Numbered from the stretch's first letter, positions 1-64,000 are shown. The stretch is DNA of 64,000 nt from an uncultured delta proteobacterium (GCA_963766715.1 CAVYBH010000001.1:1-64000); one strand, 5' to 3'. Notes: generated by a model not told the origin, from the letters alone. Program-made: numbers and translations.

Positions 1-145
1 AGGCCCTGAAGGCCCGCCTGGAGAAATTTTCGGGAAGGAGATCCAGGGAGGGAGGAAGGACGGGCAGGAGCCGCTGACGACCATCGCCGCCGCCTGGTAC
101 GAGATCCTCGTCAACCCCCAGTTCCGGGCGCTCGACGACCGCTAG
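1..145 (+). CDS. 3' end of an unidentified gene (partial)
   Basis: Frame reads ...AAWYEILVNPQFRALDDR* ending at TAG 143-145, overlapping the stop of the convergent gene (CTAG). Confidence 0.35.
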   Translation, partial: GPEGPPGEIFGKEIQGGRKDGQEPLTTIAAAWYEILVNPQFRALDDR

Positions 146-474
146 GGCGCCGGCCGGAGCACGTCCAGCACGCGGACGCGCTCGAAGACGAGCCGTCCCT
201 TCCGTTCCACGCGAAGGGTCACCTGCCCGTTCTGGAGGCGCCCGAGGCGGGCGTCGAGCTCGGGCGTGGTCTCGACGATCTCCCACACCGCTCCGGAGCC
301 GTCGGTGACGGCCCAGAACGAGGTCTCGGCCGGACCCTTGCGGGAGAGGCGGCCGGAGAGCTCGAGCGTCTCCGGGGGTCGAGCCTCCGCGCCCGGCGCG
401 GTGGCCGGGGCGGGCGGCGCCTGGGCGCAGGCGAGGAGCGCCGTGGCCGCGAGCGCGAGGGTTGCCCGGATCAC
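142..474 (-). CDS. Small hypothetical lipoprotein (~110 aa)
   Basis: GTG start overlaps upstream TGA (GTGA); signal peptide/lipobox MIRATLALAATALLAC; beta-rich mature region. Confidence 0.65.
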   Translation of the reverse strand: MIRATLALAATALLACAQAPPAPATAPGAEARPPETLELSGRLSRKGPAETSFWAVTDGSGAVWEIVETTPELDARLGRLQNGQVTLRVERKGRLVFERVRVLDVLRPAP

Positions 475-2367
475 GGGAGCGCGCGCTGCAGGACGAGGTG
501 GATTGAGCTGCCCGCGGGGACGACGACCCCGGTGCGGGAATACACGGAGTGGCCGGCCGCGATCGGTCGAGCTGGTAGGTGTGGCTTCCGGCCAGGAAGG
601 AGTCGACGAGCGGGGTGGCGTCCTGCTTCCGGCTCGCGGCGTACGGCGTGACGTCAATCGCATCGAGCACGTAGGCTCCGGAGACCTTCCGTGGATATCC
701 GTATCCACCGGGCGTTCCGTCGACCGGGAGGAGGCCGAAGACGGAGGCCCCCATGCGCGCGAACTCGTCGGCGAAGCCGGTGCCGCCGCCGGCCACGATG
801 AGCCCGTCGAGGCAGTCGATCCCGGCGCCCGCACAGCCGATGGTTCCGGAGAGGATCGACGTTCCGTAACGTCGGTCGAGGAACGCGGCGAGCGAGCCGC
901 CGGCCCAGTAGCCCTCCGGGTTCTTCCACGCGAGGAGGCTGACGGCGGCGCCCGAGGCCAGGTAGGGCCGGATCCGCTAATCGGGGATCTTGGCGTAGTG
1001 GTCCGGCGTCGAGACGGGCGTGGTGATGTCCTCCGTCATCATGGCCGTCGTCTCCTCGAGCCAGGTGTCGTTCGAGACGTCGCGGAGGAGGGCTCGCTGG
1101 TAGAAGTTCACCATGTGTGTAAGCTCGTGGAGGAGCGACGAGCCCAGGTAGCCGCGGCTCGAGGCCGAGACGTGCAGCTGGGCGGCGTCGATGAAGAACA
1201 CGAGCGCCTCGTCGAGGATGCGACGCTCGCGTCGTACGAGCGGAGGCAGTCGTTCCCTCCCCAGAAGTACCCGGCCCAGACCTTCGAGGCGAGGGGACCC
1301 TGCACCTCCAGGAAGACCACGTTGACGTCCTGGGGGGTGGCGCCATGGGAGATCACGGCGCTCGCCAGGCTGGGGGGGATGGGCCCCCAGACGTCCCCCA
1401 GCAAGGACTTCACGCGGCCGAAGCCGCCCAGCTCCTCGGCTCCCGCGGCGCCGCAGAAAGTCGTCCGGAAGTACGCGAGGTCCTCGGCGGTGAAGCTCCC
1501 CGAGGTGGTGGACCGCGGGTCGACCCGAATCACGGCCCGGCGACCGCCGGGCAGGGTACAATCTCCCGGGCGACCGTGTCGTAGGTGACGATCGGGTTGC
1601 TGGCGTTCTCGTTCCAGACCCTGTGGTCACCGACGACCGGTACGACCGGAGCCAACAGCGCGACCGGCGCGCGATGTGCGAGCGTCCCGGGAATCCTCGC
1701 GGACCGGAGCGCCAGCCCCAACTCCCGGTTGGCCTCGAGGAGGGACCGGTGCCAGGCTTCATCGAACTCGCCGGCCGGCCCGGAATCGAAGGGCTCCTCC
1801 ATGCGAAGCGTGGTCGCTCGCGGAGAGAGCAGGGCCCCCGCCGAGGGCAGCACCGTCATCCCGTTCGCCGTCCCGTTCGAGAACAGCAGCAGCGCCTGCA
1901 TGCCGGCGGAGACGCCGCCGACGTGGAGGTCGACGGTCTGGGTCGCGCCGGAGGCGTTGCGGTAACGCCGAATCCCGACGCCGGTGCCGGAATAGAGGTA
2001 CGGGTTCGACGCCCCGCAGGAGGCGCCGGAGCAGGCCACCTCGAGGACCGTGGGCGGAGCCGTGACCGTCACGGTGACGGTGCGCGAGGCGCTGCCACCC
2101 GGGCCCGTGGCGGTGAGGGCGTAGGTGGTGCTGACGCCGGGAATCACCACGGTGCCGTCCCCCGTGACCGCGCCGATTCCCTGGTCGAGGGCGAGCGAGG
2201 TTGCGTGGGCGACGGTCCACGACAGCGTGGAGGATGCACCGAGCTGACGCTCGCCGGGCCGGCCGAGAAGGACGAGATGACCGGGACCGGTTCGCCCGAA
2301 ATCCCCCTCCGCAGGCGGTGGTGAAGAGCGCGGCAAGGGCAGCGGCGAGGATCCAGCGGTCGAGCAC
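471..2367 (-). CDS. Lipoprotein zinc metallopeptidase, M30-like, with Ig/PKD-like domain (frameshifted)
   Basis: Lipobox ..ALFTTAC; Ig-like TLSWTV...TTYALTATGPGGSASRTVTVTV; LLHELTHMVNF...WLEETTAMMTED (HEXXH plus downstream Glu); spread over several frames. Confidence 0.7.
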
Positions 2368-2643
2368 GAGGTGCTCCTTTCCAGGGGCCCGCGAAACGGT
2401 CGGTCATCGCGGGCCTCCGGGAGATCCGACCCGTTGTCAGCTAATCTCCCCCAATTCACCAGGGGATCCGGCCGTCCGCGGCGCCCGGGACGGGGTGACT
2501 GAAACCCAGGGTGACGGCGAGGACGTCGAGTGGGTACCCGGGTCGGGCCACCACGTCAGGCTGCCCCGCATGAGCCCTCAGGTGGCCGGACACGCGGGCG
2601 CTATCCTGGCAGGCGGAGTCGGCCGTCCGGTACGGGGGGATCG

Positions 2644-3856
2644 ATGACCGGTTCAGCTCCGGCACTCACCCCGTCGCGGGCGTTGCCAGGCCAGGCTTCG
2701 AGGCGGTGCGGAAAGCGTTCGTCGAGAACTTCCAGCACCGCCACGAGCTGGGGCGGCCTGCTGCGTCTACCATCGCGGGGAGAAGGTGGTCGACCTCTGG
2801 GGCGGCGTCCGGGATCCGGCCACCGGCGAGCCGTGGGACGCGGACACGATGGCGCTCGTCCATTCCACGACCAAGGGCATGGCAGGGATGACCCTGGCGC
2901 TCGCCCACTCGCGGGGGCTCCTCGACTACGACGAGCGCGTGAGCCGCTACTGGCCGGAGTTCGCCCAGCAGGGCAAGGAGCGGATCACCGTCGGCCAGCT
3001 GCTGTCCCACCAGGCCGGACTGTTCGAGCTGGACGAGCGGCCGGGGAGGAGTCTCGTCGCCGATCCCGACCGGCTGGACCAGGTCCTCGCCCGCCAGAAG
3101 CCGAGATGGCCGCCTGGGACGAGGCAGGCCTATCACGCGATCACGCTCGGCTTCTACCAGCGCGGGATCCTGCGACTGGTCGATCCCAGGCATCGGACCC
3201 TGGGCCGGTTCTTCCAGGACGAGATCGCGACGCCGCTCGGGCTCGACTTCTACATCCGGCTGCCGGAGGGGATCCCGGACTCCCGGCTGGCGGCGCTCCA
3301 CCCGCCCAGGCACATGGCGGTCCTCTTCCTCACGATGCCGCTCCGGCTGGTGCTCGCGGCCATGAACCCGCGGTCTCGCTTCCGTCGGGCACTCCTGGGA
3401 TCGGAGCTGCCGGAGCAGAGCGACCGCGTATACGCCCGGAACCAGGAGGTGCCGTCCGGGGGAGGCGTGGGAACGGCACGCGCGCTCGCCAGGGCGTACG
3501 GCGAGTTCGCATCCGGAGGGAAGGAACTCGGGCTGAGCGAGGAAACCCTCCGCCAGCTCATGGCGCCCGCAATCGCACCGGTGCGCGGGTTCCGCGACGC
3601 GTGCATGAAGGTGGAGCTCCGCCTCTCGCTCGGCTTCGAGAAGCCTGGGCCGAAGCACCCCTTCGCCCATGCGAGCGGGTTCGGACACCCGGGAACCGGC
3701 GGATTGTTCGGCTTCGCGGATCCTCACGCGCAGATTGGATTCGGCTACGTCCCCAGCCAGATGGGTACCCACCTCGACGACCCGAGGCAGGTGGCGCTTC
3801 GCCGGGCGACGTACCGCTCCATCGGGGTGAGCGATCCGGACCATCAGGGCTCGTGA
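2644..3856 (+). CDS. Serine hydrolase, beta-lactamase/EstA family (N-terminal frameshift)
   Basis: SxxK (HSTTKG), LLSHQAGL, YHA, FGHPGTGG motifs in ORF 2786..3856. Confidence 0.85.
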
Positions 3857-4313
3857 GCGCCGCCTCAGTGCGTCGCGAAGGCCTTGTCGGCGGTCTCCAG
3901 CAGCTCCTTCATCTTGCCGCCGTCGACGTCGGCCTCGAGCAACCTGGAGAAGCCGTCCTTCAGGGGCGACGAGAAGCATGGCGATGGCGCAGAGATGCGC
4001 TGGCCGAAGGACCCTGGTCATGTCGCCTGGACGGTGGTCCTCCTGCTTGCGTGCATGGCGGATCCTCGGACGTACTTCGCTGACCAGCAGCATCTCGACT
4101 GGAGTTGCACCGCCTTCGCGACAAGGCAGATCACGAGCCACGGGCTCCTCCGCATCCCCCTGGCTGGAGACGCCATCCGGCTCCCGGCGACGGCGTCTGA
4201 GGGCGGGGTGACCCAGGCCCTAAGAGGGCATGCCCGGACGAAGGCTGGACAGAGCGACTCAACGGTCGTGACATCCCATGTGGGTGGCCACATTGGGCCC
4301 CCCGGGACCGCAA

Positions 4314-6525
4314 ATGCTCGTCGCGCAACTCGACTACATCTACTTCTTCTTCGGGCTCGTCCTCTTCCTCCTCGGGTCGGTCTGCGTGTCGATGTCGCGG
4401 TCGGCACCGGTCCGGACTCCGTGGTGGTTGCTCGGGACCTTCGCGTTCGTTCACGGCGCGGGGGAGTGGCTTCAGCTTCTCGCGCTGACCGGCGGTGACT
4501 CCGACACATTCCGTCTTTTCCGGACGCTCGTCATCGGCGCGAGCTTCGTCGTCCTGATGGAATTCGCCCGAGGACGACCGGAGCCCTCGGCGGGTCGACG
4601 CCGGGTTCCTGGGTCTACCTCCCGGCGGTCGCACCCGTCATGGGCATCGCATGGACCGCGGGTCCCGAAAGCCTGGATTCCGCCGTACGCCTGTTCATCG
4701 GGGCGCCAGCCAGCTTCTGGACGGCATCGCTCTTCTTCGTCGCGGCATCGCGCACGGTAGACCTCGGAGGAGGAGAGGCATCGTGGCGCGCGCGCATCTT
4801 TGGCGGCATGTTCTTCGTCGCGTTCGGCGTGGCGGCCGGTCTCGTCGTTCCGCCCGCTCCCTACCTCACGGAACGCTGGCCGAACTCCGACGCCTTTCTC
4901 GCGTGGACGGGGATCCCCTTGCAGCTCGTCCGGGCCCTTCTGGTGGGCGGGATGGCGCTCTCGGTCTGGGCCCTGGCCGTGTCCTTCGATCCGAAAGGGC
5001 GCGTCCTCCGGAAGAAGCGAGTCCTGTTCTGGGCAATGGCCTCCGCCATCGTTGCGCTCCTCGCGGCGGGATGGATCTTCACGGACAGGCTGGGGCGCCT
5101 CCACGAGCAGGACGTGATCCACGACGCCGAATCGGCGGCGTCACAGACCTACGACCACCTGGTCATGGAGATGCAGGGGGCCGAGCGAGAAGCGCGAACC
5201 CTCGCGGAGTTGCTCAGCCGGTATCACGTCTCACCAGCGGGACTCGACGTCTCCCGGCTCGACGGCGTGGTGGATTCGCTCGCGCTCGATTCGGCCGAAC
5301 GTGTCGTGTACGTGCTCGACGCCACGGGAAGGACCGTCGCGACGTCCAACCGGGGGAAGCCGGATAGCTTCCTGGGAAAGAGCTTCGGGAGGCGCCCGTA
5401 CTTCGAGGCGGCCCGAGACGGCCGTCCCGGCCGCTTCACAGGGGTCGGGCTGGTGAGCCACGTACCGGGGTACTACGCGAGCGAGCCGGTGCGGGATGGA
5501 CGGGGCGCTTGCTCGCCGTCGCGGTGGTGAAGCAGAACCTCGCCCCGGAGCAGTTCGGTCCCCTGGGCGCCGCCGACTTCGTCATCGTGACGCCAGATGG
5601 CCGGGTCATGGGCGCCAGCCGGCCGGGTACGACGGGGCGGCGTCTGTGGCCCTCCCCGGCGCGTACCTCGAGAGCCACGGCCGGCGGACCGGGCGAGCCG
5701 CCACCCGTCCTGGATCGCGAGGTCGCCGGAACGGAGTGGATTTCGTTGGATGGCCAGAAGCACGTGGCCATCCGCCGCTCGATCCCGAACTCCGACTGGT
5801 CGCTCATCTCCTTCAAGAAGGAGCAGACCCAGGTCGCGAATCGCCTCCTCGGGATCGTCATCACGCTCCTTCTCTGCGCCGTCGTGCTGACCTACTTCGT
5901 GGCGATGCAGCGACAGTTGAGCACGGAGTCTTACATCACGGTCAAGCGGCACGAGGCGGAGGGACGTGCACGGGAGATGGCCAGGCGCGCCGACACAGAT
6001 GCCCTGACAGGGCTGCTGAATCGAATGGGGTTCAACGACGCGATGTCGCGGGAACTCGGTCGGGCGCGACGATACGGCCAGGCGCTGTCCGTCGCCATCG
6101 TCGACATCGACCACTTCAAGAAGGTGAACGACGAGTTCGGCCACCCGTGGGCGACCAGGTGCTCGCCCGCACCGCGAACTCCTCTCCTCCTGCGTGAGGG
6201 ATCGGACACCGTGGCGCGCTGGGGGGGCGAGGAGTTCGCCCTGATTGCGCCGATGACCACCGAGGAGGGTGCGGCCAGCCTGGCGGAGAAGCTCCGCTCG
6301 ATCATGGCGTCCACCCACCTCGGGCCGAGGGAGCCGATCACGGCGAGCTTCGGCGTCGCCGAGTTGAGGCCGGACGACACCGCCGAGACCCTGCTGCAGC
6401 GCGCCGACGAGGCCCTGTACCGGGCGAAGCAGTCAGGCCGGAACCGGGTGTGTCGACCTGCAGCGGTGCAAGGGTCTCCCGCTCCGGCCCCGGCGGTCCC
6501 CGAGGGCGAGAAGCCCGCCTCGTGA
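4314..6525 (+). CDS. Membrane-bound diguanylate cyclase (multi-TM sensor + Cache-like domain + GGEEF), frameshifted
   Basis: Hydrophobic N-terminus; RPYFEAA Cache-like segment; DALTGLLNR, DIDHFKKVNDEFGH, RWGGEEF, ADEALYRAKQSGRNRV. Confidence 0.85.
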
Positions 6526-6687
6526 AGGACGTACGCGAACACCGGCTTCGGGCCCATCGACGACGAGCACGCGGCTCTCGATCACGCGCTCGTCGCCTTC
6601 GTCCAGACCGTGAGCTCCGGGAAGGTCGCCGAGGTTCGTGTCGCCCTGGAGGAGCTGATCCTCGGAATCGAAAGCCACTTCGCGTGA
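6526..6687 (+). pseudogene. Truncated hemerythrin-domain remnant, in frame after the DGC stop
   Basis: RTYANTGFGPIDDEHAAL...GIESHFA*; matches hemerythrin TG..ID..H and HF motifs but stops before the EE ligands. Confidence 0.6.
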
Positions 6688-6754
6688 CCACGCCGGCGAG
6701 TCGAAACGAATCTCCTTTGGCAGGAGTCCGAAGCGCTGCGTCCAGAAAGCGAAA

Positions 6755-6781
6755 GCTCCACGGGTTGACGACCCGTGGAGC
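6755..6781 (-). terminator. Intrinsic terminator downstream of the tRNA operon
   Basis: GCTCCACGGGT-tgacg-ACCCGTGGAGC hairpin followed on the minus strand by TTTCGCTTTCT. Confidence 0.75.
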
Positions 6782-6789
6782 CTCGTGTC

Positions 6790-6866
6790 TGGCGCGCCCT
6801 AGAGGATTTGAACCTCTGGCCTTCGGATTCGTAGTCCGACGCTCTATCCAACTGAGCTAAGGGCGC
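6790..6866 (-). tRNA. tRNA-Arg(ACG)
   Basis: GCGCCCTTAGCTCAGTTGGATAGAGCG..CT-ACG-AA..GGTTCAAATCC..GCGCCA; cloverleaf with encoded CCA. Confidence 0.97.
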
Positions 6867-6887
6867 CAACCCTTGCTTGCTGCGTAC

Positions 6888-6979
6888 TGGCGGAAAGGGA
6901 GGGATTCGAACCCTCGAATCAGGTTACCCCGATTACTGGTTTAGCAAACCAGCGCCTTCGGCCTCTCGGCCACCTTTCC
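6888..6979 (-). tRNA. tRNA-Ser(GCT)
   Basis: GGAAAGGTGGCCGAG..CTGGT-TTGCTAA-ACCAG, long variable arm, GGTTCGAATCC, CCA. Confidence 0.96.
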
Positions 6980-7007
6980 AGAACCTTCCGGAACCCGTCT
7001 CGCGCAC

Positions 7008-7097
7008 TGGCGGAGGAGGAAGGATTCGAACCTTCGGAGGGGTTGCCCCCTCAGCGGTTTTCAAGACCGCCGCCTTAGGCCGCTCGGCCACTCCTCC
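7008..7097 (-). tRNA. tRNA-Ser(TGA)
   Basis: GGAGGAGTGGCCGAGCGG..GCGGT-CTTGAAA-ACCGC, long variable arm, GGTTCGAATCC, CCA. Confidence 0.96.
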
Positions 7098-7346
7098 CGA
7101 GCCTCGTCCGCACGACACCCCTCGGCCAAACCGGCCTCGGGACCGCCCTTGTAAGGCACGTTGCCCTTCAGGATCAAGCGTTTCCGCCGCCGGGACCCTT
7201 CCCGCACCGGTCCGGCCGCTCGTGCGCCGCGCGCACCCCGGATCGATTGGACTTTTCTCACGGCGAAGCCGGGCTCCCGCCCCCCCGGTGGCACCCGAAC
7301 GGCGGGCTGCGTCACCGCACCCCTGGTGTTAGGGTCGAGCCCTTCC

Positions 7347-8674
7347 ATGCACGGACTCACGACACGGGCCGCGGTCGCGGCGGCCCTCCTGCTCGCATCC
7401 CCCCTCGCTGCCTCGTCGCCGTCCGAGCCCCCGTCCACCCCCCCGCGGGTCGATCTGCGCGTCAGGGCCCGGGCCATCCCGTCCGAGCTCGGCGGCTCGG
7501 TCACCTTCGACGAGGCCCTCGGGCTCGCCGCCCGGGCCCCCGCCGTCGCGGGCGCCGAGGAGGCCGTGGCCGAGCAGCGCCGGATCGGCGAGTCGGTCTC
7601 GTCCGTCATCGCGAACCCGACCCTGAACGTGCAGCCCGGGGCCGCCAAGGATCCCCTCGACGGTCAGTGGAAGTACATGGGCGAGACCACGCTCATGCAG
7701 GGCTGGAACCTCTCCGGGCTCCCGGGCGACCGCAAGGCCGCCATCCAGGCCGAGGGCGATCAGCTGCTCGCCGAGGCCCGGGCCGCCGCGCTCTCGCATC
7801 GCCTGGGCGCCGCCCAGGCCTGGATGGAGCTCTGGGCCGCCCAGCAGTCGCTCGCCGACTCGCTCCAGGAGGCCGACCTGGCCCGGGAGTTCTCGGACAA
7901 GATGGCCCGGGCCGCCGCCGCCGCCGCCTTCACCCGCGCCGAGGCCGCCGACGCCGCCACCTACGCGGCGGAGGCCCACGTCCAGTCGCTCGCCGCCGAG
8001 GGAGAGGTGGTCGACCGCGGCTACCAGCTCGCCGTGGCCATGGGCTACGAGACCGAGAAGGCCCTCTCCGCCGCCGGTCCGCTGCCGGCGCCCGCCGTCC
8101 CCGGCGCGCTCCGACTGGCCGGCCATCCTCGAGGCGGCCGGCAAGCTCCCCTCCGTCGCCGCCCACAAGCTCGCCAGCGACGCGAGCCGGGCCCGGGACG
8201 TGGAGGCCCGCTCGTCGCGCGGCTGGGGGCTCGGCACCGGCGTGAAGGGCACCCGCGACTACCTCGGGACCTGGGGCGCGCAGGCCGTGGTCGAGCTCTC
8301 CTTCCCGATCTTCGACCGCGGCGAGCGCGAGGCGGCCCCGCAGGCCGCCGCGGCCGCCCGGACGGCGGGCGAGTTCCGGGAGGCGCGCGCCGTGGCCGCC
8401 ACCGAGCTGGCGCGCTCGCTCCACGAGGTGGAGCACACCGGCGAGGTCCTCGAGGCCGTCGAGAAGGAGCTGGTGCCGGCCGCCGAGGCGAACGCCGAGC
8501 GCCCGCCAGGCGTCCATGCAGGCCGGGGAGACCACCGTGCTCGAGGTGCTCGTGGCCCGCCGCGTCTGGGCGGCGGCGCGCGCCAAGCGCACCCGCGCGC
8601 TGGCCAGCCACGCCTGGGCCCGGGTGAAGGTTTCCATGCTGCTCGCCGACATGACGCCGGGAGGCGCGAAGTGA
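7347..8674 (+). CDS. TolC/CzcC-family outer membrane factor (frameshifted)
   Basis: Signal peptide, Ala-rich helical body, ELSFPIFDRG motif; first gene of the RND triplet. Confidence 0.75.
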
Positions 8675-9762
8675 CGATCCACCGGAACCGCACCCTGGCC
8701 GTCGTCTCGCTGCTCGCCCTGGCCGCCTGCTCCCGGGGATCGAAGGCGCCCGAGGAGGCCCCGCCCGTCCCCAGCGCCAGGACACCCTGGGTGAAGGCGC
8801 GATCCAGCGACGGCGTGCCCTTCCTCGAGGCGCCGGCCCAGGTGCTGCCCTCGCCCGAGGGGCAGGCCGCGGTGGTCCCCCCGTACCGGGCCCGGATCCT
8901 GAAGGTCCTCGTCCGGCCGGGGCAGCGCGTGACCCGGGGGCAGCCGCTCGTCGAGGTGGTGATGCCGGAGGTCTCCACCGCGGCCGGCGCCTACGCGGCC
9001 GCGACCACGCGCGTCGACGCCTACGGCCGGCGAAAGGCCCAGCTCGAGGCGCTCAAGGCCGACGGGCTCGTCCGCCTCACCGACGTGCTCGAGGCCGAGA
9101 CCAAGTACGCCGAGGCGACTGGCCGATCAGCAGTCGGCCGCCGCCGCGCTCCGCACCGCGCAGATCGAGCCCTCGGAGGCGGCCGCCATCGTCTCCGGCA
9201 AGCGGCCGGTGGTGCTGCGCAGCCCCATCCCGGGCGTGGTCACCGCGGTGGGCGCCGGGGTGGGGGACAGCCGCGAGCCCTCCGGGGAGCCGGTGGTCCG
9301 CGTGTCGGGGGAGGGCGACTCCCGCGTCGAGGCCCGGTTCGCCCGCCCCGTCGACACCGCCAGCGCGTCCTACGAGCTCGTGGTCTCCGGCGGCGCCCGC
9401 CATCGCCTCAAGTTCGTGGCCCGCGCGCCCATGCTCGACCCGCGCGACGGCACCATCGCCGTGTGGCTCGTGCCCGAGGCGGGCACGAAGCTGCCGCCCG
9501 GCCTCACCGGCCGGGTCGTGGTGACGCTCCCCGGCGCCGCCGGCGCGTCGGTGGTCCCGGCCCGCGCCGTGGCGCTCGCCGACGGCAAGCCCTACGTGGT
9601 CGTGCGCCGGGACGGAAAGCCGGAGAAGGTCCAGGTCGACGTGTTCGCCTCGTCCGGCGCCGAGGCGCTGGTCACGGGCGTGTCGGTCGGCGAGGAGGTC
9701 GCCGCCGACGCGGCCCTGGCCGAGGAAACGCCCGAGGCGAAGGGCGTGCCGGAGACGAAGCC

Positions 9763-9766
<4 letters not shown>
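8671..9766 (+). CDS. RND periplasmic adaptor (CzcB-like), frameshifted
   Basis: Lipobox LAAC; VLVRPGQRVTRGQPL and LRSPIPGVV lipoyl-like halves; GTGA overlap. Confidence 0.8.
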
Positions 9767-12891
<3,125 letters not shown>

Positions 12892-12917
12892 CGGCCTGCG
12901 GCGCGGCGCCGCGGCGG

Positions 12918-14226
<1,309 letters not shown>

Positions 14227-14296
14227 GGAAAGGGCATGTAGCCTTTAACTTCCGGGCGGGCAAGGGGTAGGGACCCGGATGGCGGAAGGGAGCACC

Positions 14297-14920
14297 ATGG
14301 CGGAGGGGAGTGCGCGAGGCGGCCCTCGGCTCCGAGTCCTGGCCGGAGGCCGGGCCGCGGAGAGCGACGGGGGCCTGCTCGGCGACTTCCTCGACGGCGA
14401 CGAGCCGGCCTTCGAGGAGCTGTGGCGCCGCCACCACGCCACCGTCCACGCCGTGGTCCGCCGCTACGCCCGGAGCCCGGAGGACGCCCTCGACCTCACC
14501 CAGCGGGCCTTCCTCCGGGCCATCGGGGCGGCGCGCCGGGCCGTCCGGCGCGTCGAGGGAGAGTTCCCGTTCCGCCCGTGGCTGCTCCGCATCGCCGTGA
14601 ACCTGGGCAAGAACCACCTGCGCGACGAGGGGCGGTGGCGCCGCGCGCCGGTCCAGGAGCTCGACGGGGCGCCCGACGGCGCGGTTCCGGCCGACGAGCT
14701 GCTCCTCCGCCGGGAGCGGGAGCGCCGGGTCCGGGAGGCCGTGCTCCGCCTGCCGCGCCGGCAGCGCGAGGTGCTGACGCTGCGGGTCGACGCCGGCCTC
14801 TCCTTCGCCGAGGTGGCCCGCACCCTGGGGATCACCGAGGGAAACGCCCGGGTCCACTTCCACCACGCCGCCCGGAGGCTGGCCGCGATCGTCCACGGCT
14901 CCGGGAAGGACTCCACATGA
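14297..14920 (+). CDS. ECF sigma-70 factor
   Basis: Region 2 DALDLTQRAFL..FRPWLLRIAVN; region 4 LPRRQREVLTLR..LSFAEVARTLGITEGNARVH. Confidence 0.9.
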   Translation: MAEGSARGGPRLRVLAGGRAAESDGGLLGDFLDGDEPAFEELWRRHHATVHAVVRRYARSPEDALDLTQRAFLRAIGAARRAVRRVEGEFPFRPWLLRIAVNLGKNHLRDEGRWRRAPVQELDGAPDGAVPADELLLRRERERRVREAVLRLPRRQREVLTLRVDAGLSFAEVARTLGITEGNARVHFHHAARRLAAIVHGSGKDST

Positions 14921-15411
14921 CCCCCGGCTGCCCCGAGTTCGAGCCCCTGCTCCTCGACCGCGCCGCGGGCTCCCTCGACGAGGACGGCGAGGAGCGCCTC
15001 CAGGCGCACCTGGCGGGATGCCTGCCCTGCCGGACCGAGGCCGCCGCCGTCGACCGGGCGCTCTCGCTCGCGGCGCTCGCTCCTCCCTCTCCCGAGGAGG
15101 CGGCTCTGGTCGCCGCCGGGGCGCCAGGGACCGCCGCCCGCTGGCGCGCCGGACGCCGGGAACGGCGCTTCGCCGGCCGCCTCGCCCTCGCCGTGGCGGC
15201 GTCGGCCGCCTTCGCCGTCGCGGTCCCCTGGTTCCTCTTCACCTGGCACGCTCCCGCCGCGGCTGTGGCCGAGGCCGGGTCCGCCTGGGAGCCGCCCGAC
15301 CTCGACCTGGTCTGGGCGGCGGCCGCCGTCGCCGACCCGGGATCGGCCGACGAGCCCCTCCCCGAGATGCTCTTCGCCGAGCTGCAGGAGATCGACCTTG
15401 ACCCTGAGTGA
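14917..15411 (+). CDS. Zinc-finger (ZAS) anti-sigma factor, single TM
   Basis: HLAGCLPC (HxxxCxxC), one TM helix, ATGA overlap with the sigma gene. Confidence 0.8.
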   Translation: MTPGCPEFEPLLLDRAAGSLDEDGEERLQAHLAGCLPCRTEAAAVDRALSLAALAPPSPEEAALVAAGAPGTAARWRAGRRERRFAGRLALAVAASAAFAVAVPWFLFTWHAPAAAVAEAGSAWEPPDLDLVWAAAAVADPGSADEPLPEMLFAELQEIDLDPE

Positions 15412-15929
15412 GCTGCGCCCCCTTCGCCCCGTCCTCCTCGCCGCCCTTCTCGCCTTGCCGGTCCTGACGGTGGCGGCAGGGAGGCCCACCGGCCTCGCCG
15501 CCGGGCGAAGGATGGGGGCCCCCCGGAGATGGGCGCGACCGGATGGAGCGGCGGATGCGGCTCGCCCGGACGCTGGGGCTCGCCGAGACGCTCGAGCTCG
15601 ACGAGGCCGAGACCGCGAAGCTGAGCGCCGCCATGGCGCCCTTCGACGCCCGGCGGAAGGCCATCCTGGAAGGCGTCCGCGGCGACGTCTTCACCCTGCG
15701 GCAGGCCGCCCGCAAGGGCGATCCGAAGGCGCTGGCCGGCGTCGACGGCGCGGTGCAGCGCCTCTTCGACGCTCGCGCGGCGCTCGTGGCGCTCGACCGG
15801 GAGATGTTCGCGGCCCTGTCGAAGGGGATGTCGCCCGACCGGTCGGCGCGCATGGCCCTCTTCTTCGCCCGGTTCCGGCAGCGCTTCGGGATGGAGGTCC
15901 AGGACGCCCCGGGGGCCGGTTCGCGCTGA
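15398..15929 (+). CDS. Periplasmic helical protein, Spy/CpxP/CnrX-like (frameshifted)
   Basis: Signal-peptide-like start, then LAETLELDEAETAKL...LSKGMSPDRSARM helical hairpin; third gene of the ECF operon. Confidence 0.55.
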
Positions 15930-15974
15930 GGACGGCGTCGACGCGCGCTATAGTGCCCATCCAAAGGGGTGGAG

Positions 15975-16760
15975 ATGGCGAGCCGAAAGCGCGCGAAGGA
16001 CGGGGCCGAGCCGCAGGGGGGCGGATACGAAGGGCCGGAGGTGCTGACCGCGCTCCTGCTGCGGGCCGGGTCGCCCCATGGCGCCGAGGAGGTGGCCGAT
16101 CACTTCCGCGCGGCCTGCGCCGCGGGGGAGCCTCGCAGCGACGTCATCCCGTCCCTCTTCCCGGCCGAGCCGCACTTCGAGACGCCGGACGCGGCGCGCC
16201 GGCTCTACGCCAACCTGTTCGGGCTCTGGGAGCGGGTCGCCGCCGGGCTCGGACCCGACGCCGACGAGCCGGTCGCGGTGACGCCGCCCTCGCCGCCGCC
16301 GGAGCGGGGCAACGTCGACGGGCGCGTCCTGCCCCCGCCGTTCGTCGAGGCGGCCTGGCGCTGGATGGCCTCCCTTCCCGGGCGCGAGGTCACCCGGCTG
16401 CGCGACCGGTTCCAGAACCTCCAGCCCGACCTCGACGCCTGGCTCGGCGAGGTGGAGCTGCCGGAGACGGGGGGGCTCGCCGCCCACGACCTGGTCTTCG
16501 AGGCCTGGGTCATGTTCAATCGGGCCTTCGACGACCGGCTCGGGGACGTCGAGTGGAAGGAGCTGCGGGAGCTCGAGGGAGAGCCGCCCGCGCTCGAGAG
16601 CGTGCAGCCGGCGCTCGCCACCTACGTCGGCGAGCAGCTCGACAACCTGCAGGACGAGGAGCCGGACTTCGGTCCTCCGGAGCGCGCGCAGGTCGAGCGG
16701 GTCATCGCCGCCGCCGGCGCGGCGCTCACGCGCGTGGTCGCCGAGGACGGGACGTCGTAG
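15975..16760 (+). CDS. Hypothetical protein (acidic, helical)
   Basis: Clean ORF with GC-rich third positions and a GGAG RBS; no recognised motif. Confidence 0.7.
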   Translation: MASRKRAKDGAEPQGGGYEGPEVLTALLLRAGSPHGAEEVADHFRAACAAGEPRSDVIPSLFPAEPHFETPDAARRLYANLFGLWERVAAGLGPDADEPVAVTPPSPPPERGNVDGRVLPPPFVEAAWRWMASLPGREVTRLRDRFQNLQPDLDAWLGEVELPETGGLAAHDLVFEAWVMFNRAFDDRLGDVEWKELRELEGEPPALESVQPALATYVGEQLDNLQDEEPDFGPPERAQVERVIAAAGAALTRVVAEDGTS

Positions 16761-16781
16761 GGCGGCCCGTCCGCGCCTCGG

Positions 16782-17459
16782 TCACCCGGCGTCGTCCCCG
16801 CGCTCGAACCGGTCGAGCGAGCCAAGCCACGCCGTGGCGGCCGAGAGGTTCCGCCCGGCCAGGTCGTCGGCCAGTCGCTGGAGGAACGGGTGCCCGGGGA
16901 GGCGACCGGCGAGACGCCGCGCCAGGGCGACGCCGGCCGGGATGGCCAGGATCCCCAGGGCGACGTTGGCGGCGAGCCAGGGGGCCCCGAGCGCCCGGTA
17001 GGCGTCCACGCCCAGGGCGGCGAGCGCCACCACGAGAAGCGGCGTCCAGAGCAGGGGGGCGAGGAGGAAGACCGCGAGCGACGCCCGGCTCCGCTCCGCC
17101 TTCCGTTCCTGGAGGCGATCGCTGGCTCGCCACCACCGGTCCGGCGAGGTCGATTCGCCCCACCAGGATCAGGTGGCGCACCGTCGCCGCGCCCGTGCCG
17201 GCGAAGAAGGCGAGCAGGAGGAGGGCCGGGAGGGCGAAGCGGGGCTCCCCGGCGTGGCCGGCGACGAAGTTGCCCAGCCAGGCGATGGCGACGAGCGTCG
17301 AGCGCGAGGCCCGGGAGGCGCAGCGCCAGCTCCCGTCGCGCGTAGCTCCTCATCCGCCGCTCCACCGACTCCCGCAGCAGGCGCCGATCGAGGCGGATGC
17401 AGGCGTCGAGCTTCCGGTCGAGCGACTTCCACGTCTCCTGCAGCAGCGTCGAGCTCCAT
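16782..17459 (-). CDS. Membrane protein, probable anti-sigma partner (frameshifted)
   Basis: [27 protein letters not shown] start; several TM segments; follows the ECF sigma. Confidence 0.6.
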
Positions 17460-17470
17460 GTGCTCCTCCT

Positions 17471-17995
17471 TCACCTTCCGGTTCCCTGCGGGATCCAGCT
17501 CGCGCCGCAGCCGTTCCTTGATCCGCCCGAGGCGCGTCGCCACGTTCCCCTCCGAGATGCCGAGCGCCGCGCCGATCTCGGCGTGCCGGAGCCCGTCCAG
17601 GTGCAGGAGGACGAGCGCGCGGCTCAGCTCGTCGAGCGCGGCCACCCGGTCGAGGAGGCGGGTGACGTCGGCCGACTCGTCGGCGAGCGCCCGGTCGGCG
17701 TCGGCCACGTCGAGGCCGAACTGCTCGAGAGGGAGCACGTCCAGCGGCGTCGCGACTCGCGGCGGCGGAACGAGATCGCCACGTTGAGCGCGATCCGGTA
17801 CGCCCAGGTCGAGAAGGGCATCCCCTCGTCGTAGCGATCGAACGACCGCCAGAGCTGGAGCACCATCTCCTGGAGCAGGTCGGCGCGCTCCTGGGGGTCC
17901 CGGCTCCAGGCCCGGGCGACCTTGTAGAGGACCCGCTTCGCCGCCTCGAGCCGGTCGAGGAAGCGATCGGAGGGAGCCGGGGAGTCACCTGCCAT
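17471..17995 (-). CDS. ECF sigma-70 factor (frameshifted)
   Basis: DLLQEMVLQLWRSFDRYD..FSTWAYRIALNVAI; LHLDGLRHAEIGAALGISEGNVATRLGRIK. Confidence 0.88.
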
Positions 17996-18050
17996 GATTG
18001 GTGATTCGCGCGAGGCCCGCGAATCTCACACGCGCCGCGTCGATTTCCGG

Positions 18051-18843
18051 CTACTTCGGCAGCCCGTTCACGAAGTCGAGGAGCGCGGCGTCGAAGGCGG
18101 CCGGGTTCTCCACGTTGGGCAGGTGCCCGGCGCCGGGGATCCGCGCGAGCCTGGACCCCTTGATGCCCGCCACCATCTTCTCGGCCTCGGCCGGTGGGGT
18201 GAGCGTGTCCTCGGCGCCGACCACCACCAGCGTGGGGCAGGCGATGGCGGCGAGCGTGGAGGTCGAGTCGGGGCGGCGCGCCATCCCGCGCTGGGCGGCG
18301 GCCACGCCGGCCGGGGTGCCCTGGCCGATGAGGGCGCGCACCTCGCGCACCGCCGCCGGGTCGGGCTGGGGGCGGAGGAGCTTGGGGGTCATCTCGTCGG
18401 CCACCCAGTGCAACCCCTTCTCCAGCGCGTTCTTGCGCGAAGACCTCGCGGCCCGCCGCGCCCTCCGGCGTGTCGGCGCCGGGGCGGGTGTCGCAGAGGG
18501 CCAGGCCGCGGAAGAGGCCCGGACGCTGCCGGTAGAGCTCGAAGGAGAGGTAGCCGCCCATCGAGAGGCCGACCACCACCGCCCGGTCGACCCGGAGGCT
18601 TCCGAGCAGGCCCAGGACCTGCTCGGCCAGCACCTCCATGGTGGAGGGCTCGGGACGCGGGGTGCTCTTCCCCAGGCCGGGGTAGTCGGGGGCGATGACG
18701 CGGAAGCGCGGAGACAGGGCCGCGATCTGCCGCGACCACATCCCGGAGTGCAGCGGGAAGGCGTGCAGGAGGACGACGACGTCCTTGCCGTTGCCCGAGT
18801 CCTGGTAGTGAATCTTCGCGCCGACGAGGTCGCTGACGGGCAT
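18051..18843 (-). CDS. Alpha/beta fold hydrolase (frameshifted)
   Basis: LLHAFP, GLSMGG nucleophile elbow, GAEDTLTP, GAGHLPNVE. Confidence 0.88.
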
Positions 18844-18912
18844 GAGGGCGCTCCCTCCCCTGGAGCGCCCTCATCATGGCCACGGCCGGGGCCGCGGAGC
18901 AAACCGCGGGCG

Positions 18913-20906
18913 CTACTTCGCGGCGGCCGGCGCGACCACCTTCACCGCGGCGGTCGACCCGGGCACCTTGCCCCCCTGCGGGAGCGGCTCGATGCGGCCG
19001 CCCAGGCAGTCGGCCAGGAAGGCCTCCGACCGGGCGAAGAAGTCGAGCCGGTTCTCCGGGCGGGCGAAGCCGTGCCCCTCGTCGGAGTAGACGACGTAGG
19101 TCACCGGGAGCCCCTTCGCCTCCATGGCGGCCACGATCTGCTCCGACTCCTTCTGCGTCACGCGCGGGATCGTTCGCGCCCTGGCCGATGAGGAGCGGCT
19201 TCTTGATGTCGCCGACCTTGAAGAGCGGCGAGCGGGCCTCCATGTCGGCCTTCTCGGCGGGGACCTTGGGGTTGCCGACGAAGGGATACCAGGTCGAGGC
19301 GAGGAACGGCCCCCAGTAGGGCGGGAAGCTCTCGATGAGGGTGACGAGGTTCGACGGCCCGACGATGTCCACGCCGCAGGCGAAGACGTCCGGGGTGAAG
19401 GTCATGCCCACGAGCGTGGCGTACCCACCGTACGAGCCGCCCAGGATGGCCACCTTCTTCGGATTGGCGATGCCGGTCTTCACGGCCCAGTTCACCGCGT
19501 CGACGAGGTCGTCGTGCATCTTCGCGGCGAACTGCTTCATGGCGGCGTTCTTGAAGTTCTTCCCGAAGCCGGTGGAGCCGCGGTAGTTCACCTGGAGCAC
19601 CGCGTAGCCGCGGTTGGCGAGCCACTGGGGCACGGAGCTGTAGCCCCATTCGTCGCGCGCCCACGGCCCGCCGTGGACGAAGAGGACCATGGGCAGGTCC
19701 TTGGGCGGCACGCCGGGCGGCAGCGTGAGGTAGGCGGGCAGCGAGAGGCCGTCGCGGGCCTTGATCTCCAGCACCTCCATCGGCGCGAGCCGCTCCTTCT
19801 CGAGCTGCGGCCGGGCCGCGAAGAGGAAGGTGGCCTTCTGGCTGGCGCGGTCCCAGGCGTAGAAGCGCGCGGGCGAGAGGTCGCTCGAGAAGGCGACGAG
19901 CCAGGTCTTGCCGGCCTTGTCGCGGTTCAGGACGTCCAGCTCGCCGCCGTTCACCGCCGCGAGCGCGGCGAGGTCCTTCTGGATGGACGGGTCCACCACC
20001 TCCCAGCGGAGGCGCCCGCGCTTGAAGCCCACCGCCTGGAGCTTGTCGGTGGCGTCGTCGTAGAGGAAGCCCGTGGCGTCCACCGACGGATCGGCGGCGA
20101 CGACCTTGCCCTTGCCCGTCTTCAGATCCACGAGCTCGACCACCTGGGTGTCGTGGCCGAGGTTCGTGAGGACGAGGAGCCCCTTGCCGTCCGGCGTCGG
20201 GGCGATCACGGCGGTGTTGTCGTTGACGCCCCACTTGCGGAGCGTCTTCCAGCCCTTGCCGTCGCGGATCTCGATGGCGCCGCCGCCGTCGGGGAGGTTG
20301 GTCTGGCGCCCGACCACCTGCAGCTTCCGGTTCACGATCCAGTCGCCCACGTTTCCGGGGTTCGTCTCCACCGGGGTGAGCGCGCCGGTCGCGAGGTCGA
20401 GCCTCCAGACGTCGAACACGGCCTTGTCGCGCCGGTTCATCCCCACGAGCACCTGCCCCGGGACCTCGGGCGAGGATGCCTGACGAGCTCCGCCCGCACG
20501 CCCGCGATGGGGGTCATGTCGCGGTCCTCGTTCGATGGCGAGGTTCACCACGTGGAGGTGGTTGTTCTCGTCGCCGTCGGTGTCCTGCCCGTAGAGGAGG
20601 TCGCCGTTCCAGGCCCAGGAATAGTTGCGGATGCCGCGCTTCCGGTCGGCCGAGACCTTCCGCGCGTCCTCCTTGCCGACGGTCTGCACCCAGATCTGCA
20701 GCACGTTCTTCTCGTCGGGGGCGATGAAGGCGAGCTTGGTGCCGTCCGGCGAGATCTTGGGCAGCGTCTTCGGCGGGTTGCCGAAGATGGTGTCGCGGGG
20801 GATGAGGGACGGCGGCCCCTCGTCGGCCGCGAGGGCCGGCGAGAGGGCGCAGAGGAACAGCGCGGCGAGCGAGACCGGCCGCGAGGCGAAGGATCCGTGC
20901 GTTCAT
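18913..20906 (-). CDS. Secreted S9-family peptidase, copy 1 (frameshifted)
   Basis: Signal peptide; VHGGPWARD, GGSYGGY, GQGANDP, DEGHGFARPEN. Confidence 0.92.
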
Positions 20907-20916
20907 GTGGTCCTCC

Positions 20917-22896
<1,980 letters not shown>

Positions 22897-23022
22897 GGAT
22901 CCTCCTCCCAAAGGTCAGGTCCTACTGGAATCGCCTCCTTATATTTCGGCGGTGGCCCACTTCAAGCGCGCACCCCCTATTGGGAGCGCGGGGAGGGGGC
23001 GAATCCGGGATAAGGGGACGGC

Positions 23023-24468
23023 ATGGCATCGGAACCGGGCGCCGCGCGCGCCGGAATCGGCTACTTCGACCGCTTCGGCGTGACCGAGCGGACCCTGCGG
23101 GAGGCGCTCTCGGCCGCGCTCTCGCGGGGAGGGGACTTCGCCGACGTCTTCTTCCAGCACCGGGTCGAGACCGACCTCGCGCTGGAGGACGGCGCGGTGA
23201 ACCGCGGCTTCGCCTCGGTGGAGCTCGGCGTGGGCGTACGCGTGGTGAAGGGCGACCAGACCGGCTACGGCTACACCGAGGACCTGTCGCTCCCCGCCAT
23301 CGTGGCCGCCGCCCGCACCGCCGCCACCATCGCGGACGGGGCCGCCGTCGACGCCCCGGCCCGGCTGCACCTGGCCCCGCGCCTGGGCGGCCGGTACCCG
23401 GCGATCCAGCCGGGGGAGGGCGAGGGCATCGCCACCCGGCTCCCCATCCTCGAGGCGGTCAACGCGCGGCTGCTCGCCGCCGACCCCAGCGTGCGCAAGG
23501 TGAACGTCCACCTGCACGACGAGACCGGCGCGGTCCTCGTCGCCGACTCGAGCGGCCGGGTGGTCGAGGACCTGCAGCCCATGGCGCTGCTCTCCGCGTC
23601 GATCCTGGCCGAGCGCGGGAGCCGTCGCGAGCAGAACGGCTACAACGTGGCCGGCCGGGCCGGAGCCGACTTCTACTCCAAGGATCGCATCGACCGGCTG
23701 GTGGCCGAGGCCTGGGCCCGCACCGCCATCCTCTTCGACGCCGACCAGCCCCCCGCCGGCGAGATGCCGGTGGTGCTCGCCGCCGGGTCCTCCGGGATCC
23801 TGCTCCACGAGGCCATCGGCCACGGCATGGAGGCCGACTTCAACCGCAAGGGCATCTCCATCTACGCCGACAAGCTGGGGAAGCCGGTGGCCGCGCCGTT
23901 CGTCTCCATCGTCGACGACGGGACCGAGCCCGGGGCGCGGGGCTCGATCCACGTGGACGACGAGGGCAACCCCGCCGGCCGGACCGTGCTCGTCGAGAAC
24001 GGGGTGCTCGCCTCCTACCTGCACGACGCCATCTCGGCGCGCCACTACCGGGTGGCGCCCACCGGCAACGGGCGGCGCGAGAGCTACCGCTATCCGCCGC
24101 TCCCGCGCATGCGCTCCACGTACATGCTGCCCGGGCCCCACGAGAAGGAGGAGATCATCCGCTCGGTGAAGCGGGGCATCTACTGCCAGACCTTCTCGAA
24201 CGGCCAGGTCCAGATCGGCGCCGGAGACTTCACCTTCTTCGTGAAGAACGGCTGGCTCATCGAGGACGGCCGGCTCACCCGGCCCATCAAGGACGTGAAC
24301 CTCATCGGGAACGGGCCGAAGGCGCTCGAGAAGGTGGACATGGTGTCGAACGACCTGGCGGTGGACGAGGGCGGCTGGACCTGCGGCAAGGACGGCCAGA
24401 GCGTGCCGGTCTCGCAGGGGCTCCCCACCGTGCGGGTCTCCTCCATGACCGTGGGCGGGAGGGGTTGA
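23023..24468 (+). CDS. tldD: TldD metalloprotease subunit
   Basis: LLHEAIGHGMEAD, DDEG, TGNGRRESY..PRMRSTY, CGKDGQSVPV. Confidence 0.93.
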   Translation: MASEPGAARAGIGYFDRFGVTERTLREALSAALSRGGDFADVFFQHRVETDLALEDGAVNRGFASVELGVGVRVVKGDQTGYGYTEDLSLPAIVAAARTAATIADGAAVDAPARLHLAPRLGGRYPAIQPGEGEGIATRLPILEAVNARLLAADPSVRKVNVHLHDETGAVLVADSSGRVVEDLQPMALLSASILAERGSRREQNGYNVAGRAGADFYSKDRIDRLVAEAWARTAILFDADQPPAGEMPVVLAAGSSGILLHEAIGHGMEADFNRKGISIYADKLGKPVAAPFVSIVDDGTEPGARGSIHVDDEGNPAGRTVLVENGVLASYLHDAISARHYRVAPTGNGRRESYRYPPLPRMRSTYMLPGPHEKEEIIRSVKRGIYCQTFSNGQVQIGAGDFTFFVKNGWLIEDGRLTRPIKDVNLIGNGPKALEKVDMVSNDLAVDEGGWTCGKDGQSVPVSQGLPTVRVSSMTVGGRG

Positions 24469-24470
24469 CC

Positions 24471-25797
24471 GTGGGTGACGAGCTGCTGGAGGCGGCGCGC
24501 GCCGCGGTCCGCCTGGCCCAGAGGAACGGAGCCCAGGAGGCGGCCGCCGCCGCGTCGCGGGCCCGCCAGGTCGAGCTCTCCTGGCGCGACGGCCGGGTGG
24601 AGACGGCCAGCGAGTCCACCACGCGCGGACTGGGCATCGACCTCTACGTCGACGGGCGCTACGCCTCCGTCTCCACGAGCGACCTGCGCCCCGAGGCCAT
24701 CGAGCGGCTGGTGGCCGACGGGGTGGCGCTCACCCGGGCGCTGGCGCCGGATCCGCACCGCAGGCTGCCCGACCCGGCGCTCTACGCCGGGCGAGCCGAC
24801 GTCGACCTCCAGCTCGCCGATCCCGACTACGATCGGCACGACGCGCTGGCGCGCCGGCGGGCGGCGGCCGAGGTCGAGGAGGCCGCCCGGGCCACGCCCG
24901 GCGCCGACCGCATCGTCTCGGTCTCGGCCAGCGTGGGCGACACCTCCGCCGAGCGGGTGCTCGTCACCTCCAACGGCTTCGAGGGGGCGCGCGCGGGAAC
25001 CGACTACGGCATGGCCGCCGAGGTGAGCGTGTCCGATCCGGACGGGCGCCGCCCGGAGGACTGGGACGCGGCCACCGCGAGGTTCCTCTCCGACCTGCCC
25101 GCGCCGGCGCTCATCGGTCGCGGCGCCGCGGAGCGCGCGCTGTCCCGCATCGGATCCGAGAAGGGGGAGTCGGCGGTGACGCCGGTGCTGGTCGACGCCC
25201 GGGCCGCGGGCCGGCTCCTCGGCGCCCTGCTCGGCGCGCTCTCCGGGGCGGCCCTCCAGCAGAAGCGATCCTTCCTGGAGGGGAAGCTGGGGGAGGCGGT
25301 GGGCAGCGAGTGGCTCGACGTCACCGACGACCCGCTCGTGGTCCGGGGCCTGGGATCGCGCCTGTGGGACGGGGAGGGGATCGCCGCCCGGCCGTTTCCG
25401 GTCTTCGAGCGCGGCGTGCTGCGCACGCTACTACGTCGACACCTACTACGGGCGAAAGCTCTCCATGGCGCCCACGACGTCCCGGGTCTCCAACCTGGCC
25501 TGGCGCCTCGGACCCGACGGGCGGGACGCGCTGGCCGCCCGCATGGGCGACGGCCTGCTCGTCACCGGCTTCCTGGGCGGCAACTCGAATTCCACCACCG
25601 GTGACTTCTCCCTGGGCGTGCAGGGCTTCCGGGTGCGGGGCGGCCGCCTGGCCGGGCCGGTGGGGGAGATGAACGCCTCCGGCAACCTCCGGGAGCTCTG
25701 GACCCGGCTCGCCGGCGTGGGCAACGATCCGTACCGGTACAGCTCGATGCGCACGCCCAGCCTGCTGTTCTCGGGTATCCAGATCGCGGGACGCTGA
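24471..25797 (+). CDS. pmbA: TldE/PmbA subunit (frameshifted)
   Basis: Follows tldD; SFLEGKLG, DDP..GLGSRLWDGEG, NSTTGDFSLG, SGNL; lacks HExxxH. Confidence 0.85.
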
Positions 25798-25824
25798 GGC
25801 TGGCACGCCGCGCGGGCGACGCGG

Positions 25825-26442
25825 TCACGCCGCGAGCCAGCGAAAGCCCGCCTCGGCTTCCCGCCGGAGCGCGCTGAGATCCTCGAGGAAGAGGTGCGTC
25901 GCGCCCGGAACGACGGCCAGGCGGCGCAGATCGGCCGGACCGGCCATGAGCCTCGTCACCTCCTCCACCGAGCCGAACTCGTCGGCGTCGGCCTGCACCG
26001 CCGCCACGCGCTTCGGGCAGCCGGGCAGGAAGGCGAGCGAGAGCGTGCGCGAGGCCAGGCCGACCGCCAGGATCCCCCCGACCTCCGGCTCGGCGCACCC
26101 CAGCTGGAGGGCGATCCAGCTGCCGAAGGACATCCCGCCGGTGAGGAGCGGCAGGGCGGGAAGGCGGCCGGCCAGCCACAGGAGCGCCGCCCGGGCGTCG
26201 GCCAGCTCTCCCGGCCCGCCCGTGTGCACCCCCTCCGACCGCCCGACGCCGCGGAACTGGATCCGCAGCGCGGCGCCGCCGGCCGAGAGCGCCGCCTTGG
26301 CGATGCCGTAGGTGGCGTGGTTGTGCATGGTCCCCCCGAAGAGCGGATGGGGGTGGAGCACCAGCGCCGCGAAGCGGGGGTTCGAGGGGAGCTCGAGGAT
26401 CCCCTCGAGGCGTCCGGCGGGTCCGGGGATGTCGACGTGCAT
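25825..26442 (-). CDS. Alpha/beta hydrolase
   Basis: GPAGRLEG, HPHPLFGGTMHN, FRGVGRSEG, GMSFGS, GATHLF. Confidence 0.88.
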   Translation of the reverse strand: MHVDIPGPAGRLEGILELPSNPRFAALVLHPHPLFGGTMHNHATYGIAKAALSAGGAALRIQFRGVGRSEGVHTGGPGELADARAALLWLAGRLPALPLLTGGMSFGSWIALQLGCAEPEVGGILAVGLASRTLSLAFLPGCPKRVAAVQADADEFGSVEEVTRLMAGPADLRRLAVVPGATHLFLEDLSALRREAEAGFRWLAA

Positions 26443-26515
26443 GGCGCGGAGGGGGCCCAGTAGACCCTGGCCGCCCGTCGGCGTCCACGCCGGATCGGTG
26501 CTATGCCTCGGGGGT

Positions 26516-27796
26516 ATGGATGCCCTCTCCGGCTCGGCCCCCGGGCTGGCGGTCGCGGCGGTGGCGCTCGTCGTGCTGCGCGCGGCGGCGGCCGCCTTCG
26601 AGGCGGCGCAGACCGCGCTCGGGGTTCCCCGCGCCGAGGCGCTGGCCGCCGATCCGGACGCCGGGCGCCGGGCCCGGAGCCTGGGGCGGCTGGTGGCGCG
26701 GCCGGAGGCGACCGCGGCGGCCATGCGACTGCTGGTGGCGATCGTCTCGCTCTCGGCGGGCGCGTGCTTCGCCGCCTCGGCCGCGGCGCTGCCGTCCGGC
26801 CCGTCCGTCATGCCCGTGGCCGGAGCGGTCGTGCTGGGGGCGTTCCTCACCGTGGCGCTCGCGTCGGCCGGGAGGCGCATCGGGGCGGCCCACCCCGAGC
26901 CGGTGGCCCTGGGACTCGCGCCGCTGGTGGCGGCCGTCTCCTTCGTGCTCGCGCCCGTGGCCCAGCTCCTGGGGCTGGCGGTGTCTCCCCTGGCCGGAGG
27001 AGCCGGGCGCTTCACCTTGCCGCTGCCTCCCCTCGAGGAGGTGGAGCGCGCGCTCGCCGCCCATGCCCGGTCCAAGGACCCGGCCGACCACACGAGCGAG
27101 CTCATCCACCGCGTGCTCCAGTTCCGCGAGAAGGTGGCGCGCGACATCATGGTCCCGCGCACCGACGTCATGGCGGTCGACGTCGACATGCCGGTGCCGG
27201 AGATCATCCTGCGGCTGGCCGAGGACGGCCACTCCCGCGTCCCGGTCTACGAGGGGAGCCTGGACCGGGTGGTGGGCATCCTGCACGCCCGCGACCTCGT
27301 CCCGTTGCTCGCGCACCCCGAGGTCATCGTGCTGCGCGACCTGCTCCGCCCTCCCACGTTCGTGCCCTGGTCCACGCCGGTGCAGGTCCTGCTCCGCGAC
27401 ATGCAGCGCAAGCACCAGCACATGATGGTGGTGGTGGACGAGTACGGCGGGATCATGGGCGCGGTCACGCTGGAGGACGTCCTCGAGGAGATCGTCGGCG
27501 AGATCCGCGACGAGTGGGACACCGACGAGGGCGGGGCGGTGGAGTCGCTCCCCGACGGCAGCTTCGCCGTCCGGGGGGACGCGCCGGTGGGCGAGTTCAA
27601 CCTGGCCACCGGGGCCCGCGTCCCGCTCCAGGACGACTACGAGACCGTGGCCGGGTTCCTGAACGCGCTGGCGGGCGCCATCCCGGCCAAGGGCGACAAG
27701 CTCCAGTGGCGCGACTGGCGGTTCACCATCAGCGAAACGGACGGGCGGCGCGCCACCCGGGTCCGGGCCATCCGCGAGCGGCGAACCACCGGGTGA
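26516..27796 (+). CDS. Hemolysin/CNNM (TM-CBS-CorC) family protein
   Basis: TM N-terminus; IMVPRTD, HSRVPVY, VVDEYGG..VTLEDVLEEIVGEI, YETVAG. Confidence 0.9.
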   Translation: MDALSGSAPGLAVAAVALVVLRAAAAAFEAAQTALGVPRAEALAADPDAGRRARSLGRLVARPEATAAAMRLLVAIVSLSAGACFAASAAALPSGPSVMPVAGAVVLGAFLTVALASAGRRIGAAHPEPVALGLAPLVAAVSFVLAPVAQLLGLAVSPLAGGAGRFTLPLPPLEEVERALAAHARSKDPADHTSELIHRVLQFREKVARDIMVPRTDVMAVDVDMPVPEIILRLAEDGHSRVPVYEGSLDRVVGILHARDLVPLLAHPEVIVLRDLLRPPTFVPWSTPVQVLLRDMQRKHQHMMVVVDEYGGIMGAVTLEDVLEEIVGEIRDEWDTDEGGAVESLPDGSFAVRGDAPVGEFNLATGARVPLQDDYETVAGFLNALAGAIPAKGDKLQWRDWRFTISETDGRRATRVRAIRERRTTG

Positions 27797-27848
27797 CCGG
27801 GGCGGCCCAGGCGTGGTAGGACCGGCCAACCTTGCCGTGGAGGTTCCC

Positions 27849-28142
27849 GTGTACGTCATCGCCATCATCCGCTACCGCAAGCCGATCGACGAGGTCGTGA
27901 AGCTCGTCGACGCCCACCGCGCCTACCTGGGGACGCTGAAGCAGAAGGGCTGGCTGGTCGCGTCCGGGCCGCTCGAGCCCCGCAACGGCGGCGCCGTCCT
28001 GCTGCGGCTGCCCGACGCCCTGCCCGACGCGGACCTCCTCGCCATCCGCGACCAGGATCCGTACGTCGTGGGCGGCGTCGCCCAGTGGGAACTGCTCCCG
28101 TGGAATCCGGTGGTGGGCAAGGAGAACCTGGACCGGGCCTGA
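27849..28142 (+). CDS. YciI-family protein
   Basis: AHRAYL, SGPLEPRNGG, DPY motifs. Confidence 0.85.
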   Translation: MYVIAIIRYRKPIDEVVKLVDAHRAYLGTLKQKGWLVASGPLEPRNGGAVLLRLPDALPDADLLAIRDQDPYVVGGVAQWELLPWNPVVGKENLDRA

Positions 28143-28160
28143 GCCCGGACCGGACTCCGC

Positions 28161-29447
28161 ATGGCCGAGCTCGCCGTCGAGAGCGCGCCGGAGAGGCCGC
28201 GCCCGCCGCCCGTCGATCGCTGGGTGGCGCTGGTGCTCCTCAGCCTGGCGATGTTCGGCAACTACTACGTCTACGACACCATCGCGCCGGTCGCCGACCT
28301 CCTGGCCAGCCAGCTCGGCTTCAACGACGAGCAGATCGGCCTCCTCTACTCGACCTACAGCTGGGCGGCGGTCCTGGTGCTGCTCGCCGGCGGGGTCATC
28401 ATCGACCGGTTCGGGACCAAGAAGTCGATCCTCCTCTTCGCCGCCATCACCACCGCGGCCGGCGTGCTCACCGCCGTCTCCTCCGACTTCCGCGTGATGG
28501 CCGCCGGGCGCTTCCTGCTCGGCGTGGGGGCCGAGCCGCTCATCGTCGCGGTGACCACGGCGCTCGCCAAGTGGTTCAAGGGGAAGGAGCTCTCCTTCGC
28601 CTTCGGGCTCAACCTCACCATCGCCCGGCTCGGATCGGTGGCCGCGGACAACTCCCCGACCTGGGCGCGCGCCTGGTACTCCGGGTGGCAGCCGCCGCTC
28701 CAGATCGGCGCGATCCTGGGAGCCACCTGCGTGGTGGCCGGCGTCCTGTACTGGATGCTCGAGAGCCGGGTGGCGCGCCGCTACCAGCTCGGGTCGGCGG
28801 GAGGCACCGACAAGCTCGTGCTCCGCGACCTCTTCGCGTTCGGCAAGTCGTACTGGTACGTGGTGGCGCTCTGCCTGGCCTTCTACTCGGCGATCTTCCC
28901 GTTCCGCTCCTTCGCCATCAAGTTCTTCATGGACGGGCGCGGCGTGAGCCGGGAGGCGGCCGGGGCGCTGAACAGCGTGCTGCCGCTGGCGGCCATGTTC
29001 GCGACGCCGCTCTTCGGGCTGCTCGCCGACCGGATCGGCCACCGGGCGCTGCTCATGGCGCTGGGCTCGGCGACGCTCATCCCGGTGTATCTGATGATGG
29101 TCTACACGAGCGCGCCCCTCTGGCTCGTCATCGTGTTCATGGGCATCGCCTTCTCGCTCATCCCGGCCGTGATGTGGCCGTCGGTGGCCTACCTCGTCCC
29201 GGAGGGACGGCTGGGCACGGCCTACGCGCTCATGACGCTGGTGCAGCAGGTCGGGCTCGCCGGCATGAACTGGCTCATCGGCTGGACGAACGACGTGGCG
29301 CACGCCAGCGCCGCCAACCCCGCCGGCTACCGGCCGGGCATGTGGATCTTCACCGTGCTCGGGTTCCTCGGGCTCTTCTTCTCCTGGATGCTCTACCGCT
29401 CGGAGCGCAGCCCTTCGGGGCACGGCCTGGAGACGCGGGCGGGCTAG
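28161..29447 (+). CDS. MFS transporter
   Basis: About 12 TM; GVIIDRFGTK and GLLADRIGHR MFS motif A. Confidence 0.92.
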   Translation: MAELAVESAPERPRPPPVDRWVALVLLSLAMFGNYYVYDTIAPVADLLASQLGFNDEQIGLLYSTYSWAAVLVLLAGGVIIDRFGTKKSILLFAAITTAAGVLTAVSSDFRVMAAGRFLLGVGAEPLIVAVTTALAKWFKGKELSFAFGLNLTIARLGSVAADNSPTWARAWYSGWQPPLQIGAILGATCVVAGVLYWMLESRVARRYQLGSAGGTDKLVLRDLFAFGKSYWYVVALCLAFYSAIFPFRSFAIKFFMDGRGVSREAAGALNSVLPLAAMFATPLFGLLADRIGHRALLMALGSATLIPVYLMMVYTSAPLWLVIVFMGIAFSLIPAVMWPSVAYLVPEGRLGTAYALMTLVQQVGLAGMNWLIGWTNDVAHASAANPAGYRPGMWIFTVLGFLGLFFSWMLYRSERSPSGHGLETRAG

Positions 29448-29590
29448 CCGGGCGCCCGGCCAGGCCGCCGTCCCGGGCGGGTCCAGATATCCCCCGGTAC
29501 CGATTGCGTTTTTCGGTCGGGTTCCCTACACTCGGCCGGTGCAAGGTCTCGGGATCGTTCGTGGATCCCGACTGGCGGGTGGAGGCGGGG

Positions 29591-31186
29591 TTGAGCGGGA
29601 ATCCGGAAGAGCTGCTCCGCGGAGCGCTCGAGAAGATCGTCTACTTCGAGTGCCGGCTCTCCCAGCTGGAGAGCGAGCTATCGGCTGCGCGTGAAGTCGC
29701 GTCCCGGGAGAAGGAGGCAGCCGCCTCCGCGCGCGCCCGGGAATCCGCCGCCTCGGCCGAGCTGACGCGGGCCCGCACCGAGCTCGACACCCTGCGGCGC
29801 AGCGACGAGGAGCTCTCCGAGCGCGTCCGCCTGCTGGAGGGCGAGCGCGAACGCTTCCTCACCGGCCTCATCGACCAGGCCCGCATCGCCGGCGCGCCCA
29901 CCCAGGACGAGGCGGCGGGCGAGGCGGCCGACCTGGCCGGGTTCATCGCCGAGCTGCGCGCCGAGATCGAGCGGCTGCGTCCGTGGAAGCTGGCCGCCGA
30001 GGCGGCCGGGATGCGGCTCGAGGAGGAGGCCACGCTGCCGCTCCCTCCGCACGCCGGCGTCGGCGCGATCGCGCAGGGGTTCGCGGCCTCCGGACGGATC
30101 GGCGTGTCGCGGACCGACGCGGGCCGGCTGGAGAACGGGCTCGAGAGCCGCGCCGAGCGCTCGCTCTACGAGGCCTCCATGGACGACCTGGCCTCCGCGG
30201 ATCCGCGCTCGCGCCGCCGGGCCGCCGACGCCTTGCGGGTGATGGGGTCGCGCGCGGCCTCGCCGCTCGTCGCCGCCGCGGTCGGGCGGGAGCGGGACGC
30301 CGACGTGAAGGTGGCGCTCCTCTCCGCGCTGGGCGCGCTGGCCGGGCCGGCCGCGGTCGACGTGGCGGCCCGGGAGCTCGGCGATCCGCGCCCGGTGGTC
30401 CGGGGCGCCGCCCTCGACGCCGTGGCCGCGCTGGGCGGCGAGGGCGCCGAGCCGCGGCTGCTGGCGGCGCTCGGCGACGTGAGCCCGCTCGTGCGACGCC
30501 GCGCGGTCCTGCTGCTCGGCTTCTCGCGGGGGCCCGGCGCCGAGGAAGCGCTGCGCGCCGCGATCTCCGATCGCGACCCCGGCGTGGCGCGGGCCGCGGC
30601 CCTGGCGCTCTCCGGACGCCCCACGGCGACGGCGCAGGCGGCGCTGGCCCGCGCGCTCGACCACGGCGAGGAGTCGGTCCGGCGGATCGCCTCCACCTCC
30701 GTGGCGCGCTGGTCCGGCGAGTCCGTCGCCGCCGCCGCTCCGGCCGAGGACCGCCGGCGGGCGGCGCGGCGCATCGCCGAGAAGCTCTCCGCGGTGGGCG
30801 CGACGGCGCTCCGGGACGCCGTGGTGCTCGCCAACCCGGATGCCGACCCGGCCCCGGCGCGCCCGGCCATCGCGCGGCGCGCCGCGGCGCTCGCTCCCGC
30901 GGCTCCCCGGGTTGCCGCTCCTCCGGTGCAGGTGCCCGCACCCGCCGCTCCTCGCGCAGCGGCCCTCACATCCACCGTTCGCGCCGCGGTGGCGGTGCTC
31001 GAGGCGCCCTCCGGGGACCTCACGCCGGTCGAGAGCGCGGTGCTCCTGGAGCTCCGCTCCGCCCTGCGCGGACGGACGCCCGACGAGCTCTCCCAGGTCG
31101 TCCCCGGCGGAGCGGACCGGGCGCTCGCCACCCTCGTCGCACGCGGCGCCGCGGTCCAGCGCGGCACCCGGTACTTCCCGGCCTAG
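29591..31186 (+). CDS. pomY: PomY-like protein: N-terminal coiled coil, HEAT repeats, Pro/Ala-rich region
   Basis: GGAGG RBS + TTG; coiled coil; repeated D..P.VR..A..AL HEAT units; directly upstream of a PomZ-type ATPase. Confidence 0.75.
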   Translation: MSGNPEELLRGALEKIVYFECRLSQLESELSAAREVASREKEAAASARARESAASAELTRARTELDTLRRSDEELSERVRLLEGERERFLTGLIDQARIAGAPTQDEAAGEAADLAGFIAELRAEIERLRPWKLAAEAAGMRLEEEATLPLPPHAGVGAIAQGFAASGRIGVSRTDAGRLENGLESRAERSLYEASMDDLASADPRSRRRAADALRVMGSRAASPLVAAAVGRERDADVKVALLSALGALAGPAAVDVAARELGDPRPVVRGAALDAVAALGGEGAEPRLLAALGDVSPLVRRRAVLLLGFSRGPGAEEALRAAISDRDPGVARAAALALSGRPTATAQAALARALDHGEESVRRIASTSVARWSGESVAAAAPAEDRRRAARRIAEKLSAVGATALRDAVVLANPDADPAPARPAIARRAAALAPAAPRVAAPPVQVPAPAAPRAAALTSTVRAAVAVLEAPSGDLTPVESAVLLELRSALRGRTPDELSQVVPGGADRALATLVARGAAVQRGTRYFPA

Positions 31187-31197
31187 GAGCCCGACGC

Positions 31198-32157
31198 ATG
31201 GAGAACCTGAGATACACGTCGAGGCGCCTCTCGGAACTCTTCGGGCTCACGCCCAAGCAGGTGGCCGAGATCGTGGGACGCCGCGACGGCTACGGACCGA
31301 GAGACCTCGCCACGCTCCGCAAGGCGGTCCGGCGCCCGCCCGACGCCTTCCCGCACCGCAAGCAGCTCTTCCTCAACTTCAAGGGCGGCACCGGCAAGAC
31401 CTCGCTCTCGACCTCCTACGCGTACCGGCTCGCCGAGCGCGGCTACAAGGTGCTCGTGCTCGACCTCGACAGCCAGGGGCACGCCACGCGCTGCCTGGGC
31501 GAGGAGGGCGGGAGCTTCACGAAGACGCTCTACGACGTGCTCGTCCGGAAGGCCCCGCTCTCCGAGGTCACCATCGAGACCAAGATGCCGGGGCTCTGGC
31601 TCGTGCCGGCGAACCTCACCATGAGCACCATGGACCTCGCGCTCATGCCCATGGCCGGGCGGGAGTTCAAGCTCCGCAACGCGCTGCGCGAGGCCGAGAA
31701 GAGCTACGACTTCGTGGTCATGGACGCGCCGCCCTCCTTCGGGCTGCTCAACCTGAACGCGCTCATGGCGGCGAACGACCTGGTCACGCCGGTGCTCGCC
31801 GACTTCCTCTCCTACGACGGGCTGCGGCTCCTCTTCGAGACCATCCAGGGGCTGGAGGAGGATCTCTCCCACCAGCTCGAGAACATCTTCATCTGCGTGA
31901 ACGCCTTCAACCAGACCTTCCGCATCGCCCGGGAGGCGCTCGACGCGCTGCGCGAGCACTACGCCGAGTACCTGCTCCACAGCGTGGTCCGGCAGTGCAC
32001 CAAGTTCGCCCAGGCGTCCAGCGAGGGTTGCCCGGTGTTCGGGTACGACCCCGATTCCAAGGGCGCCATGGACATCGAGTCCATGCAGCTCGAGGTGCTG
32101 GGGCGGATCCGCGACGGGCTTGCCGCCCAGGCGAACGCAGCGAGGAGCGCGAGATGA
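31198..32157 (+). CDS. pomZ: ParA/MinD ATPase PomZ
   Basis: 319 aa; ~55 aa N-terminal extension, KGGTGKT, DLDSQG, DAPP, RQCTKF; flanked by pomY-like and pomX-like genes. Confidence 0.85.
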   Translation: MENLRYTSRRLSELFGLTPKQVAEIVGRRDGYGPRDLATLRKAVRRPPDAFPHRKQLFLNFKGGTGKTSLSTSYAYRLAERGYKVLVLDLDSQGHATRCLGEEGGSFTKTLYDVLVRKAPLSEVTIETKMPGLWLVPANLTMSTMDLALMPMAGREFKLRNALREAEKSYDFVVMDAPPSFGLLNLNALMAANDLVTPVLADFLSYDGLRLLFETIQGLEEDLSHQLENIFICVNAFNQTFRIAREALDALREHYAEYLLHSVVRQCTKFAQASSEGCPVFGYDPDSKGAMDIESMQLEVLGRIRDGLAAQANAARSAR

Positions 32158-33129
32158 GAAAGGCCTTCGACGCCAACGTGCCGAAGCTGAAGCCCCGGCT
32201 GCGCCCCACCGGCGTGGCCACCCTCGAGCCGGAGATGGAGGCGCCTCCGGTCGCGGAGGAGGCGGTCCCGGTCGCCGCAGAGGAAGCCGTCGCGACCCCG
32301 GTCGAGGCCGAGCCCGTGCAGGCGCCGGCGCCGGTTGCCGTGCAGGCCCCGGCTGCCCCGATCTCCCGCATCGCCCGGGCCGCCGCCCGGGCCGCCGCCC
32401 CCGCGGTGGCGCCCCCGGCTCCGGCGGCAGCCGCCGTCGCGCCCCCGGCCGCGTCCGGAGACCTCGCCGAGCGCAAGGAACGGCTCGAGAAGATCAAGCG
32501 GAAGGTGGCCGAGGCGGCCCGGAGGGGAACGCCGGCCGTCGCGCCGCGCGAGCCTGCCCGCGCCGCGGAGAGCGCGCTCTCGCTGGTCGTCCGACCTCGA
32601 CCGGCAGCTGGCCCGCTCCCGCGAGCTCGAGGAGGCGCTGCGCGCCGACCTGGCGACGGCCCGCACCGAGATGGCCCGCGCTGCCAGCGAGGCCGAGGGC
32701 ACGCGCGAGCGGCTCGTCGCGCTCGAGAAGGAGCTCGAGGACCGGCGCGGCATGATGAACGAGATGCTCGCCGAGATGTCGGCCCTCGAGGAGGAGCGCG
32801 ACCAGTCGGTGCGGCGCGCCCAGGCCCTCGCGGCGCTGGACGAGGAGCGGCAGAAGCTGGCCGACGAGCTGTCGCGACGCGGCGACGAGCTGGAGGCGGC
32901 GCTGGCCGGCGCTCGCGCCGAGGCGGGCCGGCTCACGAGCGAGCTCGACGAGCGGACGGCCGACGGGGCGCGGCTGCGCGCCGGGCTCTCCGAGACGGTG
33001 AGGGAGCGCGATTCGCTGGCCCGCGAGCTGGCCGCCGTGCGGGGCGAGCGCGACGAGCTGCTCGAGGCCCGGCGCGCGCTCGAGAAGGTGTTCGAGGCGC
33101 TGTCGGCGGCGCGCTCCCGGCTGGGCTAG
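32154..33129 (+). CDS. pomX: PomX-like ATPase-activating coiled-coil protein (frameshifted)
   Basis: N-terminal peptide MRKAFDANVPKLKPRLR, Pro/Ala/Glu-rich linker, long C-terminal coiled coil; ATGA overlap. Confidence 0.8.
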
Positions 33130-34562
33130 GCCGTGCCGTGAGCATCCGGCGGCTTCGACCCGTCGGTGAGCGCGCCCAGCTTCTTCCGGGCGTCGTAGGC
33201 GGCCACCTTGTAGGTGTCGCCCAGCGTCGGGTAGTTGAAGACGGCCTCGATGAAGTAGCGGTAGGTGCCGCCCAGCGCCATCACCGCCGCGCCCATGTGG
33301 ACGAGCTCGGCGGCGTTGGGGCCGATGACGTGGATGCCCAGGACCTTGAGGCTCTCGGGGGAGACGAGCAGCTTCACCCAGCCCACCGCCTCGCCGATGA
33401 GGTTGGCGCGCGCGTTCTCGACGAAGCTTCCCTTGCCGACCACGTAGGGGATTCCCTTCGCCTGCAGCGACTCCTCGGTCTCGCCCACCGACGACAGCTC
33501 GGGGATGGTGTAGATGCCGGTGGGCAGCACCTCCCCGGAGAGCTGGGTGCGGAAGTCCTTGCCCTCGCAGGCGTAGGTCATGGCCACGCGCCCCTGCTCC
33601 ATGGACGTGGAGGCGAGGCCCGGGAAGCCGACCACGTCGCCGGCCGCGTAGATGTGGGGCACCGAGGTCTGGAAGTGCTCGTTCACCTTGAGGTAACCAC
33701 GCTCGTCGGCCTGAAGGCCGGCCAGCGGGAGGTCGAGCGAGTCGGTGTTGCCGATCCGGCCCGCGGCCACCAGCACCTTCTCGGCGACGAGGCGGGAGCC
33801 GTCGGACATGGTGACGAGCACGTCGTGGTCGCCCGGCTCGACCTTGGTGACCCGGGTCTTGTGCTTGAGCACCACGCCGAACTCGGTCCAGAGCCGCTCC
33901 AGCTCGTGGGACAGCTCGGCGTCGAGGAAGGGCATGACCCGTTCGCGAGAGTCGGCCATGGTGACGTGCACGCCCAGTGCGGCGAAGGCAGAGGTGTACT
34001 CCGAGCCGGCCACGCCGCCGCCCAGGACCGCCAGCGAGCGCGGCACCCGGTCGAGCATGAGGATCGAGTCGGAGTCGTAGACCCGGCTGTGGTCGATGGG
34101 GATGTGGGGCGGGTGGAAGGGGCGGGTGCCCGTGGCGACGAGGATGATGTCGGCCCGGATCTCCTGCGAGGAGCCGTCCGGCACCGAGACGCGCAGCGTG
34201 TGCGGGTCGAGGAAGCTGGCCGTGCCGCGGAAGGTCTCGATGGCGTACTGCGAGAAGCGGCCGCGGATGCGGGTGTGCTCGCGGGCGGTCACGAGTCCCC
34301 GGCGACCCATCAGGGCCGCGACGGTCATGGTCTCGGCCACCTGGAGGATGAACCCGTGGACGTCGCGACGCTTCGACTGCAGCAAGGCGAGGGCGGTTTC
34401 CCGCAGGGCCTTCGAGGGGATGGTGCCCGTGTTGGCGCAGGCGCCGCCCGGGACGGCTTCCTTCTCGATGACCGCGACCTTCTTCCCCAGGAACGCGGCG
34501 CGCGTGGCGCCCCGCTCGCCGGCAGGTCCGCTGCCGACGATGGCGACGTCGTAGTGGAGCAT
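33126..34562 (-). CDS. sthA: Soluble pyridine nucleotide transhydrogenase
   Basis: GSGPAGE, GGACANTGTIPSK (single Cys), YDSDSIL, LASTSMEQGR, GIYTIPE, FNYPTL. Confidence 0.9.
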   Translation of the reverse strand: MLHYDVAIVGSGPAGERGATRAAFLGKKVAVIEKEAVPGGACANTGTIPSKALRETALALLQSKRRDVHGFILQVAETMTVAALMGRRGLVTAREHTRIRGRFSQYAIETFRGTASFLDPHTLRVSVPDGSSQEIRADIILVATGTRPFHPPHIPIDHSRVYDSDSILMLDRVPRSLAVLGGGVAGSEYTSAFAALGVHVTMADSRERVMPFLDAELSHELERLWTEFGVVLKHKTRVTKVEPGDHDVLVTMSDGSRLVAEKVLVAAGRIGNTDSLDLPLAGLQADERGYLKVNEHFQTSVPHIYAAGDVVGFPGLASTSMEQGRVAMTYACEGKDFRTQLSGEVLPTGIYTIPELSSVGETEESLQAKGIPYVVGKGSFVENARANLIGEAVGWVKLLVSPESLKVLGIHVIGPNAAELVHMGAAVMALGGTYRYFIEAVFNYPTLGDTYKVAAYDARKKLGALTDGSKPPDAHGTA

Positions 34563-34612
34563 GGTGCGCTTATAATGCATGCCCCGCACCCGTCAGAGGA
34601 GTTTTCGAACCG

Positions 34613-35767
34613 TTGAAGAGCCCGCCCCGAAATCCTGCGCTCGACGCCATCCCGAAGAATCTCATGGTCGAGCTCGACGAGAAGAAGGCCGCGCTGCGCC
34701 GGGCCGGGCGGAAGCTGTACGACTTCGGGCTGGGCGATCCCCTCGAGCCGACGCCTCCCTTCCTGCGGGAGGCCCTTCGCGCGGCGGTCCCCGAGGTCTC
34801 GCAGTACCCCAGCCCGCTCGGGACGCCGGCCCTGCGGGGTGCCGCGGCCGCCTACCTGGCGCGCCGGTTCGGCGTAACGGTCGACCCCGACCGGCAGATC
34901 GTCCCGGCCACGGGCGCGAAGGAGTCGATCTTCCACCTGCCGCTGGCCTTCGCCGGCGGGCCGGGGGGGCGGCGCAAGGTGGTCATCCCCGATCCCGGGT
35001 ATCCCACCTACGAGGCCGGCGCCCGGATGGCCGGCCTGGAGCCGGTGAAGGTTCCCCTCCGTCCCGGGAAGGGCTTCCTCCTCGAGCCGGCCGACCTCCC
35101 GGCCTCCCTCCTCGACGAGACGCTCCTCTACTGGGTGAGCTATCCCCACAACCCCACCGGCGCGGTGGCGCCCCGGGCCTACCTGGAACGGGTGGGGCGG
35201 GCCGCGCTGGACCACGGGTTCATCGTGGCCTCCGACGAGTGCTACGCCGACATCTACTTCGAGGCGCCGCCCCTCTCCATGCTCCAGGTCCAGGTGGAGA
35301 ACGTGCTGGCCATCCACTCCTGCTCCAAGCGCAGCGGCATGACCGGCTACCGGAGCGGCTTCGTGGCCGGCGACGCCGACCTCGTCTCCCAGGTGAAGCG
35401 GATGCGCAGCCACCCGGGCGTGGCCTCCCCCGACTTCGTGTCGGCGGCGGCGGTGGCGGCCTGGAGCGACGACGCCCACGTGGCCGTGCGGCGCGAGACG
35501 TTCCGGAGGAAGCGCGACCGGCTGGTCCGGTTCCTCGCGGAGCACGGGCTCTCCGTCCAGGGCTCCGAGGCCACCCTGTATCTCTGGGTGAAGGTCCCGG
35601 AGGGATTCACCTCGGCGACCTACGCGTCGCGGCTCCTCGACGAGGCCATCGTGGTCTCGCCGGGGACGGCCTTCGGCGCGGCCGGGGAGGGCTTCGTGCG
35701 GGTGAGCCTGGTTCCGGACCTGCAGGACATCGAGGAGGCGATCGAGCGATGGCGAACGGTGCGGTGA
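34613..35767 (+). CDS. dapC: Class I/II aminotransferase, succinyldiaminopimelate transaminase-like
   Basis: YPHNPTG, SDECY, SCSKRSGMTGYRSG; operon with dapD and dapE. Confidence 0.82.
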   Translation: MKSPPRNPALDAIPKNLMVELDEKKAALRRAGRKLYDFGLGDPLEPTPPFLREALRAAVPEVSQYPSPLGTPALRGAAAAYLARRFGVTVDPDRQIVPATGAKESIFHLPLAFAGGPGGRRKVVIPDPGYPTYEAGARMAGLEPVKVPLRPGKGFLLEPADLPASLLDETLLYWVSYPHNPTGAVAPRAYLERVGRAALDHGFIVASDECYADIYFEAPPLSMLQVQVENVLAIHSCSKRSGMTGYRSGFVAGDADLVSQVKRMRSHPGVASPDFVSAAAVAAWSDDAHVAVRRETFRRKRDRLVRFLAEHGLSVQGSEATLYLWVKVPEGFTSATYASRLLDEAIVVSPGTAFGAAGEGFVRVSLVPDLQDIEEAIERWRTVR

Positions 35768-36588
35768 TGGCGGTGGAGGAGATCCGGAAGCGCGTCGAGG
35801 CGGCCTGGGCCGACCGGGCGAGGCTGTCCGATCCGGGGTTCCGGGACGCGGTGCTGGCCGCGGTGGCCGGGCTCGACCGGGGCGAGCTGCGGGTGGCGGA
35901 GAAGGTGGACGGGGAGTGGAAGGTGAACGCCTGGCTGATGCAGGCGGTGAACCTCTACTTCGCGGTCACCCCGATGGAGACCCACGACTACGGTCCGTTC
36001 CAGGTCCGCGACAAGATCCCGCTCAAGAAGGAGCTCGAGAAGGCGGGGATCCGCATCGTCCCGGGCGGCATCGTCCGCTACGGCGCGTACGTGGCGCCCG
36101 GCGCGGTGGTGCTTCCCGGCTTCGTGAACATCGGCGCGCGCGTGGGCAAGGGCACGATGGTCGACACCTGGGCCACGGTGGGCTCCTGCGCCCAGGTGGG
36201 CGAGAACGTGCACCTGGCCGGGGGCGTCGGGATCGGCGGCGTGCTCGAGCCGCCTGGAGCGCGCCCGAACATCATCGAGGACGACTGCTTCATCGGCAGC
36301 CGCTGCATCCTGGTCGAGGGCACGCTCGTCGAGGAGGGGTCGGTCCTGGGCGCGAACGTCGTCATCACCGGCTCCACGCCCATCATCGACGTGACCGGGC
36401 CGAAGGAGGTCGTGCTGAAGAAGCGGGTCCCGGCCCGATCGGTGGTGATCCCGGGCACGCGTCCCAAGCAGTACCCGGCCGGCACCTTCCAGATTCCCTG
36501 CGCCCTCATCGTGGGCCGCCGCAGCGAGGCCACCGACAAGAAGGTGTCGCTCAACGACGCCCTGCGGGAGTTCGAGGTCTCGGTGTGA
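35767..36588 (+). CDS. dapD: Tetrahydrodipicolinate N-succinyltransferase
   Basis: DKIPLK, VNIGARVGKGTMVDTWATVGSCAQVG, GIGGVLEP, SLNDALR. Confidence 0.96.
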   Translation: MAVEEIRKRVEAAWADRARLSDPGFRDAVLAAVAGLDRGELRVAEKVDGEWKVNAWLMQAVNLYFAVTPMETHDYGPFQVRDKIPLKKELEKAGIRIVPGGIVRYGAYVAPGAVVLPGFVNIGARVGKGTMVDTWATVGSCAQVGENVHLAGGVGIGGVLEPPGARPNIIEDDCFIGSRCILVEGTLVEEGSVLGANVVITGSTPIIDVTGPKEVVLKKRVPARSVVIPGTRPKQYPAGTFQIPCALIVGRRSEATDKKVSLNDALREFEVSV

Positions 36589-37673
36589 ACGCGCCGCTCG
36601 CCGAGGCGCTGGCGGCGCGCACGGAGGCGCTCTGCGCGGTCCGCTCGCCCATCGGCGAGGAGCGGGCGCTCTGCGACGAGCTCGAGGCCTGGGCGCGTGC
36701 GCGCTTCCCGGCGGTCCGGCGGGTGGAGAACTCGCTCGTGGTGATGGTCGATCCCCCGGGTCCGGCGGGCTCGACGCGGCCGCTGGTGGCGCTGTGCGGC
36801 CACCTCGACACCGTCCCGGTCCACCCCGGCGACGGGGGGCCGCCGCGGCGGGAGGCGGGGCGCATCGTCGCGCCGGGCTCGTCCGACATGAAGTCGGGCG
36901 TGGCCGTGGCCCTCGAGCTCGCCGAGCGGATCCCGCGCGAGGCCCGCTTCGCCGACCTGGCGCTCGTCCTCTACTCGCGCGAGGAGGGGCCGTTCCTCGA
37001 GAACGAGCTCGGGCCCGTCCTGGCGCAGGCGCCGGAGATCGCGCGGGCCGACCTCGCCATCTGCCTCGAGCCCACCGACGGGAAGCTGGCGCTGGGCTGC
37101 GTCGGCTCCCTCCACGCCACCGTGACCTTCGCCGGGCGCTCCGCACACTCGGCGCGTCCGTGGCAGGGGGAGAACGCCGTCCACCGCGCCGGAGCGCTGC
37201 TCGTGGAGCTCGCCGCGCGGGTCCCGCGGGAGGCGACCTCGGGAGGCCTGCCGTTCCGGGAGGTGCTCTCCGTCACGCGGATCGAGGGCGGGCGGGCGCG
37301 CAACGTCGTCCCGGATCGCTGCACCCTGAACCTGAACTTCCGCTTCGCTCCCGATCGCAGCGTGGAGGAGGCGGCGCGCGAGGTCGAGGAGCTGGCGCGG
37401 CGGCACGGGGCGGAGGTCGAGATCACCGACCGGTCCCCGGCCTGCCCCGCCTTCGTCGACCACCCGCTGGTGGCCCGGCTGCGCGATCGCGCCGGGCTCG
37501 AGGTGGAGCCCAAGCAGGCCTGGACCGACGTGGCCCGCCTGGCCGCGGCGGGGATCCCGGCGGTGAACTTCGGCCCGGGCGCCACCGCGCAGGCGCACCA
37601 GCGCGGCGAATGGGTCGAGGTCCAGGCCATCGAGCGGTCCTACCGGGCGCTGGAGCGGTTCCTCTCCCCCTGA
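36585..37673 (+). CDS. dapE: Succinyl-diaminopimelate desuccinylase
   Basis: GHLDTVP, GSSDMKSG, REEG, AHSARPWQGENA, WTDVAR, AH. Confidence 0.9.
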   Translation: MNAPLAEALAARTEALCAVRSPIGEERALCDELEAWARARFPAVRRVENSLVVMVDPPGPAGSTRPLVALCGHLDTVPVHPGDGGPPRREAGRIVAPGSSDMKSGVAVALELAERIPREARFADLALVLYSREEGPFLENELGPVLAQAPEIARADLAICLEPTDGKLALGCVGSLHATVTFAGRSAHSARPWQGENAVHRAGALLVELAARVPREATSGGLPFREVLSVTRIEGGRARNVVPDRCTLNLNFRFAPDRSVEEAAREVEELARRHGAEVEITDRSPACPAFVDHPLVARLRDRAGLEVEPKQAWTDVARLAAAGIPAVNFGPGATAQAHQRGEWVEVQAIERSYRALERFLSP

Positions 37674-37695
37674 CGTGGCCTCCCGGCGGTTCGGC

Positions 37696-37745
37696 TTGAC
37701 GCCGCGCCGCGCCGCATTACATCGACGCATATCGATATGTCGATG
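37696..37745 (+). promoter_or_regulatory. sigma70-like promoter with overlapping palindromic operator (ArsR-type)
   Basis: TTGACG-N16-TACATC; inverted repeat CATCGAC-gc-ATATCGATAT-GTCGATG over the start codon. Confidence 0.65.
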
Positions 37746-38084
37746 GATCGGGCGAACGACCGGCTGGTCAAGGTGGCGAAGGCGCTGGGGGACCCCACGC
37801 GCCTGGACCTGCTGCGGCGCATCGCCGCGGCGGGCGAGATCCGCTGCAAGGACCTGGTGGCGCTCTTCCCGGTGGCGCAGGCGACGGTCTCCCACCACCT
37901 CAAGATCCTCACCGATGCCGGCCTGATCGTGGCCCGGCGCGAGGGGCAGTTCGGCTACTACAGCCTTCGCGCGGGCGCGCTCGACGAGCACGTCGGCGCT
38001 GCTCGGCAAGACCTTCCGGGCCCGGCGCGGGCAGGGGGCGCAGTGAGCCCCGGAATGCGGAGCATGGAGCTCCGCGCAACGTGA
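37737..38084 (+). CDS. ArsR/SmtB family repressor
   Basis: KALGDPTRLDLL, QATVSHHLKIL..AGLI..RREG..YYSL. Confidence 0.9.
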   Translation: MSMDRANDRLVKVAKALGDPTRLDLLRRIAAAGEIRCKDLVALFPVAQATVSHHLKILTDAGLIVARREGQFGYYSLRAGALDEHVGAARQDLPGPARAGGAVSPGMRSMELRAT

Positions 38085-38116
38085 ACGCAGTCCAACACAG
38101 ACAGGAGAAGTCAGAA

Positions 38117-38716
38117 ATGAACCGCACGACCCGCATCGCCGCGCTGGCCCTCGCCATCGCACCCGCCCTGGCCTTCGGCCAGGCCACCACCTGGAACGTC
38201 GACCCCGCCCACACCCGCGTCGGCTTCAGCGTGAAGCACCTCGTCATCTCCGACGTGAAGGGCGAGTTCTCGAAGGTCTCGGGCAAGGCCCAGCTCGACG
38301 AGTCGGACCTCTCGAAGTCGAGCGTCGAGATGACCATCGAGGTCGCCTCGGTCGACACCCGCGACGAGAAGCGCGACGCCCACCTCAAGTCGGCCGACTT
38401 CTTCGACGCCGCCAAGTTCCCCACCATCACCTTCAAGTCGACGAAGGTCGTGGCCGGCAAGGACGGCGCCGTCACCGTGACGGGCGACCTGACCATGCGC
38501 GGCGTGACCAAGCCGGTCACCCTCGAGGGCACGATCTCGAAGTCCATCGTCGACCCGTGGGGCCTCACCCGCCGCGGCGTCTCGTTCACCGGCAAGCTCG
38601 ACCGCAAGGAGTGGGGCGTGTCGTGGAGCAAGGTCACCGACGTCGGCGCGGTGGTGGGCGACGAGGTGAAGCTCGACATCCAGGCCGAGATCACCAAGGA
38701 CCAGCCGAAGAAGTAG
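38117..38716 (+). CDS. YceI-family periplasmic protein
   Basis: Signal peptide; WNVDPAHT, RDAHLKSADFFD..KFPTITFKST, GDLTMRGVTKPV. Confidence 0.93.
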   Translation: MNRTTRIAALALAIAPALAFGQATTWNVDPAHTRVGFSVKHLVISDVKGEFSKVSGKAQLDESDLSKSSVEMTIEVASVDTRDEKRDAHLKSADFFDAAKFPTITFKSTKVVAGKDGAVTVTGDLTMRGVTKPVTLEGTISKSIVDPWGLTRRGVSFTGKLDRKEWGVSWSKVTDVGAVVGDEVKLDIQAEITKDQPKK

Positions 38717-38819
38717 CGACGGCGGCCGCACCGTCCGCGCCGCGCCCTCCGGGGGCGGCACGGAGGGCGGCGGGAAGAACGCGGCGGCGGGCACGGGGAA
38801 TGCTCCGTTCCGCCGCCGC

Positions 38820-39490
38820 ATGCGTTTCGAGCACACGAAGGTCGATGGGCCGCGCGAGCGGCTGCTGGCGTCGGGGCCGGCTGCGCTCTCCGACGCCGAG
38901 CTGGTCGCGCTCATCCTGGGAACGGGGTCGGCGCGCCTCTCGGCCCGGGCGGCGGCGCTGGCGCTCGTCGAGCGCGCGTCCCTCCCCGAGCTCGCCTGGG
39001 CCTCGCCGGAGGAGCTCTCGGGCCGGCCGGGGCTGGGCCGGCGCGCGCGGCGGCGCTCGCCGCCGCGTTCGAGCTGGGGAGGCGCGGAGCCTGGTCGCCG
39101 CCCCGGCGAGGCGAGCGGATCCTGGAGCCGTCGCGGGTGGCCGAGCTCATGCGCCCGTCGGCGCACGCCGACCGCGAGTGCTTCCACGTGGTGCTGCTCG
39201 ACGTCCGCGGCCGGCTCCTCCGGGCCGAGCGGGTCGCCGAGGGCTCGCTCACCCAGTGCCCCGTCTCCCCGCGCGACGCGCTCCGCCCCGCGGTGCGGGA
39301 AGGGGCCCACGGGGTGATCTTCGTCCACAACCACCCGTCCGGCGACCCGTCGCCGAGCGCCGAGGACGCCGATCTCACCGAGCGGCTCCGCGCCGCCTCC
39401 GAGCTGGTGGGCGTGCTCGCCCGGGACCACGTGATCGTGGCCTCGGGCGGCTACTTCAGCTTCGTGGAGGCGGGGCGGTGGAGGAGGTGA
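38820..39490 (+). CDS. radC: RadC-family JAB-domain protein (frameshifted)
   Basis: PRERLL..G..ALSDAELVALILGTG; HNHPSGDPSPSAED; DHVIV. Confidence 0.9.
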
Positions 39491-39494
39491 GGCG

Positions 39495-39538
39495 TTGCCG
39501 GGCGGATGCCCGAGTATTACTCTTACCAGTAAGAGTAA
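39495..39538 (+). promoter_or_regulatory. TA promoter/operator
   Basis: TTGCCG-N17-TACTCT with perfect inverted repeat TTACTCTTAC-CA-GTAAGAGTAA (39517-39538). Confidence 0.8.
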
Positions 39539-39549
39539 AGGAGCCCGGC

Positions 39550-39786
39550 ATGCGCATCACCAGCAAGGGACAGGTGACCATTCCCCAGGAGATCCGCGAG
39601 AAGGCGGGACTGCTCCCCGGCACCGAGGTCGAGTTCACCTGCGAGGGGAAGGTCGTCCGCATCCGGCGCGCCCGGACGCCGGCGCGACCGGGGAGGGGAG
39701 CGGCGCTGGTGGCGCGACTCCGCGGGACCGCCACGGTCCGCATGAGCACCGACGAGATCATGGCGCTCACGCGTGGTGAAGAGTGA
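39550..39786 (+). CDS. vapB: AbrB/MazE/SpoVT-type antitoxin (VapB)
   Basis: MRITSKGQVTIPQEIREKAGLLPGTEVEF; GTGA overlap with the toxin. Confidence 0.9.
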   Translation: MRITSKGQVTIPQEIREKAGLLPGTEVEFTCEGKVVRIRRARTPARPGRGAALVARLRGTATVRMSTDEIMALTRGEE

Positions 39787-40193
39787 CGGTCCTCGTCGAC
39801 AGCAACGTCCTCATCGACGTCGCGGGAGACGACCCGGTCTGGGGAGACTGGTCGCGCAGCGCGCTGGCGCGATGCGGGGACGCCGAGGTCCTGGTGGTGA
39901 ACCCGATCGTCTACGCCGAGGTCTCGGTGGCGTACGCCCGGGTCGAGGACGTCGAGAGGGTCCTCCCGCCGAGCGACTTCCGGCGGGAGCCGCTTCCCTG
40001 GGAGGCGGCCTTCCTGGCCGGGAAGACCTACCTGGAATACCGGAGCCGGGGAGGGCGGAGTCGCTCGCCTCTCCCCGACTTCTACATCGGCGCCCACGCG
40101 GCGGTGGCCGGCTACCGGCTGCTCACCCGGGACGCGGTTCGCTACCGGAGCTACTTCCCGCGGCTCGACGTCATCGCGCCGTCGGGAACGTGA
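39783..40193 (+). CDS. vapC: PIN-domain toxin (VapC)
   Basis: VLVDSNVLID, YAEV, PDFYIGAHA, LLTRD. Confidence 0.92.
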   Translation: MTVLVDSNVLIDVAGDDPVWGDWSRSALARCGDAEVLVVNPIVYAEVSVAYARVEDVERVLPPSDFRREPLPWEAAFLAGKTYLEYRSRGGRSRSPLPDFYIGAHAAVAGYRLLTRDAVRYRSYFPRLDVIAPSGT

Positions 40194-40212
40194 ACGGGTC
40201 GCCGGCTTCGCC

Positions 40213-40692
40213 CTAGAACGGGATGTCGTCGGCGCTGCCGCCGCTGCCGCCACTCTCGTCGAACGGCGGTCCACCCGAGTCGTCGGGCCCGCTGGAGCCG
40301 CGCTGCCCGCCGCCTGCTCCACCGGCGCCACCCGCACCGCGAGCGCCACCTGCGCCGGCCGCGCCACCGCCCAGGAACCGGACCGAGTCGGCCACGACCT
40401 TCACGCGGGAGCGCTCCTGGCCCGACGTCTTGTCCTGCCACTTGTCGGTCTTGAGCCGCCCCTCGACGTAGACCTGCCGACCCTTGGCCAGGTACTCGCC
40501 GACCTGCTCGGCCTGCTTCCCCCAGACCTCGACGTCATGCCACTCGGTCTCTTCCTTCTTCTGGCCCGAGGCCTTGTCGGTCCAGCTGCGGGAGGTGGCG
40601 ATGCGCAGGTTGGCGACCGCCTGGCCGCCGGAGGTGTAGCGGACCTCGGGATCCTTCCCGAGGTTGCCGATCAGGATGACCTTGTTGACCAT
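40213..40692 (-). CDS. ssb: Single-stranded DNA-binding protein
   Basis: [26 protein letters not shown], Gly-rich linker, DDIPF tail. Confidence 0.98.
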
Positions 40693-40782
40693 GGCGAAAC
40701 CCTTCCATTTCGTCGCCTGGCTGCGAGCGGAAAGTTCGAGCGGGACGATGCGAAACGCACCCTAGCAAGGCGATCTGACAGG

Positions 40783-41673
40783 TCAGGCCCCGTCGTACCG
40801 GATGTCGCCCGCCCCGGCGGGATCGTAGCCGGGGATCGCGGCGACCTCGGCGCGGAACCGCCCTCCCTGCGCCACCTCGCAGACCCGCACCACGTTGCGG
40901 TCGCCCAGGTCTCTCGCCCGGACGAGCAGGCCGTAGGCCTCGCGAGCCAGCGGAAGGAACCCCAGGCCGAGCGCGTGCGCCCAGGCACGGGACGCGACGC
41001 CCAGGTCCGCGTCTCCCCGGGCCACGGCGCACACCACCTCGAGGTGGGAGGCGCAGACCACGGCCCGGCCACCCACCTCGCGGGCGTCGAGGCCCGCGGC
41101 GGCCAGCGCCTCGTCCAGGTACTTCCGGACGCCGGCGGACGGGGGCCGCGAGGCGAGCCGGCCCTGCCCGAGGTCCTTCGCCCTGGGTGGACGCCCCTTC
41201 GCCACCAGCCCGATCTCGCGGGTGACCAGGTGGATGCGGGCGATCCGTTCCTCGCCGGCGTGGGTGGGAAAGCCCCCGGCGTGGCTTCCGGAGGCGAAGA
41301 CCGAGCCCTCGCCGAGCAGGCGGAATCCGGCTTCCTTGTCGGCCTGGACGAAGCCGATCACGGTCCCCGACTCGCGCAGGAGGCGGAGCAGGATCGCCAC
41401 CACCTGGTCGCCGTTCGCGGCGATGAGCGGCGGAGCGCCCTGCGACGCGGCGGTCCCCATCGATGTTGGACCTGGGGACGCCTCGGGCTCGACCTGGCGA
41501 GCGGCTCTTCCGGGCTTCGACCAGGAGAGCACTTCCGCCCTGTCGAACCGCCACTCGGAGCCCACGCGCCGGGCCGGGAGCCCCTTCTTCAGCAGCCGGT
41601 ACACGTGCTGCGGGTGGACCCGCAGGAGCTTCGCGACTTCCTCGGTCGTCAGCAGCGCGGGAGGGCTGGGCAT
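40783..41673 (-). CDS. Excisionase-type HTH + PBP-like (molybdate/tungstate-binding) transcriptional regulator
   Basis: LLTTEEVAKLLRVHPQHVYRL..WRF HTH_17; C-terminal SHLEVVCAVARGDADLGV..GLGFLPLAREAY..PGYD PBP-like domain; divergent from modA. Confidence 0.82.
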   Translation of the reverse strand: MPSPPALLTTEEVAKLLRVHPQHVYRLLKKGLPARRVGSEWRFDRAEVLSWSKPGRAARQVEPEASPGPTSMGTAASQGAPPLIAANGDQVVAILLRLLRESGTVIGFVQADKEAGFRLLGEGSVFASGSHAGGFPTHAGEERIARIHLVTREIGLVAKGRPPRAKDLGQGRLASRPPSAGVRKYLDEALAAAGLDAREVGGRAVVCASHLEVVCAVARGDADLGVASRAWAHALGLGFLPLAREAYGLLVRARDLGDRNVVRVCEVAQGGRFRAEVAAIPGYDPAGAGDIRYDGA

Positions 41674-41751
41674 GGCCCCTGCATGATAGCGAACCCATGA
41701 GGAAGCTGATTCACGTAAACGGGGCTAGGCGTAGTTTGTTATGGTGTGTCA

Positions 41752-42586
41752 ATGCTTGACGATCGTGCTTGTCATTGCATCACGGTCGGGCGCCTGTCGC
41801 GCCGGGGGTGGCTCGTCTCGCTCCTCGCGCTGCTCCTCGCTCCGGCGTGGGCCGGGGCCGGCGAGACGCGCACCCTCTCCGTCGCAGCCGCCGCCAACCT
41901 GAAGCCCGCCCTCGACGAGATCAGCCGTCTCTTCGAGGCGAGGAACCCCGGCGTCGAGGTGAAGGCGACCTTCGGGGCCTCGGGAACCTTCTTCGCCCAG
42001 ATCGCGAACGGTGCGCCCTTCGACCTCTTCCTGTCCGCGGATTCGGAGTTTCCGGCCAAGGTGGTCGAGCAGGGGCTCGCCGACGGAAAGGCCTTCCCCT
42101 ACGCGTACGGAAAGCTGGTGGTCTGGGTCCCCAAGGACTCGAAGCTCGACCTGGACGCGAAGGGGCTCGCCGCCCTCGCCGATCCCTCGGTCCAGGAGAA
42201 TCGCCATCGCCAACCCGGACGTGGCCCCGTACGGGCGCGCCGCCCGGGCCGCCCTCGAGAAGGCCGGCGTCTACGAGCGCGTGAAGGCGCGCCTCGTGAT
42301 GGGCCAGAACGTGAACCAGGCGGCCCAGTTCGCGCAGTCGGGAAATGCGCAGGCCGCCTTCCTGCCGCTCTCGCTCGCCGGGACGCCGCCGCTCTCCATC
42401 GAGGGACGGGCATGGCTCGTGCCGCCGGCCACCTATCCCCGCGTCGAGCAGTCGGGCGTCGTCCTCCAGGGAACGAAGCATCCCGCCCTGGCAAGGGAAC
42501 TGGCCGCGTTCCTCACCGGGGACGCCGCGCGGCAGGTGTTCGCGCGCCACGGCTACGACCTGCCCGGGAATGGAGTGTCGAGATGA
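41752..42586 (+). CDS. modA: Molybdate-binding periplasmic protein (frameshifted; start uncertain)
   Basis: VAAAANL, FGASG..FAQI.NGAPFDLFLSAD, IAIANPDVAPYGRAA, GQNVNQA. Confidence 0.92.
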
Positions 42587-43485
42587 AGCGGGTTCCCGCC
42601 GTGGCCGGGTTGCTGGCTGCTCTCGTGATGGCGCTTCCCGTCCGCGCGTCCACGGATGGCGACCCGGGCGCGACCCCGCACGCCGCCGAGCCTTCCGACC
42701 TGGGCATCCTCGACTTCTTCACGAACGGCTGGAGCCAGGACTGGGTGCACCGGCGCCGCGAGACGCGCGACATGGCGCTCCTCCGGGTCACGACCAACTT
42801 CCTCGAGCGGGAGTTCCGGTTCGACTACGCGTACACGAGCCTCCTCGGCAACGCCCGGTACACCGGGACGGACTTCGCCAGCTCGCTCATGGCCTACGCC
42901 GTGAACCGGCGGCTCATGCTGGAGATCATCGCGAACTACCAGTGGAACGTGCACCCGGGCGCGTCCCCGGTGAACGGCGCCGGCGGGGCGGCCCTCCTGC
43001 GATTCCAGCTCGTCGACACGGCCACGGCCTCCTATTCCACCCAGATCCGGGTGTCGGCGCCCAACCGGGGCATCGGACAGACCCAGACGACGTTCGGCTA
43101 CTACCTGGCCGGCTGGCAGGACGTGCGAGCCTGGATCCCGGCGCTCGGCCGCGTTGGCCTCTACTACTCCTTCGAGTACGACAACCTCCAGGGCCCGGCC
43201 GCCGCGGGCGCGACCAGGAACTCCATCTCCTACGATGTATCGGTCGCCCGGACCTTCACCGACGCCTCCACGCCGGTGGTGGGGGACCTCACCGCCTTCC
43301 TGGAACTCTACGGGACGACCCCTCTCGACGGTGCGAGCTCCGGGAAGACGGTGCTGAGCCTCACGCCGGGGGTCCGCTTCTGGTTCGTCCCGAAGAACTC
43401 GCTCTCCCTCGGCGTGGACCTGCCGGTGAGCCACTCCCCGCCGTATTCCGCTGCCTGGCGCGCGACGTACATCCTGAACTTCTGA
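42583..43485 (+). CDS. Predicted outer-membrane beta-barrel/channel of unknown function
   Basis: Signal peptide; amphipathic aromatic-rich strands (EFRFDYAY, VGLYYSFEY, LTPGVRFWF); C-terminal YILNF beta-signal; ATGA overlap with modA. Confidence 0.7.
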   Translation: MKRVPAVAGLLAALVMALPVRASTDGDPGATPHAAEPSDLGILDFFTNGWSQDWVHRRRETRDMALLRVTTNFLEREFRFDYAYTSLLGNARYTGTDFASSLMAYAVNRRLMLEIIANYQWNVHPGASPVNGAGGAALLRFQLVDTATASYSTQIRVSAPNRGIGQTQTTFGYYLAGWQDVRAWIPALGRVGLYYSFEYDNLQGPAAAGATRNSISYDVSVARTFTDASTPVVGDLTAFLELYGTTPLDGASSGKTVLSLTPGVRFWFVPKNSLSLGVDLPVSHSPPYSAAWRATYILNF

Positions 43486-43524
43486 CGTGGAGCGCGCGAC
43501 GCTGGGCGGCCGGTTCGGGAGCCG

Positions 43525-44490
43525 ATGGCCCGGGTTTCGCATATCTCTCTGCGCTTGGCCCTCCGACCCCACCTCGACGACGTCCGGAGCCGCGCCCGCG
43601 GCGCGTTCCTGGGCCTGGCCCTCGGCGACGCCCTGGGCGCGACCGTCGAGTTCATGCTCCCGGGCGAGATCCGGGCGGTCCACGGGGTCCACCGGGAGCT
43701 CACCGGTGGCGGCTGGCTGAAGCTCCGGCCCGGCTCCGTCACCGACGACACCCAGATGTCCATCTGGATGGGGCGGGCCATCGCCAACGGCGGGGGCTGG
43801 GACGCCCGGCGCGCCGCCGTGCACCTCGCCGCCTGGCTCCGGACCGGACCGGCCGACGTGGGGAACACCGTGCGCCGCGGGCTCCGCCGCTTCGTCGTCG
43901 ACGGAACGCTCGAGGGGGAGCCGAGCCCGGGCGACGCCGGCAACGGCGCGGCCATGCGCGTGCTGCCGGTGGCGCTCGCCACGCTGGCCGATCACCGGGC
44001 CATGTCCCGCACGGCCATCGAGCAGGGGCGCATCACCCACCACCACCCCCTCTCCGACGCCGCCTGCATCCACGTGGGCGAGCTCATCCACATGGCGTGC
44101 CTCGGCCTCGGGATGCCGAGGCTGCGCCGGGCCTCCGACGCCTTCGTGGCCGAGCACCCGGAGTTCGCCTTCTCGCCGTACCCTGGGCTCTCCGGCGGCT
44201 ACGTGGTCGAGACGGTCGCCACCGTCCTCCACTTCCTCCACGCGACGAGCAGCTTCGAGGAGACGCTCGTCGGGATCGTGAACCGAGGCGGCGACGCCGA
44301 CACCACCGGCGCCATCGCCGGCGCGATCGCCGGCGCCTACCACGGCCCGGAGGGGCTCCCCGGACGCTGGCTGAAGCGGCTCGATCCCGAGGTTCGCGAG
44401 GAGGCGGAGTGGCTCGGGGACCAGCTCGTGGCCCTCTCCCCGCTGGGACGGGGCGAGCCTCCCCACCTGACCCCGCGCGCCGGGGCCTAG
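43525..44490 (+). CDS. draG: ADP-ribosyl-[dinitrogenase reductase] glycohydrolase
   Basis: [53 protein letters not shown]. Confidence 0.93.
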
Positions 44491-45277
44491 GCGAGCAGCC
44501 GCTTCACCCGGATCTCGCCGCCGACCACCAGGTACTCGCCCTCTCCCCGGAGGATCAGCGCGGCAGCAGGTGGCCGGCGAAGAAGATCCGCGGCACCGCC
44601 AGCCGGGCCTCCAGGACCGCGTCGCCGAACTCCCAGGCGCGCTCCACGTCGTCGGTGAAGGAGCAGAGGTTGTTCAGCCGCAGCACCCACTCGCGGCGGC
44701 CCAGGGTCTCGACCACCTGGTGGTCCTCCAGCCGGTTCTGGCCGCGCCAGAGCGTGATCCAGCGCGCGCCGGGGAGACGCCGCGCGAGCTCGTACTGCGT
44801 GAAGGTGTAGACGAGGTCGAGCTGGGCGTCGATGGCGCTCGTCCAGGCGTGGCCCCGCGTGCGGTCGGCGACGTAGCGGGCCCAGGCCTCGCCGTCCGCG
44901 CCCGCCATCTGCTCCTGGTGAAAGGTGGGGGCGATGCCCATCCGGCTCTCCACCCAGCCCTTCAGGACCGCCCCCTCCACCGAGCTCGCGTCCACTCCCC
45001 AGCCCCGCAGGAACCGGACGTACCCGTTGCGAAGGCTTCGCCGCGCGCCGGGCGTCTCCTGGGCCTGCCACTGGTGGAGCTGGAAGCGGACGTTCATCCA
45101 GTCGTCGAACTTCCGGCCGCGCTCGTCCGGGTCCTCGGTGCGGTCGAGCACCTCGAACAGGAAGCGGTTCTCCTCCCGCACTCCCTGCAGGACGATGGGG
45201 CGCGGATCCTCGTCGAAATCGCGCGAGGCGATCACCCACGGCGGCAGGTTGCACCGGTTGAAGGAAGTCCGGTTCAC
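44487..45277 (-). CDS. draT: NAD+-dinitrogenase reductase ADP-ribosyltransferase (frameshift near C-terminus)
   Basis: [68 protein letters not shown]. Confidence 0.93.
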
Positions 45278-45408
45278 GGGCTCCCGGGTGCTCGCCCGGC
45301 GTGCAGGCGCAAGGGCTTCGTTCCCGGGCGGAGTCGCCATCTCCCCGCAACGGCTCGATCGAGGGTCACGTGTCGCGCAGTCTTTGCAAGACCGGTGCTC
45401 CGCGGAAC

Positions 45409-45424
45409 TGGCACCCGAATTGCT
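45409..45424 (+). promoter_or_regulatory. sigma54 -24/-12 promoter of nifA
   Basis: TGGCACCCGAATTGCT = TGGCAC-N5-TTGC consensus. Confidence 0.8.
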
Positions 45425-45436
45425 CCACCCGATTGC

Positions 45437-46994
45437 ATGGATCCCCGGCGGGCCACCGTCGCCGTCGAGGCGCTCCACGACATCGGCCAGGTCCTCGCGC
45501 TCGCGACCGACCTGTCGAAGGCCTTCAACACGGTCCTGCAGATCCTCCGCTCGCACCTCGGGCTGGAGAACGGCACGGTCTCGCTCTTCGACCCGGTCAC
45601 CGGCGAGGTCTTCATCGAGGCCGCGCCGGAGATGCCCGACGAGGAGCGGATCCTCGGCCGGCTGCGGCCAGGGGAGGGGATCGTCGGACGGGTCTTCCAC
45701 ACAGGCCTGCCGGTGGCCATCCCCGATCTCGCCGACGAGCCCATCTTCCTCAACCGCACCGGGAGCTGGCGCGACGTGCGCGAGGACCCGCGCGCCCTCT
45801 ATGCCGTCCCGCTGCGCGAGGTGCGGTCGACGCTGGGCGTGCTCACCGCCGAGCGCCGGTGGGCGAACGGCACCTTCTCCTTCGACGCGGACCTGCGCGT
45901 CCTCACCACCGCGGCCTCCATGCTCGCGACCCGGGTCCGGCTGCACCGGGCGGAGAACCCGCTCGCCCGGGCCCGCACCGACTCCCCCGCGCTCCTGCCC
46001 GTGCGCGAGCGCTTCCGCGGCGTGGTGGGGACGAGCGCTCCCTGGCGGCAGGTCCTCGACGTGGTGGACCGGGTGGCCCAGAGCCGGGCCACGGTGCTGC
46101 TCCGGGGGGAGAGCGGCACGGGCAAGGAGGTGGTGGCCCGCGCCATCCACGAGAACGGATCCCGGGCCGGCCGGGCCTTCGTCGCCGTCAACTGCGCCGC
46201 GCTTCCCGAGTCCCTGCTCGAGAGCGAGCTCTTCGGCCACGAGCGAGGCGCCTTCACCGGCGCCGCCGCGGCGCGGCCGGGGCGGTTCGAGCTGGCCGAC
46301 GGCGGGACCATCTTCCTCGACGAGATCGGCGAGCTCCCGGTCGGCGCGCAGGTGAAGCTCCTGCGGGTCCTCCAGGAGCGGCAGTTCGAGCGGGTGGGCG
46401 GGCACCGCACGGTGACCGTGGACGTGCGGGTCGTGGCGGCGACCAACCGGGACCTGGAGGAGGCCGTCCGGAGCGGCTCCTTCCGGCTCGACCTGTACCA
46501 CCGCGTGCAGGTGGTCGAGATCGTCCTCCCTCCGCTCCGGGATCGGGCGGACGACGTGCCTCGCCTGGCCGAGGCCTTCCTCGCCGATCTCGCGGCCGAG
46601 CACGGGAGGCGGCTCATCCTCACCCGCGACGCCATGCTGGCCCTGCAGCGGCTCCAGTGGCCGGGGAACGTGCGCCAGCTGCGCAACGTGCTGGAGCGAC
46701 TCGTGGTCTCCCACGGCGACGGTCCCGTGTCGGCGTCGGACCTCGACTGGCTCGCACCCACCGTCGAGGCGGGCTGCCCGGTCGACGAGGTCGAGGCCGA
46801 CGTGCGCGAGCCTCCTCCCGCGGCGGCGGACCGTCGTCCCGGGACCGGCCGAGGCGTCGGAGCGCGACCGCGTCATCGAGGCGCTCGAGCGGGCCGGTCA
46901 CGTGCAGGCGCGCGCGGCGCGGCTGCTCGGCATGAGCGTGCGCCAGTTCCGGTACCGGGTGGCCAAGTTCGGCATCCAGGTGGAGAGATTCTGA
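45437..46994 (+). CDS. nifA: NifA-type sigma54 activator (GAF-AAA-HTH); frameshift before the HTH
   Basis: GAF (GEGIVGRV); [39 protein letters not shown]-terminal [19 protein letters not shown]. Confidence 0.85.
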
Positions 46995-47449
46995 TGGAGC
47001 CCCTCGCCGTCCGCCCCGCCGGAGCCGACGACCTCACCTCCATGGTGGCGTTGCTCGCGGAGCTGTTCGCGCTCGAGCCCGACTTCCGCGTCGATCCCGT
47101 CCGGCAGCGCCGCGGGCTCGCGCTCCTCCTCGAGGACCGGCTGCGGCGGGCGGCGCTCGTCGCGGTGCGCGGCGGCGCGGTGGTGGGCATGGTCACCGGC
47201 CAGCTCGTGGTCTCCACCGCCGAGGGGAGCGGGTCGGTGCTGGTCGAGGACCTGGTGGTGGCGGGGTCGGAGCGGAGGCGCGGAGTGGGGCGGGCGCTGC
47301 TCCGCGCCATCGAGTCTTGGGCCTCCTCGCGCGGGGCGTCCCGGCTCCAGCTCCTCGCCGACCGCGAGAACGGCGCGGCGCTCGGCTTCTACGAGCGGCT
47401 CGGCTGGACCGGCACGCGGCTCGTGTGCCTGCGGCGCGGCGGTCGGTAG
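46994..47449 (+). CDS. GNAT acetyltransferase
   Basis: TGATG coupling to nif[28 protein letters not shown]. Confidence 0.88.
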
Positions 47450-47462
47450 TTCCTGCGTCGCC

Positions 47463-50014
<2,552 letters not shown>

Positions 50015-50027
50015 TCCGGAGGACGCC

Positions 50028-51498
50028 ATGGCCAACGACCTCGGCCTCACCGTCAAGCCCGTCACGACCACCACCCCCGAGGAGGAGGCGCGCGTCGCCG
50101 CCTGGATCGACACCCCGGAGTACCGGGAGAAGAACTTCGCCCGCCAGGCCCTGGTGATGAACCCGGCCCACGCCTGCCAGCCGCTCGGCGCCGAGCTCTG
50201 CGCCCACGGCTTCGAGGGGACGCTGCCCTTCGTCCACGGCTCGCAGGGCTGCGCCTCCTACTACCGCTCCACCCTCAACCGCCACTTCCGCGAGCCGGCC
50301 CCGGCCGTCTCCGACGCCATGACCGAGGACGGCGCGGTCTTCGGCGGCCAGAACAACCTGCACGAGGGGCTGGAGAACGCCGTGGCGCTCTACAAGCCGA
50401 AGATGATCGCGGTCTTCACCTCCTGCATGCCCGAGGTCATCGGCGACGACCTGACCGCCTTCATCAAGAACGCCCGCCAGAAGGGGCTCCTGCCCGAAGG
50501 ACCTGCCGACGCCCTACGCCAACACGCCCAGCTTCAACGGCTCGCACGTCACCGGCTACGACGCCATGCTGCTCGCCATCCTGCAGACCCTCACCGAGGG
50601 GAAGAAGGTGGAGGGGCGCTGCACCGGCAAGCTGAACTTCATCCCCGGCTTCGACGCCAACACCGGCAACTACCGGGAGTACAAGCGGATCTTCGAGGCC
50701 TTCGGCATCCCCTCCACCTTCCTGGCCGACATCTCCGAGACCTTCGACTCGCCGAACGACGGCACCTACCGGCTCTACCCGGGCGGCACGCCGCTCCTCG
50801 AGGCCGGCCGACTCCATCAACGGCAAGGCCACCCTGACGGTCGGCCCCTACGCCACCGCCAAGACCTTCGCCTGGATCAAGGAGAACTACGCCGGCAGCA
50901 CGCCTCGCTGCCCATGCCCATGGGCATCGCCAAGACCGACGCGTTCCTCCTGAAGCTCGCCGAGCTCTTCGACAGGCCGGTGCCGGACGTCCTCAAGGCC
51001 GAGCGCGGCCGCGCGGTGGACGCCATGACCGACGCCCAGCAGTACATGCACGGCAAGAAGTTCGCCGTGTACGGCGATCCCGACCAGCTGCTCGGCTACG
51101 TCTCCTTCCTGCTGGAGATGGGCGCCATGCCGCACCACGTCCTCTGCTCCAAGGGCTCGAAGAAGCTCGAGAAGGAGCTGCAGGCGCTGCTCGACGCCTC
51201 GCCCTACGGCAAGGGGGCGCAGGTCTGGATGAACCGGGACCTGTGGCACCTGCGCTCGCTGCTCATGACCGACCCGGTGGACGCCCTCATCGGCGACACC
51301 CACGGCAAGTTCGCCGCCCGCGACGCCAAAATCCCGCTCTTCCGCTTCGGCTTCCCCGTCTTCGACCGGGTCAACAAGCACCGCAGCCCCATCATCGGCT
51401 ACCAGGGCGCCATCAACATGCTCACCGAGATCTGCAACAAGTTCCTCGACATCAAGGACGAGACCTGCGAGGAGCGCTTCTTCGAGATGATGCGGTGA
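50028..51498 (+). CDS. nifK: Mo-nitrogenase beta subunit (frameshifted)
   Basis: [39 protein letters not shown]. Confidence 0.96.
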
Positions 51499-51504
51499 GC
51501 GCCG

Positions 51505-54273
51505 ATGGCCAGGCCCGACTGCTACGACGCCCCGGAGTGCGACACCCCGGAGAAGGGGGCGCCGAAGTTCTGCAAGAAGTCGGAGCCCGGCGAGGGGACC
51601 GAGCGGAGCTGCGCCTTCGACGGCGCCCGCGTGGTGCTCATGCCCGTCACCGACGCCATCCACCTGGTGCACGGCCCCATCGCCTGCGCCGGCAACTCCT
51701 GGGACAACCGCGGCGCCCGCTCCTCCGGCTCGCAGCTCTACCGGCGCGGCTTCACCACCGAGATGCTGGAGAACGACGTCATCTTCGGCGGGCGAGAAGA
51801 AGCTCCACGCGGCCATCGTCGAGCTGGCCGCGCGCTACGCCGGCGAGGCCAAGGCCATCTTCGTCTACGCCACCTGCGTCACCGCCATGACCGGCGACGA
51901 CGTCGAGGCGGTCTGCAGCGCGGGCCGCCGGCGAGGTGGCCATCCCGGTCATCCCGGTCAACACGCCCGGCTTCATCGGCGACAAGAACATCGGCAACCG
52001 GCTGGCCGGCGAGATCCTGCTCGACCACGTCATCGGCACCGCCGAGCCGGCGCGCACCACCCCCTACGACGTGAACCTCATCGGCGAGTACAACATCGCC
52101 GGCGACCTGTGGGGCATGCTGCCGCTCTTCGAGCGGCTCGGCATCCGCATCCTCTCCTGCATCAGCGGCGACGCGCGGTTCGAGGACCTGCGCTGCGCCC
52201 ACCGGGCGCGGCTCAACGTCATCATCTGCTCGAAGAGCCTCACCAACCTGGCCCGGAAGATGCGGAAGCGCTACGGCATCCCGTACCTGGAGGAGTCGTT
52301 CTACGGGATGACCGACACCGCCAAGGCGCTGCGGGACATGGCGCGCGAGCTCGACCTGGCGAACGGCGGCGAGGGCGACACCACCATGCGGGACCGGGTG
52401 GAGGCGCTCGTCGCCGACGAGGAGGCGCGCTGCCGGGCCCGCATCGGCCCCTACCGGGCGCGGCTCGCCGGGAAGCGGGCCGTGCTCTTCACCGGCGGCG
52501 TGAAGACCTGGTCGATGGTCAACGCGCTGCGGGAGCTCGGCGTGGAGGTGCTGGCGGCCGGCACCCAGAACTCCACCCTCGAGGACTTCCACCGGATGAA
52601 GTCCCTCATGCACCAGGACGCCCGCATCATCGAGGACACCTCGACGGCGGGGCTCCTGGCGGTGATGCGGGAGAAGATGCCCGACCTCATGGTGGCCGGC
52701 GGCAAGACCAAGTTCCTGGCGCTCAAGACCCGCACCCCCTTCCTCGACATCAACCACGGGCGCTCCCACCCCTACGCCGGCTACGAGGGGATGGTCACCT
52801 TCGCCCGCCAGCTCGACCTGACCGTGAACAGCCCCATCTTCCCGGCCATGAACGCGCGGGCCCCGTGGGAGCTGCCGGCGGGAGAGCGCGAGGCGCGCCG
52901 GGCCGGCGGCCGCCGGCCACGCCGGCGCGCTTCCTGGCCGAGGACCTGCCGCCTCGCGGGTGAAGGTCCCGGCCAAGGCCGCCACCGTCAACCCCCAGAA
53001 GAACTCGCCGGCGCTGGGGGCCACGCTCGCCTACCTGGGCGTGGACCGGATGCTCGGCCTCCTGCACGGCGCGCAGGGCTGCTCGACCTTCATCCGGCTC
53101 CAGCTCTCCCGCCACTTCAAGGAGTCGGTGGCGCTCAACTCGACCGCCATGAGCGAGGACACCGCCATCTTCGGCGGCTGGAAGAACCTCAAGGCCGGCG
53201 TGGCCCGGGTGATCGAGAAGTTCCGGCCCGCGGTGGTCGGCGTCATGACCTCCGGGCCTCACCGAGACCATGGGCGACGACGTCCGGGGCGCCATCGCGC
53301 AGTTCCGGACCGAGCGCCCCGACCTCGACGGCCACCCCGGTGGTCTGGGCCTCCACGCCCGACTACTGCGGCTCGCTCCAGGAGGGGTACGCCGCCGCGG
53401 TGGAGGCGCTCCTCGAGACGCTCGCCGAGGGCGGCCCGACCATCCCCGCCAGGTCAACCTGCTCCCCGGCGCCCACCTCACCCCGGCCGACGTCGAGGAG
53501 CTGAAGGGGCTCGTCGAGGCCTTCGGCTTCCGGGTCCTCGCCATCCCCGACACCGCCAACGCCCTCGACGGCCACGTCGACGACGTGGTCTCGCCGCTCT
53601 CCACCGGCGGCGTGCCGGTGGACCGGCATCCGCCTGGCCGGGCGCAGCGCCGCCACCCTCTACGTGGGCGACTCGCTCGCACCGCGCCGCCCGGCGCGCT
53701 CGAGGAGCGGCACGGCGTCCCGGCCTTCGGCATGAACTCGGCCACCGGCCTCGCCGAGGTCGACCACCTGGTGGCCACGCTCGCCGCCCTCTCCGGCCGC
53801 CCGGTGCCGGAGGCGCTCCGCCGCTGGCGCAGCCGGCTCCTCGACGCCATGGTCGACAGCCACTACCAGTTCGGCGGCAAGAAGGTGGCCATCGCGCTCG
53901 AGGCCGACGCGCTCAAGGCGATGACCCGCTTCCTCGCCGGCATGGGCTGCGACGTCCGCTGGCGCTCGCCGCCACCCGCACCCGGGGGCTCGACGAGCTG
54001 CCCTGCGCCGGACGTCCGGGTGGGCGACCTCGAGGACCTGGAGGACGCGCGCCCGGGGCATGGACCTCCTGGTCGCCAACTCCAACGGCCGGCAGGCCGC
54101 CGCCGAGGCTGGGGGTGAAGGCCCACCTGCGGGCCGGCTACCCGGTCTTCGACCGGCTCGGCGCCCACGCCCGGGTCTGGGCCGGCTACCGGGGCACCCT
54201 GAACCTGGTCTTCGAGGTGGCGAACCTGTTCCAGGCGAACGCCACCGAGGCGCAGCGGCTGGCCCACAACTGA
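51505..54273 (+). CDS. nifEN: FeMo-co scaffold NifE-NifN, probably one fused gene (many frameshifts)
   Basis: NifE: ERSCAFDGA, HGPIAC, GEYNIAG, TGGVKTWS. NifN: NPQKNSPALGA, HGAQGC, GYPVFDRLG. No clear RBS between the halves. Confidence 0.88.
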
Positions 54274-54289
54274 GAGGAAGGAGCCGGGC

Positions 54290-54677
54290 ATGCGGATGGC
54301 ATTCACGAGCAGCGACGGCCGGACCATCGACGAGCACTTCGGCATGGCCGGCCAGTTCCACATCTGGGAGGTCGGGCCCGGACGGGCCGAGCCGGTGGGA
54401 ACGGTGACGGCCATCACCACCTCCGACGACGAGGAGGACCGCATCTCGGCGCGGGCCAGCGCCATCGCCGGCTGCGCCATCGTCTACACGGTGCGCATCG
54501 GCGGCCCGGCCGCGGCGAAGCTCGTGGCCCGGCGCATCCACCCCATGAAGACCGGGGCCGAGGTGCCCATCGACGAGGTGGTCGGGAAGTTGCAGGAGGT
54601 GCTGCGAGGAAGGCCGCCGCCCTGGCTCCGCAAGGCCATGGACGCGGGGATCGGCGGCGGCGGAAGTCGTCGACTGA
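54290..54677 (+). CDS. nifX: NifX FeMo-co precursor carrier (end approximate)
   Basis: [38 protein letters not shown]. Confidence 0.88.
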
Positions 54678-54713
54678 CAGTGCGGGTGCGTCCCGCAGGC
54701 GAGGAGACACACC

Positions 54714-54977
54714 ATGGCGTACATCACCGGACTCACCCGAGGCAGGCAGGAATGGACCCCGCGCTTCGTCCGCGCGGTCGACCCCGAGAAGTGCATCGGC
54801 TGTGGCCGCTGCATCAAGATCTGCGCCCACGACGTGCTGGCGCCGGCCGAGGTGGACGAGGAGGAGTCGGCCAAGATGTTCGCCGCCGTCGCCAACGCGG
54901 AGGCCTGCATCGGCTGCGAGGCCTGCGGCCGCACCTGCAAGAAGGACGCGTTCAGCTTCGAGCCGCTGCTCGCCTGA
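54714..54977 (+). CDS. fdxB: nif-associated 2[4Fe-4S] ferredoxin (ferredoxin III type)
   Basis: [17 protein letters not shown] and [11 protein letters not shown]. Confidence 0.85.
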
Positions 54978-54988
54978 GGAGCGATGCC

Positions 54989-56437
54989 ATGACCGGCCTG
55001 CCCGTGGTCCGAGCATCCAACTGCACGTTCGGCCGCGGGTGCGGCGACGCCGGGAGCCCCGCGCGCCGCTCCCGCCCGACGTGGCGGCGCAGGTCGCGAG
55101 CCATCCCTGCTACAGCGAGGAGGCCCACCACCACTTCGCGCGCATGCACGTGGCGGTGGCCCCGGCGTGCAACATCCAGTGCAACTACTGCAACCGGAAG
55201 TACGACTGCGCGAACGAGAGCCGCCCCGGCGTGGTCTCGGAGCGGCTCCGTCCCGAGGACGCGGTCCGCAAGGTGCTGGCGGTGGCCGAGCAGGTGCCCG
55301 AGCTCTCGGTGGTGGGCATCGCCGGACCGGGCGACGCGCTCGCCAACGCCGAGGCCACCTTCGCCACGCTCGAGGGGGTCGCGCGGGCCGCGCCCGACCT
55401 CACCCTCTGCCTGTCGACGAACGGGCTCGCGCTGCCCGAGCACGTCGACCGGCTGGTGTCGCTCGGGGTCCGGCACGTGACGGTGACCGTCAACATGACC
55501 GACCCGGAGGTCGGCGAGCGGATCTACCCGTGGATCGTCCGGGACGGGCGGAAGGTCCGCGGGCGTCGAGGCCTCGCGCATCCTCTCCGAGCGGCAGCTC
55601 GAGGGCATCGCGCTCCTGCGGGCCCGGGGCGTCCTCGTGAAGGTGAACTCGGTCGTCATCCCCGGCGTGAACGACGCCCACCTGGCCGACGTCGCGCGGA
55701 CGGTCCGGGCGGCCGGGCGCCTTCCTCGTGAACCTGGTGCCCCTCATCTCCGCGCCGGAGCACGGGACCCACTTCGGCCTCACCGGCCAGCGCGGCCCGA
55801 CGCCGCGGAGCTCGAGGACGTGCAGCGGGCCTGCGAGCTCGACGCCCGGCTCATGCGCCACTGCCGGCAGTGCCGCGCCGACGCGGTGGGGCGGCTCGGC
55901 GAGGACCGCTTCGACTCCTTCACGCTCGCCCGGCTCCCCCCGGGCCCGGCCCGGGACGCGGGCGAAGCTCCGCGCCGAGCGGCGCGCCGCGGTGGAGCGG
56001 GTGCGGGCGGCGGCCGCCCGGGAGCGGGACGCGGCGCTCGTGTCGCCGCGAGGGTCGCGATGCCGGCCGCGCCGGCGGTCCGGGTGGCGGTGGCCACGAA
56101 GAGCGGCGGTCTGGTCGACCAGCACTTCGGCCACGCCCGGGAGTTCCTCGTCTACGACGTCTCGCCCGGCGGCGTGAAGCTCGTCGGCCGGCGCTCCGCC
56201 GAGACCTACTGCGCGGGCGGGGAGGGGGACGACGACGCGCTCGACGCGGTCCTGCGCGTCCCTCGCGGGCTGCGCGGCGGTCCTGGTGGCGAAGATCGGG
56301 CATTGCCCGCGCGGCCAGCTCGAGGCGGCCGGCATCGAGGCCTCCGAGGCGCAGGCCTTCCGCCCCATCGAGGCGGCGCTGCTCGAGTGGCTCCTCGCCC
56401 GCCAGGGGCACGGGGAGCGAGGGCGGTGGGCGCGTGA
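54989..56437 (+). CDS. nifB: Radical SAM FeMo-co biosynthesis protein NifB with C-terminal NifX-like domain (frameshifted)
   Basis: [53 protein letters not shown]. Confidence 0.95.
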
Positions 56438-56750
56438 AGGTCCTCCCGCTGCCGGAGCTCGGCGCGGCGGAGCGGGCCGAGGACTTCTTCGAGGCGCTCG
56501 GCGTCTCCTACGACCGGCGCGTCGTCGAGGCCCACCGCACCCAGATCCTCCGCCTCTTCCACGTGGCCGTCGCGGCGCTCGAGGCGTCCGCGCCCTTCCT
56601 GGGCGAGGCCGGGCTCCGGGCCGCCCTCGGGGCCGCGCTGCGCGACGCGCACGACGCCGTCGTGGCCGGGGTCCGGGCGCCGTCCTCCACGCCGATGGCG
56701 GCAGGTGGTCCAGCTCCGGCGAGGCGCGCAGGGGCTGCTAGACGCTCTAG
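56434..56750 (+). CDS. nifW: NifW-like nitrogenase-stabilising protein (end approximate)
   Basis: AEDFFEALGVSYDRRVVEAHRTQILRLF; GTGA overlap with nifB. Confidence 0.7.
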
Positions 56751-58786
56751 GGGCGCCGCGACGGGGGCGCGCAGGAGCGTGCCGATGTCCGCGGCCCGCC
56801 TCGCGTCCGGGCCGCCGGCTTCCCCTTCCTTGGTGAGCGGCGACGCCACCGCGACGCGCCTCGGGCCTGCGCCGCCCGCCGAGAGCGCGAGCGAGCGGGC
56901 CGCGGCGCGCGCGGACGCCTCCGGGGCCTCGAGGAGCGCCGCCGCCGTCTCCTCGGGCGCCGCCGCGGCGACCTCGCTCCACACGCCGGCCAGCTCCGAC
57001 TCCATCCCGGCCGCGGAGAGGTCGGCCAGCCGGACGATCGCCTCGATCACGCCCTCGGCGGCGAGGTCGGAGAGGGAGGTCACCACCGGCCACTCCGGCG
57101 GCGCGACCGCCGCGGCGCGGAGCCGCGCCAGGACCACCGGGGAGGGCGTCACGGCGTCGAGGAAGACGCGCCGGGCCCCGTCTCCGTCGGGGTCGGAGAG
57201 GTAGACGGCCTCGGCGGCGGCGAGCCGGACCGCCGGATCCTCCTCGAGGCGGGCCGCCGAGCGGAGGAAGGCCGAGGTTCCGCGCGTCGGCCGCCTGGCC
57301 GAGCCGGTAGTAGGAGGCGATCCGCGCGTCCGTCCCGTCGTCGCGCGGGCGCGACCGCGGCGAGCGCGGGGGGACGGGGCTGCGCGTCCCCTGCCGCGAG
57401 CAGCGCCCCCAGCTCGTCGACGGCGCGGACGGTCTGGACCCGCCCGTGGTGATCGTTCACCAGGACGGCGAAGGCGAGGCGCTCCCCGCCCGACGACTCG
57501 ACGTAGCCGCAGAGGCTCGTCACGCCCTGGAGCGTCCCGGTCTTGGCGCGGAGGCGGCCCGCCGCCGCCGTTCCCTCCATGCGCCAGCGGATGGTCCCGT
57601 CGCGTCCGGCCACGGGCAGGGCCGAGACGAACTCGGAGGCGAGCGGGAAGCGGCGCCACATCTCCTCGAGCAGCTGCACGGTCTGGCGCGCGCTGAAGCG
57701 GTTCGCGTCGTTCAGCCCCGAGCCGTTCCGCATGAGGTAGGAGCCCCGCGGGATCCCGGCGGCGGCCAGGAAGTCCTCCACGGCCGCGACTCCCTTCGGC
57801 CAGCTCCCCGGGGCGCCGCGGGCCTCGGCGCCCAGCGTCTTCAGGATCTGCTCGGCCACGAAGTTGTTCGAGTGCTTCTGGAGGCGGCGGACCACGAGCG
57901 AGAGCGGCTCCGACTCCGAGACGAGCAGGAGCGTCGCGCCCTCCGGCACCGGGCCTCGCCGGACCGGGCCGGTCACCTTCACCCCGCGCTGCTCGAGGAG
58001 CCGGCGCAGGGTGGAGCCGAAGTGCAGGGGCGGATCGTCCACGCGCCGCCAGAGGACCTGGCTCCGCCCGCCGACCGGGACCTGCCCGGTCACCACCACC
58101 CGCTGGTGTCCGTTCGATCCGGGGCGGGAGCTGACCTTCACGCGCCGCTTGGCGCGCGGCCCCACCGTGACGGCCCGGTTCTCCAGCTCGACGAAGTCGC
58201 CGGGCGGCTCGGTGCGCACGAGCGCGGGCGCGCCCGCCTTGGCCCCGGGCGAGACGCGGACCGCGACGGTGTTGAAGTCGAGCGACACGGCGCCGGCCGG
58301 GGCCAGGTAGGCGCGATCTCCCTCCTCCTGGTCGAAGCCGGGCCCTTCCCGCACGGCGTCGAAGAAGGAGTCGTCCACCACCACGTCGCGCGACCCGCGC
58401 GAGCCCCAGCCCGGCGAGCTCGCCCGCCACGGACCAGAGCCGCTCGGCGACGAAGGTGGGGTCGCCCTTGCCGCGCACGTAGAGGGTCCTCGCCCCGTTC
58501 GGCGCCGGGGCCGGTGAAGAACTCGGTCTCGAAGCGGTACTCGGGGCCCAGCCGGCCGAGCGCCGCGGCGGCCGTGAAGAGCTTCACGTTGGAGGCCGGG
58601 TTCAGGAGCTCGTCGGGCGCCCGGGAGAAGATCACCTCGCCGGTGTCGAGCGACTTCACGAGCACGCCCACGCGCGCCCCCGCGAGGGCAGGGGACGACG
58701 GTGGCCGCCGAGAGCGCCGCGCGCAGCCCGGCGTGGGGCGAGGCGGCGACGAGGAGGGCGGCGGCGGCGATGGTGAAGGAGGGCAA
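56740..58786 (-). CDS. dacB: D-Ala-D-Ala carboxypeptidase/endopeptidase PBP4 with helical C-terminal extension (frameshifted; end approximate)
   Basis: PASNVK (SxxK), HSNNFVAEQ, NGSGL, AKTGTL. Confidence 0.9.
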
Positions 58787-58865
58787 GGGCTCGGGTCCCG
58801 ACGGACTCCCGCGATCCTACGCCAGCCGCCGGCCGGGCGCGAGATGCGGAGCCGGCGAAAACCCT

Positions 58866-58916
58866 TTGACGGGCCCGGCCCGGTCCGGTACCTTGTCAAT
58901 AATGAGAATCGTTCTC
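58866..58916 (+). promoter_or_regulatory. sigma70 promoter with Fur-box
   Basis: TTGACG-N17-TACCTT, then AATAATGAGAATCGTTCTC (15/19 to GATAATGATAATCATTATC; contains TGAGAA-N3-TTCTCA). Confidence 0.8.
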
Positions 58917-59823
58917 AATATACTTCCGGGAGGGACCTCCCCGGGGTCCCGGGCCCCGGCGCTCCTCCTCCTGCGTCCTCCTGGCGGCCCCGGCGGCATC
59001 CCGGGCAGACGAGGCGCTCCTCCCCGGCTGGCGGTGGAGCAGCGGCTCGACGAGCCGGCGGAGGGGGCGCCGGTCGAGCACGGCAAGGCCTTCACCGGAG
59101 ACGCCACGCCCATCGAGCCGGGGCACGTCGAGGTCGAGCTGGCCTACGCCCCCACCTGGTGGGCCACCGCCGGCGCCGTGGACCGGCAGGCAGGCGAGCA
59201 GCACCCCGTCGCCGCCGCGGTGGGCGTCGGGCTCCTCCGCGACGTCGATGCGCGCCTGGTGCTGGGCTGGTCCATGGTCCATGCCACGCCCGGCCTCCCG
59301 GGTGCGCCCGTGCACGGGCAGGGGCTCACCGACACCACCGTGGCGGTGCGCTGGCGATTCCTCTCCCTCCCCGGCCCCCAGGTCGACCTCGCGGTGAGCG
59401 CCGCCGTGACCCTGCCCACCGGCAGCCGGGCCACGCCGGACCGGCTGGGCACGAGCGCCGAGAGGTGGAGCGCGGGCGGAGCGCTGCTCGCCTCCGGCGA
59501 CTGGGGGCGCCTCACGGCGGGGGCCGAGCTCGGGTTCAGCGCACCGGTCGGCGCCAGCGGCTCGAACGACGTCGGGCTCCTCGTCTGCAACGCGCGCGGT
59601 GGGCTACCAGGTGCTGCCGTGGCTGCAGCCCGAGGTCGAGCTCAACTACCAGCACGAGCTGGAGCTGGGCGAGGAGCGGGACGAGCGGGTCCTCTGGGCC
59701 ACCGCGGCGCTGGTCGTTCCCCTCGACCGCGTGCGCCTCGTGGTCGGCGGCCGGATCCCGATCTGGGCGCGGGACACCGCCGCCGGGCCGATGATGACGG
59801 CGGCGGTCAAGCTCGCCTTCTGA
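58902..59823 (+). CDS. Predicted outer-membrane beta-barrel 'transporter'-type protein (frameshifted)
   Basis: FTGDATPIEPGHVEVELAY, GLTDTTVAVRWRF, LPTG, LQPEVELNYQH; C-terminal VKLAF. Confidence 0.65.
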
Positions 59824-61697
59824 TCGCCTCGCGGACACGCGCGGCGCGGGCGAGCCGCTCCGCCGACAGCCGCAGCAGGTCGCGCCGGTCGCGCGCCACC
59901 GCCGCCGCCGACATCCCGAGGGCCGCGCCCGCCAGGCGGTCGAGCTCCCGCTGGGCCGGCCGGTCGAGCATGGCCGCGAGATCCGTGGTCACCGGATCGC
60001 GGCCCAGCGCCGCGTGGAGGCGGCGCAGCGCGGGGAGCAAGGGGCGGAGCGAGGCGGCGTCGGGAAACGGCGCGGCCGCCAGCACGCCACAGTCGATGTC
60101 GGCGATGGCCTGCGCGCCGGTCAGCTGCCGCGCGCCGCGCTCCACCGCGATGCGGATGGGGGTCGAGGAGAGGAGCAGCGCGAGCAGCCACGGCTCGACG
60201 CCGCGCGGGAAGAGGGCGTGCCACTTCTTGTCCTCGAGGAGCCCGTCGACGTTGTGGAAGGCGAAGGCCCGCGTGCCCACCTTGGCCGGGTAGAGGACGG
60301 GAGCGGGTGCACGCCCCGGCGACACGCGCCACCAGGTCCCGCGAGAGGCGCACGTCGGCCTCAGGTCCACGCCGAGCGACACTCCGGCCCGGAGGTAGGC
60401 CCGGGCCGCCGGCGACGGTTCCTCCGGCCGGAAGAGGACCCGGACCGGGCGTCCGACCTCGGGCGCGATGGCGTCGCGCAGGCCCGCCAGCAGCGGGGCG
60501 ACGTCGCCGGGCGAGAGCCGGACCTCCCCGCAGAGCGCGCTCCGGTAGCGGCCGCCTCCGAGCGGCCGAAGGTGGAAGAAGCCGTTCGCGCCGGTCTTCA
60601 TGCCGAAGCGGACCTCGCAGACGTCGCCGACCCGGAGGCCGGAGGCAGGCGCTCGCGGAGGGACGTCGCGCCAGCCGGACCCGCCGCCCGCCGCGCCCGG
60701 CGGCGAGCGCGGCGAGCTCCGCGGGCGTGAGCGCTCCGAGCGCCACCGTGGCCTCCGCGGCCGGGGCGTCCGGCCCTCCCAGGACCCAGACCGCCAGCGA
60801 GGTCTCCACCGAGGCCGCGAAGCTCCCCTCGACGGTCGAGCGGAGCGAGAGCGCGAAGCCGCCCCGGGCCCGGGCGTCGTCCCGCAGCGGCGCGGCCGAG
60901 CGGGAGGTGGCGAGCGCGCGCGGAAGCACGAGACCGCAGGCCGGGGCGTGGCGGAGCGCGAGCTGGACCAGGTGGGCCGAGAGGTCGGCCTGCCGGGAGA
61001 GGCCGCTCCGGCCGGCGGCCCGCGCCTTCCAGGCGGCGGGCAGGGCCTCGTGGCGGAGGAAGGGCGGGTTCATGAGCAGCAGGTCGCAGGCGGGCCATTC
61101 GACGGCCAGCGCGTCGCCGCGCCGGACCTCCGCGTCGGCCCCGAGGAGGCCCAGGCGCAGCGAGGCGGCGCGGGTGGCGAGGGGAGAGAGGTCGAGGCCC
61201 AGGAGCCGGAGGCGCGCGCCGGCCCGGGACGCCAGCAGCTCCGCCGCGGCGAGCAGCGAGCCGCCGCCGCAGGCCGGGTCGAGCACGCGCAGTCCGTCGA
61301 GCGCCGACCGGAGCGACGGGGGCGGGGCGGTCTTCCCGAGGAGCGCGGCCACCCCCGCCGGCAAGGCCGGGCCGCCTCGCCGGGCCGCCGCCGCCGCCAG
61401 CGCGAAGGCGGCCAGCACGCGCCCCTCCTCGCCGCCCGTGAACACCGCCCCGCGAGCGCCGCGGAGCGCCCGGGCGAGCAGCGCCTCGAGCAATCGCCCG
61501 TCGACCGCGCCGGGGAGCGGCGCCCGCTCGGAGGCGAAGGGGATCCCGGCCAGCGTGGACGACGCCCTCCGCGGAGGTGCGTGGCCGCCTCCTCCAGGGC
61601 GCGCCGGGAGGGAAGCGCGCCGAGACGCAGGAGCGCGGCCGCCGTGGCGGCGTCGACGTCGGACGACCTCGCGGCGGATGGGGCCAGGCGACGCCAT
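59807..61697 (-). CDS. N6-adenine DNA methyltransferase, gamma/Eco57I-like (frameshifted)
   Basis: Motif I VLDPACGGGSLL, motif IV MNPPF, GAVFT motif X; TRD region RFGMKTGANGFF. Confidence 0.8.
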
Positions 61698-61798
61698 TCT
61701 ACGTCACGGCGCGGGCCGGGCCGCTATCGGCCGTCATCGCGCGGAACTGGCGAGGCCGGCCGGGGAGGATAGGATTCGCGCAGAACCGGGAGAGACGC

Positions 61799-62065
61799 AT
61801 GACGCATTCCGACGAGCGCGTGGCATCCGAGATGGGGCGCGCCCTCATGGCCATCTATCGGGCCGGGCTCCAGGTCCGGGTGTGGCCCGACGCGCTCCAC
61901 GGACGCGCCGGGGCGCGCATCGTCACCGGCCCCACCGCGCGCCGCCGTCGCGCCGGCTCCCCCCGGTCGGCCACCGGCAGCGGCGACTCCCCGCTCGCCG
62001 CCATCTACGCCGCCGTGCACCGCCTGAACGAGCGCACCGGCGCCGTGGTGGTGCGGCTGGAGTAG
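61799..62065 (+). CDS. Small hypothetical protein (88 aa)
   Basis: GGAGAG RBS, coding-like codon usage; no recognised family. Confidence 0.55.
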   Translation: MTHSDERVASEMGRALMAIYRAGLQVRVWPDALHGRAGARIVTGPTARRRRAGSPRSATGSGDSPLAAIYAAVHRLNERTGAVVVRLE

Positions 62066-62066
62066 T

Positions 62067-62348
62067 TCAGGTGAAGAGGGCGTCGAGCTTTCGCTCGATG
62101 TCCTCCTCGACCCGCGCACGCATCGAGCCGGGGACGAGCATCGGGTACTTCATCTCCACCACGACCTCGCTCGACTTCACGGCGAACGTGCCGGTGATGC
62201 CCATCTTCGAGACCTTGCCGGAGCGGAGCGCGTCGTCCTTGCGGTAGTCGAGCGACAGCTTCTCGGCGATCGCCGACATCATCTCGTGCACCTTCTGGTA
62301 GATCTCGTCGTCCTTGCGCCCCGTGAACTTTCGGGTGATGCGGGCCAT
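62067..62348 (-). CDS. Polyhydroxyalkanoic-acid-system (PHA_gran_rgn)-like small protein
   Basis: MARITRKF...GITGTFAV..EVVVEMKYPMLV..RVEEDIERKLDALF; TGATG coupling to queC. Confidence 0.6.
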   Translation of the reverse strand: MARITRKFTGRKDDEIYQKVHEMMSAIAEKLSLDYRKDDALRSGKVSKMGITGTFAVKSSEVVVEMKYPMLVPGSMRARVEEDIERKLDALFT

Positions 62349-63077
62349 CACTTCTCCTTCCGTGAACGGTGGTAGCGGGTGGGATCGGGGACGCCGGCCT
62401 CCTCGAAGCCCCGGCGCCGCAGGTGGCAGGCGTCGCAGCGGCCGCAGGCCCGCCCCCGGACCGGGTCGTAGCAGGTCTGCGTGATGCCGTACGGCACGCC
62501 CAGGCGCGTCCCCAGCCGGACGATGCCCTTCTTGGAGAGCCGCAGGAGCGGCGCGTGGATGCGCAGCCGGCCGCCCTCGACGCCGGCCCGGGTGGCCACG
62601 CGGGCCAGCCGCTCGAAGGCGCGCAGGAAGGGCGGGCGGCAGTCGGGGTAGCCGGAGTAGTCCACGGCGTTCACGCCCAGGAAGATGTCGTCCGCCCCCA
62701 GCACCTCGGCCCAGGCGAGCGCGAGCGAGAGCATGACCGTGTTGCGGGCCGGGACGTAGGTGACCGGGATGCCGGTCCCCATCTCGGCCTCGGCCCGGTC
62801 CTTGGGCACCGGCGATGGCGCCGTCGGTGAGGGCCGACCCGCCGAAGAGGGAGAGGTTCACCCGGGCCACGCGATGGCTCGCCGCGCCCAGCGCCCGGGC
62901 CACCCGGCGGGCCGCGGCCAGCTCGCCGCGGTGGCGCTGGCCGTAGTCGACCGACAGGCAATGGGCCTCGAACCCCTCGTCCCGGGCGACGGCGAGCACC
63001 GTGGAGGAATCGAGGCCGCCGGAGAGGAGGACGACGGCGCGGCGGGGCCGGGCCCGGGATCGCTTGCGGGTCGCCAT
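62348..63077 (-). CDS. queC: 7-cyano-7-deazaguanine synthase (frameshifted)
   Basis: [41 protein letters not shown]. Confidence 0.95.
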
Positions 63078-63086
63078 CGGGGGAGC

Positions 63087-63686
63087 CTAACGGCTTCCGA
63101 CCACCGTCGCCGCCAGGTCGTAGGAGTAGGTGCAGGTCTGCTGGCAGTTGCAGAGCTGGGCCGGGTCGGTTCCGGGGGGCGGATTCACCGTGTTGACGAG
63201 GCTCCCGGTGAGCCCGGAGTACCCGCCGCCCGGGATTGGCGTGAGGTCCGCCTGGATCCGCTGCTCGAGCAGCACCTGGCAGGAGCAGTTCGAGGACGGG
63301 GAGTCGGGCGGGCAGCCGCACTTCGCGGCGGCGGCCGCCTCGGCGCTCGGGCAGGTGCAGCCGCCCACCTGCACGGTGAAGACCGACGCCACGTCGATGC
63401 TCACGCCCGAGTACGTTCCCGCGTTGGGCAGCGCGTGCGGCCGGTCCACGCAGAGGAGCGCGTCGTTGCTCCCGGGGAGGAAGCTGACGGTGCCCGGGAA
63501 GGAGATGGGGCTGCTCGCCTGGCCGCCGGGCCCGGCGAAGAAGCAATCCGTCTGGAGGTAGACCCGCTCGGCGACGAAGTCGAACGTTCCCTGCCGGTCG
63601 GCCGGACACGCGATCGGGCTGGGAACGGCGTAGACCTCGCAGCCGCAGAGCAGGAGCGCGGTGACGACGGCGGCGGGAAGCCTCAC
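63087..63686 (-). CDS. Cysteine-rich lipoprotein of unknown function
   Basis: GTGA overlap; lipobox LLLCGC; 12 further Cys including CTC, CGC, CSC, CNC. Confidence 0.7.
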   Translation of the reverse strand: MRLPAAVVTALLLCGCEVYAVPSPIACPADRQGTFDFVAERVYLQTDCFFAGPGGQASSPISFPGTVSFLPGSNDALLCVDRPHALPNAGTYSGVSIDVASVFTVQVGGCTCPSAEAAAAAKCGCPPDSPSSNCSCQVLLEQRIQADLTPIPGGGYSGLTGSLVNTVNPPPGTDPAQLCNCQQTCTYSYDLAATVVGSR

Positions 63687-64000
63687 GGCCACCCCAGCAG
63701 CATACCGCGGAGATCGAGGAATCGATCCGAGAGCGCGAAGCGGGACAGGTCGGCGAGGTCCGGCCGCTCGAGCGTCGCGGCCGCCTCGGCCACCACGCCC
63801 GGGCGCTGGAGGCGGGCGAGCGCGACGAGGGCTCCGTGCAGGTCGCCGGCGTGGAGAAGCGCCACCCGGCTGGCCGTCCACTCGACGGAGCGGGCGAGCT
63901 CGAGCGGATCGAGCGCGCCCAGCTCGGCGGCGCTCCCCGGCCCGAGCTCGGCCAGGTAGTCGCGCATCGACGGCGGGACCGCGCGATCGAGCGCGTCCAG
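63683..64000 (-). CDS. C-terminus of a larger helical protein (partial)
   Basis: ..VEWTASRVALLHAGDLHGAL...DLSRFALSDRFLDLR resembles C-termini of large myxobacterial TPR proteins. Confidence 0.5.
   Translation of the reverse strand: MDALDRAVPPSMRDYLAELGPGSAAELGALDPLELARSVEWTASRVALLHAGDLHGALVALARLQRPGVVAEAAATLERPDLADLSRFALSDRFLDLRGMLLGWP

Follow-up and report, generated by a model that had tools for sequence, protein, structure and literature searches.

Passage of molybdate across the inner membrane is accounted for by ModABC. The phosphate porins OprP and OprO, 16-stranded trimers with an arginine ladder, are oxyanion-selective, co-regulated with their own ABC transporter, and in this respect a functional analogue of the barrel protein described here, which in contrast is predicted to have 12 strands, a plug and a lumen that is not net basic; OprP was not among the 50 structural matches listed for it. 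No dedicated molybdate porin was found in the open-access literature, and the word 'porin' does not occur in the accessible part of a review of Mo enzymes (PMC7759655). The only outer-membrane partner of molybdate uptake found in the accessible text of the literature searched was IcmP of P. aeruginosa, which acts together with a secreted ModA (PMC8602904, PMC9171197). IcmP is described as a metalloproteinase outer-membrane protein and its route needs type VI secretion of ModA; no sequence link between IcmP and the barrel protein was found.

The COG4313 channels have a mature length of 270-320 aa, their characterised members are proposed to carry hydrophobic cargo and are linked to aromatic or amphipathic compounds, and one of them, Pput2725, barely admits polar solutes (PMC4493636). 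A PTG motif has been linked to a lateral gate, and FapF is described as a 12-stranded barrel with a plug pinned by salt bridges (PMC5557850). With the COG4313/SphA/TcpY channels the barrel protein shares a predicted 12-stranded barrel and, at ~278 aa after a probable signal peptide, a mature length in the same range. It differs from them in having no PF13557 match (8% identity to Pput2725 in the structural alignment), a putative plug of ~47 instead of ~14 residues, P-N-K/R-G instead of the PTG motif, and a setting in Mo regulons instead of aromatic-degradation operons. FapF, the best structural match, is a 12-stranded plugged barrel, as is predicted for the barrel protein, but exports polypeptides and has an N-terminal coiled coil, whereas the model of the barrel protein contains no long helix; fap-type genes were not found among the annotated neighbours of barrel homologues.

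As to regulators, ModE is described as repressing the genes of Mo uptake (PMC11672702), and HTH_17 plus PBP-like are the canonical domains of TaoR (PMC11980592). The regulator divergent from modA at the present locus has this architecture and, as in the TaoR family, a Mo/W-gene neighbourhood; its likeness to TaoR is one of domain architecture, and its targets here would be modA and the barrel gene. The published TaoR regulon may already include such a barrel gene. A single-gene barrel, apparently under three Mo-type regulators, is a candidate for the missing outer-membrane step of Mo uptake. If so, the COG4313 fold would extend from hydrophobic cargo to metal oxyanions, with consequences for nitrogen fixation and anaerobic respiration where Mo is limiting. 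As a by-product, operator motifs are predicted for two Mo regulators that have received little study.

The locus and its parts

The window, a stretch of 64,000 nucleotides from an uncultured delta proteobacterium, belongs to a genome of 4.2 Mb with 72% GC and 85% completeness, in which nifD and pstS are each split. The following features are considered.

40783..41673, minus strand: regulator gene, 296 aa; HTH_17 (excisionase/BldC-like) and PBP_like domains, by Pfam and NCBIfam
41726..41788, plus strand: predicted operator, A+T-rich, with direct repeats of ~10-bp period including a 19-bp repeat
41746..42586, plus strand: modA, periplasmic molybdate-binding protein, with a one-base frameshift near 42194-42199
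42583..43485, plus strand: barrel gene, 300 aa, unnamed; predicted 12-stranded plugged beta-barrel of COG4313/FapF fold
42583..42648, plus strand: residues 1-22, a probable Sec signal peptide with V-R-A at its end, assigned by eye; a low-confidence N-terminal helix in the model
42670..42810, plus strand: residues 30-76 of the barrel protein, a conserved N-terminal segment that includes the basic patch H56-R59
43525..44490, plus strand: draG, over the cut-off of TIGR02662; opens the adjacent nif cluster and is given as context, outside the module

The sequence-only reading had the coordinates of all locus elements right, together with the ATGA overlap between the modA stop (TGA, 42584-42586) and the ATG of the barrel ORF (42583-43485), the stretch WVHRRRETRD (residues 54-63 of the barrel protein) and the C-terminal Phe. 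A strict scan for sigma-70 promoters and a scan for terminators found none in 40600-43700.

The frameshift was absent from the earlier description of modA. The two halves of the gene score 84.8 and 89 bits against TIGR01256 (cut-off 62.5), modA orthologues run uninterrupted across the site in the alignment, and two contigs, one from run X1 and one from run X6 and both at a depth below 5, lack the base in question. Given the intact orthologues, these contigs and the split nifD and pstS, the frameshift is probably an assembly error. The true start of modA probably lies near 41794, where a CTG aligns with the ATG of one orthologue.

This modA is the only one in the genome. The genes modB and modC, reported as missing, are indeed absent from the 64-kb window, but both are present in the genome, adjoining each other on contig C2 from position 199337 onward, without a modA there; an uptake route free of ModBC, as had been envisaged, is therefore not supported. 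Searches of the 85% complete genome found no ModE gene, no Mop gene and no tupA, the single PBP_like_2 locus being pstS. For the molybdopterin oxidoreductase family there were 10 matches, some of which may be non-Mo homologues.

The barrel protein

The barrel protein had no Pfam match at E<=1, a single NCBIfam match at chance level, no match in the plasmid collection, and no meaningful match in PDB sequence searches with either the single protein or a 139-row profile. Homologue searches gave 273 matches (143 among representatives at 50% identity), and the names listed were all 'hypothetical protein'. With the 139-row alignment as input, AlphaFold2 produced a model with a pLDDT of 93.5 and twelve strands between residues 77 and 299, for which the best structural matches were FapF (PDB 5O65; Z 21.4, rmsd 2.5 over 223 residues) and Pput2725 (PDB 4RL8; Z 20.9, rmsd 2.7 over 220), followed by autotransporter barrels and KdgM (Z 18.9). 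The beta-barrel nature proposed from strand alternation thus holds in prediction, by the twelve modelled strands and by both structural matches. Nine of 51 scanned sequence relatives, all of them distant, exceeded the PF13557 cut-off, and the nearest atlas clusters include one with 15% PF13557 members. Because FapF and Pput2725 are the matches and only distant relatives pass PF13557, the modelled protein is classed as a divergent branch of the COG4313/FapF fold outside PF13557. After strand 5, P160-N161-K/R162-G163 stands in place of PTG, and the PF13557-positive relatives show PTG or PSG at this site.

Ahead of the first strand, residues ~30-76 are ordered (pLDDT 80-98) almost without regular secondary structure; G49 and W50 are invariant, and F45, F46, W54, D63 and R68 highly conserved. 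We infer that this segment plugs the barrel lumen, its position being taken from the structural matches, whose alignments start at residues 68 (4RL8) and 59 (5O65). Lumen-facing residues were assigned from strand alternation, which places five conserved arginines (R79, R140, R156, R265, R293) and seven conserved acids on the inward face, together with the invariant aromatics W178, Y194, F239 and W267. By this assignment the charge of the inward wall sums to about -5 with no clear basic ladder, and the plug, including H56-R59, is near neutral (about -0.6). Since the putative lumen wall is net acidic, the basic patch alone does not establish anion selectivity; with five arginines set against seven acids and a near-neutral plug, the modelled lumen charge neither proves nor excludes an anion site.

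Gene context of homologues

A scan of GTDB genomes yielded 36 barrel loci, distributed over 34 genomes from three phyla (Myxococcota, Acidobacteriota and Pseudomonadota); with 80 metagenome loci, the homologue set comprises 116 loci. Loci were found by two peptide patterns from close homologues, a search that favours near kin. That homologues would co-locate with Mo/W uptake genes was borne out: in 28 of the 36 genome loci, a gene for Mo/W transport or storage or a Mo-type regulator is found within 5 kb, the linked kinds being modABC, tupA, mop, modD and Mo-type regulators. A transport or storage gene lies within this distance in 19 of the 36 (modA/modABC in 11, mop in 7, a TupA-like gene in 1), and a Mo-type regulator in a further 9; three others are beside pstSCAB, three have neither and two are incomplete. 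As background, ~0.6% of the source genome lies within 5 kb of such Mo genes. Among the metagenome loci 40 are linked, 4 unlinked and 36 too short, that is, 40 of 44 judgeable loci are linked; one of the short ones (L117) has two moeA genes divergent from the barrel. All 34 carrier genomes have modA.

These counts overstate independence, since the loci are rich in kin and the search favoured close homologues, and the changes of gene order and regulator are the stronger evidence of linkage. At least six gene orders occur around the barrel homologues, with same-strand runs including barrel-modABC (L080, with 1 nt between the barrel and the mod gene), barrel-modA-modB (L101), mop-modA-barrel (L122) and barrel-regulator-modA-modB (L075), and in a tree built by a quick method the Mo-linked loci are spread throughout. 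Three loci (L033, L056, L083) had neither a Mo gene nearby nor a clear operator; L033 is a long-branch second copy. Rfam searches of 14 loci, the source locus included, returned a tRNA alone at gathering score, hence no Moco riboswitch at that score.

Regulators and predicted operators

The divergent gene (41673-40783, minus strand) carries HTH_17 (E 7e-13) and PBP_like (E 4e-27) domains in Pfam, in agreement with its first description, and is the only gene of its kind in the genome. In five relatives (G001, G006, G042, G057, G064) its orthologue is transcribed divergently from modABC, and in the family of the source modABC usually has the HTH_17-PBP regulator beside it. The spacer is A+T-rich as described (44-58% GC versus 72% in the genome), and the repeats TGTCAATGC and TGTCATTGC are present at 41747 and 41770. 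These two 9-mers belong to a 19-bp direct repeat (41747-41765 and 41770-41788) with 15 of 19 positions identical, which was reached in 1 of 1000 shuffles, and the motif TGTCAWTGC has four copies in the 4.2-Mb genome, two of them at this locus. The inverted GTCAA-TGC-TTGAC is present at 41748, but is not kept in orthologous spacers; as an operator candidate it was rejected for this lack of conservation.

In 25 HTH_17-PBP regulator spacers a 10-bp periodicity was detected (z 5.7), and similar repeats of 10-bp period precede barrels without an adjacent regulator (L023, L094 and L097 among them). A matrix built from 25 other spacers scored the source at 12.0 in 41726-41755 (rank 9 in the genome), a moderate score reached in 7 of 1000 shuffles and in 29 of 1000 within the A+T-rich core. 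A contig of run X1 covers 41558-42026, and with it the predicted operator, with one differing letter. The only PDB matches of the regulator's DNA-binding domain were weak ones to BldC, a protein that occupies direct repeats in a head-to-tail arrangement (PMC5859096); given this likeness, 10-bp direct repeats would suit the domain, and the repeat of 10-bp period is the likely operator at the source locus.

ModE boxes were scored with an E. coli-type consensus of 20 positions, as given in the accessible text of PMC545781. The absence of a ModE box from the source locus was confirmed, with no match in the window at <=3 mismatches and a best match in the spacer of 10/20, equal to the mode of shuffles. 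Elsewhere, boxes of at least 14/20 stand upstream of 11 of 104 barrels (maximum 13 in 1040 shuffles), led by L116 (20/20), L039 (19) and L114 (18), with L095 and L096 being one sequence; L031 and L037 have borderline boxes of 13/20, and L042 has a remnant of a TOBE gene upstream of the barrel. Ten of the 11 boxes overlap a loosely defined sense promoter, as would be expected of a repressor site, with the reservation that the TATA-rich box makes such overlap easy.

In Thermoanaerobaculia modABC is headed by a regulator of HTH_17-TOBE type, and a common 24-bp box is present in 15 spacers, with leave-one-out scores of 24-40, the matrix having been seeded from sites anchored by eye and not de novo. 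This box also scored 21, 19 and 12.6 at the three pst-adjacent barrels and 14.8 at L067/L068; in shuffles the 95th percentile was below 3, with one of 500 shuffles of L010 reaching 14.6. Since the three pst-adjacent barrels keep this box and their genomes carry, at another place, a Mop-domain gene just 5' of modA, a reading of these barrels as phosphate channels was rejected. Judged by eye, the box is located just 5' of what looks like the -35 element in the barrel promoter, a position that would also fit activation by molybdate. Taken as sequence predictions, operators of three kinds of Mo regulator (ModE, HTH_17-TOBE and HTH_17-PBP) thus stand upstream of barrels.

Cargo and physiological role

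As the homologues are mostly beside Mo-uptake genes or behind predicted Mo-control sites, the barrel likely admits scarce Mo, and on balance we favour a Mo-regulon channel that lets scarce molybdate in for capture by ModA and import by ModBC. At the source locus, the HTH_17-PBP protein would sense molybdate, bind the 10-bp repeats and, when Mo is scarce, allow transcription of modA and the barrel gene. Molybdate, and tungstate, would then diffuse through a narrow plugged outer-membrane pore into the periplasm, with the plug and the five inward arginines possibly forming a narrow oxyanion site; ModA would act as the periplasmic sink that binds incoming molybdate, and the ModBC permease encoded on contig C2 would import it. 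Sensing, the sign of regulation, the cargo and the hand-off are inferred in this scheme, the fold and the operators predicted. Several observations speak against it: the characterised COG4313 relatives are proposed to carry hydrophobic cargo and Pput2725 is poor for polar solutes, the lumen wall appears net acidic, most modA-bearing relatives do without the barrel, and the position of the HTH_17-TOBE box is compatible with induction at Mo sufficiency instead of shortage. A known fold with a new class of cargo is probable; that the barrel founds a dedicated family of molybdate/tungstate channels, in which the COG4313 fold has been repurposed from hydrophobic cargo within ModE, HTH_17-TOBE and TaoR-like regulons of three phyla, we regard as evenly balanced.

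If the channel served Mo starvation with organic or sulfur-ligated Mo as its cargo, such as a catecholate-type chelate, thiomolybdate or a pterin cofactor fragment, molybdate would be freed to ModA in the periplasm. The regulon evidence is equally compatible with this, the fold family is tied to aromatic or amphipathic cargo (PMC4493636), and the invariant lumen aromatics with a mixed, not basic, charge would suit it; we nevertheless consider it rather unlikely, for neither metallophore synthesis genes nor TonB components were found as recurring neighbours of the barrel homologues, the lateral-gate motif PTG is replaced by P-N-K/R-G, and modA, with which the barrel gene is co-transcribed, belongs to a family that binds the bare oxyanion, a pointer to molybdate. 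Distinctly unlikely is a barrel that is Mo-regulated without importing Mo, being turned on at Mo sufficiency and taking in the substrate of a molybdoenzyme or letting excess Mo or W out. In Myxococcota the barrel is often followed or flanked by mop and by a gene with an Oxidored_molyb domain, moeA is divergent from it in L117, 18 of the 36 genome loci have RND pumps within 5.5 kb, and the position of the HTH_17-TOBE box would permit activation. Against this stand the tight same-strand coupling to modA (a 4-nt overlap at the source, 1 nt in L080) and the ModE boxes overlapping the sense promoter; the pumps moreover fall into four groups that are mutually 25-39% identical, with none at the source locus, and a partnership with RND efflux was rejected as the main link.

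The initial proposal of a nitrogenase-dedicated route, comprising porin and binding protein without ModBC, would fit the position of the source cassette beside draG-draT-nifA-nifHDK. In the source genome the gap between ssb and draG holds regulator, modA and barrel; in four nif genomes of the same genus it is empty in two and holds modA alone in the other two. Five of the seven family genomes with a barrel have nifD. Dedication to nitrogenase is not supported by the wider sample: nifD is present in only 7 of the 34 carrier genomes, 39 of 92 family genomes have it over the cut-off and the majority of these are without a barrel, the markers nifH, nifD, nifE and draG gave no match in the 116 homologue loci, and the source cassette is a lineage-specific insertion. 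With modBC on contig C2, the locus modA as the only modA of the genome and the molybdopterin oxidoreductase-family matches, even if some are non-Mo, the nitrogenase-only route is very improbable, and at the level of the family largely refuted. The link between barrel and nif is local and recent; in the source lineage, where the cassette was inserted beside draG, nitrogenase is probably a major customer, and the best explanation for the barrel family is that it serves molybdoenzymes in general. Still further from credible is an unrelated porin hitchhiking with the Mo cassette through shared mobility and with no functional tie. The patchy distribution (strong matches in 12 of 356 Myxococcota genomes) and the insertion in the source genome would be in keeping with it, but the link has outlasted repeated rearrangement of the loci and a regulator that changed three times, every type having a predicted upstream operator of its own, and such operators are also predicted upstream of barrels far from any mod gene.

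Strong barrel matches were also found in 1 of 401 genomes sampled from the phylum of G122; every named record with the barrel is a MAG, and the gene is so far rare in cultured collections. Within the family it is present in 7 of 92 genomes, and since most modA-bearing relatives are without it, it is dispensable. In one relative without the barrel (G049), modA and the regulator are separated by an unrelated porin-like gene, for which a single-sequence fold reached a pLDDT of only 32; its place in the slot of the barrel, in this single case, hints at functional replacement.

Regulators and putative channels of the mod loci

The modABC genes of Thermoanaerobaculia are headed by a compact regulator with which a well-conserved, predicted 24-bp direct-repeat box is associated:

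L008:5508-5915 (a barrel homologue locus) and orthologues, HTH_17 plus single TOBE domain

After the barrel, these mod loci encode a second unnamed secreted protein with a C-terminal Phe (L008:7045-7911), also found in L009, L016, L022 and several metagenome loci. It carries a PTG motif, and its alignment to the barrel is weak and extends along the barrel, with an hhalign probability of 1.8%. Judged by its sequence, this protein may be a second COG4313-type channel within the same Mo regulon as the barrel.

In a relative's genome without the barrel (G049, contig C1), modA and the HTH_17-PBP regulator flank a 436-aa porin-like protein (L147:7337-8647). Its atlas neighbours are DcaP/Porin_2 proteins, and it is possibly a non-orthologous replacement of the barrel. 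DcaP/Porin_2 genes were also observed downstream of the barrel in L095 and L096, which are one sequence.

P0185, a distant PF13557-positive relative, has a long N-terminus rich in His and Glu, suggesting that other branches of the lineage may handle metal cations.

Recurring neighbours

RND efflux systems were located within 5.5 kb of the barrel in half of its homologue loci in genomes (18/36; L007-L042); they fall into four groups with a mutual identity of only 25-39%. In Myxococcota, a small, secreted-looking protein with an Oxidored_molyb domain recurs next to mop and the barrel (L015:9080-9565, L011:3790-4338 and others). Mo clusters of this kind also repeatedly contain modD with mop (L011:6679-7518, which scores over the TIGR01334 cut-off, L017, L023 and L141), accompanied in L023 and L141 by a TrmO_N-domain gene.

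Surroundings in the window

The nitrogen fixation genes form one cluster:

43525-55700, draG-draT-nifA-GNAT-nifHDK-nifEN-nifX-nifB

Several of its genes are split by single-base indels, as is typical of an unpolished assembly. Between radC and ssb lies a gene pair (39495-40193) that, as read from the sequence, appears to encode an AbrB-type antitoxin and a PIN-domain protein; it was found in two of the four same-genus relatives examined.
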